64,000 nt of DNA from Candidatus Saccharibacteria bacterium RIFCSPHIGHO2_12_FULL_41_12. Lineage in GTDB: Bacteria; Patescibacteriota; Saccharimonadia; Saccharimonadales; 2-12-FULL-41-12. The DNA lies in assembly GCA_001790445.1 (NCBI GenBank), contig MGCQ01000001.1, positions 104,462 to 168,461 on the forward strand, in the 5' to 3' direction. Positions 1 through 64,000 of this stretch are shown here, piece after piece. The notes beneath the pieces are model-generated. The model did not search any database and had not been told where the DNA came from. It worked only from the letters and a program-made list of their open reading frames with translations. The translations under genes were made by a program, and so were the position numbers. Numbering within the stretch: position 1 is the stretch's first letter; every line of letters starts with the position of its first letter.

Positions 1-147
1 CTCACTGATAAAACACAGAGGCGTGAGGTGACTTTATCGGCTGTGCTTGGTCTATCCGTGGCGATCATCGCCCAAGTAGTAGATAAACCTCAGCAACAAG
101 TTAGGAATGATCTTGCAACCCTATCAAAAGAGCTAGGTGGAGCATGA
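1..147 (+). CDS. 3' end of an unidentified CDS (partial, runs off the window start)
   Basis: Frame 1 is open from base 1 to TGA at 145-147 (…LATLSKELGGA*). No recognisable domain. Confidence 0.3.
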   Translation, partial: LTDKTQRREVTLSAVLGLSVAIIAQVVDKPQQQVRNDLATLSKELGGA

Positions 148-164
148 TAGACTAAAATACAAGT

Positions 165-425
165 ATGAAAAGATTCGTCATCGACGTCAGAGAACCTGAA
201 GAATACGCGAAAAAACACGTTAAAGATGCGATCAACATTTCTCCAGAAGACTTTCTAAAGGGCGCGAAACAATTATCTGGAGTGCCCAAAGACACCGAAA
301 TTATTTTGTACTGCATATCGGGCAGTAGGTCTAATGTGGCAATGAATATTTTAAAATCAATGGGATTCACTAACACTGTTAACGGTGTCAACATTCGACA
401 CGTCGAAGCTAAATATACTGACTAA
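165..425 (+). CDS. Single-domain rhodanese-like sulfurtransferase
   Basis: 86 aa. Rhodanese fold signature with an active-site loop (LYCISGSRS). Typical small stand-alone rhodanese length. Confidence 0.75.
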   Translation: MKRFVIDVREPEEYAKKHVKDAINISPEDFLKGAKQLSGVPKDTEIILYCISGSRSNVAMNILKSMGFTNTVNGVNIRHVEAKYTD

Positions 426-457
426 TGGCCTCTTAAGGTTATACATTTTGTAAGAAA

Positions 458-471
458 TTTGTGTACACAAA
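458..471. promoter_or_regulatory. 14-bp perfect palindrome TTTGTGTACACAAA, candidate operator upstream of the 541 CDS
   Basis: Perfect dyad read directly from the sequence. Flanked by TACA/TGTA half-sites (441-480). Confidence 0.3.
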
Positions 472-540
472 TGTAAGTTCCTATACGGCAGTGCCAGGGC
501 ATACAGATATACTTAGTAAGTGAACCTGAGGAGGGTAGCG

Positions 541-1044
541 ATGAACGAAATAGATAATGTTTCAATCAATTCAAATACAAACATAACCGGAGCCAATGCA
601 ATAGAATGGCTACAACCCAAAAAAGTTGAAGACCATTTACTAAAACAAATGATCAGAAGTTCATATGAAATCCTGGCAACAGCAAAGACAGTTTTTCCGT
701 TTACACTTTTCCCTCATACAATTACGCTGGATCGCACAAAAGTTACGATTATAAAAAGAAACTTTATTCTCTCATCTGAAACGGTGAGTTTTCGTATAGA
801 GGATATCCTGAATGTGAGCGTAAATGTCACCCCGTTTTTCGGATCAATCAAAATATTAACCAGGGTGTTCGGCACCGAAAAGCCATACCAAGTTGACCAT
901 TTTAAACGAGGCGAGGCGATACATCTAAAACACATCATCCAAGGCTATCTGATTGCAGCTAGACGGAATATCGACTGTTCAACCCTTGAGCATGGTGAGT
1001 TAATCAACCTGCTTGGACAGCTCGGGCATGACCCAACAGGCTAA
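541..1044 (+). CDS. Hypothetical protein, bacterial PH (bPH_2/YdbT-like) domain suspected
   Basis: The ORF track starts at GTG 520, but ATG 541 follows a GGAGG Shine-Dalgarno 7 nt upstream. The central region resembles the bPH topology (weak, from memory). Confidence 0.45.
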   Translation: MNEIDNVSINSNTNITGANAIEWLQPKKVEDHLLKQMIRSSYEILATAKTVFPFTLFPHTITLDRTKVTIIKRNFILSSETVSFRIEDILNVSVNVTPFFGSIKILTRVFGTEKPYQVDHFKRGEAIHLKHIIQGYLIAARRNIDCSTLEHGELINLLGQLGHDPTG

Positions 1045-1162
1045 AGACAACCACATATTACGATTTATTTGATGTAACGAAAGTAGCTCTTTCTAAATGC
1101 GCTTATGTGATTGGTGCTATAATTACTGCAATGAATAGCGTTAATCGCAATCTGGGTAAACA

Positions 1163-1927
1163 ATGTTAATTAGAGCAGTCAAGACAAGCCCCATCAGAGC
1201 GGGGGAACAATCAATATTTGATGTTCTTGATAAATATCTAGAAAAAGTTGAAGAGAGATCTATAGTTGTCATAACCTCTAAAATTGTCGCTTTACTAGAA
1301 AATAGAGTTGTTCAAATAGACGGAACCGACAAAAAAGCCCTAATCAGAGAAAGTGCAGATCTGTATTATCAACCAGAACCATCTGCCTCTAGTTTGGGCT
1401 ACAACTTTACTATCCTTCAGAATACATTAATCCCGTCGTCGGGTATAGACGCCTCGAACACAGACGGTGTTTATGTGCTTTGGCCTGAGGATTCAATCAA
1501 ATCCGCTAATGAAATCCGTCGATATTTAAAACAGAAGTTCCAACTAAAAGATGTCGGCGTAATTATATCCGATAGCACAATTGGCTTATCTCGGTGGGGG
1601 ACTATCGGCATCTGCATAGGGCACAGCGGGTTCAATCCAGTTAATGATTACGTCGGTATGCCAGATATTTTTGGCAGGAATTTAGAACTAAGTTCAGCTA
1701 ATATGGCCGGCAGTTTGTGCGCAGGAGCAGTAGCAGTCATGGGCGAGGGACCAGAGTGCACACCCGTAGCCATCATTGAAGATCTGCCACAGATAAAATT
1801 TCAGGATCATGACACCACGCCAGAGGAAGCTAAGCAATACTACTTATCCCCGCTTGAGGATTTAATATTCAAAGAATTTTTTACATCGGTAAAGTGGTTA
1901 GACGACGGGAATAAATCTGCAAAATAA
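1163..1927 (+). CDS. CofE-family protein (F420-0:gamma-glutamyl ligase-like)
   Basis: 254 aa. Motifs GIDASN, VGVIISDS and GR.LE…MGEG match the CofE family. Confidence 0.75.
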   Translation: MLIRAVKTSPIRAGEQSIFDVLDKYLEKVEERSIVVITSKIVALLENRVVQIDGTDKKALIRESADLYYQPEPSASSLGYNFTILQNTLIPSSGIDASNTDGVYVLWPEDSIKSANEIRRYLKQKFQLKDVGVIISDSTIGLSRWGTIGICIGHSGFNPVNDYVGMPDIFGRNLELSSANMAGSLCAGAVAVMGEGPECTPVAIIEDLPQIKFQDHDTTPEEAKQYYLSPLEDLIFKEFFTSVKWLDDGNKSAK

Positions 1928-1931
1928 ATAA

Positions 1932-1948
1932 CCCCCAGATTTGGGGGC
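1932..1948. terminator. Bidirectional hairpin terminator between convergent genes
   Basis: CCCCCA-GAT-TTGGGGG stem with A/T-rich runs on both sides. Lies between the 1927 stop (+) and the 1974 stop (-). Confidence 0.6.
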
Positions 1949-1973
1949 TATTATTGATACATCTGATGTAATA

Positions 1974-2231
1974 TTATCGAGGCTGTTGCGGCTTAGCTTC
2001 ACTAATAGTGATCGGACGACCACCTAGTTCTTTACCATTGAGCTCTGCAATAGCTTTGTCTCCAGCAGCATCATCTGCCATCTCAACGAAACCAAAACCT
2101 TTTGATCGACCTGTATCGCGATCTGTGATGATCCTTACGGATACAACTTCGCCAATTTGCGCAAAGAAATCTTTCATTTCGTCCTCTGTTAGTTTATATG
2201 GTAGGCTACCGACAAATAATCTTTTTCCCAT
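1974..2231 (-). CDS. RRM-type RNA-binding protein
   Basis: 85 aa. RNP-2 LFVGSL and RNP-1 KGFGFVEM motifs. Confidence 0.9.
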   Translation of the reverse strand: MGKRLFVGSLPYKLTEDEMKDFFAQIGEVVSVRIITDRDTGRSKGFGFVEMADDAAGDKAIAELNGKELGGRPITISEAKPQQPR

Positions 2232-2409
2232 TATTTTCCTTCTTTAGTTCTCTGGTACCTGCCTATAAAAACAGCCAACTGCTCCCGTCTGAAACTTATT
2301 ATTTTATTGTAAATTTACTTAAATATCACTAGCAGTCATCATTAAGTTAAAGATATTGTAACACAAACTTTTGGTTTACAATACCTCCGAGTTACTGTAA
2401 TGTAGAAGT

Positions 2410-3087
2410 GTGGAAAACAAGGACGTAAAGAAACTGTTCAATTCTAGAACCCACACCTTTCAGAAAGGACAGATGATCTATTTTCTTGGAGAAATACCAA
2501 AAAACAGTTTTTTCATTAATGAGGGGTTTATCAAAGTTTACGCCGTAGGAGAGGACGGGACAGAGCAAATTGTTAGATTCTCTGGCCCGGGGGAGTTCCT
2601 CGCACTGGGTTGGTTATTCGGATACTCACAAGTTATTAGATTTTATTATCAAGCCTTAACTGACTGTTCTTGCGAAGTTATATTCCAAGAAGAATTTAAA
2701 AAACACGAAGAAGATCCCAGCGTGCTCAGATGTATCTTAGATCAACTAAACGTTATCGCAAATCTCGGTCTAATTAGAAATATGGCCCTGCAACAGATCA
2801 AAGCTAGACAAAAAATCATCTATTTTCTGTACTTTTTGTCTCTCAGATATGGCAAGGAGCTCAACAATAACCTCTATGCCATCAAAATCCCGATGACCCA
2901 TCAAACAATCGCCGAAAACCTTGGTTTAACCCGAGAAACAGTTTCGACGGAAATGTCAAAACTTAAAAAAGAATCATTAATAGTCGTTAGACAAAAGAAA
3001 TACATCATTGATAAAAAGGTGGTCGTCAGTATCGTCGGACGAGATATAGCGAACTTTCACAGCTCAGCACAATTCAAAAAGAAGTAA
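2410..3087 (+). CDS. Crp/Fnr-family transcriptional regulator
   Basis: 225 aa, GTG start. N-terminal cNMP-binding-like barrel and a C-terminal HTH (TIAENLGLTRETVSTEMSKLKK). Confidence 0.8.
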   Translation: MENKDVKKLFNSRTHTFQKGQMIYFLGEIPKNSFFINEGFIKVYAVGEDGTEQIVRFSGPGEFLALGWLFGYSQVIRFYYQALTDCSCEVIFQEEFKKHEEDPSVLRCILDQLNVIANLGLIRNMALQQIKARQKIIYFLYFLSLRYGKELNNNLYAIKIPMTHQTIAENLGLTRETVSTEMSKLKKESLIVVRQKKYIIDKKVVVSIVGRDIANFHSSAQFKKK

Positions 3088-3099
3088 AAATCAGCCTGT

Positions 3100-3477
3100 T
3101 CAAATAACTTCTTCAATAATTTTTAACAAGTCCTTAGGGCTGGCCCATGACTTAAGAAAATACTTATCTATTCCTAGCTCATAAGCTTGTTTTACTTCAT
3201 TTTGCAGGTCGTAATTACTAAAAACCACCAGCTTTGCTTGGCGGTTTTTATAACGTTTTTTATATTCTTTCAAAAATTTTATGCCATCCATGTTTGGCAT
3301 TTTCAGATCAAGCAGGATCAAGTCATAGTTTGAATCTTCAACCAGACTAAGTGCTTCAATTCCGTCACTTGCTGGCGTTGTGTCGTAACCTGCGGTATCT
3401 AAAATCATGGTGTACGCTTCATTAAGAGATTTGTCGTCTTCTACAATTAATATATTTGCTAGTGTTGTGTCCGTCAT
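3100..3477 (-). CDS. Stand-alone response-regulator receiver domain protein
   Basis: 125 aa. ILIVEDD…DLILLDLKMPNMDG…K receiver motifs, with no output domain. Confidence 0.85.
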   Translation of the reverse strand: MTDTTLANILIVEDDKSLNEAYTMILDTAGYDTTPASDGIEALSLVEDSNYDLILLDLKMPNMDGIKFLKEYKKRYKNRQAKLVVFSNYDLQNEVKQAYELGIDKYFLKSWASPKDLLKIIEEVI

Positions 3478-3523
3478 AAAAACTTAATTATATAGTACCT
3501 AGAAATTTATTTTGTAAAATACT

Positions 3524-4519
3524 TCACAAGGGTAGCTCAATAATAAATATGCTTCCTCCACTGATAGATTTGTGCCTGATGCTTCCGTGGTTAAGCTCAA
3601 CTAATTTTCTAGCAATATACAGCCCTATACCAGAACCACCCTCAATAGATGACAGGGGATTGTCTATGCGTGAAAACTTTTTAAATAATTTAGAGGAATC
3701 TTTTTTCCGAATACCAACACCGTTATCTATAATACGTATGCTCACTGTTGTCGTGTGTTTTTCTACTTCTATTTTTACATGACCCTTAAAATTTGTGTAC
3801 TTAACTGCGTTTGAAAGCAAATTTTCAATGCTCATTCTGACGCATTGTTTGTCAGCGTTAATAATCAGATCATCTGGAGCACTGATCTCAACTTTTAGCT
3901 CTTTTGCTAAAATATTTTGTTCATATATTCGTACGAGTTCTTTGACTAAGTCGACCAAGTCAAAATCGCGGGGGTGAACAATAATTCGCTCTGCATCAAG
4001 CTTTGCCATATACAAAAAATCATTAATAATACGTAGCTGTCTTTCGTTATAAAAATACGCTCTGTCAATAAGGTTTCTTTGTTTGGTGCTTATACTGCCT
4101 GCCATACCCTCACGTATAATCCCAAGGTATTGCTTAACTCCTGTCGCAGGAGTTCTAAGTTGATGCGAGGCAAGTGCCAAAAGATCATCGCGGGCTTCTT
4201 GGAGTTTTAGCTGGTTTGACGTATGTATTTTATCTAGTTTGTTTCTTTTGATAACAACACTAATAACAAATAAAAATAACGCTATCAAAATGCCAAACGA
4301 CATAATAGCCCCTGTCATATCGGTGTTTTTAAAACTAGTATTAAATACACTTTCTAGTGGTGAAATCCAATATTCACCACTGTTCTTATGTGCATTGTGA
4401 TCAAGATTTATGAAAAAAGCCACCAAAAGCACCGCCCCAGCGATAGCATAACTACCGATATAATCTTTTTGAGCAGTTATGTCATGCCAAATGTACCGGG
4501 CAAATTGTTTCAACCTCAT
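3524..4519 (-). CDS. Membrane sensor histidine kinase
   Basis: 331 aa with 2 TM segments. H-box ASHQLRTPATG, N-box LLSNAVKYT, G-boxes DNGVGI and GGSGIGL. Lies upstream of the receiver gene on the same strand. Confidence 0.85.
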   Translation of the reverse strand: MRLKQFARYIWHDITAQKDYIGSYAIAGAVLLVAFFINLDHNAHKNSGEYWISPLESVFNTSFKNTDMTGAIMSFGILIALFLFVISVVIKRNKLDKIHTSNQLKLQEARDDLLALASHQLRTPATGVKQYLGIIREGMAGSISTKQRNLIDRAYFYNERQLRIINDFLYMAKLDAERIIVHPRDFDLVDLVKELVRIYEQNILAKELKVEISAPDDLIINADKQCVRMSIENLLSNAVKYTNFKGHVKIEVEKHTTTVSIRIIDNGVGIRKKDSSKLFKKFSRIDNPLSSIEGGSGIGLYIARKLVELNHGSIRHKSISGGSIFIIELPL

Positions 4520-4530
4520 ACACCCATAAT

Positions 4531-4704
4531 ACTATACTCGACTTACGCAAAATTGATGATTCGCCAGACTTGTCCAGAATTGATTCAAAAAAGGTCTTCT
4601 ACGGTGGAGAGGTACCTGTAGGTACATCGACAGCAGAAAGATCTTTTCTGGGTAAGTCTGGCGAGATTGAGAATGGGCAATTTTTGCGTAAGTCGAGTAT
4701 AGTT
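4531..4704. repeat. ~174-bp imperfect palindrome (long inverted repeat) in a divergent intergenic region
   Basis: Left arm ACTATACTCGACTTACGCAAAA (4531-4552) pairs perfectly with 4683-4704. Inner arms GCCAGACTT / AAGTCTGGC also pair, and the centre is GTACCT-GT-AGGTAC. Confidence 0.7.
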
Positions 4705-4738
4705 GCAAATAACCCACTTGGACATATAGAATATACTT

Positions 4739-5293
4739 ATGGTTAAAAAAACACCTCCGGTGTACAGTTTTGGTATAATCACTTCTTTAAAAGCCCATTT
4801 TATGCTTGTAGCACTGTATTTGATCCAACTGATACTATTTGATGCATCCAAGCTTGTTGCTCCAGATATAGTCAAACAACGTTGGGTCTGCGTCGCCGCT
4901 TTTGTAGTAGCCTGTGCCATCATCGCATATCTGGTAAAAATCAACCCAAAAAAAGTAAAATTCCATAAAATACTTATATTTGCATTGATTACGGTAGATA
5001 TCGCGTTTGCTGCATTTAACGTCTATATTAGCCGTGGCATGGCCAGCAGGGCAGTAATGCTCTTTGTCGTGCCATTGATGGTTGCAGCCCTTCTGATGAG
5101 CCTCAGTGCACTACTTTTGACAGCAACTGTGTGTGCAGCCGTCTATATCGCAACTGCTGTAAGTTATTTTGTGAATAATTTTAATGAAGGCTATAAAGTA
5201 GAGCTTTACGGAGAAGTTGGGTTTTATGCAGCCATGTTCTTCGTTGTAGCGTATTTACTGTGGGCAGTCGTCAAAAACCGCAAGATACTATAA
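4739..5293 (+). CDS. Integral membrane protein, unknown function
   Basis: 184 aa with ~5 hydrophobic helices. No recognisable motif. Confidence 0.6.
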   Translation: MVKKTPPVYSFGIITSLKAHFMLVALYLIQLILFDASKLVAPDIVKQRWVCVAAFVVACAIIAYLVKINPKKVKFHKILIFALITVDIAFAAFNVYISRGMASRAVMLFVVPLMVAALLMSLSALLLTATVCAAVYIATAVSYFVNNFNEGYKVELYGEVGFYAAMFFVVAYLLWAVVKNRKIL

Positions 5294-5327
5294 CCTACGA
5301 TAGCGACAATCTAGTACAATATAAGTA

Positions 5328-8300
5328 ATGGACAAACTAAATTCTAAACAACTTGAGGCTGTCAATGCTATCGAGGGACCAGTTTTGGTCATTGCGGGCC
5401 CTGGAACTGGAAAAACCCAGCTACTTAGCATGAGAGTAGCTAACATTCTCAAAAAAACTGACGCTGACCCTGAAAATATATTGTGTTTAACGTTTACTAA
5501 CAAATCTGCAACAAACATGCGTGATCGTTTGGTTAGTCTGATCGGTGTAGAAGCTAGAAAAGTTCAGGTCAGAACATTCCATAGTTTTGCTGCTGAGATC
5601 ATGAACCAGTATCCAGATTTTTTCTGGAATGGTGCTAAACTTTCTACTGCACCAGAGACGACTCAGCTTGAAATAATTCAACGAATTTTGTCTGATTTAC
5701 CGCACGACAATCCTCTCGCTTCAAGATTTGCTGGAAAATTTACTGCTATACCAAGAATCATGCAAGCTTTAAAATTGACTAAAGAGACGGGGCTTACACC
5801 AGACAAGTTACAGGCGATTGTGGAAGTTAATCTCGCCTATATTGACAAAATTGAAGATCAACTGATAAAAATACTTGCACCAACACTTAGCCTGAAAAGA
5901 ATTCCTGACTTACATACAAAAATCATGTCTTTGCCTGAGCAAGGAATTGGCTCGGGGCTGGCGCCGCTTTTATCATTAACCAGTGTGATTCAAGAAAGTC
6001 TAGAATTCGCCATAGATCAAGACTTAGGCACCGATAGAACAAAGGCCGTTAGTAAATGGAAAACAAAGTGGCTACAATCAGTTGATTCCAAAAAAGGGAT
6101 GCACAATGAAAGAAACCGTAACTTATGGTGGCTGGAGTTAGTCGATGTTTACCAAAAGTACAGAGAGCAGCTTCACTACAGAGGCTATTATGACTACTCC
6201 GATATGCTTGTAGAGGTACTGGCACAACTGGAGCAAAATCCAGAACTACTTTCTGAAGTTCAAGAGAAGTTTCGTTACGTGTTGATCGATGAGTTCCAAG
6301 ACAGTAATGCAGCGCAGCTTCGTCTGGCGCACTTAGTGGCAAATCACGAATCCGCAAATGGAAGACCCAATATTATGGCGGTAGGCGACGATGATCAATC
6401 AATCTTTGGCTTTAATGGGGCAGAACTGAACAATATGTTATTTTTTGATAGAAATTACAAAGATGTTAAAAAAATTGTTTTAGACGAAAACTACCGTTCT
6501 ACTCAAGCAATTCTTGACACAACGAGCAAGATAATTGATCAAGCTGGTGATCGGCTGGTCAAACGAGATAAATCTTTATCGAAAAAGTTAATTGCCAAAA
6601 AAGAAATTTCTGAGAATGGGGAAATACGACACATCAGTTACCCAACGCGTGAACATCAACTTAGCGAAGTCGCTAGAGAGATAAAAAAACGGTGGGCCAA
6701 AAACAATAATGAATCAATTGCGGTGCTGGCGCGCCATCACGGAAGCCTGCAAGCACTTTCGTCAATTCTTTTGAATATTGGGGTTCCAGTTAGCTACGAA
6801 CTTCGGAGCAATATACTTGAGCATGAGGCAGTCAAGCAGGCCATTATCATCGCCAAAATTGTTGGTTCTGTCCAAAATGGAGATAAAGAATTAGCAAACG
6901 AGTTACTTTGCAAAGCGCTACGACACCCAATGTGGGGGATTCCACCTGAAGATTTATGGAAACTTGCTCTGGCTAATTATAGTAAGCCCGACTGGATGAC
7001 GTACTTGCTCACAAGCAAGAACCCTCATTTAAAACAAATTGGAAAACATTTTGTTTGGTTGGCTGCGCAAGCAGACAAACAGCCACTTGCATCAACAATA
7101 GAATATATCTTAGGACTTCGATCCGGGGAACAGGGCTCCAGCCCGTTAAAAAAATATTTCTCAGCCAGACGATCTATTGATAACGATTATCTTCAGACAC
7201 TTTCTGCACTTAGAATTTTGAGAGAATTAGTAACAGAATTTTCCCGCACAACTACGCCCACTCTCGGCGACTTTTTAAAATATATCCAATTGAACGAAGA
7301 TAATAGACTAGGCGTGGTAGATGAATCTCCATTTGTAAGTGACGAAAAAGCAGTTGAACTATACACCGTTCATAAAGCTAAAGGGCTGGAATTTGATTGT
7401 GTATTTATCATAGATACTATCGAAGAAAACTGGCAACCAAAAACAGGTAGATATTCGTGCCCAAGCAATCTGCCGCTGCAACCTCCGCTTGAAAACGACG
7501 ATGACTATGCACGACTACTTTATGTGGCTGCAACCAGGGCAAAGCACACCTTGATTGCGACAAGTTACGATTTTGATCACGCGGGCAAGGAGTTATTGCC
7601 AACCCCACTAATAAGAGAAGCTATCGGACTTAACACAAAAAAAGATAAGACATTGGCAACCGACCCAATTATTGTGCTTGAAGAATCCCTTCGCTGGCCA
7701 CATTTGAATAGAGGGAAAGAAAAAGAGCTGATCAAGGCGAAACTTGAATCGTTTTCTATAAATGTTACAAATCTGTTGAATTTCTTAGACGTTACCCAAG
7801 GTGGACCAGAATACTTTTTTGAAAGAAACGTATTGCGCTTACCAGAGGCAAAAACCGCGACTTTAGCTTATGGATCCGCAGTGCATGCAAGCTTGGATTT
7901 TGGTCAAAAGCTTGTTAATAGCGATAGTTTCAGCTTGGTCAAACTTTTAGATACATTTGCACAAGAGCTTCGTGGTGAAAATTTGCCAAGAGACGAGCAC
8001 ACAAAGTATTTAGCTCGCGGGCAGAAAATGTTCAAAAAACTTTTTGGGGCAAATGGCTTTGTTCTTCCAAAAGGTAGCAAAAGCGAACAACGCATAAAAG
8101 ATGTAAAGTTGTCCTCTGCGATAATCGATGGCAAGCTTGATAGGGTGGACAAGATAGATGATCGGCTGACTATAGTTGACTATAAAACAGGGTCACCCCT
8201 GTCAGGCTTTGAAACGTCTGACCAATCAAAAGCCATCAAGGCTTGGAAACAAAAAACTCAATTAATTTTTTATGCCCTTATTATCAAAAATGACCTCCGA

Positions 8301-8534
8301 TTTGGTAAACCCAGTCATATAGAAGGGGAAATGGTTTATGTTGAAGCAAGCCAATCTAAAGATCTTGTCCGTACTTACATCCCGACTTTAGAAGATGTAG
8401 AGAGGTTAAATCAGCTAGTCGAAGCAGTTTGGCGAAAAATTAATGATTATGACCTGCCAGATGTGTCAAAATACACACCAGATATATCAGGTATAGCTCA
8501 ATTTGAAGAAGATCTCATAAATAATATTTTGTAA
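5328..8534 (+). CDS. UvrD/PcrA-type SF1 helicase fused to a C-terminal PD-(D/E)XK (RecB/AddA-like) nuclease domain
   Basis: 1068 aa. Walker A GPGTGKT, DEFQDSN, ENYRST, VHKAKGLEFD and YVAATRA helicase motifs. The C-terminus carries DRVD…IVDYKTG…QLIFY nuclease motifs. Confidence 0.85.
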   Translation: MDKLNSKQLEAVNAIEGPVLVIAGPGTGKTQLLSMRVANILKKTDADPENILCLTFTNKSATNMRDRLVSLIGVEARKVQVRTFHSFAAEIMNQYPDFFWNGAKLSTAPETTQLEIIQRILSDLPHDNPLASRFAGKFTAIPRIMQALKLTKETGLTPDKLQAIVEVNLAYIDKIEDQLIKILAPTLSLKRIPDLHTKIMSLPEQGIGSGLAPLLSLTSVIQESLEFAIDQDLGTDRTKAVSKWKTKWLQSVDSKKGMHNERNRNLWWLELVDVYQKYREQLHYRGYYDYSDMLVEVLAQLEQNPELLSEVQEKFRYVLIDEFQDSNAAQLRLAHLVANHESANGRPNIMAVGDDDQSIFGFNGAELNNMLFFDRNYKDVKKIVLDENYRSTQAILDTTSKIIDQAGDRLVKRDKSLSKKLIAKKEISENGEIRHISYPTREHQLSEVAREIKKRWAKNNNESIAVLARHHGSLQALSSILLNIGVPVSYELRSNILEHEAVKQAIIIAKIVGSVQNGDKELANELLCKALRHPMWGIPPEDLWKLALANYSKPDWMTYLLTSKNPHLKQIGKHFVWLAAQADKQPLASTIEYILGLRSGEQGSSPLKKYFSARRSIDNDYLQTLSALRILRELVTEFSRTTTPTLGDFLKYIQLNEDNRLGVVDESPFVSDEKAVELYTVHKAKGLEFDCVFIIDTIEENWQPKTGRYSCPSNLPLQPPLENDDDYARLLYVAATRAKHTLIATSYDFDHAGKELLPTPLIREAIGLNTKKDKTLATDPIIVLEESLRWPHLNRGKEKELIKAKLESFSINVTNLLNFLDVTQGGPEYFFERNVLRLPEAKTATLAYGSAVHASLDFGQKLVNSDSFSLVKLLDTFAQELRGENLPRDEHTKYLARGQKMFKKLFGANGFVLPKGSKSEQRIKDVKLSSAIIDGKLDRVDKIDDRLTIVDYKTGSPLSGFETSDQSKAIKAWKQKTQLIFYALIIKNDLRFGKPSHIEGEMVYVEASQSKDLVRTYIPTLEDVERLNQLVEAVWRKINDYDLPDVSKYTPDISGIAQFEEDLINNIL

Positions 8535-8554
8535 AGTATTTTACAGTACTTTTC

Positions 8555-8704
8555 ATGAGTAAATGCAAAGATGTGTTGATGATTATTGAATCTACATTGA
8601 TTTGCCTAGGATATCTGGCTCTTGGAGCACTCATTGCTGACGTATTGATAGTTAATGACAACCTTCCAGTATGTTCAGATATAATTTTGCCTGAACCTGT
8701 GTGA
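8555..8704 (+). CDS. Possible 49-aa small hydrophobic protein
   Basis: ATG ORF found by hand (MSKCKDVLMIIESTLICLGYLALGALIADVLIV…), below the track cutoff. No clear SD. Confidence 0.2.
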   Translation: MSKCKDVLMIIESTLICLGYLALGALIADVLIVNDNLPVCSDIILPEPV

Positions 8705-8737
8705 AGAATAGGGATTGAAAGCTTTAATTAAAGAGTA

Positions 8738-9172
8738 TTAATTTCTTTTGCTGCGATGACGACGTTTTAGTCCGGAAAGTTGGAGTCTGACTGTTTGACG
8801 GTCAATCATTTCTTGAGCGTGTTCAAGTGAAACTTGATCTTTGGCTAATTTCTTCAAGCTTTTGGCTCGCTCAAGTGCTTTTGTGATCTCATCTTCTCTA
8901 AGGTTCTCTAGATCTTCTACCTCGTCAGCCAGAATTATCAGTTCGTTGTCAAGAACCTTGATAGTTCCTCCAAATACCGCCGTTGCGTGTCGATCTGCAT
9001 CTTTGACAGACTTTTCTTCTCGGACATGGATAATTCCATAACTTAGCACACCAATCAGTGGAGCATGGCCACCATAAACCGCAATCTCACCAGCCTTGGT
9101 TGGGATCATCACTTCGTAGACATCTTTATCTATTCTCATACCACTTAGAGTGATTAACTTTAATCTAATCAT
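8738..9172 (-). CDS. atpC: F1 ATP synthase epsilon subunit
   Basis: 144 aa at the last position of the atp operon. Beta-sandwich plus helical tail pattern. Confidence 0.85.
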   Translation of the reverse strand: MIRLKLITLSGMRIDKDVYEVMIPTKAGEIAVYGGHAPLIGVLSYGIIHVREEKSVKDADRHATAVFGGTIKVLDNELIILADEVEDLENLREDEITKALERAKSLKKLAKDQVSLEHAQEMIDRQTVRLQLSGLKRRHRSKRN

Positions 9173-9173
9173 G

Positions 9174-10559
<1,386 letters not shown>

Positions 10560-10588
10560 TTATTCTCCTTATCTAACTTAAATGGTTG

Positions 10589-10694
10589 TTTATATGAATA
10601 CAATACAAGGCAGGGCTGAGAAGCGGACCAAACTGTATTTAATGATACAGTGCGGGAGCATCGCAAGGCATAACGCAGTAGTGTTTCATATAAA
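10589..10694 (-). other. Structured ~105-nt element inside the 145-nt atpG-atpD spacer
   Basis: Outer 10-bp stem TTTATATGAA (10589-98) / TTCATATAAA (10685-94) and inner 7-bp stem ACTGTAT (10632-38) / ATACAGT (10645-51). Confidence 0.4.
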
Positions 10695-10698
10695 TCAA

Positions 10699-11586
10699 TC
10701 ATGATTTGACTGCCTCTGCACCACCAACTATCTCAGCTATCTCTTGGGTTATTGCTGCCTGACGAGCAGTATTTAATGCCAAGGTCAAATCTTCAATAAT
10801 ATCTCCGGCATTATCGCTAGCGTTTTTCATAGCCATCATTCTCATACTTTGTTCACTAGCACCTGCCTCGAGCAGTGCTTGCCAGAGCTGTACTTCTATC
10901 AGACGAATGCCCACACTTTCAATAATTTCTTCAACAGATGGCTCAAAAATAGCCACCTCAAGTGGCGACAACTCGCGGGTTTCAGTCTTTTTGTCATCTG
11001 GATCGATAAGGTAGGGAATCAAAGCTACAGAGACAACTTCTTGGCGGATACTTGAGATAAATTGAGTATAGACGACCTTGACTCTATCTATTTTTTTTTG
11101 TAAATAGTGTGAAGTTATCACCTCAATCATTGGAGCGATCGCTTGTGGGCTCGGGTGATCTCCTAGCATTGGGTAGGCACTGTGGTGATTCAAGCCTTTA
11201 TGTTTTGCTACAAATTTACCAGCATATCGTCCAATTGAAATAACATCTGTATTGATTTTGTCCGCTTTGTTTTGTTTAATGATTTCTATAAATTTCTTTA
11301 ATACGTTTGAGTTATATGCACCGGCTAGTCCTTGGTCACTACAGACAACAACTAGTAGCTCATTTTTAACAGGTCTATTGGCAAATAAATCATCAAGTTT
11401 GGCATCTGAGACACTCGATAGTTGACCGATTAGCAGCCGTGCTTGTTCCTTAAAAGGTCGTGAATTAATCGCATATTCCTGGGCGTGGCGCATCTTGCTA
11501 GCGGACACAAGTTCCATCGCCTTCGTAATCTGGCGCGTGTTTTTGACGCTAGTAATCCGTCTTTTAAGAGTAGTTACGCCTGCCAT
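10699..11586 (-). CDS. atpG: F1 ATP synthase gamma subunit
   Basis: 295 aa. N-terminal RI.SVKNT.QITKAM and C-terminal ITQEI.EIV.GA motifs. Confidence 0.95.
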   Translation of the reverse strand: MAGVTTLKRRITSVKNTRQITKAMELVSASKMRHAQEYAINSRPFKEQARLLIGQLSSVSDAKLDDLFANRPVKNELLVVVCSDQGLAGAYNSNVLKKFIEIIKQNKADKINTDVISIGRYAGKFVAKHKGLNHHSAYPMLGDHPSPQAIAPMIEVITSHYLQKKIDRVKVVYTQFISSIRQEVVSVALIPYLIDPDDKKTETRELSPLEVAIFEPSVEEIIESVGIRLIEVQLWQALLEAGASEQSMRMMAMKNASDNAGDIIEDLTLALNTARQAAITQEIAEIVGGAEAVKS

Positions 11587-11592
11587 ATTTGT

Positions 11593-13119
11593 TTATTTGT
11601 ACTCCTCACCAATCGTCTTCGCGACATCTATGATTGTCTTTTTCATGGCGTCTGTTGGCTTATCGCCCTTGTTAAGCTCATTCATAAGTTTGGTGTGTTT
11701 AGAACCCAAACGGGATAATAGTGCTTGTTTTGCTTGTTGGATTTTATTCACTGCGACTTTATCAAAAGCACCCTCTATAGCCGCTATCAACATCGCTGTT
11801 TGTTCCCATACTGAATATGGCAAGTACTGAGGTTGCTTGAGTAATTCTGTTAGTCGTTGTCCGCGATCAATGCGGTGTTTGGTCTCAGCATCAAGGTCAG
11901 TAGAAAACTGAGCAAATGCTGCCAACTCTCTAAATTGAGCTAGGTTGAGGCGGAGACTACCAGCTACACTTTTTATAGCTTTTGTCTGAGCTGATCCACC
12001 AACACGTGACACAGATAAACCTACAGAAATAGCCGGACGAATACCTTGATAAAACAGGTTAGTTTCAAGAAATATTTGACCATCCGTAATAGAGATAACA
12101 TTGGTTGGAATGTACGCACTGACATCTCCCGCCTGTGTCTCGATGATTGGCAGGGCAGTCAAACTACCGCCCCCAAGTTCATCAGATAATTTAGCAGATC
12201 GCTCTAAAAGGCGTGAATGCAAATAGAAAACATCTCCGGGGAAGGCTTCTCGCCCTGGTGGACGTCGGAGTAGCAAGCTCATTTGCCGGTACGCATTCGC
12301 ATGCTTGGAAAGATCATCATGAATAATCAAGGCATGCTGGCCATTATCACGGAAATATTCTCCCATAGCTGTACCTGAATATGGAGCAAGGTATTGCATA
12401 GAAGCAGCTTCAGAAGCGGACGTAGCGACCACGATAGTCTGTTCCATGACACCTTCACTTGCCAATCTCTCAACAAGCTTGGCTACCTTACTTGTCTTTT
12501 GTCCTATTGCAACATAAATATTGATAACTCCGGTTTTTTGACGATATTGGTTGACCATAGTATCGACTGCGACTGCGGTTTTACCTGTCTGTCTATCACC
12601 AATGAGAAGCTCTCTCTGTCCACGACCAATAGGTACCATAGCGTCAATCGCCATAATGCCAGTCATAAGAGGTTCATGGACACCCTTTCGAGCTAGGACT
12701 CCTGGGGCATGGTTTTCGATCAAACCGGTTTTTTTGGCTTTTATGGGGCCTTTTCCATCAAGTGGTTTACCTAAGGGGTCAACAACCCGTCCAACCAGCT
12801 CTGGACCAACCGGGACACTAAGAGGCTTGCCCGTCAAACGGACACGAGCACCTGCTGACACCGCCAGTTCATCTCCTAGTAACACTGCGCCAATTTCGTT
12901 CTCAGCCAAGTTTAGAGCAAATGCTGTGACTTTATTGCCAGCCGTACCTTCAATTTCCAGTAGCTCATAAGAACCACAAGAACGTAGTCCATAGATCCAC
13001 GCGACCCCATCACCAACACGAGTAACTACTCCTGTTTCCTGAACGTCTGGTAAGTCTTTAATCTCTTCGATGGCTTTTTTGATGTCATTTGACAGTTCTT
13101 TTACTGATATTTGGCTCAT
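11593..13119 (-). CDS. atpA: F1 ATP synthase alpha subunit
   Basis: 508 aa. GDRQTGKT Walker A and typical alpha-subunit conservation. Confidence 0.97.
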
Positions 13120-13139
13120 TGTTGCTTGTCTGTACCTTT

Positions 13140-13517
13140 CTACTTATCTATACTCGATTTTATATAATTTAGCTGACTTTTCAGACTTCTGTCTATCAGG
13201 TAATTTGCAGATTCAATTCTAATTCCTCCAAGTAGGGCAGGGTTAACTTTTGTATGAATAATTATTTCTTTTGCGCCCTGGAAATTTTTCTTAAAATAAG
13301 TTCTAATGCTGTCCAACTGTTTCTGCTGAAGTTCATGGGCAGAAGCTACGCTTATTTCAAATACACCTCTGGTTTCTCTGGTTGTCATAACGTCACGCAT
13401 TAATGAGTCAAGTTGAGATGTTTGCTTGGTGTCTATCAAATAACTTGCGACTTGCTTTGCTAAACCTTTGCTGGCAAACTCTTGATCAATGTAGCCAGCG
13501 ATTTTATGACTCTGCAT
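13140..13517 (-). CDS. atpH: F1 ATP synthase delta (OSCP) subunit, unusually short
   Basis: 125 aa. Called from its operon position and the C-terminal LLGGIRIE…IDRSLKSQL motif. Confidence 0.75.
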
Positions 13518-13520
13518 GGA

Positions 13521-14075
13521 TTATTTACTCTTTCCTCTGCTAAGTGAATCTTCAATCATGGCCTTGTCCTCGACAGATTTGACTTTTTTGCCAATCAATT
13601 TTTCTGTTGTGTCAACAACCAAAGAGACAATTTCTGCCTTGAGGTTGCGACGTGACCGCTCTGATTCTTCTTCGATTTTCTTCTTGGCATCTTCAATCAT
13701 CTTGTCTGTTAGTTTGGTTGCGTTCAGCTCGGCTTTATACAGCATATCTTCTGACTGAGCTTTTGTTTCACTGAGTATCTCGTCTGCTTGCTCACGCGCT
13801 TGCACTCTGAGTTTGGCGACATCTTTTTCAAGTTTTTCTTTTTGCAGAGTCATATCTTGAGCTGATTTTATACCTTGTTCTATGGTCTTTTGTCTCTTGT
13901 CAAGAATATCTACAGCTCGTCCAAAAACATATTTTTTGAGAACATAAAAGACAATCAAAAAAGTCAGCAGTTGAATTATAAAAGCTTTTAGGTCAATGCC
14001 CAGTGCGCCAAAACCACCAGCTTCCTCAGCAGAAGATGTTTCGCTAGCAAATTGTGTAAGTAAAATATTGACCAC
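13521..14075 (-). CDS. atpF: Fo ATP synthase subunit b
   Basis: 184 aa. Single TM followed by a long charged coiled coil, at the expected operon position. Confidence 0.85.
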   Translation of the reverse strand: MVNILLTQFASETSSAEEAGGFGALGIDLKAFIIQLLTFLIVFYVLKKYVFGRAVDILDKRQKTIEQGIKSAQDMTLQKEKLEKDVAKLRVQAREQADEILSETKAQSEDMLYKAELNATKLTDKMIEDAKKKIEEESERSRRNLKAEIVSLVVDTTEKLIGKKVKSVEDKAMIEDSLSRGKSK

Positions 14076-14101
14076 TACTACTTTTAATTCTTCCTATATT
14101 C

Positions 14102-14332
14102 TTATTTGATGATAAATATTGATGCAAATGCGATCAATCCAAAAAGCTCAGCCATAGCGACAAACACAAATAGTTGCCCTAAGAACTTAGCCGATTCTGG
14201 GTTACGACTGACGGCAGCCATATAGCTAGCCCCAAGCAAACCAATAGCGATTGCCGGACCCATTCCTCCAAACCCAACCAAAATCCCTTTGGCCAAAACT
14301 GCTGTATTAACTGTTTCTGCTAATATATCCAT
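14102..14332 (-). CDS. atpE: Fo ATP synthase subunit c
   Basis: 76 aa. Two-helix hairpin with a loop RNPE motif and a carboxylate (AMAELFGL). Confidence 0.9.
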   Translation of the reverse strand: MDILAETVNTAVLAKGILVGFGGMGPAIAIGLLGASYMAAVSRNPESAKFLGQLFVFVAMAELFGLIAFASIFIIK

Positions 14333-14406
14333 TATTTCTCCTTAATTACTTTCATTACTTATATTTTACACCTTGTTATTAAACCTTACCAATACCAATC
14401 TATCTT

Positions 14407-15189
14407 TTATGCGCTAACCTCATCACTATCATGAGAATGAGACAGAGCGACAGATAGATAAGAAACGGTTAGGATAACAAAAATATACGCTTGAAGCAAG
14501 CCAATAAACACTTCCATCAGGGTAAAAGGCACCGCCGTCAAAAAGCCTAAAGCTCCACCAAGATATGCAAAAATAGCGATCAAAATTTCTCCTATAACCA
14601 CATTGAGAAAGAGTCGAAGAGCCAGACTAAAGAGCCTCGTAAACTCTTGAAATACCTCCATTAGACCAATCAGATAGGTGAGTGGGTTAAACAAACTGCC
14701 TGCAAAATAATGCCGGAGGTGTTGTTGTGACCCAGATTCCTTGATCGCAAAAACTTGCACCAAAATAATCGCTACCAGAGCCATACTCAAAGTTCCGTTA
14801 AAATCAGCTGTAAATGGCCGGAGCAAAGCAGTCCCATCATAAGTAAAAGATTTACCGACAAAGGGCAGCAAACCCATCCAGTTATTAATCAGCACAAAGA
14901 AAAATATTGTCGCAAAATACGGCGTGTATTTGCGGGCTCTTTCCTGAGTACCAAGACTGTTAGCTGTCGTAGAATGAATAAACTCAACGCCAAAATCCAG
15001 TATCTGTGCTGGTCCATGACTGCCGTTGACAGTAATCTTTTTGACGCCATAAATAAGTGCAACAATTATTAAGGTGCAGACAATCCACCCATAGATCATT
15101 GAGTTTGTTATGGTCACGCCACCAATGTTAAATAACTTCTCTGGTGCAATAGCAATATGCGGGCCTTCAGAGGCAAAAAAACTAAACAT
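14407..15189 (-). CDS. atpB: Fo ATP synthase subunit a
   Basis: 260 aa polytopic protein. Conserved LSLALRLF.N arginine motif. Confidence 0.9.
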   Translation of the reverse strand: MFSFFASEGPHIAIAPEKLFNIGGVTITNSMIYGWIVCTLIIVALIYGVKKITVNGSHGPAQILDFGVEFIHSTTANSLGTQERARKYTPYFATIFFFVLINNWMGLLPFVGKSFTYDGTALLRPFTADFNGTLSMALVAIILVQVFAIKESGSQQHLRHYFAGSLFNPLTYLIGLMEVFQEFTRLFSLALRLFLNVVIGEILIAIFAYLGGALGFLTAVPFTLMEVFIGLLQAYIFVILTVSYLSVALSHSHDSDEVSA

Positions 15190-15433
15190 TTTCTACTGCT
15201 TTGTTTATTTTTTTGACTTCGTGAATTATCGTAGCGATAGATACACCTAGCCCACCAATAACACCTGCTATTATCTTCGGGATTTCACCATTAGCCCAAA
15301 CAAGCGCTACAAAAAAAGGCGTCAGAAAACTTATTGCTAATTTCCAGGACATATCAAAAAGATAGAAGAAAAATATTTTTCTCAGTTTATCGGCTTTTTC
15401 GCTAGTTTTTGGCGCTATTTTTGCGTCTTTCAT
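15182..15433 (-). CDS. AtpZ/AtpI-like small membrane protein, first gene of the atp operon
   Basis: 83 aa with two TM helices. Overlaps the atpB start by 8 nt. Confidence 0.6.
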   Translation of the reverse strand: MKDAKIAPKTSEKADKLRKIFFFYLFDMSWKLAISFLTPFFVALVWANGEIPKIIAGVIGGLGVSIATIIHEVKKINKAVENV

Positions 15434-15443
15434 TACTAGACGT

Positions 15444-15472
15444 ATTATAGCAGATTAACTCCTGTCACACAA
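15444..15472 (-). promoter_or_regulatory. atp operon promoter (TTGTGT-17 nt-TATAAT), near-leaderless
   Basis: On the minus strand the -35 TTGTGT (15467-72) and -10 TATAAT (15444-49) are separated by a 17-nt spacer. The ATG at 15433 lies 10 nt after the -10. Confidence 0.6.
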
Positions 15473-15793
15473 GTATCGACATAAAATCTACAACTAAACG
15501 GCTATCTTATCAGCTCAAGTTGATCATTATCTAATAGTCTTTCGATCTTTCTCGCGAATTGCAAGATAGTGAAGCCACTTGATGGAGGAGAAAAATCATG
15601 TTGGTTGCTGTCATTACCTTCAGATAGCTCAATCTCTAGCATAAGCATACTACATCATTTTTACAACTATCCGTCTACGCTCGTAAATTTTACGCTTTCA
15701 ACCAATATCATTTTTTATACACGTGTACCAAAAATGATATTTATGGCCTAGTCGGGAGCTGATTGATGCAATTATAATGTGGCATAATGTATA

Positions 15794-16366
15794 GTGATGG
15801 ATTTGAAGGATTATAAGAAAAAGGGTTCGCTTGTGTTGGTTTATACAGGTGAGGGCAAGGGCAAAACCAGTGCTTCTATTGGATTGATGGCGCGGTCTCT
15901 TGGCGGTGGTTGGAGCGTGGCATTTATACAATTTATCAAGACTTGGAACGTTGGCGAGCATGATTTTATACATATGATAGAGCCTGTCTTTAAGAAAAAA
16001 TTGCACTTTTATAAGGGCGGGAAAGGTTTTTATAACGCTGGCAAGCTAAGCGCAAAAGATGTCACGGAGGTGGAGCACAAAAAAGCTGCAGAGCAAACAT
16101 ACCAAGAAGCACTTAAATGCGTGACAAGCGGCAAGTTTGACCTTGTAATCTGCGACGAGATCAACAATGCCGTCCACGACAAGCTTTTGCCTAAGAAAAA
16201 AATGGAAAATTTAATCACCAAAAAGCACCCCAAAACCAGCCTTTGTCTCACCGGGCGCAACTTCCCAAAAGATTTACTACCAAAAATAGACATAGCCACC
16301 GACATGACCAAAATAAAACACCATTTTGACGACAAATACCTTGCCAACCCCGGCATTGATTATTAG
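15794..16366 (+). CDS. cobO: Cob(I)yrinic acid a,c-diamide adenosyltransferase (CobO/BtuR family)
   Basis: 190 aa. GEGKGKTSA P-loop, QFIK, CDEI and the C-terminal PGIDY all match BtuR/CobO. Confidence 0.85.
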   Translation: MMDLKDYKKKGSLVLVYTGEGKGKTSASIGLMARSLGGGWSVAFIQFIKTWNVGEHDFIHMIEPVFKKKLHFYKGGKGFYNAGKLSAKDVTEVEHKKAAEQTYQEALKCVTSGKFDLVICDEINNAVHDKLLPKKKMENLITKKHPKTSLCLTGRNFPKDLLPKIDIATDMTKIKHHFDDKYLANPGIDY

Positions 16367-16396
16367 TTAATTCTGTGTTATAATTTTAATTAATTT

Positions 16397-16624
16397 ATTA
16401 GTCGTAGTAACGAAGTTTTAAGAAAGGCAAAAAGAGCTGCGCCAGTAGCGCTGAGCATTTTTGCAATGACAGTGGCTGCTGGTTGCGGCAATGAGCCAAA
16501 GTCACCTCAAAAACCAGCTGTTAGCCCACAAATAGGTAAAGGTGTTGAAAGTTGCACAACGATTCCTCCTGTCAATATTGAGAAAAAGGCACAGTTAATG
16601 TCTCTACCCCTAAAGGTCATATGA
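16397..16624 (+). CDS. Possible small lipoprotein with no canonical start codon (ATT 16397 suggested)
   Basis: Frame 2 is open from the stop at 16391-93. It encodes …LRKAKRAAPVALSIFAMTVAAGC|GNE, a classic lipobox signal. No ATG/GTG/TTG lies upstream of the signal peptide. It ends in an ATGA overlap with the next ORF. Confidence 0.35.
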   Translation: MSRSNEVLRKAKRAAPVALSIFAMTVAAGCGNEPKSPQKPAVSPQIGKGVESCTTIPPVNIEKKAQLMSLPLKVI

Positions 16625-16929
16625 TTTCGTTCAAAAACGTTGGTAGAAAAGGTCCTGGGGGGAGCGGTAGATCTCTGGATGCAGAGAATGACATTTTGAT
16701 CGTTAGTCAGCGAAATGCGCAAAAACCTGATGATATTCTCCCTATATTTGAAGCCACGAATGAAAAAGTCATTACTTTTGGCACAGAAGTAGTGATAAAT
16801 TTGAGTTCTACTCCAAGTCCAGAAGCTATTAAGATAGCGGGTGAAGTCTGTGATACATTTGATCCTGCGCAAGGGACATCACCCACAGCACCGGATACAA
16901 CGTCGAAGCTCAAGCACTCTCCGCTCTAA
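16621..16929 (+). CDS. Hypothetical protein. Either a separate coupled gene or the C-terminal part of a frameshifted lipoprotein
   Basis: 102-aa ORF. Its ATG overlaps the upstream TGA (ATGA). Confidence 0.4.
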   Translation: MISFKNVGRKGPGGSGRSLDAENDILIVSQRNAQKPDDILPIFEATNEKVITFGTEVVINLSSTPSPEAIKIAGEVCDTFDPAQGTSPTAPDTTSKLKHSPL

Positions 16930-16981
16930 TAATTGCCTTCGTGCCTACTGCGATTAATTATGTAACTGTTATAGTTAATTA

Positions 16982-17512
16982 GTGACCAAAAAACAAATTA
17001 CAAAAATAATTCAAGCGTTGGTACTGTTACTAATTATCTATTTTGGCATAAGCCCAAACATTGGTGGGGTCAAGATAAATTCATCTGCAGTTGTACGTGA
17101 CGCTAGCTATTACAATGTTTCGAAAGTTTATGACGGCGACACGATAGAGGTCGATATGTTAGGCAACCACGAAAAGATCCGCATGATCGGGGTCAATACT
17201 CCAGAGACTCACGATCCACGCAAACCAGTTGAATGTTTTGGGCAGGCTGCCAGCGACTTCACACACAGCCAGCTAGACGGCAAAAAGGTCAGGCTGGAAG
17301 CCGACCCAATCAACCAGAACCGCGATAGATATGATCGACTACTGCGATATATTTACTTAGAAGATGGCACGCTATACAATGCCAAATTGGTAGAAGAAGG
17401 TTACGGCTTTGCCTTGACACACTTCCCATTTACCAAAGCAGACCAGTTTGTCCAACTTGAAAAGCGGGCAAGAGAACAAAGCAAAGGTCTCTGGACCAGC
17501 TGCCCACAGTAG
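16982..17512 (+). CDS. Thermonuclease (staphylococcal nuclease/SNase) family, membrane-anchored or secreted
   Basis: 176 aa, GTG start, N-terminal TM. YDGDTIEV, IRMIGVNTPE and DRYDRLLRYIY…AKLVEEGYG motifs. Confidence 0.85.
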   Translation: MTKKQITKIIQALVLLLIIYFGISPNIGGVKINSSAVVRDASYYNVSKVYDGDTIEVDMLGNHEKIRMIGVNTPETHDPRKPVECFGQAASDFTHSQLDGKKVRLEADPINQNRDRYDRLLRYIYLEDGTLYNAKLVEEGYGFALTHFPFTKADQFVQLEKRAREQSKGLWTSCPQ

Positions 17513-17518
17513 AGAAAT

Positions 17519-18328
17519 TCAAGCAAACTTTTTGAGTATGGCTCTTTGAGCGGTTTCAATATGGGTAGAAATAGCAACAATAAACGTGCTTATATAGGAA
17601 AGAACAGCTAAGATTCGCCAAGATTTATAGCCATATTTTCTGTAAGTCAAATACCACCGTGATAAATATTGAATCAAATCCGTAAGCTGCAAGCTTGTTC
17701 TTTGCATTATGCCCACTATATTGTTGGACATAAAGTTGATTTTCATGTCTCTCGCACTTGCACGCAAACTTAGATCAGAGTCCTCATGGTAGCGAATGTC
17801 GTCAAGCCAAGGCTTATCATCTAGCTTAGCCCACATATCTGCTGGCAGGGCCATGTTTGATCCGTTAAAAGCATAATTTCCAGTCAAAAGTTTCGGAATT
17901 CGATAATATTGCAACGTAAAAAATATTTTCACTATATTCTTAAAAGGTCTGTTGCGGATAAAGATAGGACCTGTCACTGCGGTTTTGATATTTCTTGGTT
18001 GTGAATAATAGTCCTGAATTTTCTCCACCCAATCTTCGGGGATGATACTGTCAGCGTCAATTCGACCGATTATATCCGACTTTGCTGCTCTAAATCCAGC
18101 ATTTCTGGCATATGATATGCCTTGTTGATTAGCCTTGATGACACGAGCAAATTTGTATTTTTTAGCAATACTAATAGTGTTGTCAGTGCAGTTATTATCA
18201 ACTATGATAACTTCGCTGGGCTGAACAGTTTGAGCAGCAATAGCGTCGAGACAATCTGCGATACAATCTTCTTCGTTATAACAGGGAATAACTATTGTAA
18301 GTGCTAACGCTTTTTTGATATTATTCAT
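17519..18328 (-). CDS. Family 2 glycosyltransferase
   Basis: 269 aa. VIPCYNEE, VDNNCTDNT and DAD motifs, with a C-terminal TM. Confidence 0.8.
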   Translation of the reverse strand: MNNIKKALALTIVIPCYNEEDCIADCLDAIAAQTVQPSEVIIVDNNCTDNTISIAKKYKFARVIKANQQGISYARNAGFRAAKSDIIGRIDADSIIPEDWVEKIQDYYSQPRNIKTAVTGPIFIRNRPFKNIVKIFFTLQYYRIPKLLTGNYAFNGSNMALPADMWAKLDDKPWLDDIRYHEDSDLSLRASARDMKINFMSNNIVGIMQRTSLQLTDLIQYLSRWYLTYRKYGYKSWRILAVLSYISTFIVAISTHIETAQRAILKKFA

Positions 18329-18348
18329 ATTAGTTACACCAATTATAC

Positions 18349-19443
18349 ATGAAGAAAAGACAAATTAGGCAATTACTCAGACGAGCCAGGAGACGCTGGT
18401 GGAAGTTTAACCATGCCCACAAATTGCTTGATATTGTCTTGTTGGCATTACTAATTTTTACAATTTTTTCATATACAACTGGTCAGTACTACATCCACAA
18501 ACACAGAAACGAACCTCTTAATTTTGGCGTTACCTTTGTCCCGAGGTATGCCAGATATTATGGACTTGACCCTAAAGAAGTTATGGATGGAGCAATCAAA
18601 GATCTTGTGATTAGAAATTTTCGGCTGGTAAGCTATTGGAGCGATATCGAAAAGAAACAGGGCGAGTATGACTTTTCGGAACTTGACTGGCAATTTCAAA
18701 AAGCAGAAGAATCAAACTCAAAAGTGAGTCTAGCAATTGGCTTGCGACAACCACGGTGGCCAGAATGCCATATGCCGACTTGGGCCCAAAATACGCCTAA
18801 AGAAGACTGGCAACCCGCGCTAAATAATTTCATGGAAACTGTGATCAAGCGGTACAAATCAAGCCCAGCTCTTGATAGTTACCAACTAGAAAACGAGTAC
18901 TTTCTTAACGTCTTTGGAGAATGCACAGACTTTAGCAGAGATAGACTCGTTACCGAATATAATTCGGTCAAAAAACTAGACCCTGATCACAAACTAATAG
19001 TCAGTCGTAGCAATAACTGGGGCGGATACCCAATGAACAAACCGATCCCTGATGAATTCGCCATGTCGGTATACAAGAGAGTCTGGGACAAATCCATGAC
19101 AAAAAGATACATTGAATACCCATATCCGCCATGGTTTTACTCATCACTAGCCGGTGTTCAAGAACTCATACACGGCAAGACAATGCGGATTCACGAGCTC
19201 CAAGCAGAGGCTTGGCTACCAGAAAACAAGGGCTTTACGATGAATAATGTCAATGATATCCCAGAGCAGAACAAATCAATGAATGCAGAAATCCTGCAAA
19301 AACGAATTAAATACGGCGTAGATACTGGGATGCGTGATATTGACCTGTGGGGCTTTGAGTGGTGGTATTGGCAGAAGCAAAACGGTCACCCAGAACTCTG
19401 GGACACTGCCAAAGACCAAATCCAATATTATTCAAACAACTAG
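18349..19443 (+). CDS. Membrane-anchored clan GH-A (GH5/GH42-like) glycoside hydrolase
   Basis: 364 aa with an N-terminal TM. W…IEKKQGEYDF and YQLENEY (NE acid/base-like) motifs. The family assignment is approximate. Confidence 0.5.
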   Translation: MKKRQIRQLLRRARRRWWKFNHAHKLLDIVLLALLIFTIFSYTTGQYYIHKHRNEPLNFGVTFVPRYARYYGLDPKEVMDGAIKDLVIRNFRLVSYWSDIEKKQGEYDFSELDWQFQKAEESNSKVSLAIGLRQPRWPECHMPTWAQNTPKEDWQPALNNFMETVIKRYKSSPALDSYQLENEYFLNVFGECTDFSRDRLVTEYNSVKKLDPDHKLIVSRSNNWGGYPMNKPIPDEFAMSVYKRVWDKSMTKRYIEYPYPPWFYSSLAGVQELIHGKTMRIHELQAEAWLPENKGFTMNNVNDIPEQNKSMNAEILQKRIKYGVDTGMRDIDLWGFEWWYWQKQNGHPELWDTAKDQIQYYSNN

Positions 19444-19475
19444 CAATCCATCGCTATCTGTTAGATAATAAAGAG

Positions 19476-19931
19476 ATGGCAAAGAAGCAGAAACCGCCTC
19501 ACCAGATATTAAATCGTCGTGCTAGTTTTGATTACCAAATACTAGAGTCTTTTCAGGCTGGGCTGGTTTTGACAGGCAAAGAGACAAAGGCTATCCGAAT
19601 GGGCAAGGCAGATCTGAGTGGTGCATACGTCAATTTTGTCAGTGGGGAACTGTGGCTAATTGGTGCGACTGTCTTTGGCACCACAGGAATTCCTATCAGC
19701 GACGTAGAGCAAAAACAAAATCGTAAATTGCTTTTGAAAAAAAACGAGCTTAAAAAACTTCTAGAAAAAAAACAAACTGGCATGGCTATCATCCCCCTAA
19801 AGATCAATAATAAAAGCCGTTATATTAAAATAGAAATCGCCCTAGCCAAAGGCAAGAGGGAATACGACAAACGTCAAACCATCAAAAAACGAGATACAGA
19901 CCGCGACCTCCGCAGAAAGGCTAGCATTTGA
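19476..19931 (+). CDS. smpB: SsrA-binding protein
   Basis: The ORF is open from 19359, but the SmpB homology starts at ATG 19476 (MAKKQK…NRRASFDY…GLVLTG.E.K). Basic C-terminal tail. Confidence 0.9.
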   Translation: MAKKQKPPHQILNRRASFDYQILESFQAGLVLTGKETKAIRMGKADLSGAYVNFVSGELWLIGATVFGTTGIPISDVEQKQNRKLLLKKNELKKLLEKKQTGMAIIPLKINNKSRYIKIEIALAKGKREYDKRQTIKKRDTDRDLRRKASI

Positions 19932-20467
19932 GCCCTGAGGAACAAGCCAAAATTGTTGAACTGATTGTAGCAGGCAAAGTTGCCATAATGCCCACAGATA
20001 CCATATATGGTATAGTTGGGCAGGCTGTAAATCCTGCAGTCGTGGAGCGTATTTATCAAGTCAAGGACAGAAAACATACTAAACCTTTTGTAGTTCTGGT
20101 GTCTGATTATTCTCAGCTTGAACCACTCGGAACTCATATCAACTCACATCAAAAAGATTACTTAGAAACAATTTGGCCAGGCCCCGTCAGTGTGGTTATT
20201 CCAACGGATAGCCTGGAATTTCTGCACAGAGGCACAGCGTCACTAGCAGTGCGTATGCCCAAGCCCTCGTGGCTTAAACAAATTATTGACCAAACCGGCC
20301 CGATAGTTGCCACCAGCGCCAACCTAGCAGACGGGCAGTACGTCCATGACTTATCTTTTATCTCTCAAAAATTCCAAGGTTCGGTCGACTACATTTCAAA
20401 ACATAAGATCCCAAAATCCAACCCCTCACGAATCATCAATATTGTGAATAAAGCAAATTTAAGATAA
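19928..20467 (+). CDS. tsaC: L-threonylcarbamoyladenylate synthase (TsaC/YrdC family)
   Basis: 179 aa. The TTG start overlaps the smpB stop. PTDTIYGI, KP. and ATSANL motifs. Confidence 0.8.
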   Translation: MSPEEQAKIVELIVAGKVAIMPTDTIYGIVGQAVNPAVVERIYQVKDRKHTKPFVVLVSDYSQLEPLGTHINSHQKDYLETIWPGPVSVVIPTDSLEFLHRGTASLAVRMPKPSWLKQIIDQTGPIVATSANLADGQYVHDLSFISQKFQGSVDYISKHKIPKSNPSRIINIVNKANLR

Positions 20468-20476
20468 TATATCTTA

Positions 20477-21022
20477 ATGTTTGAAGTATTAAAAACAAAA
20501 TCCACAGACTCTAGATCCAGAGCTCGAGTTCCTTTCCGAACTAATTTAATTGCTGGCAGAATACTAGATCAATACATCGAGAACAGAGATAGGGTTGTAG
20601 GGATGAAAGAAGCCCACAAGGGGTTAGATCCAGATGCATATGGGATTGGCACTATATTGACTTTTGCTGAAAATAAGGTGGTGACCATACCAGCCTCAGC
20701 TTATAGGAAATTCGGCCACATGCCCCCTGCTCAAATAACAGTAGCACAAGCTATAGTGCCTTTTGTTGGAGTAGTTGCTCCAATCAAAAATTCTGGACAG
20801 GCTATAGTTGGATTTCAAGAAACACCGCATGGGCTACTTAGCCCTACGTTAATGCCAGAACCAGATGAGTCTGGACATGTCTTTAAGGGCGTAGACGAAG
20901 AATTTGGTATTACTGGTGAGTTATTTTTTGATGACATAAGGATAGCTAGAGAAATTCCTATGGACGGCTTCAGACTGAGACACTACCTGAATCCAAGTGA
21001 TCTTGAGAACATGTCATTTTAA
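20477..21022 (+). CDS. Hypothetical protein
   Basis: 181-aa ORF with no recognisable motif. Confidence 0.5.
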   Translation: MFEVLKTKSTDSRSRARVPFRTNLIAGRILDQYIENRDRVVGMKEAHKGLDPDAYGIGTILTFAENKVVTIPASAYRKFGHMPPAQITVAQAIVPFVGVVAPIKNSGQAIVGFQETPHGLLSPTLMPEPDESGHVFKGVDEEFGITGELFFDDIRIAREIPMDGFRLRHYLNPSDLENMSF

Positions 21023-21105
21023 CAAATATATTTACTAAATGCCTTCTCTCATGTAGAATTATTCTAGTTGACTTGTGAAAAAGTATCACAAGCATTAGTC
21101 GCTGT

Positions 21106-21180
21106 TCCCGGGTAGCTCAATGGTGGAGCAAGAAGCTGTTAACTTCGAGGTTGTCGGTTCGAATCCGACCCCGGGAGCCA
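21106..21180 (+). tRNA. tRNA-Asn (GTT), CCA encoded
   Basis: 75 nt. Acceptor TCCCGGG/CCCGGGA, D stem GCTC/GAGC, anticodon loop CTGTTAA, T arm GTCGG-TTCGAAT-CCGAC, then G-CCA. Confidence 0.95.
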
Positions 21181-21181
21181 T

Positions 21182-21226
21182 CCTCCGTCGCTATGTTTTG
21201 ACATAGCTATGGGGGATTATTTTTTG
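21182..21226 (+). terminator. Hairpin plus T-run terminator directly after tRNA-Asn
   Basis: Stem GCTATGT/ACATAGC with an outer CCTCC/GGGGG extension, followed by TTATTTTTT. Confidence 0.65.
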
Positions 21227-21268
21227 AGTCGGACTTGAACAAGACAACCCATACAAGCCAGCTTGGAT

Positions 21269-21357
21269 GGTAGTTGTCGGTTCGTTCATAAGAAGCTCTC
21301 GCAGAAGCTTGCTCCGAGAAAGCTTTGCAGTGTGCCAAAGGCAGCCCCACCCCGAGA
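21269..21357 (+). repeat. tRNA-Asn-derived T-arm fragment carrying a ~62-nt insertion (repeat B), a direct repeat of 23890-23975
   Basis: GTTGTCGGTTCG + insert (TTCATAAGAAGCTCTCGCAGAAGCTTGC…GGCAGCC) + CCACCCCGAGA. Roughly 90% identical by eye to the 23868-23980 copy. Confidence 0.8.
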
Positions 21358-21379
21358 ATCAATTCAGATTCAAGATACT

Positions 21380-21417
21380 GTTAGAACCGATTCCCCTCGT
21401 TGGGAGTCGGTTCTAAC
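21380..21417 (+). other. 16-bp perfect-stem hairpin in the leader of the KaiC-like gene
   Basis: GTTAGAACCGATTCCC-CTCGTT-GGGAGTCGGTTCTAAC with one G-U pair. No following T-run. Confidence 0.6.
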
Positions 21418-21541
21418 CATTTCTGGGAACTGTAAAAGGCCCCATTCATTTTTTCTAGTGAACCTACGCATTTGATTGCATTTATCCTCTGAGTTAGCTA
21501 TCATTTAGATACAAACAACTAATGTTTTTTCATCTGGGCGT

Positions 21542-23335
21542 ATGATAGATAATAGCGATGTTCAACCTAACTTAGACAATACGAATGATCAAGAGATATT
21601 TGAATGCGAAAAAAATCAATTGTTAAATGATAGAAATACTTACCCCCCTACTTCTGCTTCAGTAGAGAAGACACTCAACACGGATATACGCCCCACTGGC
21701 ATCCCAGAACTTGATCAAGTTCTTTATGGAGGAATGCCTTCAAACGCAACTGTTATTTTAGCTGGCGGACCTGGCACAGGAAAAACAACACTCGCCTTGC
21801 AATGGCTTGTCGCAGGGTACAAACAGTACAATGAACCCGGTCTATACATCACAGCTACCGAGCCCATCAACAAAGCTTTAAGCAATTTAAAAAAACATGA
21901 GTTTGGCAAAGAATTTGTAATGAACAAAGATACTATAGTTTTTGAAGATCTTCGGACAATTATTAGTAATCTGAATATGAAAGAAGAGAATCTTGTCGAC
22001 GAAAATCTTGATCGGATTATTGACGCAATCTCTGATTTAATTCAGACAAGCGGTGCCAAGCGAGTCGTTATTGATTCTATTACCGCTCTCACATATGGCC
22101 TCCAGGAGAAAAGCCAAGTTCGCAAATTCATTCATCATATGGACGCCCTTATAACGCTTTCTGGCGTAAATATTATTTTAATCTCAGAAGCGTCAGGTGC
22201 TGACCGCTCCGTTTTTGGGGTTGAGGAATTTATAGCTGATGGCATCATCAGATTGACACGAGCCAGGGAGAGCAACGAACTCGTTCATTATCTAGAAATT
22301 ATAAAAATGCGCACGATATCATATAATTCACGACCAATCTCTTATAAAATTACGCCACATGGAATTAAGTTATTTCCTGACACAGAACAAGATTTGACTT
22401 ATCAATCATCATCTAAGCGCATTACTACAGGTATCCCCGGTTTAGACGAAATGACCGGCGGGGGATTTATAGAAGGATCAGCTATACTTGTCACCGGCAC
22501 ATCAGGAGCCGGCAAATCAATCTTGTCCCTACAATTTTTGCAAAATAGATTGCTGGAAAAACAAAATGCGGTTCTCGTTTCCTTTGAAGAATCTAAAGAG
22601 CAAATATACCGAAATGCAAAATCTTTCGGGTGGGATCTCGAATCTTATGAGAAAAATGGTCAGCTCACTGTACTTACAGGATTCCCCGAAAGCAAATATC
22701 CCCAGGAACACATACTAACTATCCAAGAATTGACCGAAAAAACAAATGCCAAGTTTTTAATATTTGATTCTATATCGGCGGTAGAAAGTACATTTTCTTC
22801 TGAAAAAGCACGTGATATGATCACGCATCTCAATGCTTATTTGAAATCTAAAGCCATAACCACCATATATACGAATGCGACACAGACACTTCTTGGCTCA
22901 ACACAAGTAACTGACTCGCGGCTCTCTACGATTACTGACCAAATCATTATGTTACGATACGTTGAAGTGCAGTCGAAATTACGTCATGCGCTCCTCATAC
23001 TTAAAATGCGTGGAAGCAGCCACGATAAAAGTGTGAAAGAGATAGTGTTTGACACAAGTGGTTTAAGAATTACAAATGATTTTTCTGGAATGGAGGGAGT
23101 TCTGACCGGAAGCGCGAAACAAGTTTCCGCATCAACTGAAGAAAAAGTGCATTCTTTATACATGGAGATGCTGGGACCAATGGGAGAAAAACTGTTCAAT
23201 CAAGAGAAAAAAGGCGGTCTATCAGCTACCAAAATACACCTTATGATCCAGGATCTAGCAGATCAGGGAATTCTTGCGAAAGAAAAAAAAGAAGAGTTCT
23301 TTTCTAAAATTAATTCTATTTTTGGCATCAAATAA
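21542..23335 (+). CDS. KaiC-like double RecA-fold ATPase
   Basis: 597 aa. Two tandem KaiC/RadA-like domains with Walker A GGPGTGKT and GTSGAGKS, each preceded by GIP.LD. Has ~55-aa N-terminal and ~80-aa C-terminal extensions. Confidence 0.85.
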   Translation: MIDNSDVQPNLDNTNDQEIFECEKNQLLNDRNTYPPTSASVEKTLNTDIRPTGIPELDQVLYGGMPSNATVILAGGPGTGKTTLALQWLVAGYKQYNEPGLYITATEPINKALSNLKKHEFGKEFVMNKDTIVFEDLRTIISNLNMKEENLVDENLDRIIDAISDLIQTSGAKRVVIDSITALTYGLQEKSQVRKFIHHMDALITLSGVNIILISEASGADRSVFGVEEFIADGIIRLTRARESNELVHYLEIIKMRTISYNSRPISYKITPHGIKLFPDTEQDLTYQSSSKRITTGIPGLDEMTGGGFIEGSAILVTGTSGAGKSILSLQFLQNRLLEKQNAVLVSFEESKEQIYRNAKSFGWDLESYEKNGQLTVLTGFPESKYPQEHILTIQELTEKTNAKFLIFDSISAVESTFSSEKARDMITHLNAYLKSKAITTIYTNATQTLLGSTQVTDSRLSTITDQIIMLRYVEVQSKLRHALLILKMRGSSHDKSVKEIVFDTSGLRITNDFSGMEGVLTGSAKQVSASTEEKVHSLYMEMLGPMGEKLFNQEKKGGLSATKIHLMIQDLADQGILAKEKKEEFFSKINSIFGIK

Positions 23336-23356
23336 TGCTTATGTTAATATAAAAAC

Positions 23357-23854
23357 ATGGACAACACGCCCCTAGACGTTTCTGCTATTATCCTAAATAT
23401 TATTGCTACCATGATCTCTTTCAGTGTGATTGTGCTGATGATCATCCTTATTATGAGAACAAAACTTCTGAGGAGGGGTCTAACGTTTATCAGTGTAGGT
23501 TTTGGAGTTGCAGTATTCTTGCATTTACTAGCTGATTCTTTAGAATTGGCTGGCTATCTGGGCAAGGGCACCCTGATGGATATTATGCCTATATTTATTG
23601 CTGTCGGATCTATCTTAATATTTATTGGGTGTTATAACCTGTTAAAAATTACAAGACCTATCAATAAACTGACAGAAGAAGTACAAAGTATCTCCACTGG
23701 TAAACTGGATATTGAATTGTCTGGAATAGATAGAAAAGACGAGCTCGGAGAGCTAGCGAAAGCTTTTAACCGAATATTAGTAAGTCTCAAACTCGCCATG
23801 AGAGAACAACCAGTCGCAGGATCAGAAATAAGCGAAAAGACCAAAGAAATTTGA
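23357..23854 (+). CDS. Membrane protein with a HAMP domain and no output domain
   Basis: 165 aa. Three TM helices, then HAMP-like ITRPINKLTEEVQSISTGKLDIEL…DELGELAKAFNRILVSL. Confidence 0.75.
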   Translation: MDNTPLDVSAIILNIIATMISFSVIVLMIILIMRTKLLRRGLTFISVGFGVAVFLHLLADSLELAGYLGKGTLMDIMPIFIAVGSILIFIGCYNLLKITRPINKLTEEVQSISTGKLDIELSGIDRKDELGELAKAFNRILVSLKLAMREQPVAGSEISEKTKEI

Positions 23855-23867
23855 AAAGCTAAAAACA

Positions 23868-23980
23868 AGCAAGAAGCTGTTAACTTCGGGGTTGTCGGTT
23901 CGTTCACAAGAAGCTCTCGCAGAAGCTTGCTTCGAGAAAGCTTTGTAGCATACCAAAGGCAGCCCCGACCCCGGGAGCCA
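23868..23980 (+). repeat. Partial tRNA-Asn copy (anticodon arm to CCA) with a 62-nt insertion in the T loop (repeat C)
   Basis: AGCAAGAAGCTGTTAACTTCGGGGTTGTCGGTTCG + 62 nt (23903-23964) + CCGACCCCGGGAGCCA. It lacks the acceptor 5' strand and the D arm. Confidence 0.85.
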
Positions 23981-23999
23981 AATACAACAAGAAATTAAA

Positions 24000-24030
24000 A
24001 GACTGACTTTCTGTAACTGGTCTTTTTTTT
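24000..24030 (+). terminator. Probable terminator (weak stem, T8 run)
   Basis: AGAC…GTCT stem followed by TTTTTTTT at 24023-24030. Confidence 0.45.
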
Positions 24031-24060
24031 ATTTATTCACCATGCCTAGAAACCTTGTGC

Positions 24061-24089
24061 TTGATATTTTTACTGTTTTATTATACAAT
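24061..24089 (+). promoter_or_regulatory. Promoter TTGATA-17 nt-TACAAT for a leaderless transcript
   Basis: -35 at 24061-66 and -10 at 24084-89. The ATG at 24096 lies only 6 nt after the -10. Confidence 0.6.
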
Positions 24090-24095
24090 ATCTGA

Positions 24096-24872
24096 ATGAC
24101 AAAAGAGATTCTTGTAGCTAAATTTGGTACGAAGTGTGTTGTTAATGGTGGAGCTATCGCTCAAAACCGTGTAAATCGTCACGCCAAAAGATTCTCACGA
24201 CTTTTAGACAGTCATAGACTTGGAATAGTTAGTTCAGGAGCCGTAGGATCAGGTAGCCGCAGAATTGCAAGCCGCAGACCAGACTTAACAGATAAATTAG
24301 ATAAGCGTACGCTTGCAGCAATAGGCAGCCCAAGTGCTTTCCATACCTGGAGAAGGGCGTTTGGACGACTCGAATTCGAAGGAATGCCAATTGTTGCAGC
24401 AGAGCTTAAAGCAACTCATGACAACATGGACCACCCTGACGAAGGGAAAAGTTTGGTAGAAGTTTTTCTCAACTGTGTCAATCACGGAATTATTCCAGTG
24501 TTTAACATAAATGACCCTCTGGACAGATATAAAGACGAGTTAGGCGGTATTGAAGCAGGAAGAGACAATGACCACGCAGCCGAACACCTAGCACGAAAAG
24601 TTGGGGCAAATACATTAATGTTGTTAACTGCAAAAGTAGGCGGAGTTATAATTGACGGGCAAATCCAGCCAACAATTTCGGTATCCGACATAGGTGATTT
24701 AGATACTCATCTTACTGGTACAGACGAGGACGGCACAGGATCAATGGCCAGCAAGTTGCAAGCAGGGGCGAACGCACTTCAAGGTGGTGTCGAAAATGTA
24801 TTTATTGGTAGCTCAAGTTCTGATCCTCGAGAAATCCTTGCCAGGCACATAGGCACCCAACTCATACCATGA
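24096..24872 (+). CDS. Glutamate 5-kinase-like amino-acid kinase (kinase domain only, no PUA)
   Basis: 258 aa. KFGT, VSSGAVGSG, LAAIGS, IPVFNINDP, DNDHAAEHLA and GTGSMASKLQAG parallel ProB. Confidence 0.7.
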   Translation: MTKEILVAKFGTKCVVNGGAIAQNRVNRHAKRFSRLLDSHRLGIVSSGAVGSGSRRIASRRPDLTDKLDKRTLAAIGSPSAFHTWRRAFGRLEFEGMPIVAAELKATHDNMDHPDEGKSLVEVFLNCVNHGIIPVFNINDPLDRYKDELGGIEAGRDNDHAAEHLARKVGANTLMLLTAKVGGVIIDGQIQPTISVSDIGDLDTHLTGTDEDGTGSMASKLQAGANALQGGVENVFIGSSSSDPREILARHIGTQLIP

Positions 24873-25072
24873 GTTAGTAAATACCGAAATAGTTCTAACT
24901 TCCGTCACTATTGAGGACCATGAAAGATGAATCCTAATAGACTTATTTTTTGATATACTGATTATGTTGATAAGTCCAGATATTCAAATAGCTCTTTTGG
25001 TTTCTTAAGAATAACTATCTCTGGCAAACCCGCACGAAGAGACTCAATATTAGCTAAATAAGGAGTCATCAG

Positions 25073-25231
25073 ATGTCAAAAATGACAAAAGAAGATGAGA
25101 TGCGCTGGTACGAACAGTCAAGAAAGCATTGGCGTTCGTGGGGTTCATGGTTCAGCTGGGGTTCTCCTGTGGGGTTAGGTCTTTTTGTGCTTGCCCTCGC
25201 AGGTGCAGTCTGGATCATTGCTCAAATCTAG
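25073..25231 (+). CDS. 52-aa small membrane protein
   Basis: Hand-found ORF with a strong SD (AAGGAG, 8 nt upstream) and a C-terminal TM (LGLFVLALAGAVWIIAQI). A terminator follows. Confidence 0.55.
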   Translation: MSKMTKEDEMRWYEQSRKHWRSWGSWFSWGSPVGLGLFVLALAGAVWIIAQI

Positions 25232-25245
25232 GGAGCAACCAGTAG

Positions 25246-25281
25246 CAAAAAACAGAGCGTACCAAAAGCGCTCTGTTTTTA
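25246..25281. terminator. Bidirectional Rho-independent terminator
   Basis: AAAAAACAGAGCG-TACCAAAA-GCGCTCTGTTTTT, an 8-bp stem flanked by an A-run and a T-run. Confidence 0.75.
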
Positions 25282-25338
25282 GTTGGAGGGTCGAGAGACC
25301 GACCAGGTTCCTATATCCGGCGATGCTGACTTTACACG

Positions 25339-25354
25339 ATACCCCTGAGGGTAT
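25339..25354. promoter_or_regulatory. Inverted repeat ATACCC-CTGA-GGGTAT, a CsoR/RcnR-type operator-like site
   Basis: Dyad read from the sequence ~70 nt upstream of the 25422 CDS. An extra GGGTAT half-site sits at 25374-79. Confidence 0.4.
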
Positions 25355-25421
25355 ATCATGAAAGTATGATAGAGGGTATTAAAAACAAGCCTTGCACCGC
25401 TCAAAAATCTTTTAAGGTCAG

Positions 25422-25856
25422 ATGAAAGGCTTAGAGAAAATAAGAGGAAGAAGAAAAATATTTTTAGGGATGGGAGTGTTTCTGGGCTTACTGGCTTCTG
25501 GGCTCGCTGGCTATTATGTCGGGAATTCTTCAAAAGCAAACAGAATAGTTAAAGACCCCCAAACAATAAAGAATGCTGATACTAAACAAGAGAAAAATCT
25601 GTATGACGGTAGCAGTTTAACTCTGTCCGAAATGTACAGTAGTCTTCAAGGAGCCTCGGGCAGTGATTTTGACCATCGGTTGTTGGTGTATGAAATAGCA
25701 ATCAAGCAAAATGAGACAGGCATGCTGCGTATTGCCAAAGAAAAATCGCAACAAGATTCAATGAAAAAGTACATTGATATTCAGATGGGACAAAATGATA
25801 CAGTCGCAAAGATGCTCTATGAATGGCAACGTAATTGGGGGTTCAGTCATCATTAA
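25422..25856 (+). CDS. Membrane-anchored protein, divergent DUF305-like four-helix domain suspected
   Basis: 144 aa with an N-terminal TM. The C-terminal pattern D.F…Q.E…M…W…WG is reminiscent of DUF305, but the HH motif is not conserved. Confidence 0.4.
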   Translation: MKGLEKIRGRRKIFLGMGVFLGLLASGLAGYYVGNSSKANRIVKDPQTIKNADTKQEKNLYDGSSLTLSEMYSSLQGASGSDFDHRLLVYEIAIKQNETGMLRIAKEKSQQDSMKKYIDIQMGQNDTVAKMLYEWQRNWGFSHH

Positions 25857-25972
25857 TAGACGGATTTTATAACATAGTTACGGAGTAGTCGATCACCAAA
25901 AATCTCGTAGTCACTTTGGGTGATTATTTTTCATTTATTGAGTAGTCAGCCCAGAGAATGTAAAATATAGTT

Positions 25973-26242
25973 ATGACAACGAAAGTGAAAAAAATTGTTG
26001 GTGGGGTTGTACATGAATTACCAAATGATTTTAGGGATGCAATTATTTCTGACGCTAAAGTTCTAGCACTATGGGAAGATATTACACCACTGGCACGAAA
26101 TGAATGGATCTGCTGGGTGGATTCTGCTAAAAAATCAGAGACAAGAGATCGACGAATCAAAGTCGGCCTATCCAAAATGCACTCAGGAATGCGTCGCCCT
26201 TGCTGTTGGGTCGGCTGTATTCATCGAACAAAACAAGCGTAA
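25973..26242 (+). CDS. YdeI/OmpD-associated (OmdA) family protein
   Basis: 89 aa. TPLARNEWICWV.SAKK.ETR..RI and C-terminal RRPCCW.GC.HR motifs. Confidence 0.6.
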   Translation: MTTKVKKIVGGVVHELPNDFRDAIISDAKVLALWEDITPLARNEWICWVDSAKKSETRDRRIKVGLSKMHSGMRRPCCWVGCIHRTKQA

Positions 26243-26364
26243 GCGTGCCTGGACGAGGTGTTTCTAGATAACAAGCCACAGGCAGCTTTGCTCTAGGTCC
26301 ACCAGTTAGGAGAAGCCGACAACACTTGCCAAGCCTCCGCTTTTGTGGTATTTTACTTACCAAG

Positions 26365-26874
26365 ATGCCCCGAATAAATCCCGAATATCTAGATAGAGAT
26401 GAACCATTTCGTGTACCTGTAGGTGATTTTAGGTTCATATCAAGAAAACCCACCAAGGCAGAGCGCAGAGAGGTACTTTGGCAAGATGGTTGTCTGGCAG
26501 AAGAACTGGGAAAAGTAAGTGGATACAATAGTGCATCTGACGTTACTAGCAATAATACTACTTACGGAGACAAAAGACTCTTTGAAGACGGGAGCACTGA
26601 AAGGTTAATAGGATGTTCCAGCTGCGGGGCAATGTGTACGATTGTTACAAGCCCTCGTAAAGGAACCGGACCTGGTACTGAAGAAGACCCAAATAATGTG
26701 CTCAGTGTAGCTGAAGCGCCACTACCAAACCCATGGATGGAATTAGGCAATTTTTCTGATTGTAAAATAGGAAGAGTTCAAGTTCCTGAAGGAGCAAATG
26801 CTCTTACAGAACCCCACGGATTAAGCGAGCTCCAAAGAGTTTTTGTAAAGATTAGTCATGGTGTAGCTGATTAA
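26365..26874 (+). CDS. Hypothetical protein (Cys-containing, CSSCGAMC)
   Basis: The ORF is open from 26326, and ATG 26365 (MPRINPEY…) is preferred. It competes with an antisense ORF at 26157..26552. Confidence 0.4.
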   Translation: MPRINPEYLDRDEPFRVPVGDFRFISRKPTKAERREVLWQDGCLAEELGKVSGYNSASDVTSNNTTYGDKRLFEDGSTERLIGCSSCGAMCTIVTSPRKGTGPGTEEDPNNVLSVAEAPLPNPWMELGNFSDCKIGRVQVPEGANALTEPHGLSELQRVFVKISHGVAD

Positions 26875-27060
26875 GCTGTTAGTGATATTGGCCAATACCG
26901 TAAGCATCTAGCAAATCTTGTATTTATAATATGCACGTGATTAAACAATGCAGGATATACGTATTAACATTGGGGTGTTATAGTGCACATCTACTGAATA
27001 AACAAAGTTATGCCTTCAAAGACGAGACTTTAAATAGCAACATGTTATAATCAAGATGTA

Positions 27061-27528
27061 ATGAGTGACGAAAAGACGAGGCAAAAAGTTCTAGTTTTTC
27101 TAAAGCATAATCCACACGGCGTACTCTCAACAGTTTCTGCAGATGGAAAGCCGTGGGGTTCATCAGTTTATTTTGCCATCGACGAAGATTTTAACTTCTT
27201 TTTTATAACCAGAGTCAAAACCCATAAATACCGAAACATTGCGAAAAACCACTACTGTTCTATGACAGTTTCTGATAACGCTTCCCAGACAACGGTGCAA
27301 GCAGCCGGCAAAGTTACGCGCGTACCATCAAAAGACATTGTTAGCATTGTCATGAAAAAGCTAACACACACCAAGCCACACGACGACAACAAATGGGTCC
27401 CACCAATTGTCAAGGTCCATGGCGGGGATTATATGGTGCTGAGACTAACGCCTGAGGCATTGCAATACGCAAACTTCAAACAAACAAAGTCAGACATCAA
27501 CGAAAGTCACATAAAAAAAATCATCTAA
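27061..27528 (+). CDS. Pyridoxamine 5'-phosphate oxidase-family FMN-binding protein
   Basis: 155 aa. Split-barrel pattern (GVLSTVSADGKPWGS.VYF, typical PNPOx-like N-terminus). Confidence 0.6.
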   Translation: MSDEKTRQKVLVFLKHNPHGVLSTVSADGKPWGSSVYFAIDEDFNFFFITRVKTHKYRNIAKNHYCSMTVSDNASQTTVQAAGKVTRVPSKDIVSIVMKKLTHTKPHDDNKWVPPIVKVHGGDYMVLRLTPEALQYANFKQTKSDINESHIKKII

Positions 27529-27540
27529 CACAGTAATCTT

Positions 27541-27568
27541 TTGACAATTGCGAGTATTAGTGTATAAT
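27541..27568 (+). promoter_or_regulatory. Consensus promoter TTGACA-16 nt-TATAAT
   Basis: -35 at 27541-46 and -10 at 27563-68, upstream of the 27594 CDS. Confidence 0.7.
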
Positions 27569-27593
27569 TATAAATCTTGAAAGAGTGCAGACA

Positions 27594-28370
27594 ATGAGCA
27601 AAATACATTTCTATGGACCTGAATTTGGAGAAGCAATGGCGAGAAGTATTGCTACTGCAGATGTGTCTAATGCAGTTGATGCAGCTAGAATACCAGATAG
27701 CCCTGCTTTTTCTGTTGAAAGTTGCGTCAGACATGAGGGCCCATCAAAAGGTGACCTAGATGGTAGCTACTATATAGAAACATCTAGAACGAAAATTGGC
27801 TCATTTGACCCTTCTGAAACGGCCGCAATGATGAGTCAAACCTTTGGGGTTAATTGTGGCGGGGAAGATCTAGAAATCATTAGATACTCGAACGACAGCA
27901 AAGGAACACGGGTCACTGTTGATGATAGGTTATTTAGACGAATTAATGCAAAAGATATTTCAATATTTGATTTTGTGCATTATGATCCGATGTTGAGTAT
28001 GATCCATGAACTTAAAGACGGAACATTTAGCTCTGATGATCTGCTTGATAGACCATTTGATGTTCTGTTCATGCAACAAAGTGGCAGGTGGATTGTTGAA
28101 AAAAGCCCTTGGTCAGAGGCCACATATACTCACTATATGGTGGAAGAACACGGAGATCTTGTAACTGTAAGGACCAAATTATTGCCAGACGGTACAACAA
28201 ACAGAACTATTGAGGTAAGTGATGGCAAAAGACATTCTCTACCAACTACTCAAATAACAAGAGATGGGGGAACTGGCGAAACAAAAATTTGCAAACCTTC
28301 ATCTACGAAAGATGTATTAGAAACAAGCAGAACACTTACAGGCATTTTGAATAACGCTATATTAATATAA
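27594..28370 (+). CDS. Hypothetical protein
   Basis: The ORF track starts at GTG 27585. ATG 27594 (MSKIHFYG…) is preferred. No recognisable domain. Confidence 0.5.
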   Translation: MSKIHFYGPEFGEAMARSIATADVSNAVDAARIPDSPAFSVESCVRHEGPSKGDLDGSYYIETSRTKIGSFDPSETAAMMSQTFGVNCGGEDLEIIRYSNDSKGTRVTVDDRLFRRINAKDISIFDFVHYDPMLSMIHELKDGTFSSDDLLDRPFDVLFMQQSGRWIVEKSPWSEATYTHYMVEEHGDLVTVRTKLLPDGTTNRTIEVSDGKRHSLPTTQITRDGGTGETKICKPSSTKDVLETSRTLTGILNNAILI

Positions 28371-28388
28371 AATTTTCCAGGTATATAA

Positions 28389-28919
28389 TTATAACTTATC
28401 TACAACAGCTTTGATGCTTATTGTGTAAGAATCGTCAATAAGCATTTCATTTTGGTCGAAAATCTCTGTAAATCTCACGATGTTGACTTGGGGCTCAACT
28501 ACTTTCATGCCAATTTTGTTTAAAACTTTGACAAGTCCATCGGCAGAATTTTTGCCTCCTGACCTGCCGCCGTAACTGATAATGCCTGCTGGCTTGTCTC
28601 CCCACTCTTTATATAAATAATCTATAGCATTTTTGAGTGAGGCAGGGTAACCAGCGTTGTATTCCGGGGTAACAAAGATATATGCCTGTGCCTCAGATAT
28701 TTTTGCGCTCCATTTTTTTGTGTGCTCGTGGGCGTAGATTCCAGTTGATGGCATTTCAACTTCGTCAAGCAGAGGCAAATTATAATCAACAAGGTCAAGC
28801 AGCTCTACCTCTGTAAATTTGTTATTATTCTTAGCAATTTGCTCAACATATCTTGCGACCATCGGACCTTTACGCGCCGGACGGGTAGACCCAATAATTA
28901 TTTGCAGTTTCATAGTCAT
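28389..28919 (-). CDS. NADPH-dependent FMN reductase family protein
   Basis: Start moved to MTMKLQIIIGSTRPARKG. TPEYNAGYP and AIDYL motifs are typical of the family. Confidence 0.7.
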   Translation of the reverse strand: MTMKLQIIIGSTRPARKGPMVARYVEQIAKNNNKFTEVELLDLVDYNLPLLDEVEMPSTGIYAHEHTKKWSAKISEAQAYIFVTPEYNAGYPASLKNAIDYLYKEWGDKPAGIISYGGRSGGKNSADGLVKVLNKIGMKVVEPQVNIVRFTEIFDQNEMLIDDSYTISIKAVVDKL

Positions 28920-28965
28920 AGTATAGCCTAAATGTACCAGCATGATGATATAATTGTCCTATATT

Positions 28966-30057
28966 ATGAGGGTTAGCAAAAACTTTATTATTGGGCTACT
29001 AATATTCCTTGGCTTGGCTGGAGTTGTGGCGTCATCTTTCTTTGTTGACTATCGTAATATCACTAGCCGCGCATCAAAAACCAAGCCAGCTGTCCAAGTT
29101 CCAGAATCTACGACGCCACCTCAAGCAAAAATAGTAGAGGAAGAAAAGATCAAATTTGTAGCTGTTGGCGACTTTGACTCGGAAGCCAGATTTGATCAAA
29201 CTTTAACAAATATTAAGAAGGCTGAGCCAGCTTATACCCTCGCATTGGGAGACTTGAGCTACGGCAAAATACCAGAACAACAGTGGTGCGACAAAGTAAA
29301 TTCCGTCCTTGGTAACAAACCGTTTGAAATAGTCCCAGGCAACCATGATATTGAACCAAAGTCTCAGCTGACTAATTTTAGCCGATGCCTACCAAACAGG
29401 ATTAACAATATCGTAGGTAGTTATCCTGATCGCTATTATTTCGATAAAGGCAAAACTCTGAGAACAATCGTCATTTCGCCGGATGTAGCAATCAATGGCA
29501 ATCCGAATAAATTCAACCCAGGCAGCGAAGAATTGCTATGGGTCGAGAAAATTCTACAAGATGCCAAAGAACAAAAAATCCGCTGGGTAGTTGTCGCTAT
29601 GCACAAAAACTGCTTAACTATTGGCGAAAAAACATGCGAGATAGGACAAACTCTAAACAACCTACTAATAAAAAATAACGTTGATCTTATTTTGCAGGGG
29701 CACGAGCATAATTATATGCGAAGCGACCAACTGGCTCTTAGCCCAACTTGTCTGAATATTCTACCCAATAAAGTAAATCCAAAATCCTGCACAGTGCCGA
29801 GTAAAACGTCTCAGTATGACAAAGGAAATGGCAGTATACTGGCCATTGTCGGAACAGGCGGGGCAGAACTCAGAGACATCAATAAAAATTCCGCATCTTT
29901 TCCTTTATTTAGTAAGTTCCTAGGTAAATTTAACGACCCAACCTACGGAGTACTTGTTGTTGAAGTGTCCAACAACAAACTTTCAGCTAAGATGATAGAA
30001 AATACGACAGGTACTGTCAAAGACACGTTTACTATCGATTACAAAATCACCCCATGA
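28966..30057 (+). CDS. Secreted or membrane-anchored calcineurin-like metallophosphoesterase
   Basis: GD.D, GDLSY, GNHD and GHEHNY motifs. ATG 28966 lies 12 nt after a TATAAT at 28949-54, whereas the track starts at TTG 28954. Confidence 0.7.
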   Translation: MRVSKNFIIGLLIFLGLAGVVASSFFVDYRNITSRASKTKPAVQVPESTTPPQAKIVEEEKIKFVAVGDFDSEARFDQTLTNIKKAEPAYTLALGDLSYGKIPEQQWCDKVNSVLGNKPFEIVPGNHDIEPKSQLTNFSRCLPNRINNIVGSYPDRYYFDKGKTLRTIVISPDVAINGNPNKFNPGSEELLWVEKILQDAKEQKIRWVVVAMHKNCLTIGEKTCEIGQTLNNLLIKNNVDLILQGHEHNYMRSDQLALSPTCLNILPNKVNPKSCTVPSKTSQYDKGNGSILAIVGTGGAELRDINKNSASFPLFSKFLGKFNDPTYGVLVVEVSNNKLSAKMIENTTGTVKDTFTIDYKITP

Positions 30058-30722
30058 AAATGCTTAAACCACCGCAAATACTTTATATCGGCGTATATAC
30101 TGCCTTGATTATTTGGGTTCTAGTAGCGAGTAGTAGTCTTCGTGGCTCGGAGTTTTTTGCCATAAGCGCCCTGGGCTTAACTGCATATTCACTGATGTGG
30201 GCTCACTATTTTAATGGATTTATTCGTGGTGTGTTTTTCCCAGAGTCAAATACCAAAACTCTATATAAAATAACTAAATATTTTGTTTTTTTCGCGATCA
30301 TTGCGCATCCTCTAGGCGTCAGCTACGTAGTAACAAGCAGTGGGTTTGGCATTCCACCGATGAGCTATATCCGATATTTCGGACTCGGTAATTTCCTATA
30401 TGTTGCTCTTGGAATGGTAAGCCTATTGATATTTTTGAGCTTTGACCTAAAATCAAAACTAAACAAAAAATATCAAATCATCGTTGAGCATCTGAGCAAC
30501 TTTGCTATGTTGATGATAACTTTCCATGCGCTACTGCTAGGCTATGTCCTGCAAGACAATCGATATAGAATTTTCTTTTATTTTCTGGCTATAACTCTAA
30601 CCCTAATGATGGCGCGACTTTACGCAAAAGAAAAAAGCAAAACTATCTCTATCGTCGGACTAATTCTAGTAGCAATATCTCTCAGCGTTGTCTCAATTAT
30701 TATCTTAAGGAGTAGTCAGTAG
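30054..30722 (+). CDS. Polytopic membrane protein, unknown function
   Basis: 222 aa with ~6 TM helices. Its start overlaps the upstream stop (ATGA). Confidence 0.6.
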   Translation: MKMLKPPQILYIGVYTALIIWVLVASSSLRGSEFFAISALGLTAYSLMWAHYFNGFIRGVFFPESNTKTLYKITKYFVFFAIIAHPLGVSYVVTSSGFGIPPMSYIRYFGLGNFLYVALGMVSLLIFLSFDLKSKLNKKYQIIVEHLSNFAMLMITFHALLLGYVLQDNRYRIFFYFLAITLTLMMARLYAKEKSKTISIVGLILVAISLSVVSIIILRSSQ

Positions 30723-30756
30723 ACAAGTATCCGATAGTTAGTTCTTATCTGTGTAT

Positions 30757-31458
30757 TTATAGGTGGGTACCAACGAGCAGACCAATAGCATATGTCAGTG
30801 CCATTGCCACAGAACCACCAATTAGTACTCTGACCGAAGCACGAATTTTTGGCGCACCGCCTAGGCTTGCTCCAACAGATCCTAAAATAGCTAATGCCAC
30901 CAATGTTGACCCCACTATCATAAAGTTATAGCTACTGCTTTTCACCATGAATATTCCAACAAGCAGTGGGATTAAAGCACCCGCCGTAAAGGCTATTGCC
31001 GAGCTTATAGCAGCCTGCCACGGGTTAGCCAACCCATCAACATTGATCCCTAGCTCTTCCCGTGCGTGTGCACTCAATGCGTCGTGATCATGCATAGCAA
31101 CCGCTACCTTTTTTGCTAAAGTTGGACTTAGCCCCCGACTTGTATAAATATTTTCAAGCTCTTCAAGTTCATGCTCAGGGTAGAGCTCAAGCTCATTTTT
31201 CTCACGCTCCAAATCAGCATGTTCAACATCTCGCTGTGAGCTAACAGACACGTATTCTCCTGCAGCCATTGAAAGTGCTCCAGCCACAGTCGCGGCAAAA
31301 CCCGCAACAAGCACACTGCTAGGACCAGTGCCGGCAGCAGCAACACCAATGACAACACTGGCAACTGAAACTATGCCATCATTCGCACCAAGCACAGCGG
31401 CTCTTATCCACTGTGACCGATTAATTCTATGGTCCTCGCTAATGTATTCTTGGTGCAT
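30757..31458 (-). CDS. VIT1/CCC1-family Fe/Mn transporter
   Basis: RAAVLGANDGIVSVASVVIGVA plus a C-terminal TM bundle. The internal ATG 31458 was chosen so the gene does not overlap the divergent 31506 gene. Confidence 0.75.
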   Translation of the reverse strand: MHQEYISEDHRINRSQWIRAAVLGANDGIVSVASVVIGVAAAGTGPSSVLVAGFAATVAGALSMAAGEYVSVSSQRDVEHADLEREKNELELYPEHELEELENIYTSRGLSPTLAKKVAVAMHDHDALSAHAREELGINVDGLANPWQAAISSAIAFTAGALIPLLVGIFMVKSSSYNFMIVGSTLVALAILGSVGASLGGAPKIRASVRVLIGGSVAMALTYAIGLLVGTHL

Positions 31459-31505
31459 ATATTTAGAAGTAATTATACCACCATATGTTATAATTTTAGA
31501 CATTA

Positions 31506-32627
31506 ATGAGTGATAGCAAAGCAATACAAAAACATCTAGAACTAAAGGGAAAGATTGAAACAGGGCTTAAAGTAGAGCTAACTCCAGAAAATTTAGCGTT
31601 ACTCTACACACCAGGGGTAGGTGAGGCTTCGATGATGGTTAAAAACCAGCCTGATTCGGCCAATCAGCTAACTATAAAAGGAAACACTATAGCTGTTGTA
31701 AGTGACGGTTCGGCAGTGCTTGGCCTTGGCAATATTGGCGGACAAGCTGCACTACCTGTCATGGAAGGCAAGGCGATGTTATTTAAAGCCCTTGCAGATG
31801 TTAACGCTTTCCCGATTTGTCTGGATACTCAAGACAGTGAAGAGATTATCAAAACAGTTATCAATATTGCTCCGAATTTTGCCGGTATTAACCTAGAAGA
31901 CATATCTGCCCCAAGGTGCTATGAGATTGAACAGAGACTTCAAGCGGAGTTAGACATCCCTGTCATGCACGACGACCAACACGCAACGGCAATAATTATC
32001 TTGGCCGGACTCATTAATGCGACAAAAGTTGTCGGCAAAGATTTACTAAAAGCCAAAATAGTTATTATAGGAGCAGGACCGGCTGGATACGCGACCACAA
32101 AGCTGCTCAAACATTATGGCATAAACGATATTGCCGTTTGTGACAGCAAGGGGGTTATAACACAAAATAGAGAGGGACTTGATCAATACAAAAAAGAAAT
32201 TTCAACTGACAAATATGACAAACCAACGACGGCAGAAGAAGCCAGCAAAGGAGCTGACATTATTATTGGCCTATCTCGAGCCGGAGCAATTACAGATACA
32301 ATGGTGCGATCAGCGTCCGCAGGACCAATAGTTTTCGCTTTAGCAAATCCCGTACCTGAGATCATGCCAGAACTGGCTAAGGAAGCAGGGGCAAAAGTTA
32401 TAGCCACAGGGCGTAGCGATTTCCCAAATCAGCTTAATAACGTCCTGGTTTTCCCCGGGATATTCAAAGGCATGGTAGAAAATAATATTAAATCTGTTAC
32501 TCCACAAATAAAAATTAAAACCGCAGAAGCGATAGCCAGCATTATTGAAAAACCAACTGTAACCAACATCATACCCAGCGTATTTGATCCCAAAGTCGCC
32601 ACGACTGTTGCAAAAAGCCTAGAATGA
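31506..32627 (+). CDS. NAD(P)-dependent malic enzyme (short prokaryotic type)
   Basis: 373 aa. YTPGV, VVSDGSAVLGLGNIG and PVMEGKAMLFK motifs, plus a Rossmann GAGPAG. Confidence 0.85.
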   Translation: MSDSKAIQKHLELKGKIETGLKVELTPENLALLYTPGVGEASMMVKNQPDSANQLTIKGNTIAVVSDGSAVLGLGNIGGQAALPVMEGKAMLFKALADVNAFPICLDTQDSEEIIKTVINIAPNFAGINLEDISAPRCYEIEQRLQAELDIPVMHDDQHATAIIILAGLINATKVVGKDLLKAKIVIIGAGPAGYATTKLLKHYGINDIAVCDSKGVITQNREGLDQYKKEISTDKYDKPTTAEEASKGADIIIGLSRAGAITDTMVRSASAGPIVFALANPVPEIMPELAKEAGAKVIATGRSDFPNQLNNVLVFPGIFKGMVENNIKSVTPQIKIKTAEAIASIIEKPTVTNIIPSVFDPKVATTVAKSLE

Positions 32628-32646
32628 TCTCTGCTAGAGCCACCTC

Positions 32647-32675
32647 TTGATATGGCTTACCCTTCAAGCTATAAT
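32647..32675 (+). promoter_or_regulatory. Consensus promoter TTGATA-17 nt-TATAAT upstream of mscL
   Basis: -35 at 32647-52 and -10 at 32670-75. A GGAGG SD precedes the ATG at 32708. Confidence 0.7.
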
Positions 32676-32707
32676 AACTTCTATAAATTTACAGTTGGAG
32701 GCAATAA

Positions 32708-33064
32708 ATGGCTGGTAAAAAACGAGCAATAGTCAAAAAACAATTAAAAGGTTTTTCTGAGTTTGCAAGAGAGCAGGGGGTAGTCGGCTTGGCGGTCGGT
32801 CTAGTAATAGGTGCTGCAGTAGCTACTTTAGTTAATTCGCTAATCAATAATGTAATAATGCCGCCACTAGGTTTTGTTCTGGGCTCTGCAGAGGGCCTAA
32901 AAGGCTTAACTTTTAGTTTGGGTGCAACCTCAAAGGGCCAAGAAGCTGTCGTACACTATGGGACATTTTTGAACGACTTTGTTAACTTTATCGTCATAGC
33001 TTTTGTTGTCTACTTTATTGTTCATGGTCTAAGACTAGACAAAAAACTAGAAAAAAAGAAATAG
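32708..33064 (+). CDS. mscL: Large-conductance mechanosensitive channel
   Basis: 118 aa. FAREQGVVGLAVGLVIGAA and FLN.VINF motifs. Confidence 0.85.
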   Translation: MAGKKRAIVKKQLKGFSEFAREQGVVGLAVGLVIGAAVATLVNSLINNVIMPPLGFVLGSAEGLKGLTFSLGATSKGQEAVVHYGTFLNDFVNFIVIAFVVYFIVHGLRLDKKLEKKK

Positions 33065-33067
33065 TGA

Positions 33068-34006
33068 CTACTGCTCCATAATCTTCGCTTCGTCAGAAAT
33101 TATCTCTGGCGCGTAACGTTGGTGTTTCAAGAACGGCAACATGACAGCGAAAACCAAAACGTATAGACCAAACGCCGCAGCCCTGACAACCCCAATAGCC
33201 GAAGACCCTCCTGAGCCACTGTTAATTTGCCCAACAGCACCAGCGTTAACAACTTTTTGCTTTTTTGGTGAGGTAGCTACAAAGCTATTGCTCTGGCTGC
33301 CTCCTAGACTATCTTTTACAGTTACAACTACTGTATGACTATCTTTATTCTGGTATGTATGCCCAGAGTTAATTTTTGTATCTTTGGTCTCTTGGCTATC
33401 AACTTTGTTATCGCCCCAATCAATATTGACTTTATACGGAGATGCTCCTCCCTCAAGATTTATGGTCCAACTAAAACCCACTTTTGGTACGTAGAAGATA
33501 ACTCCCTTGTCCACAGAAACACTGATGTCGCTTTTAACAAGCTTGCTGGTCGCGTAGAGCGGTACGCTTACACTGTTTAACGTTTCTTGTCCTGTTGTAT
33601 TAATAGCGCTCACAGTGAACACATTGGAGGCCAAGAGCAGTGGCTGAACAGTCGAGAAAGTGCCAGTATCGCTACAGGTCGTGGAACCACTGATCTTTGA
33701 GACATTGCGAATTATCACATAATTTTGTGTATTTTTGGGGCAAGTACCGGAAACTTCAACGGTATCGGTCTCTACCCGGCTATTGACAGCTGGACTGGCA
33801 ATAAAGGGAATACCATCAGGCTTAGGTGCACTAAATACAGATTGAGGCTCTACCACACTAACTTTATTATTGGAATAAGGTACTAGCCAAATTATGAAGA
33901 GTCCTGCAACTAGCAATACTGCAACTATAGCTCTGTACGATGTATGCCTGCGGTGTATAACCGAGCCACTGTGACGATGATGCTGAAGATGTAGATGATT
34001 TTTCAC
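33068..34006 (-). CDS. Membrane-anchored protein with a PKD-like domain and a C-terminal TM
   Basis: 312 aa. His-rich N-terminus plus a TM. The PKD signature reads NIDWGDN…GHTY…HTVVVTVKDSLG. Its start overlaps the RND gene stop. Confidence 0.6.
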   Translation of the reverse strand: MKNHLHLQHHRHSGSVIHRRHTSYRAIVAVLLVAGLFIIWLVPYSNNKVSVVEPQSVFSAPKPDGIPFIASPAVNSRVETDTVEVSGTCPKNTQNYVIIRNVSKISGSTTCSDTGTFSTVQPLLLASNVFTVSAINTTGQETLNSVSVPLYATSKLVKSDISVSVDKGVIFYVPKVGFSWTINLEGGASPYKVNIDWGDNKVDSQETKDTKINSGHTYQNKDSHTVVVTVKDSLGGSQSNSFVATSPKKQKVVNAGAVGQINSGSGGSSAIGVVRAAAFGLYVLVFAVMLPFLKHQRYAPEIISDEAKIMEQ

Positions 34007-36690
34007 AATTTTCTTCCAAATATAGACGATGTTTTTGCTCTCAACAGTTCGATGATCAGCCAGAAATAAGGGAAGGTTATTATAACCAACAAAGTACTGG
34101 ATACCAGTCCAGCCATAAGAGTAACAGACAACGATTCCCAGAATGGGTTAGACAGAGTTAGAGGGATCAAGGCGGCTACACTAATTATACTGGTAGTAAT
34201 CAGTGGGCGGAAACGATTTTTCAACGCCTCAGCAATTGCGTCGATGGGTGATTTGCCAGCTTTAATTTCTTTGTTAGCGTAATCTGTCAGCAGTATAGTA
34301 TTGTTGACCGCCATACCAATCAATGCAAAGAAGCCAACAAGCACAAAAAAGCTCACCGGGTTGTTGCTCAGTTTTAGACCTAAAGCAACACCAAGCCAGC
34401 TGTAGGGAATTGCAAGGAATATAAGAAGTGGTTGGACAAAACTCCTAAACTGCAAAAGTAGCAGTAGATACATCACGATCAGAAGAACAGGGAAGGCCTT
34501 AATCATAGCGTTAAATGATTCCTGATTGTTACTTTCACTGCCAAAATCAAACTTCAACGCACTTGGCTCAAGCCCATAACTTTTAATTTTGTCGGTGTTG
34601 TACTCTTTTTGGATGTCTACTTGTGCTAGCTTAACCAACTGAGAAACATCATCTCCGTTAAATTTAGCTTTTACCTCAGTAGTTTTTAGGGAATCGTAAC
34701 GAGTAGTAGACAACACATTAACAATATTTGGCTCAATTATTTTAGCTTTTGAGCCATTAACTCGCGTAAGTTCACGGTTATTTATTGATTTAACTAGATC
34801 GTTTGCCAGTAGCATGGCTTTGGCGTTATCCTCTGAGGCTATCCTAATGCTAAGCGGTTCATCATCTTTGGGTGGACCAGTAGACAATAAATCTACTTTT
34901 GCTTTTGCTCCTGCGATATGACCAATAACTGCGTTCGCCGAATCTTTAAGCTGCGCATAAGTCAAGTGTCTGTCCTGGTAGTGGGTAAGATCAACTATGG
35001 CCATTGCCTGTAAATTATCGGCGTTATTGGTGTAGACAACTCTCGTAGCGTAAGCCCCGAGGGCTTTACTCAATCTATCGTTTACTTCGTCTGTTATTGT
35101 TTCTGCTTTTTCTATGCTTGTTCCTTCGTTAAACTTGATGCTCAATGTTAGTTGATTCCCATCCTTTGAAGCAGGAAAAATGTCAAACTTAAGTTTCGAA
35201 AATGTGTATATTGCCAAAGAGATTGATCCCACTGCCAACAGCGCAGAGATAACAAGCGTTAATGTTTTCATCTTCCACGAGCCCTTAACCCTTAAGATAT
35301 TATTGACCAGCATGTCTTTGAATCTTGCTTCGGCTCGTGTGATTGGGTTGGTATTTTTGCCTTTACCCCCAAGTATAAGTTTTTTTGATAAAAATGGGAT
35401 CAAAGATAACGAAATAATTAGAGATGAAATGATTGCTATGATTATTGTTATGGGTAGAGCCTTTATAAAACTCCCCAAAATTCCAGTGATAAACAACATC
35501 GGCGCAAAGGCCAAAGACGTCACGAGAGTCCCAGTCATACTGGCGCGCGCAACCTTTTTGATAGCGTCTGTGACAGCCTGACGTTTTTCCTTGTGTCTAT
35601 TTCTGGCTGCATCTATTGCTTCTGCGACAATAGTAGTATCATCAACAATTAAACTTAGTGCTAACACCAGCCCAAAGAGGGTTATTGTGTTAAGAGTATA
35701 ACCGAATATGTAGAGAACCCCGACGGTGGCCAGAAGCACTGTCACCATACTCAGAGCAGTAGCGAGCCCAGCTCGCCAGCTGATCAATGCAAAACTAATG
35801 ATTATGACTATAGCGAAACCTTCCAAAAGGCTACCTTGGAGGTTAGCCAGCTGCTCACGAATGCCTTCAGCGTAATCTGATGCAACGATCGCTTGAGCAC
35901 TACCTGATTTGTTTATTTCTTCAATTTTTTTATTGGTATCATCGTAGAGTTGCAGGGCGTCTGCAGAATTATTGCCAGCAATCCCAATGCTGAAAGAACG
36001 GTGAAATTTTGCTCTGTCCAGCTCTTTGTCGTACACACCCACGCGGTCAAATGAGACTTTTTTGTTGATTGAGCTACCATCTAGAGGACTAGTAACTTGT
36101 CTGTACTGAGGGATAACTTCTGATTTGGTGACATTCCGAGTAGAAGATAGCTTCTGCGCGACATACTTAGCTTGATCTTCGGTTACAGTTTGACCATTTT
36201 TACCATAAACGTTGACGATAATATCATATGTTTGATTAAACTTACCGACGTCAAGTACCTTAAATTCAATTTTTGCCGTTTTTGGCAGGGGCAAGCTATT
36301 CACGACGTTTTGGACCTCGGAACTAACCCGAGGCAAATTAACGCCTTCTTTATACTCGACCAAAGCAAAAAAGTTATTGTCTAATGCTCTAATATTTGTT
36401 GATTTAACACCGTCAATAGTCTTTAACTTTTCACTAATAGGTTTGGCAAGCTCTGCGTCAACCTTATCTTTGTCGCCAACCACATAAACACCGCTAATTG
36501 TGCTCAGGGGCACGTTAACGCTTGGGAAACCTTTGCGGGTCATAAATGTCGTGTAGGACAAAATACCAAAGCCAAGTATAACTAACCAAAGGACTAAGCT
36601 GGTCTTGAAGTGATCATAAAAGAACAATGAAAACCTCTGAAAAGCACTAAGTTTTTGTTTTTTTAATAAGCCTTTGATCACCCTCAACAT
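34003..36690 (-). CDS. RND-superfamily transporter permease
   Basis: 895 aa. Two 6-TM bundles with large loops and a VDDTTIVAEAI motif. Confidence 0.8.
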   Translation of the reverse strand: MLRVIKGLLKKQKLSAFQRFSLFFYDHFKTSLVLWLVILGFGILSYTTFMTRKGFPSVNVPLSTISGVYVVGDKDKVDAELAKPISEKLKTIDGVKSTNIRALDNNFFALVEYKEGVNLPRVSSEVQNVVNSLPLPKTAKIEFKVLDVGKFNQTYDIIVNVYGKNGQTVTEDQAKYVAQKLSSTRNVTKSEVIPQYRQVTSPLDGSSINKKVSFDRVGVYDKELDRAKFHRSFSIGIAGNNSADALQLYDDTNKKIEEINKSGSAQAIVASDYAEGIREQLANLQGSLLEGFAIVIIISFALISWRAGLATALSMVTVLLATVGVLYIFGYTLNTITLFGLVLALSLIVDDTTIVAEAIDAARNRHKEKRQAVTDAIKKVARASMTGTLVTSLAFAPMLFITGILGSFIKALPITIIIAIISSLIISLSLIPFLSKKLILGGKGKNTNPITRAEARFKDMLVNNILRVKGSWKMKTLTLVISALLAVGSISLAIYTFSKLKFDIFPASKDGNQLTLSIKFNEGTSIEKAETITDEVNDRLSKALGAYATRVVYTNNADNLQAMAIVDLTHYQDRHLTYAQLKDSANAVIGHIAGAKAKVDLLSTGPPKDDEPLSIRIASEDNAKAMLLANDLVKSINNRELTRVNGSKAKIIEPNIVNVLSTTRYDSLKTTEVKAKFNGDDVSQLVKLAQVDIQKEYNTDKIKSYGLEPSALKFDFGSESNNQESFNAMIKAFPVLLIVMYLLLLLQFRSFVQPLLIFLAIPYSWLGVALGLKLSNNPVSFFVLVGFFALIGMAVNNTILLTDYANKEIKAGKSPIDAIAEALKNRFRPLITTSIISVAALIPLTLSNPFWESLSVTLMAGLVSSTLLVIITFPYFWLIIELLRAKTSSIFGRKL

Positions 36691-36823
36691 AATTTACCTA
36701 AATTGTATCATATTATCTGTATCTACCACATGACATGTTCTTGCTACGTCAAACTAGCAAGCACTACAAAGTTTGGTAATCGCGCGGGATAATACCCATC
36801 CACAGCAATTTCAAGATAGCGGA

Positions 36824-37426
36824 CTAAGCGGCTAGGGTTTCTGGCGCGTCCTGGGCATCTGGAAACTCTGCCTGGATTGTTGTTGCGACTACACCTACGC
36901 CAGCAATATCGGTAATAGAAGTAATCGAGGTAATGGTACCTGGTTTAATTTCAGAAACATGGTTTTTTATCTTCAAAGCACCCAATAAAGCCCAGATAGA
37001 ATCTTTTTCAGTAACCGCATAAGTCGGTCTATTAAAAGGATCTTTGACAACCATATTATAAAAATTAAGCATCCTCTCCATATCAAGTCTTGTATACGCA
37101 GGCAAGCCAACTTCGTCTAGACCGAGTACCTCAACCTTACCGTCTACCTCAAAATCTCCCCGGGTACTGTTTTTGTCTAAAAGGGAGCTGATACTATGGC
37201 CAGGAATTTTGGCAGCCACAGCAATAGCCTTAGTTGCTACTAAAGCACCACTACTGGGGGATGTAAACAGATTAACTTCACCACGATAACTCCCCAATAG
37301 AGTGTTGCCGATTGCATTGGCTTGTCTCTCTCCGACTGTAAGGAGTTTTGCTCGCACAGATAAATCAGACTCGGCTAAGCTGGCTTCGCATTCTGGTGTA
37401 CAAATAAAATTAACAGGTTGTTTCAT
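36824..37426 (-). CDS. Hypothetical protein
   Basis: 200-aa ORF with no recognisable motif. Confidence 0.5.
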   Translation of the reverse strand: MKQPVNFICTPECEASLAESDLSVRAKLLTVGERQANAIGNTLLGSYRGEVNLFTSPSSGALVATKAIAVAAKIPGHSISSLLDKNSTRGDFEVDGKVEVLGLDEVGLPAYTRLDMERMLNFYNMVVKDPFNRPTYAVTEKDSIWALLGALKIKNHVSEIKPGTITSITSITDIAGVGVVATTIQAEFPDAQDAPETLAA

Positions 37427-37467
37427 AGGTTTTTACATCTTTCCTTCTAAGGAAAGTCTATAAAATA

Positions 37468-38715
37468 TCACATACTACGAAGAGAGTCAATAGGGTCTTT
37501 GCGTGCTGCCTTTCGGGCAGGAGCCACACCAAACACAGTACCAATAACCACGGAGCCAATTATCGCAAAAATCACCACTGAAAGATTTACGACCGGCTCT
37601 AAGTTAGTAAAGATGCGGAGCAGAAGCATAACTATCCCCGCCACGAGTAGGCCAGACAGTGAACCCCAAAAACTCAACACCATCGATTCTGTTAAAAATT
37701 GCCATTTGATCTGAGAGTTTGAAGCACCAACAGCTTTTCTGATACCTATTTCACGCGCTCTTTCGCTAACGGTCACTAGCATCACGTTCATTATCCCAAT
37801 ACCCCCAACTAGCAAAGATATTATTGCGATCAACACTGTCGTTGATGAAACAAGTGTAAACGTCTTGCTTGTCAAAATAGACATCTCATCACTACGCAGT
37901 ACGGTAAAATCTTCTTGTCCACCATGAACACTCTTGATTCTTTGATCGATAGCCCTAACTACACTCTGCTTGTCATACTCTGGTTTTACGCTCACTAGCA
38001 ATTCGTAGAGTTGGGGTTTTGATCCGGATAAGTTATACCCAACATTCTCAGGAATAAATATTGTCGAATTATAATTCATATTCTGGGTCAGCGGAGCTAT
38101 AGGGAATTGCTCAAAAACACCTCTAACAATGTACTCTTGGTCCCGAAACGTAAATGTCTTGCCAATAGGCACGACCTCCCCAAAAAAATCTTCGGCGATA
38201 CTTTTGCCGATAACGGCAACTCTTTTTTCTTTGTCGACATCTCCGTAAAATCCTCCAAAATCAATTTTCTGGGATACTGTATCAACAAAATCGTGTTTTG
38301 TGGCGATTACTGTTGCGCCACCGTATTCCTTATTGTCATATTTGACTGTACCGCTGACCAAAGCCATTGGGACAACTCGTTCAACTCCATCGATTAATTC
38401 GATTTCTTTGGCATCGTTAAGTGTGATCGAACCAGTTTGGATTGATGCTGGCAAAATATTTATTCTAGTGATTACTCCGTTACCATCTCGTTCGGCAATT
38501 CGGCCTGGTCGGACTGAAATAATATTTTTGGTGACAGTTTCACTCTGACGATTTACTTGGTGCTTAATGCCTTCGCCGATTCCAACAACAGTCACTACCG
38601 AAGCCACACCAATAATCACTCCAAGCATAGTCAAAAAACTTCTAAAGCGGTTGGCGCGGATTGAGTTTCTAGCCATCCGCATGTGATCAACCATCATCAT
38701 AGCCTTGCACCACAC
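37468..38715 (-). CDS. MacB/FtsX-type ABC transporter permease
   Basis: 415 aa. N-terminal TM, large periplasmic-type domain and a C-terminal FtsX 3-TM bundle (EIGIRKAVGA). The start may be one of the internal Met codons at 38676-38700. Confidence 0.8.
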   Translation of the reverse strand: MWCKAMMMVDHMRMARNSIRANRFRSFLTMLGVIIGVASVVTVVGIGEGIKHQVNRQSETVTKNIISVRPGRIAERDGNGVITRINILPASIQTGSITLNDAKEIELIDGVERVVPMALVSGTVKYDNKEYGGATVIATKHDFVDTVSQKIDFGGFYGDVDKEKRVAVIGKSIAEDFFGEVVPIGKTFTFRDQEYIVRGVFEQFPIAPLTQNMNYNSTIFIPENVGYNLSGSKPQLYELLVSVKPEYDKQSVVRAIDQRIKSVHGGQEDFTVLRSDEMSILTSKTFTLVSSTTVLIAIISLLVGGIGIMNVMLVTVSERAREIGIRKAVGASNSQIKWQFLTESMVLSFWGSLSGLLVAGIVMLLLRIFTNLEPVVNLSVVIFAIIGSVVIGTVFGVAPARKAARKDPIDSLRSM

Positions 38716-38737
38716 CTTTCCGCTAAATCAGAAATCA

Positions 38738-39634
38738 TCATGACTTTTTGGACCTCTTGTATTTCTTCTTTTTCGTAGGTCTTTTAACAGATGGCTTGCG
38801 AGATTTCTTGGTGGATTGAGGATTCATTTTTACATATTTACCTTGATCGGTCTCAACAGTCAACATAGCAGATACCCCAGCTATGTCATGCTCTTCGTTA
38901 GTTGTTTCTTCAAAAAACTTTGTATTTTCGCTAGACTCAGATATATCACCAAGTGATTTTTTCTCATCATGCACAATCATGCCGTCACGCATAAAAAGCA
39001 CTCTCGTCGCATAACGAGTCAGTTCTGGATTATGAGTCACCATTAATATCGTATTACCCATTTTATGAATATCGGCCAGCAGTTCCATAACCAAGCGGGA
39101 AGCGATACTGTCTAAATTTCCTGTTGGTTCGTCAGCAATAATAATCTCTGGCTGGTTGATCAATGAACGCGCGATGGCTACGCGTTGCACCTGCCCGCCA
39201 CTCAGCTGAGTTGGCAAAAAATAAGATCTGTCGCCCAACCCAACTCGCTCAAGCATCGTCCTAGCTTGCAGTATTCTATGGTGCAAATTTGCGCCCTGAT
39301 AGGCAAGAGGTAAAGCTACATTTTCTAGCACGTTCATGTTTGGCAACAAACTAAAAGATTGAAACACAAAACCAATTTTGTCCCTGCGTACCTTGGCACG
39401 CTGATCATCTTTTAAAGCCTCGACGTTGTCGCCATGTAGGGTAAAAGCGCCATACGTAGGCCTGTCCAGCAAACCAATAACATTCATCAGCGTGGACTTG
39501 CCCGAGCCACTTGGGCCCATTATTGCGACAAACTCGCCCTTGTTAATTTCCAAATTAATGTCCTCAAGGGCGACAGTAGTGGCGTCGCCAAATCCGTATA
39601 ATCGACTGACATCTTTTAAATTTATTATTGGCAT
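38738..39634 (-). CDS. ABC transporter ATP-binding protein (MacB/LolD-like) with a Lys-rich C-terminal tail
   Basis: 298 aa. GPSGSGKST, LSGGQVQR and IIIADEPT motifs, plus a ~70-aa extension ending KKKKYKRSKKS. Confidence 0.9.
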   Translation of the reverse strand: MPIINLKDVSRLYGFGDATTVALEDINLEINKGEFVAIMGPSGSGKSTLMNVIGLLDRPTYGAFTLHGDNVEALKDDQRAKVRRDKIGFVFQSFSLLPNMNVLENVALPLAYQGANLHHRILQARTMLERVGLGDRSYFLPTQLSGGQVQRVAIARSLINQPEIIIADEPTGNLDSIASRLVMELLADIHKMGNTILMVTHNPELTRYATRVLFMRDGMIVHDEKKSLGDISESSENTKFFEETTNEEHDIAGVSAMLTVETDQGKYVKMNPQSTKKSRKPSVKRPTKKKKYKRSKKS

Positions 39635-39875
39635 TACCTCTTAGTCTACACCTGTGGATAACTAAACTCAAGAAGTTAATGTCGTAATTTTAGCAATAGG
39701 CAAAATATCAACATTTGACAGATTAACAACGGTGCAGCAAAATTTAATCGTTAAATTAAATAAAATAAAAACTTATTAAAGGAAGATCACGAAACGAAAG
39801 GCCAGAAGTATTTTAAGCAATTCAGATGGAATCGCCCATCTGGGGATAGTAATTCTAATTGTTGCTGTCTTAGGT

Positions 39876-40061
39876 GTGATTAGTTTTGGTGTCTACAGAG
39901 TAGTCAGTGCCAATAACAGTGATCCTGTAACTACAGCCGAGATAGAAGAAGCAGAAATTAATGACGATGACGACGATGGTTACGCAGCCTCCAGCCAAGA
40001 TGAGCCGGACAATAACAAAGTAGACATCAAAGATCAGGAGGCAAAAAATGAAAAACTTTAA
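39876..40061 (+). CDS. Small acidic protein. The reading frame is open upstream to 39780 and encodes a TM helix without a canonical start
   Basis: First canonical start is GTG 39876. The upstream in-frame sequence (…KRKARSILSNSDGIAHLGIVILIVAVLGVISFGVY) looks like the real N-terminal anchor. Confidence 0.35.
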   Translation: MISFGVYRVVSANNSDPVTTAEIEEAEINDDDDDGYAASSQDEPDNNKVDIKDQEAKNEKL

Positions 40062-41289
40062 ACAAAAGTCATCATTTATTATCGTTCCTGTGCTCATGTT
40101 CGTAGCAGTAGGTACACTAGTTTTTTCTGGAGCCGTTTCTGCCCAGACCTCAACGGGTGGTGTGGCAGGACCCATAAAACCAAACTTAACTGATATTAAC
40201 AATTGTAGAACATCACTGTCTGCCTACGATGTTGCGTCCGTCAAGAAATACGGTAAAGAACGAGCAGACAAAAGAGCTAAGACGGTGGCAAAACTCGAAG
40301 CACTTATAAATGAGTCCTCCAGCAAAAGAGATTCTACATTTAACGCCAAGATGAGTTCTATAGAATCAATAATCAATAAATATGGACAAAACTCAAATGC
40401 GCAACTTGATAAATCATTGCCGAGCGGCAAAGCGCAACTAATTTCTGAGGTGAATAACAGCAGAACAATAGTTAGTAGAGGTACTGAAACAATTGGTGCG
40501 ACAGCTACTGCACAAGATGCTGCAAACGCAACCTGCTCGATGATTTATGAAGCTCAAATATACTCAACACTTGTTAACAAAGTCAGAGCACAAATCAAGC
40601 TAGACAATCTGTCAATGCGCAATTCTCTCAATCAAGCCAGACTTGTTGCAACAAACGCCCTCTATGACTCTAACCAGGGGGACAAAGAGATTGGCAATAA
40701 GGTAAAAGCACACAAAGCCACAATCGCAAAACTTTCTAGTCCAAAGGCTAATAGTGCTGGTCTTGAAAGTGCGCAAGCAAAAGTCAATACTGGTCAAGAC
40801 ATAAATAGTGAACTACAAACGCTCACACAGACTATTACGAAAACTCAGGGACCACAAATTGCCTCAGAACTATCACAAGTCAGAAATACAATCAAAAGTG
40901 AGATTACTGCAAAAACAAAGTCTTCAACGAAGAAGTCAAAGACAAAGTCAAAAGGTGGCACTGGCGGATCGGCACCAACAAGTGGTGGATCAACTAAACA
41001 GACCGCCAAAAAGAAAGCTACAATAAAGAAAAAAGCCACAAAAAGAGAACACTCTAGCCATAAGGGGACAGAATGTGCGAAAAGTGGCAGTGGAAACCAG
41101 CACTGTGCGGCATACCAGCCTCAAGGCAAAGGAGAATCAATACTATACGTCAACAAACGACGAGCAGATGCTCAAAGAAAAGCCAACAAGCAAGCAAAAG
41201 CTGAAGACAACGCCAAAAAGCAAGCAAAAGAAAATCAAAAAATTGAAAAAAAAGGAAACAAATTAGTCAAAAAGCTGCGTGGGCTTTAA
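40048..41289 (+). CDS. Secreted Lys/Ser/Thr-rich protein, unknown function
   Basis: 413 aa. Signal peptide …FSGAVSA|QTS, low-complexity helical body and a basic C-terminal third. Confidence 0.6.
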   Translation: MKNFKQKSSFIIVPVLMFVAVGTLVFSGAVSAQTSTGGVAGPIKPNLTDINNCRTSLSAYDVASVKKYGKERADKRAKTVAKLEALINESSSKRDSTFNAKMSSIESIINKYGQNSNAQLDKSLPSGKAQLISEVNNSRTIVSRGTETIGATATAQDAANATCSMIYEAQIYSTLVNKVRAQIKLDNLSMRNSLNQARLVATNALYDSNQGDKEIGNKVKAHKATIAKLSSPKANSAGLESAQAKVNTGQDINSELQTLTQTITKTQGPQIASELSQVRNTIKSEITAKTKSSTKKSKTKSKGGTGGSAPTSGGSTKQTAKKKATIKKKATKREHSSHKGTECAKSGSGNQHCAAYQPQGKGESILYVNKRRADAQRKANKQAKAEDNAKKQAKENQKIEKKGNKLVKKLRGL

Positions 41290-41336
41290 ACTTAGTTAAT
41301 TATCAACTCTGACTTAACTGCTATAATTACTGGGTT

Positions 41337-41426
41337 GGAGAGGTGTCCGAGTGGCTTAAGGAGCACGCTTGGAAAGCGTGTAAAGGGGCAACTCTTTCGC
41401 GGGTTCGAATCCCGCTCTCTCCGCCA
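41337..41426 (+). tRNA. tRNA-Ser (GGA), CCA encoded
   Basis: 90 nt, class II. Acceptor GGAGAGG/TCTCTCC, anticodon stem CACGC/GCGTG with loop TTGGAAA, long variable arm, T arm GCGGG-TTCGAAT-CCCGC. A TATAAT at 41322-27 sits just upstream. Confidence 0.95.
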
Positions 41427-41463
41427 TCCTTCGTCCCTCCGCCTTTTGCGGGGCTACGAAGGA
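41427..41463 (+). terminator. Hairpin directly after tRNA-Ser, with the same flanks as the hairpin after tRNA-Asn
   Basis: TCCTTCG…CGAAGGA outer stem with inner CCGC/GCGG, followed by TTATTGG. Compare TCCTCCGTC…GGGGGATTATTTTTT after tRNA-Asn. Confidence 0.5.
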
Positions 41464-41471
41464 TTATTGGG

Positions 41472-41555
41472 TGCGGGTTCGAACCAAAAGACAAGTTTAC
41501 TCGGGTTCTGAGTGAGTACCGCAGGGAAGAGGCTTCAGCCGATATCCCGCTCTCT
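41472..41555 (+). pseudogene. tRNA-Ser-derived T-arm/acceptor fragment with a ~61-nt insertion in the T loop
   Basis: TGCGGGTTCGAA + 61 nt + TCCCGCTCTCT mirrors the genuine 3' end CGCGGGTTCGAATCCCGCTCTCTCC located 60 nt upstream. Confidence 0.75.
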
Positions 41556-41658
41556 TTCATATAAAAAGTCAGCTTTGGATGACTCAAGTTTATTTTAAGC
41601 TTGCCATTTTGAGACGTGTAGGGGTATGATATGAACATAAATAAGAGGGAGTTATTTT

Positions 41659-42195
41659 ATGTCAACAATAAAAACATTAGAACAACAGATTGGTGGCCTG
41701 TTTAAAGATTTGCCATCACTACCGAAAAACGTCAAGGATACTTTGGTCCAATGGTGGCCATATCTGGCGCTTATTTTTGGTATTTTACAACTGTTAGCAG
41801 CTTGGGGACTGTGGAACTTATTAAGTGTTAGCAACTCATTGATTAACTATGCTAACCAAATTAGCCAATACACTACGGGTGTTTCTGTTGGGTATAGTTC
41901 AACAGACAAAATAGTTATCTACGGTGGGATAGCTCTGTTGGTCATTAATGCTGTTATCTTTTTGATGGCGTTTGCGCCACTCAAGCTCAAAGCTCAAAGA
42001 GGCTGGGATCTACTATTTCTTGCCAGCCTAATCAATATCGTTTATGGGGTTGCGCAGATCTTTATTTCTGGACGAGGTGTTGGAGATTTCATTTTGAGTT
42101 TGATCGGTACAGCTATTGGCCTATATCTATTGTTCCAGGTCAAAGACTACTACGGCAAAAAAGGCTCAGCTAGTTCCGCACCTGTTAGCAAATAG
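41659..42195 (+). CDS. Membrane protein, unknown function
   Basis: 178 aa with 4 TM helices. Confidence 0.6.
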   Translation: MSTIKTLEQQIGGLFKDLPSLPKNVKDTLVQWWPYLALIFGILQLLAAWGLWNLLSVSNSLINYANQISQYTTGVSVGYSSTDKIVIYGGIALLVINAVIFLMAFAPLKLKAQRGWDLLFLASLINIVYGVAQIFISGRGVGDFILSLIGTAIGLYLLFQVKDYYGKKGSASSAPVSK

Positions 42196-42209
42196 TAAAC
42201 AGTTAGTAT

Positions 42210-42629
42210 ATGGATATATCAGTTAATTATCTTGCAGTATTTTTGGCGGCCATTGTTAGTGTTGTAGTTGGGGCGGTTTGGTATTCAAACACTGTTCTGG
42301 GCCAAACTTGGAGAAAGTTGGTCAGACTAACAGGGGAGGATATTGAAGATAATACGCTTAGCGCTAATATAAAAGCCTTTGCGATGTCTCTTCTCAGTGC
42401 ATTTATTCTGTTTAATATTACATTTCTGTACCACCAATATTTCAACAGTTCATGGATGAGTGCATCGCTTGGGACGGCGTTTTGGGTCTGGCTCGGCTTT
42501 ATTGTGACGTCACATGTAACCCATGATACATTCAGAAAAAGAGATTTTAGGCTGACGACAATATCTCTTGGCCACCATTTAATGGAGTTTTTGGCTATGG
42601 GTCTAGTTATTGGCCTAATCGGGAGATAA
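42210..42629 (+). CDS. DUF1761-family membrane protein
   Basis: 139 aa. N-terminal …VVGAVWYSN.VLGQ.W motif and 4 TM helices. Confidence 0.6.
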   Translation: MDISVNYLAVFLAAIVSVVVGAVWYSNTVLGQTWRKLVRLTGEDIEDNTLSANIKAFAMSLLSAFILFNITFLYHQYFNSSWMSASLGTAFWVWLGFIVTSHVTHDTFRKRDFRLTTISLGHHLMEFLAMGLVIGLIGR

Positions 42630-42650
42630 CCCTTTTTGGGTTTTCCCTCC

Positions 42651-43355
42651 TTAAGAAATTAGGGTACCGGCTGGTTTTCCTGCCGATGCGTTTTTAATGT
42701 TGCCTTTTTTGGTTAGGTCAAAAACTACTACCTTTACCTTGTGCTCCATCGCAAGACCAAGTGCAGCTTTGTCCATAACTTTGATGTCTCTGTTTTCAAT
42801 TGCTTGTTGCATGGTTAAAGTTTCGAATTTTTTTGCATCAGGATTATCGGCAGGGTCTTTGTCGTATACACCATCAAATTTTGTGGCTTTTAAGACCACT
42901 TCACAGTCAAGTTCAAGCGCAATTACCACCGCCGCTGTATCAGTAGTAAGATATGGTCTACCAGTACCACCAGCCGCGATAACTACACGACCTTTTTCTA
43001 AATGCTTGTTAGCTAGACGGTGAACAAATTTCTCCGCAACCTGATCTGCAAAAATATTGCTTAGACAACGCGTCCTAACCCCCTGAGCTTCAAAAATATC
43101 AGTTAGTGCCAGTGCATTGATCACCGTACCAAGCATGCCCATGTGGTCGCCCGTAACACGCTTGACACCATGGCCAACAACCTGTGCGCCACGTACAAAA
43201 TTACCGCCTCCTACCATGAGAACAACCTGAGTTCCTGACTCTGATATTTCCTTAATTTCTCTAGCCAACCATCCCACTAATTCCGGATCAATACCTGATT
43301 CAAATTTGCCAGAAAGTTGTTCGCCAGAGATTTTGATTAAGACTCTTTTATACAT
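42651..43355 (-). CDS. pyrH: UMP kinase
   Basis: 234 aa. YKRVLIKISGE, VGGGNF.RG and TTDTAA motifs. Confidence 0.93.
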   Translation of the reverse strand: MYKRVLIKISGEQLSGKFESGIDPELVGWLAREIKEISESGTQVVLMVGGGNFVRGAQVVGHGVKRVTGDHMGMLGTVINALALTDIFEAQGVRTRCLSNIFADQVAEKFVHRLANKHLEKGRVVIAAGGTGRPYLTTDTAAVVIALELDCEVVLKATKFDGVYDKDPADNPDAKKFETLTMQQAIENRDIKVMDKAALGLAMEHKVKVVVFDLTKKGNIKNASAGKPAGTLIS

Positions 43356-43372
43356 CGGAAATAGTATAGCAT

Positions 43373-43663
43373 ATGGAAAGTAAATCGTGCTATGATTATA
43401 TGACTATGAGTGGTACAGACAGAGAAATTCGGCATTTATCTATGTTGGTTGAGGATGTAATCAGCCAGAACAAAGCTGTTTTGGAGATTGTTGGAGACAT
43501 GCAAGAAGATATGAAATGTCTTGCAAAAAGTAAAGACTTGGAAGAAGTTAAGGCAGATGTGAAAACGATAAAAACCGTAATAACAGACACCAACAAGCAA
43601 GTCAACAATCATGAAAAACGCATAACAAAACTTGAAAAAAATAGCTTAGCTTTTCAGACATAA
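43373..43663 (+). CDS. Hypothetical coiled-coil protein
   Basis: 96-aa ORF with heptad-like charged sequence. The start is uncertain because internal Met codons exist. Confidence 0.4.
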   Translation: MESKSCYDYMTMSGTDREIRHLSMLVEDVISQNKAVLEIVGDMQEDMKCLAKSKDLEEVKADVKTIKTVITDTNKQVNNHEKRITKLEKNSLAFQT

Positions 43664-43666
43664 ATT

Positions 43667-44467
43667 ATGAAGCTTTATAGCTGGAATGTGAATGGAATCA
43701 GGGCGGTTATCAATAAAGGTGCTTTTGGAGATTTTATAAAGAGGCATGATCCTGATATTCTTTGCCTACAAGAGACAAAGGCGATGCAAGGCCAAGCAGA
43801 AATTGATCTGCCACAGTATGAAGAATATTGGAACTCAGCTGTCAAAAAAGGTTATTCTGGTACAGCTATTTTTACCAAGACAAAACCTCTTACGATAATA
43901 AATAACTTCTCTGAGAAAATTGCTAAGAAATATGATCTTCAAAATGACGGATACGGTGATGTCAACTCTGAGGGCAGGGTATTATCTCTGGAATTTGAAG
44001 ATTTTTGGGTTGCAACAGTCTATACACCCAATTCTAAGGGAGATCTGTCTCGCCTAGAACTTCGCCACAAAAAGTGGGATCCAGCATTTTTAGAACATAT
44101 AAAAGAACTAGAAAAAACCAAGCCAGTTATCTTCTGCGGCGACCTTAACGTTGCGCACACAGAGATTGACTTAGCCAGACCTAAAGAAAATATTGGCAAA
44201 CACGGCTTTACGAGTGAAGAGAGAGAAGGGTTCGATAAGATGTTATCTGCAGGTTTTTTTGACACTTTTCGCCATTTCTATCCTGACAAGACTGATGCCT
44301 ACTCCTGGTGGACGCACTGGGCTAATGCTAGAGCGAAAAATGTAGGTTGGCGTATAGATTATTGGCTCGCAAGTAACTCAATTATAGACAAGGTTAAATC
44401 AGCAGAAATATACCCAGACGTTATAGGCTCCGACCACTGCCCGATTAGTGTAGAACTAGACATATAA
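43667..44467 (+). CDS. xth: Exodeoxyribonuclease III (AP endonuclease)
   Basis: 266 aa. SWNVNG, LCLQETK, GDLNV and SDHCP motifs. Confidence 0.93.
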   Translation: MKLYSWNVNGIRAVINKGAFGDFIKRHDPDILCLQETKAMQGQAEIDLPQYEEYWNSAVKKGYSGTAIFTKTKPLTIINNFSEKIAKKYDLQNDGYGDVNSEGRVLSLEFEDFWVATVYTPNSKGDLSRLELRHKKWDPAFLEHIKELEKTKPVIFCGDLNVAHTEIDLARPKENIGKHGFTSEEREGFDKMLSAGFFDTFRHFYPDKTDAYSWWTHWANARAKNVGWRIDYWLASNSIIDKVKSAEIYPDVIGSDHCPISVELDI

Positions 44468-44471
44468 ACTC

Positions 44472-44508
44472 GCTCCTCTTTGTAGGGTTGAACCTTGCAA
44501 AGAGGAGC
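44472..44508. terminator. Hairpin terminator between convergent genes
   Basis: 11-bp stem GCTCCTCTTTG / CAAAGAGGAGC. Confidence 0.65.
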
Positions 44509-44532
44509 CTTGCACAAAAATTTTGACTTAGC

Positions 44533-46041
44533 TTAGAGGCTAACTGTTTTTGTTATAACAGCTGTTGCGCCGTTAGCATCAGTTACGATCAATGTAGCGA
44601 TGTAATTGCCTAGTTTTTTATATTTGTGAGTGGGGGATACAGCCGTAGAAGTTCCGCCATCTCCGAAGTTCCAGCTATAAGTCAGATTCGTACCATCTAT
44701 ATCACTTGAAGTATTTGCAAAACTTACATTGCGATGTGAGCCAACAGTAAAGTTGAATCCAACCGTTGGATCGTCGTTAATACTGGAGACAGTCAGGCTA
44801 ACCGTGGCTGTGGCAGAACCCTCAGAATTAGAGACTGCATATGTAAAGCTATCACTGCCATTGTAGTTAGTGGCAGGGGTGTAGGTAAATGTGCCATCTG
44901 TAGAAACGGAAACTGTGCCATGTTGAGCTTGTGTCTGTAATGAGTAGGTGGCCACGCCTTCGACAGAGTCGTTTGTGGTGACACTACCGCTTAGCGCGCT
45001 GTCTTCACTGACTGAGAAATTGTCGGCAATGGCAACAGGCGGTTCAATTACAGGATTGACCGTAATATTTACGATAGCCTGGGAGCTAAAACCATCAGCA
45101 TCTGTCACGCTGTAAACAAAGCTATCGACGCCGTTGTAGTTGGCGGCAGGGGTGTAGGTGAATGAACCATTGCCTAGATTTTGCAAAGTTCCGTGATCAG
45201 CACCATCGACAACGTCAACTTGCCCAGGCAAAGGCTGGTCATCGCTATCATTGGCATATACGTTAATCTGGACTGAGCTGTCTTCATTAACAACCGCTTG
45301 GTCGTTCTGAAGAGTTGGAGCTACTGGATCGGGGACTACTGTTCCTAGAGTCATAGTAACTGTTGCTTCATTGCTAACACCTCCATACACATCAACTGCT
45401 CGATAAGTAAAGCTAACTGGGCCTCTATAACCAGGCTCAGGAGTATATGATGTATAGACTGACTGGCCTACGTTGACACTTCCGTGATCCGGCTGGGTTA
45501 CTACCTCGGCGAATAGGAAATCACCTTCGGGATCTGAGTCGTTTGCACGCAAATCAGGCGTTATAGTGTTTCCGCTATCAAGAGAATAGTCTGACAGACC
45601 ACTAAAATCATACTGATCATTATTAGCCGTGGGAGACTGATTAACATCGCGAACATTGAGATCCCTACTATAACTATCCGTCAATCCTACTTCGTCAGTA
45701 ACTGTTAACGTAGCCACGAAAACACCTGGAGTAAGATATACGTGCGTAATATCTCCAGCAGAAGAACTATAGCCTGTGCCGTCTCCAAAATCCCAAGTGT
45801 AATTTGTTATTTGATCCCCGCAGCCATCACTGTAATTAGTAAAATTTGCAGTCTGATTGGTCATAATCGTAGCGTCGGTCCAGAAGGAAGAATAAGGCAC
45901 ACCATCCGCACCGCATGTAGGGCCCCCAGCAGCACTTGCTTTATTAACACTTACAATACCTAGGACCGGCGTCATCGCCAGAAACAGAGCAAAAACCCCA
46001 AAAGTAAATTTTTTAATATTTGTTAACATTAGACCCTCCAT
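44533..46041 (-). CDS. Secreted surface protein with PKD domains flanking cadherin/Ig-like repeats
   Basis: 502 aa with a signal peptide. WDFGDG…H.Y appears at both ends (PKD), with repeated …DSF.Y.V.D..G.S… modules between. Confidence 0.7.
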   Translation of the reverse strand: MEGLMLTNIKKFTFGVFALFLAMTPVLGIVSVNKASAAGGPTCGADGVPYSSFWTDATIMTNQTANFTNYSDGCGDQITNYTWDFGDGTGYSSSAGDITHVYLTPGVFVATLTVTDEVGLTDSYSRDLNVRDVNQSPTANNDQYDFSGLSDYSLDSGNTITPDLRANDSDPEGDFLFAEVVTQPDHGSVNVGQSVYTSYTPEPGYRGPVSFTYRAVDVYGGVSNEATVTMTLGTVVPDPVAPTLQNDQAVVNEDSSVQINVYANDSDDQPLPGQVDVVDGADHGTLQNLGNGSFTYTPAANYNGVDSFVYSVTDADGFSSQAIVNITVNPVIEPPVAIADNFSVSEDSALSGSVTTNDSVEGVATYSLQTQAQHGTVSVSTDGTFTYTPATNYNGSDSFTYAVSNSEGSATATVSLTVSSINDDPTVGFNFTVGSHRNVSFANTSSDIDGTNLTYSWNFGDGGTSTAVSPTHKYKKLGNYIATLIVTDANGATAVITKTVSL

Positions 46042-46122
46042 TAATTTTAAACCATGGATTTATTAAACCACTTATTGCACGCAATAACAACCAGGCTTGA
46101 TTAGAACCCCTACACTGCCCAA

Positions 46123-46797
46123 TCAGTGTAGAAATCTAAATGGTAATGAATCTTGCTGAGCAACTCTTCCAGCCCTTAAAACATGAGGCGGTTTCTTTGT
46201 GGGAGGCTCGATGCCTACAATCCAATCCTTTTTAATACCACCGAATATTCCAACTTCTGCTACCTCAATTGTATCTTTATACCCAATTTGTTTGTCTGTG
46301 GCTTCAATAACCTTCGCCACTGGCAGCACTCGATCCATAGGAACATCAAGAGCCATAAGGTGCATGTGTGGCCAGATGCGTTTTTTTGCTAGGTACTCAT
46401 CGTAGGTTGCAGATAACCATACGGTGGCAACTCCGTAAGCTCTTTGCATATAAACAGACTGCATTCTGTCAACTTTAGGTACAAAACAGCCTGGCAAATC
46501 AGGACTTTCATCATCTAATGGCTCAATCTTTTTCCTATAGAAATCAAATGGATCCTTTGAATACCAATCAGGTAACTTTACTGTGTTTGACAATGTCGCT
46601 ATACTAGCAACGCTCAAATTACCGATATCTATCCCCCTAAAGGCTGTTGCTAGCTGTGGAACATCAATATTTAAGGATCTTCTATACAAGCGTATGTTGT
46701 CACCGTTAATTTCTATCTCTGAATTACCTTCAAAGTAAGGTCGATACTCGCGTCCGCCAGCTTCGATATATTGAGCAAATGTATTAAAATAAGACAT
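46123..46797 (-). CDS. Hypothetical protein
   Basis: 224-aa ORF with no recognisable motif. Confidence 0.5.
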   Translation of the reverse strand: MSYFNTFAQYIEAGGREYRPYFEGNSEIEINGDNIRLYRRSLNIDVPQLATAFRGIDIGNLSVASIATLSNTVKLPDWYSKDPFDFYRKKIEPLDDESPDLPGCFVPKVDRMQSVYMQRAYGVATVWLSATYDEYLAKKRIWPHMHLMALDVPMDRVLPVAKVIEATDKQIGYKDTIEVAEVGIFGGIKKDWIVGIEPPTKKPPHVLRAGRVAQQDSLPFRFLH

Positions 46798-46873
46798 AAT
46801 CTTAAATATTATACAACTATATTTTGTATGTAGCTATTTTGTTTTATTGAAAAAACAACATAATATTAAACCT

Positions 46874-47250
46874 GTTGCGATTAAAGCCCTCTGGGCTTTT
46901 AATCACCATACTTTCTTGTGCTAACAAGAAAGTATGCAAAGAAATAGCAGGCGGTTGAACAAACTTGATGGGACTATCGGTCAAGGATCACAACAGACTG
47001 CGGAACTCTCTCCCTTTGGTCGTTCAAACAGTCCTCGCCTGATAGTTGTGATCTTGACGTAGTCTCTCAGGTTTGTTCAAGGCCTGACCAACAATCTGTA
47101 TATTTTCGTAGAAAATATTATTAATTATGACTTTAGACTATTTCATGCCAGGCCCTTGAATAACTGATGAAATATCTATTCAAGCAACGCCATGTTTTGA
47201 GGACCAGGGCTTGTCCCCGACTGGAAGGAGTCCCGGAAAAACTGGGTTGG
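46874..47250 (+). ncRNA. Candidate large structured RNA, copy 1 (unassigned class). The 3' boundary is uncertain
   Basis: No credible ORF. It is homologous in blocks to the reverse complement of 55172-55564, with compensatory changes in at least four helices (see findings). Confidence 0.6.
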
Positions 47251-47377
47251 TTGGAGAGATATTTCAATCATGTTAGTTCAATAGCCTGTCGTTTTTTGGG
47301 TTCCGTTTTTGTCGACACAAAAATGGAACAAAATACGGCTTGTGTGCAAGCCTGCTGGAAGTTGTTATACTTATGAT

Positions 47378-48091
47378 ATGAAGAGGAAGTTTGCGGTATT
47401 TGATATTGATGGCACTTTGATACGGTGGCAACTTTATCATGCTGTTGTTGATAAATTGGCGGGTGCTGGGCTTCTGGGCAAAGAGGCAGAGGAGAAGTTA
47501 CATCGAGCTAGGATGGTCTGGAAAAACCGCGAGCATCCAGAGGCCTTCGCTGGTTATGAGAACAATCTAATAACTATATTTGAATCTGCCTTGCACCAGA
47601 TCAAAACAGCTGAGTTTGACGAGATGATCGACAAAGTTATAGATCAATACAAAAATCAAATCTACACTTACACCAGGGGGCTAGTTAAAGACTTAAAAGC
47701 CAAAGGGTATTTTCTGATAGCAATATCAGGATCGCACCACGAACTGGTTGAAAGATTAGCAAAATACTACGAATTTGATGATTGGGTAGGGACCCACTAC
47801 GAAAGAGAGGCCGGAGGTTTTAGCGGTAAGAAATTTATCGCTAGCAAAGACAAAAGCGCAGTTTTAGAGCAGATAATTGAAAAATACGGGTTATCTAGCG
47901 AGGGTAGCTACGGCGTTGGTGATAGCAAAACCGACGTTAGCATGCTTCAAATTGTAGATAATCCGATTGCCTTTAACCCAAACCAAGCACTGTACGAAAT
48001 TGCCAAATCTCACGGCTGGCCGATAGTGATAGAACGCAAAAATGTCGTCTACAGAATAAATGAAAGCAACGACCGCTACATCTTACAATAG
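47378..48091 (+). CDS. HAD-IB family hydrolase (SerB-like)
   Basis: The ORF is open from 47309, and homology starts at ATG 47378 (MKRKFAVFDIDGTL). ISGS and GDSKTD motifs. Confidence 0.7.
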   Translation: MKRKFAVFDIDGTLIRWQLYHAVVDKLAGAGLLGKEAEEKLHRARMVWKNREHPEAFAGYENNLITIFESALHQIKTAEFDEMIDKVIDQYKNQIYTYTRGLVKDLKAKGYFLIAISGSHHELVERLAKYYEFDDWVGTHYEREAGGFSGKKFIASKDKSAVLEQIIEKYGLSSEGSYGVGDSKTDVSMLQIVDNPIAFNPNQALYEIAKSHGWPIVIERKNVVYRINESNDRYILQ

Positions 48092-48135
48092 TTGTAAAAT
48101 TGACACATTGACATTTTTGTGATAAAATCACTATC

Positions 48136-48621
48136 ATGTTAAGGAACGGCACTTCTCCGGTATTTGATTTTGAATTTTTGCGAGCTCTTGACCACGAGTT
48201 CAATCCACAATGTGACCCAGAAAGAGGAAGTCACACTTTGGCAAAGTTAGCCATGTCTGTTATTGATAAAGGCGAGAAGATTAGTCAGGACAAAATATCA
48301 AGACAACCAAGCTGGGGAAAAGAATTTAGTGTTGAAGTTGTTGGCACAAAAGCTGGCAAAGACAAACCTAGGTCAGTGCTATGGCTTGGGCTTCATGGGC
48401 CACATAGAGATATATCATTCACATTTGACAATAAACAGCATCAGATAATAGTTACAAGTAGTGGAGTTAAGAGTTTGGAACCCGAATTTGAAGTTCCTAT
48501 ATCATTAAGTAGACAGGAAGATTGGTCTCAATCTGCAGCCATCATAGCTATGGCTACTGAAGCTTTCTTTGATACACCTCCTCACGCAGCAGATTTGACA
48601 ACTGTCGATAAGTCTATATAA
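48136..48621 (+). CDS. Hypothetical protein
   Basis: 161-aa ORF with no recognisable motif. Confidence 0.45.
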   Translation: MLRNGTSPVFDFEFLRALDHEFNPQCDPERGSHTLAKLAMSVIDKGEKISQDKISRQPSWGKEFSVEVVGTKAGKDKPRSVLWLGLHGPHRDISFTFDNKQHQIIVTSSGVKSLEPEFEVPISLSRQEDWSQSAAIIAMATEAFFDTPPHAADLTTVDKSI

Positions 48622-48730
48622 TTAAAGTTTATGGGTAAAATGCTACCACTATACTACACTTGGAACTTTAACTACTTTTTTAGAAAGCGGCGTTTTAGTC
48701 TATATTAATTTATAAGCAAATAAAGACTAG

Positions 48731-48754
48731 ACCGCCAAAAGAGGCGGTTTTTTA
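48731..48754 (+). terminator. Rho-independent terminator
   Basis: ACCGCC-AAAAGA-GGCGGT followed by TTTTTT. Confidence 0.8.
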
Positions 48755-48777
48755 ATTTTAGAATAAGAAAAACAATC

Positions 48778-49932
48778 ATGACAGAAGCAACACAAGACAG
48801 AATAAGAGATACGGGCTACAAAGATCACTTTCAGCCTGAATATCCTAATGTTGCAGAGCTGGAAGAGGTAACCCGCAAGTTGAGAGATATGACTGGAATC
48901 GCTACTCCTGAGGAAATACTGACAACCAAACAGCAATATGCCGGCGTAGCAACTGGCGCAAACGGTAGCTGGATTTTGGTAACTGGACCATGTAGTGAGC
49001 CAATATCACTACAGCAACCAGAGACTACATTTGTTGAACGATATACCAGACTCCTGCAGATAGGCAAAGCTTCAAGCCCTACAAGTCCGCCACTTCATGC
49101 TTTGCGGGCTTGTGGACAGAACGCAAAACCAAGAAGTGCCGAGTGTGAGATGTTGCCGGATGGTTCAATTGTACCTTCTTACTACGGAGATTTGATTAAT
49201 GGCATTGACCCCAGCGACCGTACACCAGACCCCACGCGCATGGTTGCAGGCGCTTTGCAGGCACGAGATGTCAATCGTGCGCTAAGAGATAATGGTCAAC
49301 AATTCGTATCTACTCATGAGGCTCTGCTTCTTCCGTATGAAGAGAGCTTTATCGTCCAAGGCGCACAAGGGCGAGAATTCTTAACTTCATGTACCGTGCC
49401 ATGGATTGGCAAGCGCACTAATGAACCAGATGGTATTCATGTTGATATGTTAAAAGATATAGAAAACCCAATCGGCATAAAGATCGGCCCTGGAGACAAA
49501 CCAGAAAAAATCGCAGAACTTACCCAAAAGCTAAACCCGAGTTGTGAGCCTGGCAAACTTTTGTATATTTTGCGATTTGGTGTTGGCAACTTATACCAAG
49601 CACCAGAAATATTGCAATCCATAAAAGATCACTCAAAAGGTGCGCTGATTCTTTGTGATCCAATGCATGGTAACACAGTCAAAACCCTCGACGGACGAAA
49701 AACGCGTGAAGTCCCGAGGATAATAGATGAGATCAAAGCCATTAGTAAAATGTGCCAGGAACTAGGTTTACGCTTGCATGGTCTCCACCTAGAGGCCAGC
49801 GGTAGAGATGACAGGGTAGAATGTGTGGACTCAGTCGGTCAAAGCCCAGACCACACCGCCGTAGTCGATCCAGAACTCAATAATAACCAACTTGCAGGAG
49901 TACTAGAAGAAACCGGGGAGTGTTTCGTCTGA
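48778..49932 (+). CDS. Class II 3-deoxy-7-phosphoheptulonate (DAHP) synthase-like enzyme, short form
   Basis: 384 aa. GQNAKPRS, STHEALLLPYE, WIGKRTNEPDGIHV, NP.G.K.GP, CDPMHGNT and LHLEASG follow the AroA(II) motif order. Confidence 0.75.
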   Translation: MTEATQDRIRDTGYKDHFQPEYPNVAELEEVTRKLRDMTGIATPEEILTTKQQYAGVATGANGSWILVTGPCSEPISLQQPETTFVERYTRLLQIGKASSPTSPPLHALRACGQNAKPRSAECEMLPDGSIVPSYYGDLINGIDPSDRTPDPTRMVAGALQARDVNRALRDNGQQFVSTHEALLLPYEESFIVQGAQGREFLTSCTVPWIGKRTNEPDGIHVDMLKDIENPIGIKIGPGDKPEKIAELTQKLNPSCEPGKLLYILRFGVGNLYQAPEILQSIKDHSKGALILCDPMHGNTVKTLDGRKTREVPRIIDEIKAISKMCQELGLRLHGLHLEASGRDDRVECVDSVGQSPDHTAVVDPELNNNQLAGVLEETGECFV

Positions 49933-50000
49933 GTGACGACATAGCAACACATAACGCTAATGCTTGCAAACTGTCTACCAAAAATCTACAATAGCTGACA

Positions 50001-50978
50001 ATGAGTAGAAAAGCTCCTGCAGAAAATTGTATAGAGATAATTGCCCCATTACTTGAAGAGTTGAATCACCAAGGGATGCCTCCGTGTCAACTCATAGGAG
50101 GTATAGGTTCGGCGGCTTTGAAAGACCCACGTACAGAGATATTGCCCAAAACAAAAGAGGTAATAGCACCCCCTGACTTGTGGGTTCCTTCAAGGCGCGA
50201 AGAAGACAACACCCTGAGAGATTTGGACTTGCTTGTTTTAAGTACTGAAGCGACCGACATACGAAAGATTAATGGTCTAGCCACCAGCATCATCGGGAAT
50301 GCACTAGATGTATCAGTATTCGGTCTGCAAAAAGTTAGCAAATTAGAAAAAAGATCGCGTCAATTTATACTGTCCACTGCTGTGGGTTTTGTTTCAGACA
50401 GATACATCTACGACCTTGGGCAAGCCCCAAGAGATGGCGTCGATGGACATAAGGCGTTATTCCCATTTGCCGCACCTATCACCGAATCTTCTTTGGAGCC
50501 ATGGGAGTTGCATATTGGTGGCAACGTTGCACATGTACCTCATCCTGCAGTAGTCCCTCTCTATTATGCGGGAAGGTCCATATCCGGTCTGCGCCACAGA
50601 GACGTAGAAAAAGTCAACAAGATTGCTACAAATGTCTTTGATAAATTCCCCGAAGCTCTCGAGTGGATTGAGGAAGGTCCTGGTAAATCACAGTTAGAGT
50701 TTGCGCGCATCCTACACACACTCAGCACAAGCGCTTGGAGCGAAGAACCATTAATTCTAGGAGGGAAGCTTAGGATTGATCCACTCCCACTCGGCAAACT
50801 TGCTAGCCACGACTATTTTCTGTTGAAAGACCGACCTGAGAAGACACAACAACGTGCCCTCAACGCAGCCCGTGCCAAATCCCGCACCATAAAATTTGGA
50901 GAACAGTTTGATCCTCTCGTAGCAATATGGCGCAAATATTTCGAACGATACGCTGACGTCTTCACCCATAACCAATAG
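50001..50978 (+). CDS. Hypothetical protein, possible nucleotidyltransferase fold
   Basis: 325 aa. IGGIGSAAL…DLDLLV resembles the G[GS]…D.D NTase signature (weak). Confidence 0.35.
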   Translation: MSRKAPAENCIEIIAPLLEELNHQGMPPCQLIGGIGSAALKDPRTEILPKTKEVIAPPDLWVPSRREEDNTLRDLDLLVLSTEATDIRKINGLATSIIGNALDVSVFGLQKVSKLEKRSRQFILSTAVGFVSDRYIYDLGQAPRDGVDGHKALFPFAAPITESSLEPWELHIGGNVAHVPHPAVVPLYYAGRSISGLRHRDVEKVNKIATNVFDKFPEALEWIEEGPGKSQLEFARILHTLSTSAWSEEPLILGGKLRIDPLPLGKLASHDYFLLKDRPEKTQQRALNAARAKSRTIKFGEQFDPLVAIWRKYFERYADVFTHNQ

Positions 50979-50996
50979 CTTGCTATAATTATCGTA

Positions 50997-51908
50997 ATGA
51001 ACAGGGACGAATTTACTATAGCGGAGCATCATTTTAAGACCACTGATGGTCTGCACACACTGTATGTGCACGAGTGGGGTAATCCTCATGGTAAACCAAT
51101 TCTATACGTTCATGGTGACCCTGGTGATGGTTGCAAAGAGAAAAACAAATTGTTTTTTGACCCCAAAAAATTCAGGGTGATATTTCTAGACCAAAGAGGA
51201 GCAGGCAAGAGCGTACCCAGTGGCAGCATCGACAACAACACGATGCAGTATCTTCTAGAAGATATTGAAATGGTCAGAACAAAGCTCAAAATAGACAAAT
51301 GGGCTATTACCGGCGAATCATGGGGTTCTACTCTGTCGCTTTGTTACGCAATCAAGCATCCTGATCGCGTCTCAAGATTGATCATCGGGGCAATATGGCT
51401 AGGCACAGATTCAGAATTTGACTGGTTGTTTGGCGGGGGTTGGAGAGACTTTTTTCCAGATTTATGGGAACAACTTCTCCAGAATACTCCGAAGCGATAT
51501 CATCAAAATCCTGGGCAGTATCATCTTAACAATGTCTTTGATCCTAAATCAAAAACTTCAAATAAATCATTATTCGAGCTTAGCAATGTTGAGTTTTCAC
51601 TTGTTCATATGGACGAGAAAAAGGTACCTCTCAATATCGATGAGTTTGACGTAAATGGCATGAAGGTTGAAATGCATTATTTAAAAAATTCATGTTTCAT
51701 AGACAATGATCATATTATTGCAAATGCTGATAAATTGACCATGCCAATTAATATTATCCAAGGACGATACGATATGGTCTGCACACCAAAAAACGCCTAT
51801 AAACTGCACCAATCTTTGCCAAACTCAACACTAACTTGGACGCTCGACGGACACGCATCAAGTCGCGCATCTAGCGATGTTATCGGGCAAACGATTAAGA
51901 TGATTTAA
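50997..51908 (+). CDS. Proline iminopeptidase-type alpha/beta hydrolase
   Basis: 303 aa. HG.PG, DQRGAGKS and the nucleophile elbow GESWGS. Confidence 0.75.
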   Translation: MNRDEFTIAEHHFKTTDGLHTLYVHEWGNPHGKPILYVHGDPGDGCKEKNKLFFDPKKFRVIFLDQRGAGKSVPSGSIDNNTMQYLLEDIEMVRTKLKIDKWAITGESWGSTLSLCYAIKHPDRVSRLIIGAIWLGTDSEFDWLFGGGWRDFFPDLWEQLLQNTPKRYHQNPGQYHLNNVFDPKSKTSNKSLFELSNVEFSLVHMDEKKVPLNIDEFDVNGMKVEMHYLKNSCFIDNDHIIANADKLTMPINIIQGRYDMVCTPKNAYKLHQSLPNSTLTWTLDGHASSRASSDVIGQTIKMI

Positions 51909-51913
51909 AGCTT

Positions 51914-52687
51914 ATGGATATTGCAAAACTTAATCCAAAAGACTTTGAGGAAATACTTTGGTCGCGTCCAGAAAATAACCGCCAAGCCAGCACTTTAATC
52001 ATCCTTGGTGGGAGCAAAGATCACTTTGCAATTACCTCTAGATACTACATGTCTTTGGCAAATACAAAAGGAGTCAAACTCAGTTTAGTTTTACCTGATT
52101 ATCTGGCAAAACTTGTTGGCAAAAAAGACCCCAATATTATATTTGTGAATTCTAGTAAAAGTGGGGGATACTACGTCCGGCAATCACTACCGGAAATTGC
52201 TGGAATTATTGACGGGGCAGATGCATGCTTAATTTCTGGCGAAATGGGCAACAGTAGCGAAACCCAACAATTTCTAGAAAATTTACTAGACGATTGTAAG
52301 GTTCAAATAATTCTCAACGAATCCGCGCTGAGCTGTTTTGCAGAAAATTATTTGCTTAAATTACTATCAAAAGATAATGTCACCCTATGTATAGATAACT
52401 TGGCTCTTGGCAAGCTTGGCAGAAGCATAAAATTTGAAAAAGCGTTTACTACTAGCCTAGGGCTCGCCCAGAAATTGCAATACTTTGAAATCTTCACAAA
52501 AAAGTACTCATGTGCGCTTGTCACCTCTGATACAGGCACAATTTGGTGCGCCAAAAACGGAAAAGTTTTTTATACAAAATCGGCAAAAAACATAGAACAA
52601 GTGACAGCAGATATCAGCTGCTGGTTGTCTTGGAATAGCAAAGACCCTCTCAAAACAATCGCCTCAACCTTTGATAATTTCTGGTAA
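51914..52687 (+). CDS. Divergent YjeF_C/ribokinase-like fold protein
   Basis: 257 aa. ILGGS…, ISGEMG and ILNESAL parallel the YjeF C-terminal motif order, but catalytic residues are not conserved. Confidence 0.3.
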   Translation: MDIAKLNPKDFEEILWSRPENNRQASTLIILGGSKDHFAITSRYYMSLANTKGVKLSLVLPDYLAKLVGKKDPNIIFVNSSKSGGYYVRQSLPEIAGIIDGADACLISGEMGNSSETQQFLENLLDDCKVQIILNESALSCFAENYLLKLLSKDNVTLCIDNLALGKLGRSIKFEKAFTTSLGLAQKLQYFEIFTKKYSCALVTSDTGTIWCAKNGKVFYTKSAKNIEQVTADISCWLSWNSKDPLKTIASTFDNFW

Positions 52688-53284
52688 TTTTGCCAATTGA
52701 TCTGTGCTGGCATCTGCTGAAAAGGCATTGTGCTGAGCAAACAAAATGCTTTTCATACCAGCTGATTTCGCGGCTTGAACATCAACGTGGGTGTCGCCAA
52801 CATACACGCAGTTTTCAGGAAGAATCCCAAGTTTTTTGCCTGCCAACAACAAGGGAGTTGGGTCCGGTTTATGCTTGTCTGTGTCTTCATACGCAACCAC
52901 AACTTTAAAGTAATTTTGCATGGCAACGAGGTCTGGTATTTTAAAGATACTGTCGCGGATTCTGCTGGTAACAATTCCCAATCGATAGTTTTTACTGAGT
53001 TCGATTATAGTTTTTTCAAGATCTGGCATTGCACTAGGGAATGAACGATCCCTAACAACAAGATTCTTGCCCAGCTCCCAGATACGATTTATCTCCTCCT
53101 CGTCTTCTATGGACGTATGCAACTGAATAACTTTCTTCATATTATGGTGAAAATACGGTCTGTACTGCTCAGCCGTTAAGGGCTCGTGGCCGGTTTTGTT
53201 AAAAAGCTCAGAAAAAAACTCTGCATTTGACTCAAGCGAATCAATCATCACCCCGTCAACATCAAATATAACAGCTTCGATCAT
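52664..53284 (-). CDS. HAD-IA hydrolase (beta-phosphoglucomutase/phosphatase-like)
   Basis: 206 aa. AVIFDVDGVMIDS, VTS and VGDT..D motifs. Confidence 0.8.
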   Translation of the reverse strand: MIEAVIFDVDGVMIDSLESNAEFFSELFNKTGHEPLTAEQYRPYFHHNMKKVIQLHTSIEDEEEINRIWELGKNLVVRDRSFPSAMPDLEKTIIELSKNYRLGIVTSRIRDSIFKIPDLVAMQNYFKVVVAYEDTDKHKPDPTPLLLAGKKLGILPENCVYVGDTHVDVQAAKSAGMKSILFAQHNAFSADASTDQLAKLPEIIKG

Positions 53285-53321
53285 ATATTATTTATCCCAA
53301 ACTTATCATTTAATAATTTCA

Positions 53322-53406
53322 TGGTGCCGGAGGAGGGACTCGAACCCTCAAGCCTTGCGGCATGCGATTTTGAGTCGCACGCGTATACCAATTCCGCCAC
53401 TCCGGC
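53322..53406 (-). tRNA. tRNA-Leu (CAA), CCA encoded
   Basis: 85 nt on the minus strand. Acceptor GCCGGAG/CTCCGGC, anticodon stem TGCGA/TCGCA with loop CTCAAAA, long variable arm, T arm GAGGG-TTCGAGT-CCCTC, then A-CCA. Confidence 0.95.
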
Positions 53407-53409
53407 ATT

Positions 53410-53658
53410 TTATCTATTATACACTAAGGATTTTAAGAATTCTTTACCTACACCTGATTTTAAATACTTTTCACGTTTGCGTGCTTCTAGCCCTGTCCCG
53501 CACATCTCGCTGTACACAAGCCTGAGAGGAGCATAAGCTTTTGTTGAACGACTCTTACCCTCATTATGTTGCTGAATTCTTCTTTTTAGATTACTGGTCA
53601 TCCCCACATAAATGTAGTTTTTTGATTCACTTTGTAGGGCATAGACATAATAATTCAT
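53410..53658 (-). CDS. GIY-YIG nuclease family protein (UPF0213-like, 82 aa)
   Basis: YVYAL…IYVGMTSNLKRRIQQHNEG…E…REKYLK motifs. The stop codon ends 3 nt before the mature 5' end of tRNA-Leu. Confidence 0.85.
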   Translation of the reverse strand: MNYYVYALQSESKNYIYVGMTSNLKRRIQQHNEGKSRSTKAYAPLRLVYSEMCGTGLEARKREKYLKSGVGKEFLKSLVYNR

Positions 53659-53677
53659 GATAAAGGATTGTATTTAA

Positions 53678-53748
53678 GTTGCACGCGCCTACCTGCGGTA
53701 GGTAAATATACCAATCTTGCCTGCCGGAGGCAGGTCCGCCACTCCGGC
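53678..53748 (-). pseudogene. tRNA-Leu 5'-half-like fragment interrupted by two hairpin insertions
   Basis: The minus strand reads GCCGGAGTGGCGGA-[CCTGCCTCCGGCAGGCAAG]-ATTGGTATA-[TTTACCTACCGCAGGTAGG]-CGCGTGCAAC. The real tRNA has GCCGGAGTGGCGGAATTGGTATACGCGTGCGAC. Confidence 0.8.
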
Positions 53749-53779
53749 ATTTCGGATTTATTCGGAAAAGACTGTGCGT

Positions 53780-53788
53780 ATTATACCA
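53780..53788 (-). promoter_or_regulatory. Extended -10 promoter (TGGTATAAT) upstream of the fragment, GIY-YIG and tRNA-Leu
   Basis: Minus-strand TGGTATAAT lies ~31 nt upstream of the tRNA-like fragment. No other promoter-like hexamer was seen between it and tRNA-Leu. Confidence 0.45.
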
Positions 53789-53839
53789 AAGTTAGCTTGT
53801 CAGAAACAGATATACTATAATAATTGAAGTTAAACGCTT

Positions 53840-55036
53840 ATGAATGATCCAACTAAAAAAACACCTCTTGATGCACTCGGGGACGACAATAATCCAGAAC
53901 TTGCGGCTGAGTTAGTTAGGAAGAAATTAGATAAACTTTATGGCAAAGAACCCAGTGCCAAAGAAGAGATTCAAGAAGTTCAGCATGAAGATTCCAGCGA
54001 TATGTCCAAACATCAGCACTACATGGACGACCTTTCCAAATCAGGACTTAGTCTACACGAAATTCAAATAAAGTGGCATGAATATTATAACGCTCTGCCA
54101 GACAACGAAAAGAGACAAGTTTGGCGAGAATTTTATCGGCACCACGAGCAACAAAAAAATAAATTGCAGCATGCCCAAAGTTCTCGGAAGCAAACCACTT
54201 CAATAGCCAGTGCAAGTCATGTACACGCGCAACATTCTGCCAAAATTCATGACAAAGACACCACAGAAGCTGTGAAGAATGATTTGATCAATCGCATCCA
54301 AACGCGGTCCAAACCAATAACCAAAAATCAGCACGTTCGATCGCTCATCTTTGGCTTTTCAATGGGTGGTTTTGTGCTGTTGGTGCTACTTTTTAGCTTT
54401 TTCAATGAAAGATTCATCACGCCATTTATACGGCCTAGCACTAACGTTAGCGCCTCGGCAATTATCGTTAACCCAGAGGGGGCGGGCACTGCATCAGGAC
54501 CAGAGCCAAAAATAATCATCCCAAAGATCAATGTTGAGGCCCCTGTGGTGTATGACGAGCCATCGATAGAAGAAAAAGCCGTCCAAAAGGGGCTGGAAAG
54601 AGGTGTTGTCCACTACGGCACAACTCCAAATCCTGGAGAAAAGGGAAACGCCGTTATATTTGGCCACAGTAGTGGCAATATCATCAATAGTGGTCAATAT
54701 AAATTTGCCTTTATTCTTCTCAAAAGTCTCGAAAAAAACGACACTTTTATTATTGATAAAGATGGCAAAAGATATGCCTACAAGGTTTATGAAAAATATG
54801 TCACTGCACCGACGGATGTTAGCATACTCAAAGCTAGGGACCGTCCATCGACAATGACACTTGTTACTTGTGACCCACCTGGTATGTCGACAAACCGCCT
54901 AATAGTAGTCGGTGAACAAATTTTTCCTGATCCTGTCGCGAACAAAGAGAGTACTGTAGTTAATCAAAATGAAATACCTAAAACCCTGCCAAGTAATAGT
55001 CCTAGTCTTTGGCAAAAAATTAAAAACTGGTTCTAA
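53840..55036 (+). CDS. Sortase-family transpeptidase with a long N-terminal region and a TM anchor
   Basis: 398 aa. GNAVIFGHS and TLVTCDP (TLxTC) catalytic motifs. Confidence 0.85.
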   Translation: MNDPTKKTPLDALGDDNNPELAAELVRKKLDKLYGKEPSAKEEIQEVQHEDSSDMSKHQHYMDDLSKSGLSLHEIQIKWHEYYNALPDNEKRQVWREFYRHHEQQKNKLQHAQSSRKQTTSIASASHVHAQHSAKIHDKDTTEAVKNDLINRIQTRSKPITKNQHVRSLIFGFSMGGFVLLVLLFSFFNERFITPFIRPSTNVSASAIIVNPEGAGTASGPEPKIIIPKINVEAPVVYDEPSIEEKAVQKGLERGVVHYGTTPNPGEKGNAVIFGHSSGNIINSGQYKFAFILLKSLEKNDTFIIDKDGKRYAYKVYEKYVTAPTDVSILKARDRPSTMTLVTCDPPGMSTNRLIVVGEQIFPDPVANKESTVVNQNEIPKTLPSNSPSLWQKIKNWF

Positions 55037-55072
55037 AGAATAATAAACTTCTATAATGAACTGCATTTCGCC

Positions 55073-55093
55073 AAGCCCTAAATAGGGCTTTTG
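55073..55093 (+). terminator. Rho-independent terminator of the sortase gene
   Basis: AAGCCC-TAAATA-GGGCTT followed by TTTG. Confidence 0.65.
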
Positions 55094-55171
55094 TCGACCT
55101 ACTTTTTCTCTATAGCAAGAAAAAAGTAAGCAAAAAGTGCCACCCCAGTTTAAAAACAATTACCCTAGCTT

Positions 55172-55564
55172 ATTACAACTACAAACAGACTACTCTTCCG
55201 GGACTCCTTCCAGTCGGGGACAAGCCCTGGTCCTCAGATTAATCTGTTTGTAGTTGCAATAACCAAAGGTGTTTTTAAAAGGGGACCAAAAGCAGTCTAA
55301 AGTCATTATTAATAATATTTCCTACGGAAATATACAGATTGTTGGTCAGGCCCTTTGAAAAACAGATGAGACGAACAAACCAAAAGCTCCTTGTTTTGAG
55401 GACTAGGTCTCCCAGACCCGACCAAAGGAAGTCCCGGAGAAACAGGGCTTTTGTTTTGTTTGGATCAATATGTATTTTTCAAACAGCCTGCTATTTCTTT
55501 GCATACTTTCTTGTTGGCACAAGAAAGTATGGTGATTGAAAGCCTGGAAGGCTTTAAGCGCAAC
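55172..55564 (-). ncRNA. Candidate large structured RNA, copy 2 (inverted relative to copy 1)
   Basis: The reverse complement aligns block-wise with 46874-47250. The 41-nt block at 55194-55234 is identical, and helices are maintained by compensatory substitutions. Confidence 0.6.
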
Positions 55565-55602
55565 TTTTTAGTTAAAAATAGGTTCTTTGGGAAAAAACTA
55601 TT

Positions 55603-57093
55603 CTACTGGTCTGCTGGAGTTCTCAAAGCCACCTGATCCAACGTATAGGTAACAGCATCCAGTGAACCAATTGTATAGTATTTCTCATAATCTCGATCGA
55701 AATATATATTTTTTGAACTGGGGAGGGGAGTAAGCACCTGTTTATTTGAACCGTCAAAATCAATCATCATACCTTGACCATTCCCTGACACAACAATCCT
55801 GTGCCCATCTAACCAGATTGGCGCATCGCCCGCAGGCATAATCGCATCTATTTTATAATGGTAGCTTTTCTTATCTTCCATATCATAAATCGAGATATCA
55901 CCACCACCAAACGAAGATATAAACCTTACATTTTTAGAAAATTCTAGCTTCAGATTACTACTTATATTATTTTTGATCACTCTGATTGGACTAACTTTTG
56001 CGGAAGTAGTCGCCTTTGATTTTTTTACAAAATCCTCATAAATATATGTCTTGCCCTCTTTTTCTGAGCCAATAATTATGTACCACTTATCTTGAAAACT
56101 AGCGATATTAAGCGGTAGGTTCTCGCTCAGAGGTATATCACGGATATCATATAATTTGTTGTTATCAATGAGCGAAACACGAGCTTTAGTCTTGTCGCTG
56201 GGGCTAACGTGAGTAAATAATATCTTATCATCACCGTGCGATTTAAAGCTTAACACGCCACTGAGAAGTAGGCTTGTTTTTTTATCTTTCTTGTTTATAA
56301 GAGTCAAAGCACCACTAGACTTATTAAATACCAAAAACTTATCGGCACTTTTATCCAGCAGGCTGACTTCGCCGTCAATCGTACCAATTGTTTTAAGATT
56401 AAACGATTTTGTTGGTTGATCTCTGTTAAGAAGCGCATATTCAAACTTATTGTCATAAGTATGTTTGACCAAAAAATCCGTGTTGTTATTCGACCAATCT
56501 ACCACTTCAAATTGGCTAGGTCCTACGGCTTTTTCAAAAACCCCATCCGGTATCGCAAAAGAGCGTATTTTTGGTAATTTTGCACTAGTAAGATCAGTCA
56601 AATGATATTCTTTCATAGAAGACAGATCCGCATTTTCGCTAACAATCAGCCAGTTGCGATCCGGGCTCTGGGAATATACGCTTTTCATCGTTGTATTTGA
56701 GTCAACTTTGACTGTTTTGAGGTCTTTGGGCACTAACATTGGGTAATTAAATCGCTCTATCTCACTACCTTCTAGCTCAAACTTTCTCTGCCAAGTCCTG
56801 TATCCCTCTTTATTTAGTTGCAAATCATAGCCCCCAGCGAGCAGTGTAAACCTGGTGTTTGTTTTATCTGGGTGATCTTGACCATTAATCTTGATATTTG
56901 CCTTATCAGGGGCACTATCGACATAAACTAGACCATTTTGGATCACTTCGCCTGTTTTTCTATCCACATCGAAGCCGTAGGCCTTTAAAACAAGCATCAG
57001 AGCGACCGTCACCACCGCCAAGCCAACCAAGCCCTGACCTATGACTAATATCCAATTATGACGTCTTTTATACTCTGGATCGAGAAATTCCAT
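55603..57093 (-). CDS. Membrane-anchored PEGA-domain protein with a probable beta-propeller-like C-terminal region
   Basis: 496 aa with an N-terminal TM. PEGA-like motif …ANIKINGQ…GGYDLQLNKEGYRTW. Confidence 0.6.
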   Translation of the reverse strand: MEFLDPEYKRRHNWILVIGQGLVGLAVVTVALMLVLKAYGFDVDRKTGEVIQNGLVYVDSAPDKANIKINGQDHPDKTNTRFTLLAGGYDLQLNKEGYRTWQRKFELEGSEIERFNYPMLVPKDLKTVKVDSNTTMKSVYSQSPDRNWLIVSENADLSSMKEYHLTDLTSAKLPKIRSFAIPDGVFEKAVGPSQFEVVDWSNNNTDFLVKHTYDNKFEYALLNRDQPTKSFNLKTIGTIDGEVSLLDKSADKFLVFNKSSGALTLINKKDKKTSLLLSGVLSFKSHGDDKILFTHVSPSDKTKARVSLIDNNKLYDIRDIPLSENLPLNIASFQDKWYIIIGSEKEGKTYIYEDFVKKSKATTSAKVSPIRVIKNNISSNLKLEFSKNVRFISSFGGGDISIYDMEDKKSYHYKIDAIMPAGDAPIWLDGHRIVVSGNGQGMMIDFDGSNKQVLTPLPSSKNIYFDRDYEKYYTIGSLDAVTYTLDQVALRTPADQ

Positions 57094-57260
57094 AACAGTT
57101 ATCTTATCACAGTTTTTACCTTAGCTATGGCATCGGAATGAAGATAGTGCAAGGCAAAGCTGTCTAGTCCTAGCATGATTCTACTGAAAGAAGATGTTTG
57201 ACATTGAAAGAGTCTTCATTATATTATAAAGACATCTAAAATAGCTGGAAGAAAATAAAA

Positions 57261-58307
57261 ATGAGCGAAATACAATCGACAATAGAAATAAACGGCAAAA
57301 CTTATAACATGAGGAGTGGGCAAGTGCTGGGCAGCAACCCCAGTGCCAAGACAGTAGAACCTAAATCTACTGGCAGAATAGATGGTTTTATTGGTGATAA
57401 TAACGTCAGCGTTCATACCATTTCTCACCAACACAAACTAAACAAAACAGCAATAAACCACATTGCTCGCAGTCCGGCCAAAGCAAACACTCTTGTTCGA
57501 AGTATTGGACGTCCATCAACTCAACACCTCACCACAGTTAATAAAGCAAAACCAGGTGAATTTGTCGCTAAAACAGGAGAGACTACCACCAGAAGCCCGG
57601 CAATCAAGAAATTCCACCAACAGGCCAGCCAAACATCTACAACCAAACCTATCAATAAAATCTACACAGAAGTTGCCGTCAAGACGCCTACTCAAAATTT
57701 GTCGCACATGACTATTGAACAGCTAGAAAGCAAATTTAAATCCAATGTAGTCGACCCATTTGAAGAAGCAATCAAAGAGGCATCTAGCCATATTCACGAG
57801 CTACATATTGTTGAATCACCATTCTCTAGGATTGTAAAGATATTTCACCCCTTTGGATCAAGAGCACGCGTCGCCTTAACCGCTGTCGTAGTTGTTTCTG
57901 CCTTTATAATTGGTGTTTATCTCACAATTCCTTCCATAAAAGTCAAAATGGCTAGCTTGCAGGCCAGTATCCCCGCCAGCTTGCCCAAATACCAGCCTGC
58001 CGGTTTTGGAATTTACGGACCAATCAAGGCAGAACCAGGCAAAGTTATCGTCAACTACAAATCAAACACTGACAGTGGCAACTATAGGATAACTCAACAA
58101 GCCAGTGACTGGTCCAGCCAATCACTGCTCAACAACCAAGTCCTTGCTACAGCCAAACCATTTCAGACATATCAGCAAAATGGCAAAACAGTTTACGTCT
58201 ATGACAACAACAAGGCAGTTTGGGTTGATGCTGGCATTCTCTACAGCATAGAAGGCGATACTAACCTTGATGCAGACCAACTCCTCAAAATCGCCGAAAG
58301 CCTATAG
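57261..58307 (+). CDS. Membrane-anchored hypothetical protein (DUF4367-like C-terminal domain suspected)
   Basis: 348 aa with a central TM. The C-terminal beta-rich domain ends in …GILYSIEGD…LLKIAESL. Confidence 0.45.
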   Translation: MSEIQSTIEINGKTYNMRSGQVLGSNPSAKTVEPKSTGRIDGFIGDNNVSVHTISHQHKLNKTAINHIARSPAKANTLVRSIGRPSTQHLTTVNKAKPGEFVAKTGETTTRSPAIKKFHQQASQTSTTKPINKIYTEVAVKTPTQNLSHMTIEQLESKFKSNVVDPFEEAIKEASSHIHELHIVESPFSRIVKIFHPFGSRARVALTAVVVVSAFIIGVYLTIPSIKVKMASLQASIPASLPKYQPAGFGIYGPIKAEPGKVIVNYKSNTDSGNYRITQQASDWSSQSLLNNQVLATAKPFQTYQQNGKTVYVYDNNKAVWVDAGILYSIEGDTNLDADQLLKIAESL

Positions 58308-58334
58308 AGCACCGATCTGTTATAATTACCTTTA

Positions 58335-59750
58335 ATGAGTAATGTTAAGACTAGATTTGCGCCAAGTCCCACCGGGTTTTTACACGTCGGTGGGGTTCGC
58401 ACTGCACTTTTTGCGTGGCTGGTTGCCAAACAATCTGGGGGTAAATTTATCTTGCGAATCGAAGATACAGACCAAGCGCGCGAGGTGCAGGGCAGTGTCG
58501 AACATATTCAAGAAAGCCTGCAGTGGCTGGGGCTGGAATGGGACGAAGAAACGTATTTTCAGAGCAAGCGCCTAGATATCTATAAGAAATGGGCAGACAA
58601 ATTAAGAGAAAGTGGGCGAGCATACGCCGACCCATATACACCTGAGCAAGTTCAAGAATTTCGTGAACAAGCCAAACGTGATAAACAACCATTTCTATAC
58701 CGCAATCACCGCCCCGATCCGCCAGCTGGCGGGCCACCGATCTGGGATGGCTCTCAGCCACTCCGCCTCAAATCAAACCCTAAAGGATACAGTTGGCACG
58801 ACGAAGTCATGGGAGATCTTCATAGCGGAGAAGAAGTTATTGATGATTTTATTTTAATCAAATCTGATGGTTTCCCAACCTACAATTTCTGCCATATTAT
58901 TGACGACCACGAGATGGAGGTTACTCATGTTATCCGTGGTCAGGAATTCTTGGCAAGCATACCAAAATATTTGAATCTATACGAAGCTCTGGCTATTAAA
59001 CCTCCTATTATGGCAACAATGCCACACATTATGAGCGAGATGGGCAATAAAAAGCTTAGCAAGCGAGATGGGGCAAAGGATATTTTGGATTATAGGGATG
59101 AGGGATACTTACCAGAAGCTATGATCAACTTTCTCACTACACTAGGTTGGAATGATGGGACAGAGCAAGAGATATTTGCCGTTGATGAACTTATCAAGAA
59201 ATTCGATATTTCGAAAATCCAAAAGAGTGGGGCACAGTTCGACGAGCGGCGTCTGCTCTGGCTTAACGGCGCACATATCCGTAAATTATCTTTGGATGAT
59301 CTGTATGAGAAAGTTGCTCCGTTCTGGCCAGAAGAGGCTAAAAACGCAGATGAATCATATAAAAAACGCGTGCTGACTCTGGTCCAAGAACGGCTCAAAT
59401 TCTTTGCAGAACTGCCTGAGCTAACACGATTTTTCTTTATCGATTTGCCAATTAATCCAGAACTTATAAGCACCCACAAACAACTTAAAAATTACGAACA
59501 CTCGCGGCTAAAAGAACTTCTGGAGACAACGCTGGAGTCTCTACAGCAAAGTGATTTCTCGGCAGATGATCTAAAAGAACGCCTCAATAAATTATTAGAG
59601 TTGACCGACGAAAAACCAGTTGCGCTCTTTAGCCTGATCCGCATAGCCACCACCCAAGCACCAGCCAGCCCCGAACTCACAGGATCTCTCCACACCCTCG
59701 GCAAAGACAAGAGCCTATCTAGAATCAATAGCCAGCTCGCAAATTTCTAA
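58335..59750 (+). CDS. gltX: Glutamate--tRNA ligase
   Basis: 471 aa. RFAPSPTGFLHVGG (HIGH) and KLSKRDG (KMSKS) motifs. Confidence 0.95.
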   Translation: MSNVKTRFAPSPTGFLHVGGVRTALFAWLVAKQSGGKFILRIEDTDQAREVQGSVEHIQESLQWLGLEWDEETYFQSKRLDIYKKWADKLRESGRAYADPYTPEQVQEFREQAKRDKQPFLYRNHRPDPPAGGPPIWDGSQPLRLKSNPKGYSWHDEVMGDLHSGEEVIDDFILIKSDGFPTYNFCHIIDDHEMEVTHVIRGQEFLASIPKYLNLYEALAIKPPIMATMPHIMSEMGNKKLSKRDGAKDILDYRDEGYLPEAMINFLTTLGWNDGTEQEIFAVDELIKKFDISKIQKSGAQFDERRLLWLNGAHIRKLSLDDLYEKVAPFWPEEAKNADESYKKRVLTLVQERLKFFAELPELTRFFFIDLPINPELISTHKQLKNYEHSRLKELLETTLESLQQSDFSADDLKERLNKLLELTDEKPVALFSLIRIATTQAPASPELTGSLHTLGKDKSLSRINSQLANF

Positions 59751-59791
59751 GCCTGCCCAGGCTATGAAGGTTATGTTTTACATACTATACA

Positions 59792-61153
59792 ATGTATAGT
59801 ATAGTATTACAAATGGAACGTCCCGCTCAAGACTATACTGTATTAGATATGAAAGCAATTCACAGCGAAGCCTTTTTGGACAATGCCGTATTCGACATAG
59901 TTAAGGCCGTGCTCGACAACGCAGGCATTAATGACCCAGAAGCATATCGTGAAAATGCTAACCAAGAGGTGTTAGACTGGTTTGCTGCAAAGGGGGATGA
60001 TAAGCCAGACATGAACTTAGGAGAATCGACCGAAGTCTTAGCAATTTTTAGGGACTTCAAGACGCTGTTTGGCAAAAATTCTTTAAGTCTAACATTGGAT
60101 AATGACGGAGAGGTTGATAAACGAGTTAGCTACTACTTTATGTCACATGCTGTGTCATCAGCAATGCTAGAAGCAACCAATTTTGATGACGCAGATTCGG
60201 TTGTGTGTTTACTCAAGAGACAAGCAAGTCTAGACAGAAACCTCCGCCTTGCGATTAACCTCAATAGCATCGTTCAGGCAAGAATATCTGACAAGGTGCT
60301 TGAGGAAATTCTCCGCAGCAAAGACTTCAACGTCGGCGGCTTGGCCGTCAACACAATGTATAAGGACAGACTATCCATTGACGAAAAAATTATCCTATTT
60401 CACAAGCTACGCAGGGCGCGCCAAGATCCAGAAAATCACGCAACTGATGGCCATAACGAAATAGGAGAGAGCGGCTTAGTCAAAGACCTTGTTGAAAGCA
60501 ATCAGCTCGAGTATTTATATGGATTAGTACTCACTGACCAAATAAACCCTGGTTATATTAAGGAGCACTACTCTGAAGTAGGCGACGACTATTTAATACC
60601 TTTTTTGAAGCTTGAGACCGACACAAGCAACATAGAGTCAGGACTTAGATATATCGACGATCCGAGAGTACTAAGACAATTAGCCGAGGAGGCTAGCAGC
60701 TTCACCCGTCTTAGCGAAGAAAGCGCCAGTGAGTTTGCATACGAAGCTAACCAGCTTGCTACAGCCATAGAATCCGAGCCCATCCTTGCCGAAGTTGCAC
60801 CGCTAAACGAAGGTGAGGAGAACAAATTCGTCGTCGCTGTGGACACCAGTTCTGGCGAACCAAAGATTGTTATTGCATGGTCAAACACTAAGGATTACTT
60901 CCGTCACAAGGAGATACTGAGTCAGTATTGTCAGCAAAACGACACCCCAAGAATCTCAATCGACAACAGCCTTGTTAGTGGCGGCCATCTGGCCGTCCAG
61001 ACAGCCAATGGCAATACCCAAGTTACCTTCAGCTCAGCAAGCGGCGATTACGGTCGTTACAACCCTCAGCTGCTACAACGATACTCACAAAAAATAGGAG
61101 CAGCTCTAGCCAAATCACTGGACGCAGAACGATTAACATTTTCTTTCGTCTAA
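59792..61153 (+). CDS. Hypothetical protein
   Basis: 453-aa acidic ORF with no recognisable motif. An alternative start exists at ATG 59813. Confidence 0.5.
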   Translation: MYSIVLQMERPAQDYTVLDMKAIHSEAFLDNAVFDIVKAVLDNAGINDPEAYRENANQEVLDWFAAKGDDKPDMNLGESTEVLAIFRDFKTLFGKNSLSLTLDNDGEVDKRVSYYFMSHAVSSAMLEATNFDDADSVVCLLKRQASLDRNLRLAINLNSIVQARISDKVLEEILRSKDFNVGGLAVNTMYKDRLSIDEKIILFHKLRRARQDPENHATDGHNEIGESGLVKDLVESNQLEYLYGLVLTDQINPGYIKEHYSEVGDDYLIPFLKLETDTSNIESGLRYIDDPRVLRQLAEEASSFTRLSEESASEFAYEANQLATAIESEPILAEVAPLNEGEENKFVVAVDTSSGEPKIVIAWSNTKDYFRHKEILSQYCQQNDTPRISIDNSLVSGGHLAVQTANGNTQVTFSSASGDYGRYNPQLLQRYSQKIGAALAKSLDAERLTFSFV

Positions 61154-61410
61154 CACTGGCGAATTAGCTTAAGCGTTGTTATGATAGGTCTATGGGCAAC
61201 GAAGCAGGCAGCTTCCTTACACCAGTCGAGGTAGCCACCGTCGAAACACCAAAAGAACAGCCAGCCCGGAACTAGCCCCAACTCTCTACACCCTTGGAAA
61301 AAAAAGTAATCACCCGAATGAACCAACAGATCAAAGCTCTGTAGCGCTATATTTACATCTCTTTAGGCTTATGCTAAAATACTATTTAGTTAAATTGATA
61401 AAATAAAAAT

Positions 61411-62550
61411 ATGGATAGAGATATATTCAAAACAAACCAACCGCAAAATGGCGTCCAGCCTCAAATTATTGTTGGTCAAAAAAAGGCAAAAAGGAGGATC
61501 AAACTCTTGCCGGACGACCCTAAAAAAAGAAAAATCACCATTGTAGCAATAATTTTAGGTCTGATTATAGGGTGTGGTCTTATTTGGTATTTCTTTATTA
61601 AGGCTGATCCGCCAAAACAATCAGCGGCACCTGCTCCTGTAGTAAAAGCTCCGCCAAAACCAACCACTGAAGCTTCACGTCTGACAGGCATCCAAATTCC
61701 AATAGGGGGTAACGCACGGCCAATTACCTCAATCCAGATAGAGAACAGTCCAGACTCACGACCGCAATCAGGACTCAAAGACGCCGGAGTTATATTTGAG
61801 GCAATTGCCGAGGGAGGAATAACACGGTTTAACGCGTCTTTTATGGAAACCCAACCTGACTATATTGGCCCAGTACGTTCAGTAAGACCTTATTATGTCG
61901 ACCTAGTCGCACCATTTGACCCAATATTTGTCCACGCAGGGGGCAGTGGTGACGGGCTGGCTGAGCTACGAAATGTCGGTCTCAAAGATCTAGACCATGG
62001 AGCCAACGGTGCCGCTTTCCGAAGAGTCAGTGACCGATATGCACCGCACAACCTCTACACTTCTACTGCAGATCTTGACAAAGCAGCCGCAGGCAGGGGA
62101 TATACCACGAGCAATGCCGTCGGGTTCGGCAGAAAAGCCAAAGAAGCACCAAGCCCTACGCCAAACGCCCATGCCGTAGATTTTAATCTTTCCGGATTTT
62201 TGTATAACCCGCACTTTGACTATAGCGCTCCAACAAACTCTTATCTACGGAGCCAAGCAGGGAAACCACATACGGACCTGAGGTCTGGGGCTCAGCTTAG
62301 TCCAAAAGTAGTGATTGCTATTGTTACTGACTATTCAACTCAAGGTATTTACTCTGTTTATCGCACGACTGGCACAGGTACAGTCTATATCTTCCAAGAT
62401 GGCACAGTCACCCAAGGTATATGGACAAAATCAGCCATCAAGTCCCAGTTTGTCTTCACAGATGCAGCTGGCAAGCCCATACAGCTAAACCCAGGTCAGA
62501 CATGGGTAACAATGGTTGGCAGTCTTGATTCGGTTAAGATCACTCCTTAA
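61411..62550 (+). CDS. DUF3048-family membrane-anchored protein
   Basis: 379 aa with an N-terminal TM. The GPVRSVRPYYVDLV…FVHAGGS motif is typical of DUF3048. Confidence 0.7.
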   Translation: MDRDIFKTNQPQNGVQPQIIVGQKKAKRRIKLLPDDPKKRKITIVAIILGLIIGCGLIWYFFIKADPPKQSAAPAPVVKAPPKPTTEASRLTGIQIPIGGNARPITSIQIENSPDSRPQSGLKDAGVIFEAIAEGGITRFNASFMETQPDYIGPVRSVRPYYVDLVAPFDPIFVHAGGSGDGLAELRNVGLKDLDHGANGAAFRRVSDRYAPHNLYTSTADLDKAAAGRGYTTSNAVGFGRKAKEAPSPTPNAHAVDFNLSGFLYNPHFDYSAPTNSYLRSQAGKPHTDLRSGAQLSPKVVIAIVTDYSTQGIYSVYRTTGTGTVYIFQDGTVTQGIWTKSAIKSQFVFTDAAGKPIQLNPGQTWVTMVGSLDSVKITP

Positions 62551-62554
62551 AATC

Positions 62555-64000
62555 ATGGACAAAGGACATCTAAAACAATTTACAAATAAAACGCAAAATC
62601 TTATATTCATCTCTTTTTTGTTTGTTGCTGGAATATCTATTTCGCTAATCATTGGTCTTGGCTACTACACCAATATTTCTTTTATAGCAATATTGGCTTT
62701 AGTAGTTGCAGTTGTGACAGTGACCAGTCTATTGCTCAGCATAAAATTAAATTCAATCACTACCAAACCACTTAGTCTAGTTGCAAATGCTATATACCAC
62801 CTTGAGCCTAACAACAACTTGACCACGCCGCCTAACTTAAAGCAAATAAACTTTGGTAGAGAACTGACTACAAATTTAGTCCGTCAAATATATGATCTAG
62901 CCAGCGCAAAAACAAGCTCTATCGCGCCAAACAAACAGACTGAACCAATCTTAGATTTAATAAAAATGCCAATAGTCGGTATCGATAGTGGTGGGGTCGT
63001 CATGTTAGCTAACTCCCAGGCAACACACCTATCAAACTCAGGAGAGTCAATTATAGGCAAAAAATTCAGCGAGGTATTCAACCTAGACGAATCCGACAAC
63101 AAAGTCACTGAATGGTTGAAGCAAACAGCGTCTAGTCATGTAATCGATAACAAATCCTGGTCACGTGTTGGTCTAACAGGCAAAAACAGCGGCGATTACC
63201 AATATTATGACCTTTCTGCAAGCTACAGCCAACACAGCGCCTCTGGAACCGACACGTTGCTGTGCTTTTTTGACCAGTCAGATAAATATTCAAAAGATGA
63301 TGATTCATTTAGCTTTATTGCTTTAGCGGTTCATGAGCTTCGCACACCATTGACCGTCTTAAGAGGTTACTCTGAAGTACTTGAAAAAGAAACAGCTAAT
63401 AACGAAAATATTAGCTCTTATGTCAAAAAAATGAGAGCTTCTGTTGACAGTCTGGCTTTTTTTGTCAGTAATATTTTAAATGTTGCACGCTTTGACAAAC
63501 AAGTTCTAAAATTAACGCTCAGCGAGACAGTGTGGCCAGAGCTATTAGAAAAAGTTGTTGCAGAAACAAAAATCCGGGCAGAGGTTTATGACAAAAAAAT
63601 CAATATTGAAATTGCCGATAATCTGCCCACTGTCGGTGCAGACCCCATAACAATAACAGAAGTTTTGGTTAACCTAATCGATAACGCTATAAAGTACAGC
63701 ACCAAAACCGACAGTGCTATCGATATTAGCGCACGGCTCAACGAAGAAGGAATGATAGAAACAACTGTCAAAGACTACGGGGAGGGAATCCCTGAATCTG
63801 TCATGCCTCATATTTTTGAAAAGTTTTCTAGAAATCACCGCAACAAAGTCCGCATAGCGGGGACTGGATTGGGACTGTACATCTGCAAAGCCATAGTTAG
63901 CGCTCATGATGGCACTATCTCCGCCAGAAGCACAGATGGCAAGGGAAGCGAACTATCATTTACCTTGCATCCATATAGCGCAGTGGCTAGCCAAAACACT
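62555..64000 (+). CDS. Sensor histidine kinase (partial, continues past the window end)
   Basis: Not in the ORF track because it has no stop. ATG at 62555, 2 TM helices and a PAS-like region. H-box AVHELRTPLTVLRGY, N-box LIDNAIKYS, G-boxes DYGEGIP and GTGLGLYICK. Confidence 0.85.
   Translation, partial: MDKGHLKQFTNKTQNLIFISFLFVAGISISLIIGLGYYTNISFIAILALVVAVVTVTSLLLSIKLNSITTKPLSLVANAIYHLEPNNNLTTPPNLKQINFGRELTTNLVRQIYDLASAKTSSIAPNKQTEPILDLIKMPIVGIDSGGVVMLANSQATHLSNSGESIIGKKFSEVFNLDESDNKVTEWLKQTASSHVIDNKSWSRVGLTGKNSGDYQYYDLSASYSQHSASGTDTLLCFFDQSDKYSKDDDSFSFIALAVHELRTPLTVLRGYSEVLEKETANNENISSYVKKMRASVDSLAFFVSNILNVARFDKQVLKLTLSETVWPELLEKVVAETKIRAEVYDKKINIEIADNLPTVGADPITITEVLVNLIDNAIKYSTKTDSAIDISARLNEEGMIETTVKDYGEGIPESVMPHIFEKFSRNHRNKVRIAGTGLGLYICKAIVSAHDGTISARSTDGKGSELSFTLHPYSAVASQNT

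Follow-up and report, generated by a model that had tools for sequence, protein, structure and literature searches.

The tRNA-Asn locus and its partial tRNA copies

We analysed a 64,000-nt stretch of the genome of Candidatus Saccharibacteria bacterium RIFCSPHIGHO2_12_FULL_41_12 (the window), in which an intact tRNA-Asn gene is followed by a tRNA-like repeat (B), genes for a KaiC-family ATPase and a HAMP-domain protein, and a second repeat (C). These components, all named in the initial annotation of the sequence, were confirmed by ARAGORN, Rfam, Pfam and repeat comparison and are listed in Table 1 with the features around them. Partial copies are found for tRNA-Asn only among the three tRNAs of the window. 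The GC content of the islet is that of its surroundings. A-rich/T-rich hairpins equivalent to the terminator-like hairpin after the tRNA gene lie 3' of tRNA-Asn in related loci, and in alignments the layout of the inverted repeat downstream of B resembles that of hairpins trailing other tRNA-3'-like ends.

Table 1. Features at and downstream of the tRNA-Asn gene, in window coordinates
Feature	Position	Strand	Basis
Intact tRNA-Asn(GTT) gene, CCA encoded, anchoring the variable region on the left	21106..21180	+	ARAGORN; Rfam RF00005, 64.8 bits
Terminator-like hairpin and T run after tRNA-Asn	21181..21227	+	Read from the sequence; absent from a simple terminator scan
Repeat B, full-length tRNA-Asn-derived structured element	21224..21361	+	Repeat comparison, alignment, folding
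P3 hairpin inside B, core of the 62-nt insertion	21293..21325	+	Covariation (8 sequences); RNAalifold
Inverted repeat with 31-nt arms, 3' of repeat B	21365..21432	+	Repeat search; alignment
Cargo gene 1, two-domain KaiC-family ATPase	21542..23335	+	Pfam PF06745, 2.9e-100; NCBIfam NF006799, 400.5 bits (cut-off 408)
Cargo gene 2, small transmembrane HAMP-domain protein	23357..23854	+	Pfam PF00672, 4.8e-12
Repeat C, 5'-truncated copy of the element	23868..23980	+	Repeat comparison, alignment
Flank directly 3' of repeat C, beginning AATACAAC	23981		
Terminator-like short hairpin and T8 run after repeat C	24000..24030	+	Read from the sequence; absent from a simple terminator scan
Amino-acid kinase gene	24096..24872	+	Pfam PF00696
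Third, degenerate tRNA-3'-like repeat AGTTCTAACTTCCGTCACTATTGAGGACCA after the kinase gene	24891..24920	+	Alignment with repeats of L005 and far-end copies of L018 and L047

Repeat C is, as first described, a copy of tRNA-Asn in which the AAT of the T loop is replaced by 62 nt. It covers tRNA positions 22-76: positions 22-57 (23868-23902) match the tRNA gene (21127-21161) over 35 nt with one mismatch, and are followed by the P3 hairpin (23911-23943), a P4 region and an exact copy of the last 16 nt of the tRNA (23965-23980). Repeat B carries the same insertion, and the similarity estimated by eye at roughly 90% was measured as 90% identity over a gapless 81 nt (21273-21353 in B, 23891-23971 in C). 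A 24-nt piece of the insert occurs at just two sites in the whole 64 kb, one in B and one in C, where none is expected. B had been described as retaining only a T arm and a degenerate acceptor strand. Its 3' end, CCCACCCCGAGAATCA, is indeed degenerate, being 75% like the tRNA end, but the element extends over approximately 21224-21361 and has further helices, namely a short hairpin (21234-21243) and a long-range GACAAC/GTTGTC pairing (21243-21248 with 21273-21278) that encloses a hairpin at 21249-21270; these are followed by GGTTCG, the P3/P4 module and the degenerate 3' end. The 5' third of the element is missing from C, and the stop codon of the HAMP gene lies 14 nt upstream of it, so that C cannot be a complete gene.

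We considered several explanations of the repeats themselves. Contigs break at tRNA-Asn in several assemblies (L002, L014, L017 and L031), as might be expected if the repeats were a product of assembly. B and C are, however, identical in L001 and L002, which are further assemblies of this strain, giving the same sequence in three independent assemblies and showing that they are not an assembly artefact; with homologous elements in many other genomes and no matches expected by chance, the probability of an artefact or of fortuitous similarity is negligible. A reading as tmRNA, suggested by the smpB gene just upstream, was dropped when neither ARAGORN nor Rfam recognized one. It is also very improbable that B or C belongs to a tRNA-Asn gene that is split or interrupted by an intron, with a T-loop insert that is removed from the RNA. 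Introns are frequent in the tRNA-Asn genes of Patescibacteria (PMC13011429), so that tRNA species, phylum and the interruption of a tRNA-like sequence all agree, and C has a perfect anticodon arm and 3' end. The known introns are nevertheless self-splicing group I RNAs, far longer than the module in the window and located in the anticodon loop at position 35/36 (PMC13011429), whereas the module is 62 nt long, follows T-loop position 57 and sits in non-functional tRNA copies. C lacks the acceptor 5' strand and the D arm, B lacks the anticodon loop, an intact tRNA-Asn gene adjoins them, and neither has an Rfam intron or tRNA match at E<=1, which brings this reading close to refutation. B, C and seven related elements have no match to any Rfam family at the same threshold, and ARAGORN calls a tRNA gene only at 21106-21180, not in B or C.

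The cargo genes were also considered as a defence system, which was rejected since PADLOC gave only a weak P-loop match. A KaiC relative (69%) in L003 lies in a different context, with neither a tRNA gene nor a HAMP partner, and L003 therefore offers no empty site. The amino-acid kinase gene downstream of C probably represents an older unit, the third in the island. It is missing from the corresponding position in L020, the closest relative of the window, and more distant relatives have it inside a conserved ribosomal-factor block (S2-Tsf-RRF-M50-Rce1-kinase-ProRS); because of this different, conserved position a synteny search with the kinase mostly failed, and L005 alone was informative. The islet had been drawn as 2.8 kb bounded by B and C. 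The bounding repeats stand, but the extent does not: the island reaches the third repeat, synteny with L020 restarts approximately 35 nt past that repeat, and the island ends near 24950.

Variability downstream of tRNA-Asn in relatives

We compared the locus with tRNA-Asn loci from 33 Saccharibacteria species. The upstream flank, which encodes GT2, GH-like and SmpB proteins, recurs in about 20 of the 33 loci, and the upstream genes fall into clusters (of 21, 20 and 14 loci) whereas the downstream ORFs are nearly all singletons. In L020 both flanks are syntenic with those of the window (GH-like, 83%, SmpB, and Sua5, 60%, on the left; a 52-aa ORF, 85%, and OmdA, 82%, on the right), but the DNA between them is unrelated. 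L005 has the tRNA-Asn gene, then 5.4 kb of other small cassettes with seven tRNA-3'-like repeats between them, and then the same kinase. L029 and L047 form a clean empty and occupied pair, for a cassette other than that of the window: L047 is L029 with 5525 bp inserted exactly after the GGGAGCCA of the tRNA, and the insert encodes no recombinase and ends in the tRNA-like GGTTCGAATCTGGTTGCGGGAGCCA. The tRNA and its far-end copy share only approximately 8 nt (GGGAGCCA) at this junction. In L018 the order is tRNA, element, 1.3 kb of cargo on the opposite strand, a plain 3' copy and a second element, and in L043 a block of 3' end, terminator and element is displaced by 2 kb. These comparisons support the view that tRNA-Asn is a hotspot of integration at this locus. 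The window itself has an intact tRNA at one boundary of the region, the 3' portion of that tRNA directly repeated at the far one and differently filled relatives, all as looked for in a genomic island; an integrase or recombinase encoded within the island, which is likewise looked for, is absent.

Alignment of related genomes, which had been proposed as a way to find an empty site, thus yielded a differently filled locus (L020) and an empty and occupied pair for another cassette, but not the empty site of the islet itself. Neither an empty-site allele nor an excision junction of the window islet was found, L001 and L002 being identical to the window, and viral and metagenome scans contained no free circular form. 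A search for B- and C-like sequences elsewhere had also been suggested. Homologous elements do occur in many other genomes, but exact-pattern scans of viral contigs (two) and metagenome contigs (one) returned no other copy of the window's insert, and a family-level gapped pattern matched only three metagenome loci and no viral contigs. Two viral matches to the junction GGGAGCCAGACCAAGCA, in coding regions of unrelated contigs that carry no tRNA, were judged to be chance.

The tRNA-Asn-derived element

The insertion shared by B and C is a conserved, covarying hairpin module of a tRNA-Asn-derived element. The element, approximately 110-190 nt long, directly follows tRNA-Asn in divergent Saccharibacteria species, at no fewer than 10 of the 33 loci. 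Among eight sequences 95.9% of the cells of the P3 helix are paired, against about 42% when the helix is slid, and seven of its ten pairs have changed on both sides, although the contrast is inflated, the helix having been derived from the sequences on which it was scored. The covariation score is 0.743 compared with 0.268 in shuffled alignments, and none of 500 shuffles reaches it. Thermodynamic stability is unconvincing as proof of structure, since the folding energy of the members is unremarkable in four of six (z of -0.45 to -1.0) and reaches about -3.8 to -4.0 in the other two, and the case for structure rests on covariation. The P3 segment alone aligned cleanly, a MAFFT alignment of the whole element being structurally inconsistent. 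The element has no Rfam family and was not found in the literature that we searched, and we provisionally regard it as a new family of structured nucleic-acid elements.

The initial annotation had taken B and C to be the scar of an integration into the tRNA gene. The hotspot behaviour of the locus agrees with this, but B is not a mere scar: the insertion is a covarying module that is found beside tRNA-Asn with or without cargo.

One alternative is that a functional non-coding RNA gene, derived from tRNA-Asn and encoding a tRNA-shaped RNA with an expanded T loop and a CCA end, is present in two paralogous copies, B and C, and that the KaiC and HAMP genes are residents enclosed by a local duplication, with nothing mobile at the locus. 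Several properties of the element speak for such a gene: its compensatory conservation across genomes with SmpB proteins only 55-65% identical, its orientation, which is that of the tRNA, the terminator-like hairpin of its own that usually follows it, and its presence without any cargo in six loci (L025, L026, L029, L032, L042 and L048). The normal GC content of the islet would also fit. The truncation of C, immediately downstream of the HAMP gene, is harder to accommodate, and the terminator of the tRNA and the element lie too close together for a promoter to fit between them. The element is also patchily distributed, being missing from L020, L028 and L035, all of them close relatives of carriers, and in L020 and L005 the whole of the DNA between the flanks has been replaced. 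The unremarkable folding energies of most members also count against it, and G.U and A.C exceptions are equal in number in P3, so that the strand on which the element might act as RNA is not indicated. On balance we consider this explanation unlikely.

Recombinases and the origin of the island

According to Pfam neither of the two islet genes belongs to a recombinase family, and phmmer searches of the six-frame translation of the 64-kb window with XerD-type tyrosine recombinase and large serine recombinase seeds detected none, in line with the initial statement that no recombinase is present. For the window as a whole this result rests mainly on the two phmmer seeds; the Pfam families listed for the other large ORFs (25 of 61) do not by themselves amount to exclusion. 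No tyrosine recombinase was seen in the window or in the compared loci.

Elsewhere a recombinase is linked to the same tRNA. A large serine recombinase family, with 860 homologues at E<=1e-20, adjoins tRNA-Asn in five of the six Patescibacteria loci that we examined, and in these five (L038, L040, L053, L055 and L057) the recombinase and tRNA-Asn genes overlap on opposite strands. The recombinase of L052 has beside it only a tRNA-like 3' portion (approximately positions 24-76), the same span as in C. The protein has Resolvase, Recombinase and Zn-ribbon (Zn_ribbon_recom) domains and is encoded at the end of the element that abuts tRNA-Asn; the elements also carry an Xis-like HTH gene, a replication-initiator-like gene and restriction-modification cargo. 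None is known in the genome of the window. These elements have no far-end tRNA copy within 10 kb, and their tRNA-proximal sequence (ATTTGAA...) differs from the unit starts of the window, which makes the link between the enzyme and the window indirect.

An insertion could also have come about with no site-specific recombinase at all, through a single homologous crossover between a circular DNA bearing the element, for instance a plasmid or an excised island that the cell had taken up, and the chromosomal copy, which would leave the cargo flanked by duplicates (Campbell-type integration). B and C have 81 nt in common at 90% identity, their outer parts differ as a single crossover predicts, the host 5' part being retained in B and the exact 3' end with the downstream flank in C, and no recombinase was detected in the window. 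On the other hand, the approximately 8 nt shared at the L047/L029 junction are too few for RecA-type recombination and typical of site-specific events, and the scans contained no circular form. We regard this origin as distinctly improbable.

The explanation that we favour, at a probability of roughly 0.55, is that cassettes lacking a recombinase form an array at a tRNA-Asn hotspot, with the tRNA-Asn-derived element interspersed among them. The region from 21181 to approximately 24950 would be a small genomic island seeded at the genome's single tRNA-Asn gene and made up of three head-to-tail units, all of which finish with a copy of the 3' end of tRNA-Asn: the terminator and B; the KaiC-like ATPase, the HAMP protein and C; and the kinase with the short degenerate copy. 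Incoming DNA would recombine at the 3' portion of the tRNA, or at an earlier copy of it, and push older units downstream. Units that encode no recombinase may be remnants, or else non-autonomous cassettes that depend for movement on an enzyme from another locus, for which the best candidate would be the large serine recombinase family that adjoins tRNA-Asn in other Patescibacteria. B and C are two copies, one full and one 5'-truncated, of the folded element, whose 3' end would duplicate the recombination core of the tRNA and so offer incoming DNA another place to dock. Most likely the KaiC and HAMP genes came in when two elements recombined, or by recombination at the 3' end of B, leaving B (with the host 5' part) and C (with the host 3' end and host flank) as direct repeats. 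Whereas the layout of the locus, the hotspot behaviour in relatives, the conservation and covariation of the element and the linkage of the recombinase to tRNA-Asn elsewhere were observed, the arrival of the islet by such an event, its mobility and the identity of the enzyme are inferred. A counterpoint is that the 3' end of B is degenerate while that of the supposedly older C is intact, which simple accretion with the newest unit next to the tRNA does not predict.

Such an array has counterparts in several known systems. Prochlorococcus has tRNA-seeded islands that grow by tandem accretion, and its tycheposons encode tyrosine recombinases and replication genes (bioRxiv 10.1101/2020.12.28.424599). 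These islands resemble the window in having an intact tRNA at the edge, partial tRNA copies between or after the cargo, variable content between conserved flanks, new arrivals that push older ones further in, and degenerate remnants that lack an integrase. The window differs in that its island encodes no recombinase, the only recombinase at tRNA-Asn in relatives being of the large serine type, and in that a conserved folded module, not described for those islands, is present in B and C, two of the three partial copies of its tRNA. Cis-mobilizable elements (CIMEs), known from the biology of Streptococcus ICEs, are att-flanked islands devoid of recombination and transfer genes. They share with the islet the direct att-like repeats, the lack of an integrase and a presumed dependence on an autonomous element at the same site, whereas the repeats of the window are structured elements of 80-110 nt rather than simple att cores, and mobilization is putative. 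Large serine recombinase elements usually leave only a 2-bp repeat; the window, by contrast, has long tRNA-derived repeats and none of their genes.

A further analogy is the integron, in that short cargo units, each ending in a site-like element with a structure better conserved than its sequence, lie beside a fixed primary site. Unlike an integron the window has no IntI-type tyrosine recombinase, its repeats are derived from a tRNA, and the units are variably oriented in relatives (L018). By eye, the GTTCTAAC/GTTAGAAC motifs come near to the attC consensus RYYYAAC/GTTRRRY but do not fit it, and no R''/L''-L'/R' architecture is apparent. It is a tentative idea, to which we give little weight, that the element is a folded RNA or single-stranded DNA site that marks the ends of cassettes without a recombinase and allows their integron-like capture and shuffling at tRNA-Asn by a recombinase acting in trans, for instance the serine recombinase, or alternatively that it is a regulatory RNA of a new kind, a tRNA mimic widespread in Saccharibacteria.

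Saccharibacteria and other Patescibacteria have tiny genomes in which tRNA genes are as a rule single-copy. Gene gain and loss in these bacteria are poorly understood, and the locus bears on this question. Our comparisons show the tRNA-Asn gene to be a phylum-wide entry point for foreign DNA, with cargo that includes restriction-modification systems, oxidative-stress repair genes, toxin-antitoxin pairs and signalling genes, and it has a large serine recombinase family dedicated to it. Genetic tools for these bacteria, which are hard to manipulate, might use the element as a natural landing pad. If the element acts as RNA it would be a new tRNA mimic, and if it acts as a DNA site it may explain how cassettes that encode no recombinase move. 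Were the cassette-system reading correct, these ultra-small bacteria would possess an integron-like device for gene capture.

The tRNA-Asn island of the window

The window holds one intact tRNA-Asn(GTT), on which ARAGORN and Rfam agree. It is followed by two tRNA-derived repeats, B and C, that enclose genes for a two-domain KaiC-family ATPase and then a small transmembrane HAMP protein; this order, reported in the initial annotation, is borne out by the tRNA calls, repeat comparisons and gene assignments. Repeat C copies tRNA positions 22-57 (35 nt with one A-to-G change) and the final 16 nt exactly, with 62 nt replacing the intervening AAT, in agreement with its description as an anticodon-arm-to-CCA copy with one mismatch. 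Likewise, the by-eye estimate of about 90% identity between B and C, insertion included, is matched by 90% over 81 nt containing the entire 62-nt segment. A 24-nt piece of this segment occurs at only two sites in the window, in B and C, where none is expected by chance. B was thought to retain only the T arm and a degenerate acceptor strand. Its 3' end is indeed degenerate, but it carries the complete 5' part of the structured element considered below. C, which starts 14 nt after the HAMP stop codon, lacks this 5' part and keeps the exact 3' core and flank. Both repeats are base-for-base the same in two further assemblies of the strain, the GC content of the islet is unremarkable, and tRNA-Asn is the only one of the window's three tRNAs with partial copies. 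As first noted, no recombinase was detected: neither islet gene encodes one, and phmmer searches with tyrosine- and serine-recombinase seeds gave no match in the six-frame translation of the 64 kb.

C is followed by an amino-acid kinase gene, and 3' of this gene stands one more tRNA-3'-like repeat, the third and a degenerate one (AGTTCTAACTTCCGTCACTATTGAGGACCA), which is alignable with short cassette-end repeats of three related loci (L005, L018 and L047). Nucleotide similarity to L020, the window's closest relative among the loci compared, restarts ~35 nt past this repeat, so that the variable island is longer than first reported and does not end at 23980.

Just 5' of the tRNA, two sigma-70-like promoter matches overlap each other; no comparable match is found between the tRNA terminator and B. 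A 181-aa ORF preceding the tRNA has no family match in Pfam, NCBIfam or PADLOC and no counterpart in L020, where the tRNA directly follows Sua5.

Coordinates of features in the window and in related loci
Feature	Locus	Position	Remark
181-aa ORF	window	20477-21022	between Sua5 and tRNA-Asn
Promoter matches	window	21003-21059	
tRNA-Asn(GTT)	window	21106-21180	intact
Repeat B	window	21224-21361	
Repeat C	window	23868-23980	
Amino-acid kinase gene	window	24096-24872	
Third repeat	window	24891-24920	
tRNA-Asn and nine small genes	L005	577-6087	
tRNA-Asn, elements and cargo	L018	192-2001	
Insert	L047	6102-11626	L029 position 6744
IS3-type transposase	L047	12573-13349	right of insert
tRNA-Asn-like 3' portion	L052	9960-10030	
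Serine recombinase gene	L040	2197-3780	overlaps tRNA-Asn(GTT), opposite strand
Serine recombinase gene	L038	3197-4798	overlaps tRNA-Asn(GTT), opposite strand
Serine recombinase gene	L053	10001-11584	overlaps tRNA-Asn(GTT), opposite strand
Serine recombinase gene	L055	634-2217	overlaps tRNA-Asn(GTT), opposite strand
Serine recombinase gene	L057	10001-11563	overlaps tRNA-Asn(GTT), opposite strand

An insertion hotspot 3' of tRNA-Asn

Scanning one genome per species with the anticodon-to-T-loop stretch of the window's tRNA-Asn yielded 33 tRNA-Asn loci from Saccharibacteria/Patescibacteria. Genes 5' of the tRNA recur (GH-like at 21 of the 33 loci, SmpB at 20 and a glycosyltransferase at 14), and the ORFs 3' of it are singletons nearly throughout. 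L020 shares with the window both the left flank (GH-like, 83%; SmpB; Sua5, 60%) and the right flank (a 52-aa ORF, 85%; OmdA, 82%). Alignment with relatives had been proposed as a way to find an empty site; the L020 flanks are syntenic, but the gap between tRNA and right flank holds 1.6 kb of unrelated DNA, as against B, KaiC, HAMP, C and the kinase in the window.

The cleanest insertion is seen in L047 compared with L029, which share their right-hand sequence. A 5525-bp insert in L047 begins exactly past the tRNA-Asn CCA-end GGGAGCCA and terminates in the tRNA-like GGTTCGAATCTGGTTGCGGGAGCCA; it encodes thioredoxin-type, CcdA, MsrA, MsrB, glutaredoxin-like and two HTH proteins, and no recombinase. 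An IS3-type transposase gene is also present in this locus (Table). In the more distant relative L005, tRNA-Asn is followed by 5.4 kb with nine small genes and then the same kinase; between the genes stand three tRNA-Asn-3'-like repeats, along with four of a second type (GTTCTAAC..GTCACAGAGAGCCAAGCATA), each directly after a stop codon.

More distant relatives (L006, L007, L010, L011, L013) have the kinase gene within a conserved block, S2-Tsf-RRF-M50 protease-Rce1-kinase-ProRS; in the window and L005 it is relocated beside the tRNA-Asn island, and in L004 it is found elsewhere again. Several independent assemblies have contigs that start or stop in or right after tRNA-Asn (L002 at position 1, L014 and L031 at their ends, L017 at its start), which would fit repeats or population/strain heterogeneity. 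Another clade (L015, L021, L022, L024, L030, L033, L037, L039, L043-L045) has tandem ORF-less mini-units in the first 300 nt 3' of tRNA-Asn; these begin GACCAAGCA..AGACCnnGTTCCTAGACC and hold anticodon-loop-plus-T-arm fragments (CTGTTAnnnGGTTCGAACCC).

A conserved element derived from tRNA-Asn

B/C-like sequences, whose presence elsewhere the initial annotation had raised, follow the tRNA-Asn terminator at 10 or more of the 33 loci (L018, L019, L023, L025, L026, L027, L029, L032, L036, L042) and likewise in three metagenome loci. The element is ~110-190 nt long and comprises GGTTCGGTC, an irregular P3 hairpin with conserved shoulders CGCAG...CGAGCA and a tetraloop, a variable P4 hairpin and a 3' core; its last bases, (T)CCGACCCCGGGAGCCA, are exactly those at the 3' end of the tRNA. 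The window's subfamily has an additional long-range GACAAC/GTTGTC helix around another hairpin, also found by predicted folds. These genomes are distant from one another: their SmpB proteins are 55-65% identical, and neighbouring intergenic DNA is unalignable. In P3, 95.9% of cells across eight sequences are paired, against about 42% with partners slid. Covariation scores 0.743, shuffles score 0.268, and none of 500 shuffles attains the observed value; drawing the structure from the sequences scored inflates these contrasts. Both sides change in 7 of 10 pairs, RNAalifold agrees on P3, and it is difficult to account for so many kinds of pair in another way. Exceptions to pairing include as many G.U as A.C and thus give no indication of strand, nor of RNA versus DNA; folding energy is unremarkable for most members.

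At its apex P3 retains tRNA-Asn anticodon-stem sequence (AGAAG/CTTCG or covarying forms of it) around a loop reduced to four bases, and at its base it is similar to the D stem. Judged from sequence, the 62-nt insertion therefore seems to be another tRNA-Asn fragment, a degenerate one, lodged within the T loop of the first. No Rfam family matches the element at E ≤ 1, it receives no tRNA or tmRNA call, and it has no published description in the literature searched. Known tRNA-Asn introns of Patescibacteria are group I, at position 35/36 (PMC13011429). Integron, tRNA, tmRNA and intron were each rejected as the identity of the window feature.

The original interpretation of an integration scar at a tRNA gene is partly supported: the differently filled L020 gap and the L047/L029 insertion favour it for the site, but B is more than a scar: the element covaries, and several loci bear it with cargo wholly absent.

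Proposed assembly of the units and a candidate recombinase

On insertion at the tRNA in L043 and L047, the tRNA 3' end, terminator and element shifted as one block. L018 reads tRNA-Asn, element, cargo, a plain T-loop-to-CCA copy and a second element, near-identical to the first save for the last hairpin. Cargo thus lies between two element copies, as in the window; it comprises a metallophosphatase-like ORF and two small minus-strand ORFs that by eye resemble a toxin-antitoxin pair. A terminator-like hairpin follows each tRNA-3'-like end, B's included, as expected of former gene ends. The window would then consist of three units: terminator and B; hairpin, KaiC, HAMP and C; and kinase with the short third repeat. 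A full 5' part in B and an exact 3' core and flank in C is the pattern that a single crossover would leave, be it one at the 3' end of B or one in which an incoming element copy recombined with the resident copy. Ordinary homologous recombination and a site-specific enzyme acting in trans are both compatible with it; we favour the enzyme because of the 8-nt junctions at other loci.

Among 104 ORFs 3' of tRNA-Asn in the related loci, the only site-specific recombinases come from two loci: L040 encodes a large serine recombinase with Resolvase, Recombinase and Zn-ribbon domains, and L038 has a split copy. Each lies directly against the tRNA and adjoins a replication-initiator-like gene. At E ≤ 1e-20 the family counts 860 homologues, many of which sit on long contigs from Patescibacteria, and the 3' end of the gene overlaps tRNA-Asn in five of the six loci examined (Table; L053 and L055 are marine). 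The module includes Xis-like HTH, Rep-like, SpoVG-like and 375-aa genes, in 8-10-kb elements with restriction-modification cargo in Saccharibacteria and marine Patescibacteria. In the sixth locus, L052, the gene (88% identical) adjoins only a tRNA-Asn-like 3' portion (~positions 24-76), with no full tRNA; it spans the same part as repeat C, and its likeness to a true tRNA wanes near the anticodon loop. Such an arrangement could reflect an element that is not integrated, or one inserted into a tRNA copy that has been displaced. The link between this family and the islet is circumstantial, as no far-end tRNA copy lies within 10 kb and the tRNA-proximal arm is unlike the starts of the window's units.

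Lacking a recombinase, the island is not an autonomous integrative element. It resembles att-flanked non-autonomous elements and Prochlorococcus islands and tycheposons (10.1101/2020.12.28.424599), with tRNA seeding, tandem accretion and integrase-less remnants, and belongs with a known kind of phenomenon, the tRNA-seeded islands. What is new is its reach to about 24950, the element derived from tRNA-Asn, conserved and covarying, by which the arrays are punctuated, and the phylum-wide association of one serine recombinase family with tRNA-Asn.

Follow-up and report, generated by a model that had tools for sequence, protein, structure and literature searches.

Split tRNA tails behind tRNA genes of Saccharimonadales as probable insertion units at tRNA 3' ends

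We identified a conserved layout behind tRNA genes of Saccharimonadales that consists of a hairpin (H) following the encoded CCA, a GC-rich foldable module (X) opened by a short clasp, and a direct repeat of the tRNA 3' end. Within the window (the whole stretch of 64,000 nucleotides that was analysed), the segment at 41427-41555 is, at a probability that we put at roughly 0.6, a gene-less and partly deleted member of a family of insertion units at tRNA 3' ends in Saccharimonadales, in which such segments form the right-hand junctions of integrase-less cassettes. This copy is most likely an inert scar, from which the main hairpin of X is gone together with the distal part (half) of the repeat. 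An earlier reading of the sequence alone had attributed the likeness between the tRNA-Ser and tRNA-Asn loci of the window to a common mechanism rather than random decay. This proposal is strongly supported, as the layout recurs behind seven tRNA identities at eight loci and in tandem arrays.

Table 1. Features of the two window loci and of the recombinase genes compared with them (window positions unless a contig is named).
Feature	Position	Strand	Basis or remarks
tRNA-Asn	21106-21180	+	ARAGORN, Rfam
First Asn unit, gene-less	21181-21361	+	H 21181-21221; T-stem mimic GTCGG 21228-21232; X; decayed repeat 21345-21361
19-mer GTCGGTTCTAACCATTTCT	21403-21421	+	exact match to the 3' end of the L079 large serine recombinase coding sequence
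Second Asn unit, cargo	21542-23854	+	KaiC-like ATPase 21542-23335; small HAMP-domain protein 23357-23854 (Pfam)
Second Asn unit, right end	23869-23980	+	34 nt of tRNA-Asn body, 61-nt X, repeat CCCGACCCCGGGAGCCA
Promoter-like site 5' of tRNA-Ser(GGA)	41300-41327		promoter scan
tRNA-Ser(GGA), intact, CCA encoded, target gene	41337-41426	+	ARAGORN; Rfam tRNA, 52.9 bits
Hairpin H, TCCTTCGTC...CGAAGGATTATT	41427-41468	+	17 bp including A76 of CCA; flanks conserved
5' clasp of Ser unit, TGCGGGTTCGAA	41472-41483	+	11/12 match to 5' half of T arm (tRNA positions 48-59)
Shortened X module of Ser unit, 61 nt	41484-41544	+	motif comparison, folding, model R1 score
Truncated direct repeat of tRNA-Ser 3' end, TCCCGCTCTCT	41545-41555	+	11 nt, exact, tRNA positions 60-70
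Recombinase gene	L079:11177-12811	-	
Recombinase gene	L085/L086/L094/L097:10001-11638	+	

The unit behind tRNA-Ser(GGA) contains a T arm split into two halves. The arrangement GCGGGTTCGAA, 61 nt, TCCCGCTCTCT (41473-41555), on which the sequence-only reading had based its case, occurs once in the window and in none of 100 shuffled sequences, and TCCCGCTCTCT is present at two places only in the window, within tRNA-Ser and at the downstream site. About four bases separate hairpin H from the clasp, and the GCGGG of the clasp is able to pair with the CCCGC at 41546-41550. The repeat lacks the distal acceptor strand and the CCA. The X module retains GAACC (41481-41485) with GGTTC (41504-41508), as well as the small hairpin GGC-TTCA-GCC (41531-41540) followed by GATA. 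The long GCGC..CGAGCA hairpin found in intact copies is missing, and the module scores only 6.4 bits against model R1, so the membership of this copy in the family rests on its position and motifs. Two other assemblies of the same strain that were examined show no difference in this region (six contigs carry the flanking gene).

Several observations concern the surroundings of this locus. A promoter-like site, TTGCCA-18-TATGAT, is located at 41601-41630 between the truncated repeat and ORF 41659, and this ORF therefore need not rely on read-through from the tRNA. A distant homologue of ORF 41659 (32% identity, 82 aa) is inverted at the equivalent place in a relative, L090. The ORF just 5' of tRNA-Ser (40048-41289) encodes a lysine-rich protein of 413 aa and low complexity that has no Pfam match and is missing at the syntenic position of L018. 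The third tRNA in the window is a tRNA-Leu on the minus strand (53322-53406; ARAGORN, Rfam), for which no comparable tail was found.

Hairpin H had been noticed behind the CCA of tRNA-Ser with flanks matching those of the hairpin that follows tRNA-Asn. This correspondence is specific, as the flank pattern TCCTYCGTC-N(15-35)-GGATTATT is found exactly twice in the 64 kb, behind these two tRNAs, where 0 occurrences are expected. Across 10 copies from 9 loci the hairpin consists of 17 base pairs starting at A76 of the CCA. The inner stem covaries, with changes on both sides at 7 inner pairs, and the apparent invariance of the outer stem is partly imposed by the search pattern used. Hairpin H is probably a tRNA trailer or terminator-like hairpin borne by the gene-less unit, and the window Ser copy may still serve tRNA-Ser as its trailer hairpin. 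The stem is strong and the tail reads ATTATT(G/T...), and neither window copy is called by a consensus terminator scan. In L019 (1392-1641) hairpin H lies between tRNA-Ser(GCT) and tRNA-Ser(TGA) with neither X nor repeat, which indicates that H and X are separable and that H can stand alone as a tRNA trailer.

Two units lie behind tRNA-Asn. The repeat that closes the first, gene-less unit is decayed (12/17 identity). The second unit, 2.6 kb in length, is located 3' of the first and carries two cargo genes. Its right end holds tRNA-Asn sequence from the anticodon arm to the TTCG of the T-loop (33/34 identity), and its repeat matches the tRNA at 16/17 positions, CCA included, with the chromosomal trailer next to it. 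The Ser and Asn copies share GAAC(C)A(AA)AGACAA past the clasp despite the difference between their tRNAs.

These boundaries alter the description of the Asn tail in the sequence-only reading. It had correctly recognized that fragments of tRNA-Asn are present, but had overlooked the further and better-preserved copy at 23869-23980. It had also begun the unit at the second GTCGGTTCG, whereas the true start is the T-stem mimic at 21228 and the true end the decayed repeat. Of the two features proposed to be common to the Ser and Asn inserts, the ...AGCC ending is confirmed, being the 3' strand of the small hairpin just before the repeat, and the CTCG...GAG hairpin is probably not the same helix in both.

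We scanned GTDB genomes and JGI metagenomes, once each, for the hairpin-flank pattern, and both scans returned Saccharimonadales loci; L-numbers denote the contigs or loci compared with the window. The complete order of tRNA-CCA, H, clasp with X, and repeat was found in six other Saccharimonadales contigs, behind tRNA-Gln(CTG) (L006), tRNA-Ser (L007), tRNA-Gln(TTG) (L009), tRNA-Arg(CCT) (L012), tRNA-Tyr (L016) and tRNA-Ser(GGA) (L018). The inserts at these six loci are 100-135 nt long, and the 3' repeats of 17-23 nt are perfect or nearly so and usually include the CCA. Typically the repeat comprises the last 17 nt of the tRNA (T60 to CCA), extending to 23 nt in L012. L018 has the same ABC-transporter/FtsX neighbours as the window tRNA-Ser, which suggests that the H-X unit at tRNA-Ser may be old. 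The whole sample of the family amounts to about 13 copies, several of which are related by descent.

A tandem array of such units occupies L017 (positions 1-3187), a 3.2-kb contig that carries no tRNA. It contains five copies of one 17-nt tRNA 3' end, TCCCTCATCCCCAGCCA, spaced 176-806 nt apart, and four of the five are preceded by a full or partial X; three full modules were detected with model R1. The ends formed by module and repeat separate single genes in either orientation, encoding a SET-domain protein, a NUDIX protein and two unknown genes, and one unit consists of H and X alone. The contig is almost wholly made up of small cassettes. Two of them start with the same ~15 nt, A[AG]C[GA]TAAGCATTATG, and two cargo units end in a classic terminator hairpin with a T-run, 12-14 nt before X.

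Empty sites were found for both window tRNAs. In L081 and L084 a terminator-like hairpin is located directly 3' of tRNA-Asn and the Asn island of the window is absent. For tRNA-Ser the sequence-only reading had asked whether relatives possess an uninterrupted downstream region, and such a region occurs in L090, where unrelated DNA follows the tRNA with no H and no X. L090 is a relative with a PyrH that is 80% identical, and its flank downstream of tRNA-Ser is not alignable with the window, so the comparison does not set the exact borders of the unit. Several contigs break at the T-stem of these tRNAs: L002 starts at window position 41398, L078 at 21149, and L090 ends likewise. The assemblies of L097-L100 break ~30-85 nt past a recombinase gene. 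Breaks at these tRNAs suggest branching assembly graphs, that is, population variants or repeats.

The intact X module begins with a clasp of 7-10 nt, followed by GA-GAACC(C)...(G)GGTTCGG. Next come a long, irregular hairpin bounded by GCGC(A)G...CGAGCA, then a small hairpin, and finally (C)GATA, which runs straight into TCC and the rest of the repeat. Over the family X is 60-135 nt long with a GC content of 51-66%. The two T-stem halves are 61 nt apart in the window Ser and second Asn units, and ~100-135 nt apart in the first Asn unit and at the other loci. In intact copies the clasp complements tRNA positions 59-65 instead of copying positions 49-55. It takes the form S5'+ATG, which pairs with TAT+S3 through seven Watson-Crick pairs and one G-T pair. 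In L016, for example, the clasp is GAGGG where the tRNA has GGGGG, and the L012 clasp, GGATTCG, reads as CGAATCC in reverse complement. The earlier description of a T-arm and acceptor mimic carrying an insertion is therefore apt for the window Ser copy, but does not extend to the family, in which the clasp is a complement and the 3' piece a direct repeat. In most copies the sequence starts to match the tRNA at position 59/60, whereas in L012 it does so from 54 and in the second Asn copy from 61. In most copies, including L006, L016, L017, L018 and window 41541-41546, the junction between X and repeat forms the palindrome GATATC (CGAT|ATCC). Centred where identity to the tRNA starts (position 58/59), this palindrome is a possible crossover or recognition site.

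The fold of X was assessed in an alignment of four sequences (L018, L009 and two copies from L017) with a 26-pair structure derived from the same four sequences. In this alignment 85.6% of cells are paired, compared with 26-47% when the partners are slid by 1-3 columns. Changes on both sides are seen at 10 of the 26 pairs across the four copies, and none of 500 shuffles attained the observed value. The folding z-scores of intact copies range from -1.5 to -4.0. However, the window copies fold no better than shuffled sequence (Ser, +0.25; first Asn, -1.0; second Asn, -0.1) and so look like relics rather than working parts. Model R1, built from four intact copies, recovers three more X copies in L017 and L018. 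The proposal made from the sequence alone had been staked on further examples and a shared structure; the examples exist elsewhere, and the structure of X beats shuffles in the intact copies, though not in those of the two window inserts.

X does not correspond to any described element that we searched for. Rfam 15, whose families include group I introns, ribozymes and tmRNA, yields no match to X at E <= 10 for the window or at E <= 1 for L006, L007, L009 and L012, and tRNAs are the sole matches in the window and these four loci at gathering and E-value thresholds. We considered a hammerhead or other small ribozyme and rejected it, as GGGAUGA..GGCGAA fails the CUGANGA core (by eye) and Rfam is silent. 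A small ORF was also rejected: L007, L016 and L018 have an open frame whereas L006, L009 and L017 have a closed one, which indicates that X is not coding. Pairwise similarity of X cores was too crude a measure to prove movement of the module between tRNAs. Among viral contigs the hairpin pattern gave 0 hits and the X-motif pattern 57, all of which are chance matches within coding regions, and blastn of the full unit against plasmid and phage collections gave no match. The literature that we searched contains no description of this module. While repeat-bounded islands at tRNA and tmRNA T-loops, including integrase-less ones, are already known as a kind of system, a structured module clasped by the T-stem and gene-less units of 170 nt are not described in Rfam or in the searched literature.

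The direct repeat of the tRNA end is the signature of insertion at a tRNA 3' end. In the explanation that we favour, a unit would begin directly after the CCA of the tRNA, carry one or a few accessory genes or just hairpin H, and close with a GC-rich foldable X of 60-135 nt whose first 7-10 nt are complementary to tRNA positions ~56/59-65. A direct repeat of the last 16-23 nt of the tRNA (position ~59/60 to CCA) would follow. A circular or incoming cassette is envisaged to recombine site-specifically with the T-loop or 3' end of the tRNA gene, which would rebuild the tRNA on the left (attL) and leave its original 3' end displaced to the right, behind X (attR). Later arrivals would displace older units outward and produce tandem arrays. 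As the units encode no recombinase, they would depend on one supplied in trans, for which the leading candidate is a family of Saccharibacteria large serine recombinases found at tRNA-Asn. What the analysis shows is that the layout recurs, with direct repeats, arrays, empty sites and a folding X; how recombination proceeds, where it crosses over, which enzyme acts and what X does are inferred.

A member of this family, 545 aa in length and encoded on the reverse strand, directly adjoins tRNA-Asn in L079, L085, L086 and L094. In L097 the contig ends ~84 nt past the recombinase gene, at the break where tRNA-Asn would be. The reading frame in L079 enters the 3' end of the tRNA, so that its last codons come from the T arm and acceptor strand (...WLPGSDSNRQPRS, then stop). 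The T-arm-like GTCGGTTCTAACC after tRNA-Asn in L079 was considered as a further mimic and rejected, since it is conserved recombinase coding sequence and not matched to the tRNA. The family is very conserved in Saccharibacteria (>1500 homologues, with the top 120 at >=69% identity), and its elements carry defence-like cargo including type I restriction-modification, SNF2/RadC, Schlafen/AlbA and helicases.

The link between this recombinase and X is a 19-mer in the Asn island of the window that is identical to the 3' end of the L079 gene, and which is thus taken as a relic of such an element. It lies 41 nt from the decayed repeat in the window, compared with 47 nt from the CCA in L079. Around it is an 11-nt inverted repeat, GTTAGAACCGA..TCGGTTCTAAC (21380-21421), such that the relic is now a hairpin. 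No recombinase was found in the tested ORFs of the window, in the Asn island, in the Ser unit, in L017 or in the flanks of L006, L007, L009, L012, L016 and L018, nor was any tyrosine recombinase found in the flanks tested. A far end, either X or a second repeat, is likewise absent from the ~10 kb beyond the recombinase in L079, L085, L086-L089 and L094-L096, so the connection to X rests on the one 19-mer. In viral contigs the attL pattern of the recombinase elements and relatives of the recombinase each gave 0 hits. The recombinase is therefore a lead only as the enzyme of the X units.

The closest precedent by analogy is provided by the ssrA islands of Dehalococcoides, which are associated with a large serine recombinase of the DsiB/CcrB-like type. 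These islands insert centrally in the T-loop, occur in tandem with 20-bp repeats, and encode a ~540-aa serine recombinase on the reverse strand next to attL; 15 are without an integration module, and a conserved element motif is located just upstream of each repeat (McMurdie et al. 2011, PMC3146451). The units described here are similarly tandem, lie downstream of a tRNA gene and are bounded by direct repeats of its 3' end. The lack of an integration module is shared with many of the islands, and an element-derived motif is found immediately 5' of each repeat. A reverse-strand recombinase of ~540 aa lies directly next to tRNA-Asn in the four contigs named above, though in no unit that bears X. 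However, here it is ordinary tRNA genes, of at least seven identities, that are targeted; in place of a 15-bp motif there is a module of 60-135 nt that folds and is clasped by a complement of the T-stem; the units shrink to ~170 nt with no gene; and no recombinase is tied to those that bear X.

Stacking at tRNAs is also known from tycheposons (bioRxiv 10.1101/2020.12.28.424599). Like these and other tRNA-anchored elements and CIMEs, the loci show an intact tRNA followed by partial-tRNA repeats, an order in which new arrivals push older ones outward, degenerate remnants, and cargo elements without integrases. In contrast to them, the partial tRNA at attR is not contiguous but split by a structured module, and integrase fragments are limited to one 19-mer. 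Among the features by which elements targeting tRNA or tmRNA genes are recognized, a downstream direct repeat of the 3' end of an intact target and empty sites in relatives are present here, while an element's own integrase beside an att site and a contiguous partial tRNA at attR are not.

The insertion-unit explanation has points against it. No X-bearing unit that can be read has a recombinase gene in it or beside it, and an attR core is normally contiguous, whereas the T-stem halves here are 60-135 nt apart. Sites of serine integrases are ~50 bp and need no such structure. The matching of one X lineage to many different tRNAs lacks an explanation, and a functional RNA would be expected to show just such compensatory changes, richness in GC and G(CUUG)C loops. 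X and the repeat might accordingly be a structured non-coding RNA, a look-alike of a tRNA 3' half with a multi-helix domain in the T-loop, which would be made by read-through from the tRNA or cargo genes and of whose role the DNA repeats would be a consequence. Such an RNA could pair with the 5' acceptor strand of the tRNA, act as a decoy for tRNA-binding enzymes or toxins, or guide insertion. It would account for compensatory base changes in several helices, for the GC content of X, for purine-rich loops and G(CUUG)C tetraloops found on the tRNA-sense strand at the tips of four or five different stems, and for the orientation of X, which stays constant with respect to the tRNA regardless of how the cargo genes are oriented; given the lack of an Rfam match it would be an undescribed RNA. 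However, a strong hairpin (H, or the T-run terminator of L017) is located 5-15 nt upstream of every X and leaves no room for a promoter, and such terminator-like hairpins argue against X being simply part of an upstream transcript. Minimum folding energies show no asymmetry between the strands of X, that of the sense strand being no lower than that of the antisense. The 3' acceptor strand is without a partner, the window copies are degenerate, and the cargo arrays and empty sites require a mechanism at the DNA level in any case. We regard an RNA function as unlikely to be the explanation of the layout.

The remaining two alternatives are much less probable. An older copy of the tRNA gene might have been invaded in its T-loop by a small intron-like mobile insertion, the upstream tRNA being a replacement copy. 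The extra sequence between the T-stem strands does recall T-loop introns (group I introns in tmRNA genes and non-canonical archaeal tRNA introns), and the second Asn copy retains 34 nt of tRNA body 5' of the insert. Group I introns are known in the T-loops of tmRNA and in the anticodon loops of Patescibacteria tRNAs (PMC13011429), which we counted in favour of this possibility. Yet most copies keep just 5-10 nt upstream, and these are the complement of the 3' strand and not tRNA sequence. The interrupted piece is an incomplete gene, X gave no hit to any intron family and is much shorter than a group I intron could be, and the cargo genes between successive copies are left unexplained. To our knowledge the archaeal splicing endonuclease is absent from bacteria. 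We consider an intron improbable and rejected it on the basis of size, the lack of a complete host gene and the silence of Rfam. A chance or local duplication, in which slippage or partial tandem duplication of the tRNA 3' end added filler, is more improbable still. It would fit the Ser clasp, a direct 10/10 copy of the 5' half of the T arm, and the ordinary folding energy of the Ser insert, but not the presence of this architecture and its motifs at six further tRNA genes of other genomes. The hairpin flanks, the GAACC..GGTTC pair, and the small hairpin followed by GATA and then TCC all recur, and the counts expected of the patterns by chance are 0. This recurrence effectively refutes a chance origin of the layout.

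A related possibility, which we hold tentatively and think somewhat unlikely, is an integron-like cassette system that uses ordinary tRNA genes, with X as a folded single-stranded recombination module and cassettes that carry no recombinase. In such a system the helix that closes X would re-form the duplex of tRNA positions 59-65 and the tail would repeat the 3' acceptor strand and CCA, so that one family of modules could be re-aimed at many tRNAs. Cassettes might be captured, for example, from single-stranded DNA imported by these naturally competent bacteria. In a variant, insertion would be guided or regulated by X in the form of an RNA. A role of X as the element-borne half of an att site, used as a folded single strand comparable to attC, would fit the arrays, the lack of a promoter, a middle that varies between conserved ends, and the rebuilding of the duplex of positions 59-65 by the clasp. 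L017 resembles integron cassettes in being an array of small cassettes, mostly with one gene each and no recombinase inside, and X resembles attC in that each cassette has one site-like element, constant in end and orientation and 60-140 nt long, with conserved ends around a variable middle and pairing kept by compensatory change. However, the R''/R' core sites of attC (RYYYAAC / GTTRRRY) are not visible in X, and X is predicted to be multi-branched rather than a single imperfect hairpin. Neither an IntI-type integrase nor attI was seen, the anchor is a tRNA gene, and at least two L017 cassettes end in their own terminator hairpin.

For annotation, insertion units at tRNA 3' ends explain 'tRNA fragments' and contig breaks at these tRNAs. 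If X is a recombination substrate, it would represent a programmable site matched to tRNAs that could be used as a tool, and it would serve as a marker for mobile DNA in genomes of the candidate phyla radiation (CPR). Saccharibacteria have tiny genomes, and their acquisition of genes is little understood. Through these units, tRNA 3' ends stand out as places where small genes of accessory or defence type (KaiC-like/HAMP, NUDIX, SET) are stacked, with restriction-modification and helicase cargo located on the larger recombinase elements.

Follow-up and report, generated by a model that had tools for sequence, protein, structure and literature searches.

Described systems resembling the element

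The BIME/REP mosaics and REPINs of Proteobacteria are intergenic, non-coding sequences built from imperfect hairpin modules that alternate in orientation, are combined with other short motifs and vary in presence between strains. BIME/REP elements often lie between convergent genes, where they can end or stabilise transcripts. Foldback MITEs (Correia/NEMIS, ERIC, Rickettsia palindromic elements and bcr1) are small, palindromic, stably folding and intergenic, occur as filled and empty sites among relatives, and can carry terminator or promoter activity. Intrinsic and bidirectional terminators consist of a GC-closed hairpin and, 3' of it, a U-rich tract, and can be symmetric between convergent genes. 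The ornate RNAs (ROOL, GOLLD, OLE, HEARO/omega RNA and raiA) are similar in size to the element described here and have block conservation, covarying helices, a patchy distribution and no assigned function, and invertons possess an internal segment that is bounded by inverted repeats and found in both orientations. Each of these sets of features recurs in an element, and among its homologues, that is present twice, in inverted orientation, in the window, the 64,000-nucleotide (64-kb) stretch of Saccharibacteria DNA that was analysed.

The element also differs from each of these systems. Its modules are 5-10 times longer than those of BIME/REP mosaics and REPINs, and the apex rather than the stem is conserved; a 64-nt motif lies inside a 140-165-nt hairpin, whereas the palindromes of REP, BIME and REPIN sequences measure 20-40 nt. 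Further, no RAYT gene was seen in the annotated part of the window, the element resides in a streamlined CPR genome, and its sequence has no similarity to theirs. Like MITEs, the element is short and non-coding, has terminal inverted repeats (70-81% identity to its own reverse complement) and is present in dispersed copies with presence/absence polymorphism. Unlike foldback MITEs, it has no target-site duplication or parent IS that we could find, its termini are less conserved than its internal motif, and it shows lone directional half-units and strand-specific pairing. The resemblance to terminators extends to a hairpin (hairpin A) flanked by an A tract and a U tract. However, the long hairpins of the element (140-165 nt) end in an elaborate apex that is conserved, as are their internal loops; interruptions occur in the U tracts, and copy 1 lies between divergent promoters. 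In contrast to the ornate RNAs, the element has no covariance-model match at E<=10, is a two-strand palindrome and has no IscB, TnpB or phage context. Unlike in invertons, inversion was observed only in comparisons between species; three assemblies from a single population are identical, and both orientations together with an invertase were not found within one population. The inverted segment is itself nearly palindromic, so that flipping changes little. As in structured RNAs in general, covariation supports the helices and G.U pairing is strand-specific, in sequences that are related to one another and with which single-stranded DNA is also compatible.

Architecture of the two elements

Copy 1 (46874-47238, + strand) and copy 2 (55564-55196, - strand) were aligned by BLASTN with E = 2e-42 and 71% identity. 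The window contains exactly two occurrences of a 41-nt block, without mismatches (0.00 expected), and exactly two of the first 25 nt of block C. Thus, the inverted repeat of ~377 nt described in the initial annotation is real and not a product of chance, and its block-wise conservation was borne out by the MAFFT alignment of the two copies. The homology is genuine over the annotated extent, which was too short at the 3' side: copy 1 continues to ~47352 and copy 2 to ~55067. On the basis of homology to copy 2 and of homologue tails, the whole of copy 1 is a nested-palindromic element of 479 bp (46874..47352, + strand), the 3' extent of which rests on tails common to L057, L065, L047 and L101. 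Copy 2, delimited by homology to copy 1 and metagenomic homologue tails, comprises 498 bp (55067..55564, - strand). Copy 1 is positioned between divergent gene starts. Copy 2 fills nearly the whole 566-nt gap between the stop codons of the sortase and PEGA genes. No informative domain was found in the flanking 224-aa and 161-aa proteins. The gap that contains copy 1 had been described as lacking a credible ORF; a 69-aa ORF is present (47167-47376) but has no counterpart in copy 2, and the description is therefore still valid.

Each element is a global imperfect palindrome. When aligned with its own reverse complement, copy 1 showed 70% and copy 2 79% identity, and the range over the elements of the window and the homologues was 70-81%, with 305-524 nt aligned. 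The scores of these alignments were 55-125, compared with 10-17 +/- 4 for the shuffled null. Further, both copies folded far more stably than dinucleotide shuffles (z = -5.6 and -7.1 for copies 1 and 2, respectively).

Each copy consists of two units of ~230-250 nt that point away from an AT-rich centre. In every unit, read 5' to 3' on its own strand in the D-sense orientation, a long hairpin is followed by a U-rich tract, hairpin B and hairpin A. The long hairpin is irregular (140-165 nt), is closed by CAGGC/GCCUG and carries at its apex an asymmetric motif of ~45 nt, D, for which the model hit is ~64 nt. The D1 form is GAGGAC-YAG-(3-5-bp minihairpin, loop UUUA)-CGACUGRAAGGAGUYCCG and the D2 form is GAGGACUGUUUGA-(insert)-AGUUCCGCAG. 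Hairpin B has 12-13 bp and a pyrimidine-rich 5' arm, and hairpin A is GC-cored and terminator-like; a U-rich tract follows hairpin A and every D1-type hairpin. In the 64-kb window, the D motifs detected by model R1 numbered exactly four, each element having one on either strand, and the two D modules of one element lie ~200 nt apart in inverted orientation. No D motif was found with this model in ~85 kb from close relatives.

In copy 1, unit 1 is encoded on the - strand. Its hairpin A (46877..46906) has the outer helix GCGATT/AATCAC and the inner helix AAAGCCC-TCT-GGGCTTT and is terminator-like in either direction; the stem sequence varies across homologues with pairing kept (AAAGCCT, AAACCCT, ACTGCCC and others). 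Hairpin B (46907..46936, - strand; CATACTTTCTTGT-GCTA-ACAAGAAAGTATG, exactly 2 matches in the window) is kept in all full homologues, and its closing pair covaries in L069 (GATAC...GTATC). Junction J (46937..46947; CAAAGAAATAG) constitutes, on the - strand, the U-rich tract after the unit-1 hairpin. The long hairpin H1 (46948..47086, - strand; predicted fold CAGGC...GCCTG) is homologous to the reverse complement of the 3' hairpin of L057. A D2-type motif, in sense on the - strand, forms its apex (R1 hit of 18.3 bits, E = 0.005, at 46987-47050; core 47001-47036). The CAGGC motif had been recognised initially with a coordinate one base off; its actual position is 46948-46952.

Both units of copy 1 diverge from the AT-rich centre C (47087..47148), which contains -10-like hexamers and the hairpin ATATTTTC-GTA-GAAAATAT (47100-47118). 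Promoter-like sites are present on the - strand at 47151-47117, and the centre may have a promoter role. The long hairpin H2 of unit 2 (47149..47288, + strand; CAGGC...GCCTG) contains the 41-nt block and is capped by D1 in sense (R1 hit of 74.3 bits at 47185-47249; core 47199-47235). H2 was aligned with 7 homologous hairpins (alignment A4), and its fold is stabler on the + strand than on the - strand. The U tract TTTTTT (47292..47297, + strand) lies directly 3' of H2 and has an equivalent after every D1-type hairpin. The tail of unit 2 (47298..47352, + strand), which is common to L057, L047, L061 and L101, contains hairpins B' (47300-47329; GTTCCGTTTTTGT-CGAC-ACAAAAATGGAAC) and A' (47337-47352; GGCTTG-TGTG-CAAGCC). 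A consensus terminator scan called copy 1 A' as terminator-like on the - strand; this was its sole call, and nothing was called in copy 2. The long hairpins were not called; their stems and loops are beyond the limits of the scan, and their U tracts are interrupted.

In copy 2, the unit-1 tail is read on the + strand (55491..55561) and comprises hairpins A (55561-55532) and B (55531-55502) and junction J. Hairpin H1 (55347..55490, + strand; aligned in A4) has a D1-type apex in sense on the + strand of the window (55384-55450; R1 score 63.8 bits). Centre C (55295..55346) contains the hairpin ATATTTCC-GTA-GGAAATAT at 55333-55315. Hairpin H2 of unit 2 (55137..55294, - strand; R1 hit of 71 bits) has a D1 apex in sense on the - strand (55185-55249) and folds with -97.5 kcal/mol on the - strand versus -76.7 kcal/mol on the + strand; in alignment A3, both sides were changed in 12 of its 54 pairs and many pairs were G.U. 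The unit-2 tail (55067..55136, - strand) consists of a U tract (55136-55132), hairpin B' (55130-55098) and hairpin A' (55090-55073; AAGCCC-TATTTA-GGGCTT). With TTTTG 3' of it on the + strand, A' resembles a terminator hairpin facing the sortase gene.

Covariation, homologues and insertion sites

In the D motif, 98.3% of cells were paired and 8 of 14 pairs were changed on both sides; none of 500 shuffles reached the observed score, and slid controls gave 28-55%. Eight hairpins at differing positions and on differing strands were alignable across ~165 nt (A4), and over the whole D hairpin 94.4% of cells were paired and both sides were changed in 20 of 49 pairs (slid controls, 34-60%). Many of the compared hairpins are related to one another, and they form ~8 independent groups, so that the shuffle statistics overstate significance. 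Template switching can also homogenise the arms of a palindrome and thereby mimic compensatory change. The unpaired bases of D are invariant between the covarying helices. Some positions of D were fixed in the pattern used for the metagenome search, and the invariance of those bases partly reflects the way in which the sequences were retrieved.

The four helix differences between the copies that had been taken as compensatory are all present in the sequence. The first is AAAGCCC/GGGCTTT in copy 1 versus AAAGCCT/AGGCTTT in copy 2, and the second is TATTTTC/GAAAATA versus TATTTCC/GGAAATA. The other two, in the basal part of the long CAGGC...GCCTG stem and in the stem closing the 41-nt block, are not stepwise double substitutions but swaps of non-orthologous hairpin modules: the central hairpin of L057 and L065 corresponds, in reverse complement, to the 3' hairpin of copy 1, and the 3' hairpin of L057 likewise to the central hairpin of copy 1. 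The general claim of a conserved, strongly structured, non-coding element holds, given the stable folds and the covariation that became clear once homologues were added.

With the D core removed, the stems were stabler in the D-sense orientation in 19 of 23 hairpins, including all 17 of the D1 type, and G.U counts favoured the D-sense strand (62 versus 26). No consistent strand bias was seen in D2-type hairpins, and among the window's own copies the bias was clear only in the unit-2 arms. Use of the MAFFT/RNAalifold tail alignment, which was poorly registered across B-hairpin types, was limited to the outer helix of hairpin A; there, U.G was found on the D-sense strand in 8 of 12 sequences. 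In this helix (GUGAUU/AAUCGC), the same pair is a C.A mismatch on the strand proposed initially, and the 5' hairpins belong to the opposite-strand unit, not to a + strand RNA as had been annotated. The preference of G·U pairs for the D-sense strand argues for structure in single-stranded form, probably RNA, on both strands, and the hairpins are proposed to act as single-stranded nucleic acid, most likely RNA. G.T wobbles are tolerated in DNA hairpins too.

Homologues were found in groundwater and lake Saccharibacteria in unrelated gene contexts (at least 8 metagenomic loci), with neighbours that include PilB/rplS, truB, an ABC transporter/beta-lactamase-like gene, a YtxH-like gene, prfB and parB. 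The metagenome pattern scan returned at least 111 loci; among the matches listed, ~85% were chance matches to high-GC genes (for example, EF-hand-like repeats). Copy 2 was 75-78% identical to L115 and L083 across ~500 nt. Single units also exist (L047, L061, L099 and L101), and a Bacteroidales genome has a conserved D2 variant. D is a previously undescribed structured motif found across Saccharibacteria, with this variant in a Bacteroidales genome.

Empty sites were identified in the close relatives L008, L011 and L012 (GltX 78-82% identical), in which the sortase and PEGA stop codons are 1-7 nt apart, compared with 566 nt in the window. Comparison of the filled site with the empty site of L008 placed the insertion exactly between the two stop codons, with no recognisable direct repeat as a target-site duplication. 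Further, L011 lacks the entire 44468-47377 segment. In a synteny comparison using the GltX and PrfB neighbours, spacers were empty or unalignable and no orthologous copies were found; among orthologous prfB spacers, one carried D1, one carried a D2-type motif on the opposite strand and two carried neither. The inner ~370 nt of copy 1 are inverted in L057 and L065, the outer ends being in the same orientation, and no invertase or recombinase was found near either copy. Absence from the same sites in relatives, together with unrelated contexts, is the behaviour of a dispersed repeat and not of a housekeeping RNA gene. The three assemblies from the same population (L002, L005 and L006) are 100% identical to the window. 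The metagenome contigs L003, L004 and L007 end or become chimeric inside elements. The divergent first 185 nt of L004, considered as a third variant, were rejected as a high-GC chimeric join inside block D.

The earlier statement that the sequence matches no known RNA class was upheld. In the window, Rfam 15 at gathering thresholds detected only 3 tRNAs, and for both copies at E<=10 only noise was obtained (10.8-23.5 bits versus thresholds of 40-127). The classes covered included ROOL, GOLLD, OLE, HEARO, raiA, 6S, SRP, RNase P and tmRNA as well as group I/II introns, ribozymes and riboswitches. In 19 homologous loci, only rRNA and tRNA were detected. BLASTN ("distant" mode) with copy 1 and the Bacteroidales D2 hairpin as queries found no match in phage and plasmid collections, and exact 20-21-mers from three conserved blocks had no match in IMG/VR. 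A degenerate D pattern gave two matches in IMG/VR, rejected as chance (high-GC actinophage coding sequence), and the sole match listed for a 22-mer from block D in genome contigs was likewise chance, in high-GC coding sequence. Likenesses of D by eye to SRP helix 8, the sarcin-ricin loop, a kink-turn, a CsrA site and a Shine-Dalgarno mimic were dropped because defining positions misfit and no Rfam model scored. No repeat or ncRNA family of such a kind was found for Saccharibacteria or CPR bacteria in Rfam 15 or in the literature searched.

Explanations for the element and their meaning

We hold with moderate confidence that the element is a nested-palindromic intergenic repeat of ~480-500 bp, dispersed in Saccharibacteria, with hairpins that are putative transcript-end modules and with selfish or mobile behaviour. 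On either strand, transcription would pass through an antisense hairpin before reaching a D-sense hairpin and its U tract, and the element would thereby form a symmetric transcript-end cassette (terminator or stabiliser) between genes, in which D would be the docking site for a putative factor. The family undergoes rapid gain, loss, inversion and reshuffling and so behaves as selfish or mobile DNA. Against the cassette, the genes on either side of copy 1 start divergently, and a terminator cassette has no obvious use there.

It is possible, if rather unlikely, that the D-hairpin unit represents a new class of structured RNA or an ssDNA recognition element of Saccharibacteria and Bacteroidales with a dedicated partner protein and an undescribed mechanism of propagation. 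Candidate mechanisms are hairpin-apex-directed mobilisation and RNA-mediated, SINE-like copying, and the palindromic doublet would be the replicating or functional form.

An ordinary DNA-level foldback MITE, with arms that are transposase-binding ends, a transposase encoded elsewhere and incidental RNA structure, seems unlikely to us. It agrees with a small, non-coding, AT-rich sequence with long inverted arms, two copies in 64 kb, filled and empty sites, unrelated insertion contexts and assemblies that break inside the element; L083 and L031 have the termini TTGCG...CGCAA, which are degenerate in the two copies of the window. However, conservation is best at the internal hairpin apex, D, and not at the termini, directional single units lack a second arm, and the G.U versus A.C strand asymmetry is unexpected of a duplex-DNA site. 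Moreover, no target-site duplication was identified, the annotated genes within 10 kb of either copy included no transposase, and plasmid and phage collections gave no match.

We are also doubtful that the element is a pair of divergent sRNA genes, each producing a "D-hairpin RNA" of ~250-300 nt with a dedicated cellular partner, rather than selfish DNA. Such genes would be entirely absent from close relatives and variable in copy number and position, and no protein was seen to co-occur with the elements. Further, the similarity of L047 and L061, which have the unit in common, breaks off directly upstream of the hairpin base, indicating that no promoter is conserved there. Consistent with such genes are the direction of the unit, its ending in the terminator-like hairpin A, the unpaired D bases conserved between covarying helices, the strand bias to the D-sense strand, the -10-like TATTAAT hexamers of the AT-rich centre beside a conserved ACUGCUU leader, and the conserved Bacteroidales D2 variant.

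It is improbable that the element is REP/REPIN-like, with the D hairpin recognised as ssDNA by an HUH/Y1 enzyme (RAYT or IS200-type) and inverted pairs that replicate. The imperfect hairpin with conserved asymmetric bulges, the inverted doublets, the mosaic with other motifs, the intergenic position and strand-specific pairing that fits G.T in ssDNA would be explained, but D with its stem is far longer than a REP (20-40 nt), the D motifs are separated by ~200 nt, annotation of ~30 kb around the copies revealed no Y1 or RAYT gene, and the conserved U tracts and terminator-like hairpins are a better fit for RNA. The single large, trans-acting structured RNA gene of ~380 nt on one strand (copy 1, +; copy 2, -), akin to the ornate large RNAs and proposed in the initial annotation, has in its favour very stable folds, conserved blocks split by variable helices, the lack of an Rfam match, a U tract after the 3' hairpin and a copy 2 3' arm that strongly favours the proposed strand, but is very improbable in view of the 70-81% self-reverse-complement identity, D once on each strand, 5' hairpins that pair better on the opposite strand, an inner 370 nt inverted in homologues, lone half-units, and absence from orthologous sites of close relatives without synteny.

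Saccharibacteria and other CPR bacteria have genomes of ~1 Mb in which neighbouring genes often abut, and a non-coding palindromic insertion of 500 bp is therefore conspicuous. The elements break metagenome assemblies and invite spurious ORF calls. The D motif of the dispersed repeat provides a searchable handle on how CPR transcription units are bounded, on mobile DNA circulating among CPR episymbionts, and on a possible new RNA-protein or ssDNA-protein recognition pair.

Two inverted copies of a palindromic repeat

The host was identified as Candidatus Saccharibacteria bacterium RIFCSPHIGHO2_12_FULL_41_12 (GltX 100% identical). When the two intergenic copies in the window were compared by BLASTN, copy 1 (46874-47238, + strand) and copy 2 (55564-55196, - strand) were 71% identical (E = 2e-42), and alignment with MAFFT (A1) showed block-wise conservation. 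A 41-nt block had the same sequence in both copies and no third occurrence in the window (0.00 expected by chance), and the 25-nt start of block C occurred exactly twice, once per copy. Both copies folded more stably than dinucleotide shuffles (z = -5.6 and -7.1). Thus, the two inverted, block-conserved copies described in the initial annotation are real and lie where they were placed, and the four helix differences listed there were all found in the sequence. Two positions needed correction: CAGGC is actually at 46948-46952, and the conserved element extends further 3', to ~47352 in copy 1 and ~55067 in copy 2. Membership of an Rfam family was rejected, because neither copy matched any family in Rfam 15 at gathering thresholds or at E<=10. 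The sole Rfam matches in the 64-kb window were three tRNA genes (21106-21177, 41337-41423 and 53325-53406).

Each full element was 70-81% identical, end to end, to its own reverse complement (scores of 55-125, compared with 10-17 +/- 4 for shuffles), and is a global imperfect palindrome. On the strand of the initial annotation, TTGCG is followed by hairpins A and B, the A-rich junction J and the long hairpin H1; centre C, which contains a small hairpin, comes next, and then the long hairpin H2, a U-rich tract, hairpins B' and A' and finally (CGCAA). The homologous loci L069, L083 and L031 showed that B'/A' at the 3' end repeats, in inverted form, A/B at the 5' end. The 41-nt block makes up the apex of H2 and forms a conserved asymmetric motif (D), and H1 is capped by a D-type motif that reads on the opposite strand. 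With a covariance model of D (R1), exactly four matches were obtained in the window, one per strand per element, and none in ~85 kb of close relatives.

Hairpins from the H1 or H2 positions were re-oriented so that D was in the sense direction, and eight D-sense hairpins aligned across ~165 nt (A4). The 5' side reads CCAGGC-YCUUUGAAAAAC-AGAUGA, a variable stem, GUUUU and D; D is followed by AAAAC, the variable stem again and UCAAUAUG-UUUUUCAAAC-AGCCUG. In every D-sense unit a U-rich tract (UUGUUUCUUUG, UCGUUUUUUG or CACUUUUUG) comes directly after the hairpin, then hairpin B (12-13 bp, pyrimidine-rich 5' arm, three sequence types) and last a GC-cored hairpin A inside GUGAUU/AAUCGC. Because the re-oriented hairpins share one layout and tail, the full element is two directional units diverging from an AT-rich centre, with unit 1 on the strand opposite to that of the initial annotation and unit 2 on the same strand. 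The 377 nt that had been read as a single ~380-nt RNA are made up of unit 1 in reverse (tail and hairpin), the centre and, from unit 2, the hairpin. The single RNA was therefore not borne out, given the identity of the element to its own reverse complement and the presence of D on both strands.

The U-rich tract that follows each D hairpin (UUUCUUUG) is similar to the 5' arm of hairpin B (e.g., window 46937-46947 with 46924-46936, - strand reading; unit-tail alignment A5), and alternative pairing of the tract with the 3' arm of B (AAGAAAG) is predicted. Such pairing could constitute a structural switch.

Covariation and strand bias of the hairpins

For D and its closing stem (17 sequences), 98.3% of cells were paired, against 28-55% in slid controls, and both sides had changed in 8 of 14 pairs. 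The covariation score was 0.50, compared with 0.19 in shuffles (0/500 reached it). The minihairpin varied as GGC/GCC, GUC/GAC, GCC/GGC, GGUC/GACC and GCCC/GGGC around a constant UUUA loop, and the adjacent Y-R pair was C-G, U-A or U.G, never C-A. The minihairpin and Y-R positions were free in the search pattern and thus were not selected by the search; GAGGAC, CGAC and AGGAGUYCCG were fixed in it, so ascertainment accounts for part of their invariance. Across the whole hairpin (8 sequences), 94.4% of cells were paired (slid controls, 34-60%), with changes on both sides in 20 of 49 pairs.

When the D core was removed and the flanking stems were folded in both orientations, the D-sense orientation was more stable in 19 of 23 hairpins, including all 17 of the D1 type, which represent ~8 independent groups; hairpins of the other type, D2, showed no consistent bias. 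The stems contained 62 G.U pairs in the D-sense orientation versus 26 in the other. The stability bias persisted where the D-sense strand is the strand opposite to A and B. Further, 8 of 12 sequences have a U.G pair in the outer helix of hairpin A when it is read on the D-sense strand; on the other strand this pair becomes a C.A mismatch. In the window, the unit-2 arms were biased (copy 2, -97.5 versus -76.7 kcal/mol; copy 1, -83.6 versus -76.7 kcal/mol) and the unit-1 arms were neutral. The structure is under constraint and strand-specific; such asymmetries are predicted by a function as RNA or single-stranded DNA, but not by one confined to duplex DNA.

Filled and empty sites, rearrangement and distribution

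Copy 1 has a gene start on either side: the gene on the - strand encodes a 224-aa protein of unknown function, and that on the + strand a HAD hydrolase. Copy 2 is instead flanked by stop codons, those of a PEGA-domain protein gene on the - strand and a sortase gene on the + strand. In three related genomes (GltX 78-82% identical) gene order was kept and the sortase and PEGA stops were 1-7 nt apart, compared with 566 nt in the window; the junction in L008 is TGA-C-CTA, and the C-termini of both proteins agree with those in the window. In L011, an exonuclease/phosphatase gene runs straight into the HAD gene with a 4-nt overlap, and therefore window segment 44468-47377 is absent, namely two genes (for a 502-aa Big_9/cadherin-like/PKD surface protein and the 224-aa protein, which had no domain hit) and copy 1. 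Thus, both copies occupy DNA missing from close relatives.

Elsewhere in the window, an 82-aa ORF with a GIY-YIG nuclease domain (53410-53658, - strand; domain annotated on contig L006) adjoins the tRNA at 53325-53406 (- strand) and may be a homing endonuclease remnant. Because the Saccharibacteria lineage is generally described as lacking amino-acid biosynthesis, the class-II DAHP synthase gene at 48778-49932 (PF01474, E = 6e-74) was unexpected.

The element was identical in three assemblies of the window's own population, and shorter assemblies break or turn chimeric inside it. Assemblies of this population end in the long hairpins (L004 1-185, the start of L003 and the end of L007), and in L004 unrelated high-GC sequence is joined inside block D.

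When a degenerate pattern of the 41-nt block was searched against a metagenome collection, at least ~20 real matches were found on low-GC contigs (Hainich groundwater, Rifle and lakes), together with many chance matches in high-GC genes. L115, L083 and L031 were 75-78% identical to copy 2 across ~500 nt, L057 and L065 are relatives of copy 1, and L069 is a divergent full element (52% GC). L081 and L030 have the 5' two-thirds in common and a different 3' hairpin module. In place of the second D-hairpin unit, they carry another conserved long hairpin (L030 4195-4352, L081 1912-2070; apex ...GGAGAGTATAAGCGGAGTGCAGACCGAGAAGATATCTTCTCGG...CGAAACGCTCTC...), which folds more stably on the opposite strand and matched nothing in Rfam. 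L047, L061, L099 and L101 are simpler forms, each a single unit; L047 and L061 have the unit and all downstream sequence in common and diverge immediately upstream of the hairpin base. These metagenomic loci encode no homologues of the proteins flanking the window copies; the neighbours include a PilB-type ATPase and rplS, truB, an ABC transporter and a beta-lactamase-like gene, a YtxH-like gene, prfB and parB. Rfam matches on homologous loci were rRNA and tRNA only.

Relative to copy 1, the inner ~370 nt (H1, centre and H2) of L057 and L065 are inverted, with both outer ends in the same orientation (BLAST minus-strand, 75%). H2 of copy 1 is the reverse complement of H1 of L057/L065, flanks CAACGCCAUGUUUU...AAAACUGGGUUG included, and H1 of copy 1 (D2 apex) is that of L057 H2. 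This bears on the compensatory changes proposed in the initial annotation. Those in the AAGCCC/GGGCTT and TATTTTC/GAAAATA helices are genuine and were extended by more stem variants in homologues. The other two, in the long-range CAGGC helix and the helix closing the 41-nt block, set non-orthologous hairpin modules side by side, with both arms necessarily travelling together.

The orthologous spacers downstream of prfB in four related Saccharibacteria were not alignable: one contains a D1 unit antisense to prfB (L099 1857-1922; PrfB 89% identical to a named Saccharibacteria protein), one a D2-type motif on the other strand (L127 11399-11463), and two neither. The D2-type motif (GAGGACUGUUUGA...GAGUUCCGCAG) also caps a ~170-nt hairpin on at least seven contigs (L024, L035, L040, L064, L079, L100 and L112; e.g., L112 4070-4600, L079 8437-8856) of one Bacteroidales bacterium (its FtsH is 90% identical to proteins of Bacteroidales). 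A different tandem-repeat array adjoins each copy (periods 14, 19, 25, 32 and 113 nt). One hairpin follows a 5S rRNA gene at a distance of ~240 nt. Copy 1 H1, L057, L069 and L127 share this D2 core.

Relation to known repeats and proposed working

The element is a dispersed, nested-palindromic repeat that is rapidly gained and lost. The directional hairpin units that compose it have a covarying structure with a strand bias, and their asymmetric apex is conserved. Its behaviour is nearest to that of REP/BIME/REPIN mosaics and foldback MITEs; however, its module size is outside the REP/BIME/REPIN range, and the features that define REP/REPIN and MITEs (RAYT, parent IS, target duplication) were not seen around the window copies. 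No gene for a transposase, reverse transcriptase, IscB/TnpB or recombinase was present within 10 kb of the copies, a target-site duplication was not recognised, and there was no phage or plasmid link; the exact conserved blocks had no match in phage, plasmid and viral collections. Elements of this kind were not described in the literature searched. We classify the element as an intergenic palindromic repeat with RNA-level structure, and think it unlikely that the D-hairpin unit will prove more novel than that.

We suggest that the hairpins work at the RNA level. Transcripts of both strands would contain the antisense hairpin first and then the D-sense hairpin with its U tract, and the terminator-like A hairpins would bracket the whole element. 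With this order and bracketing, the element could end or stabilise transcripts from both sides, and D probably docks a putative partner factor. Alternatively, two D-hairpin RNAs might be transcribed divergently from the centre, where -10-like hexamers (TATTAAT) lie beside a conserved ACUGCUU leader. We give an even chance to the composite reading of a repeat family that works at transcript ends at the RNA level; a palindromic two-unit repeat, not a single RNA, is much firmer than this mechanism. If the transcript-end reading is true, ending or stabilising transcripts from both sides would matter at the site of copy 2, whose convergent genes directly adjoin each other in relatives without the element.
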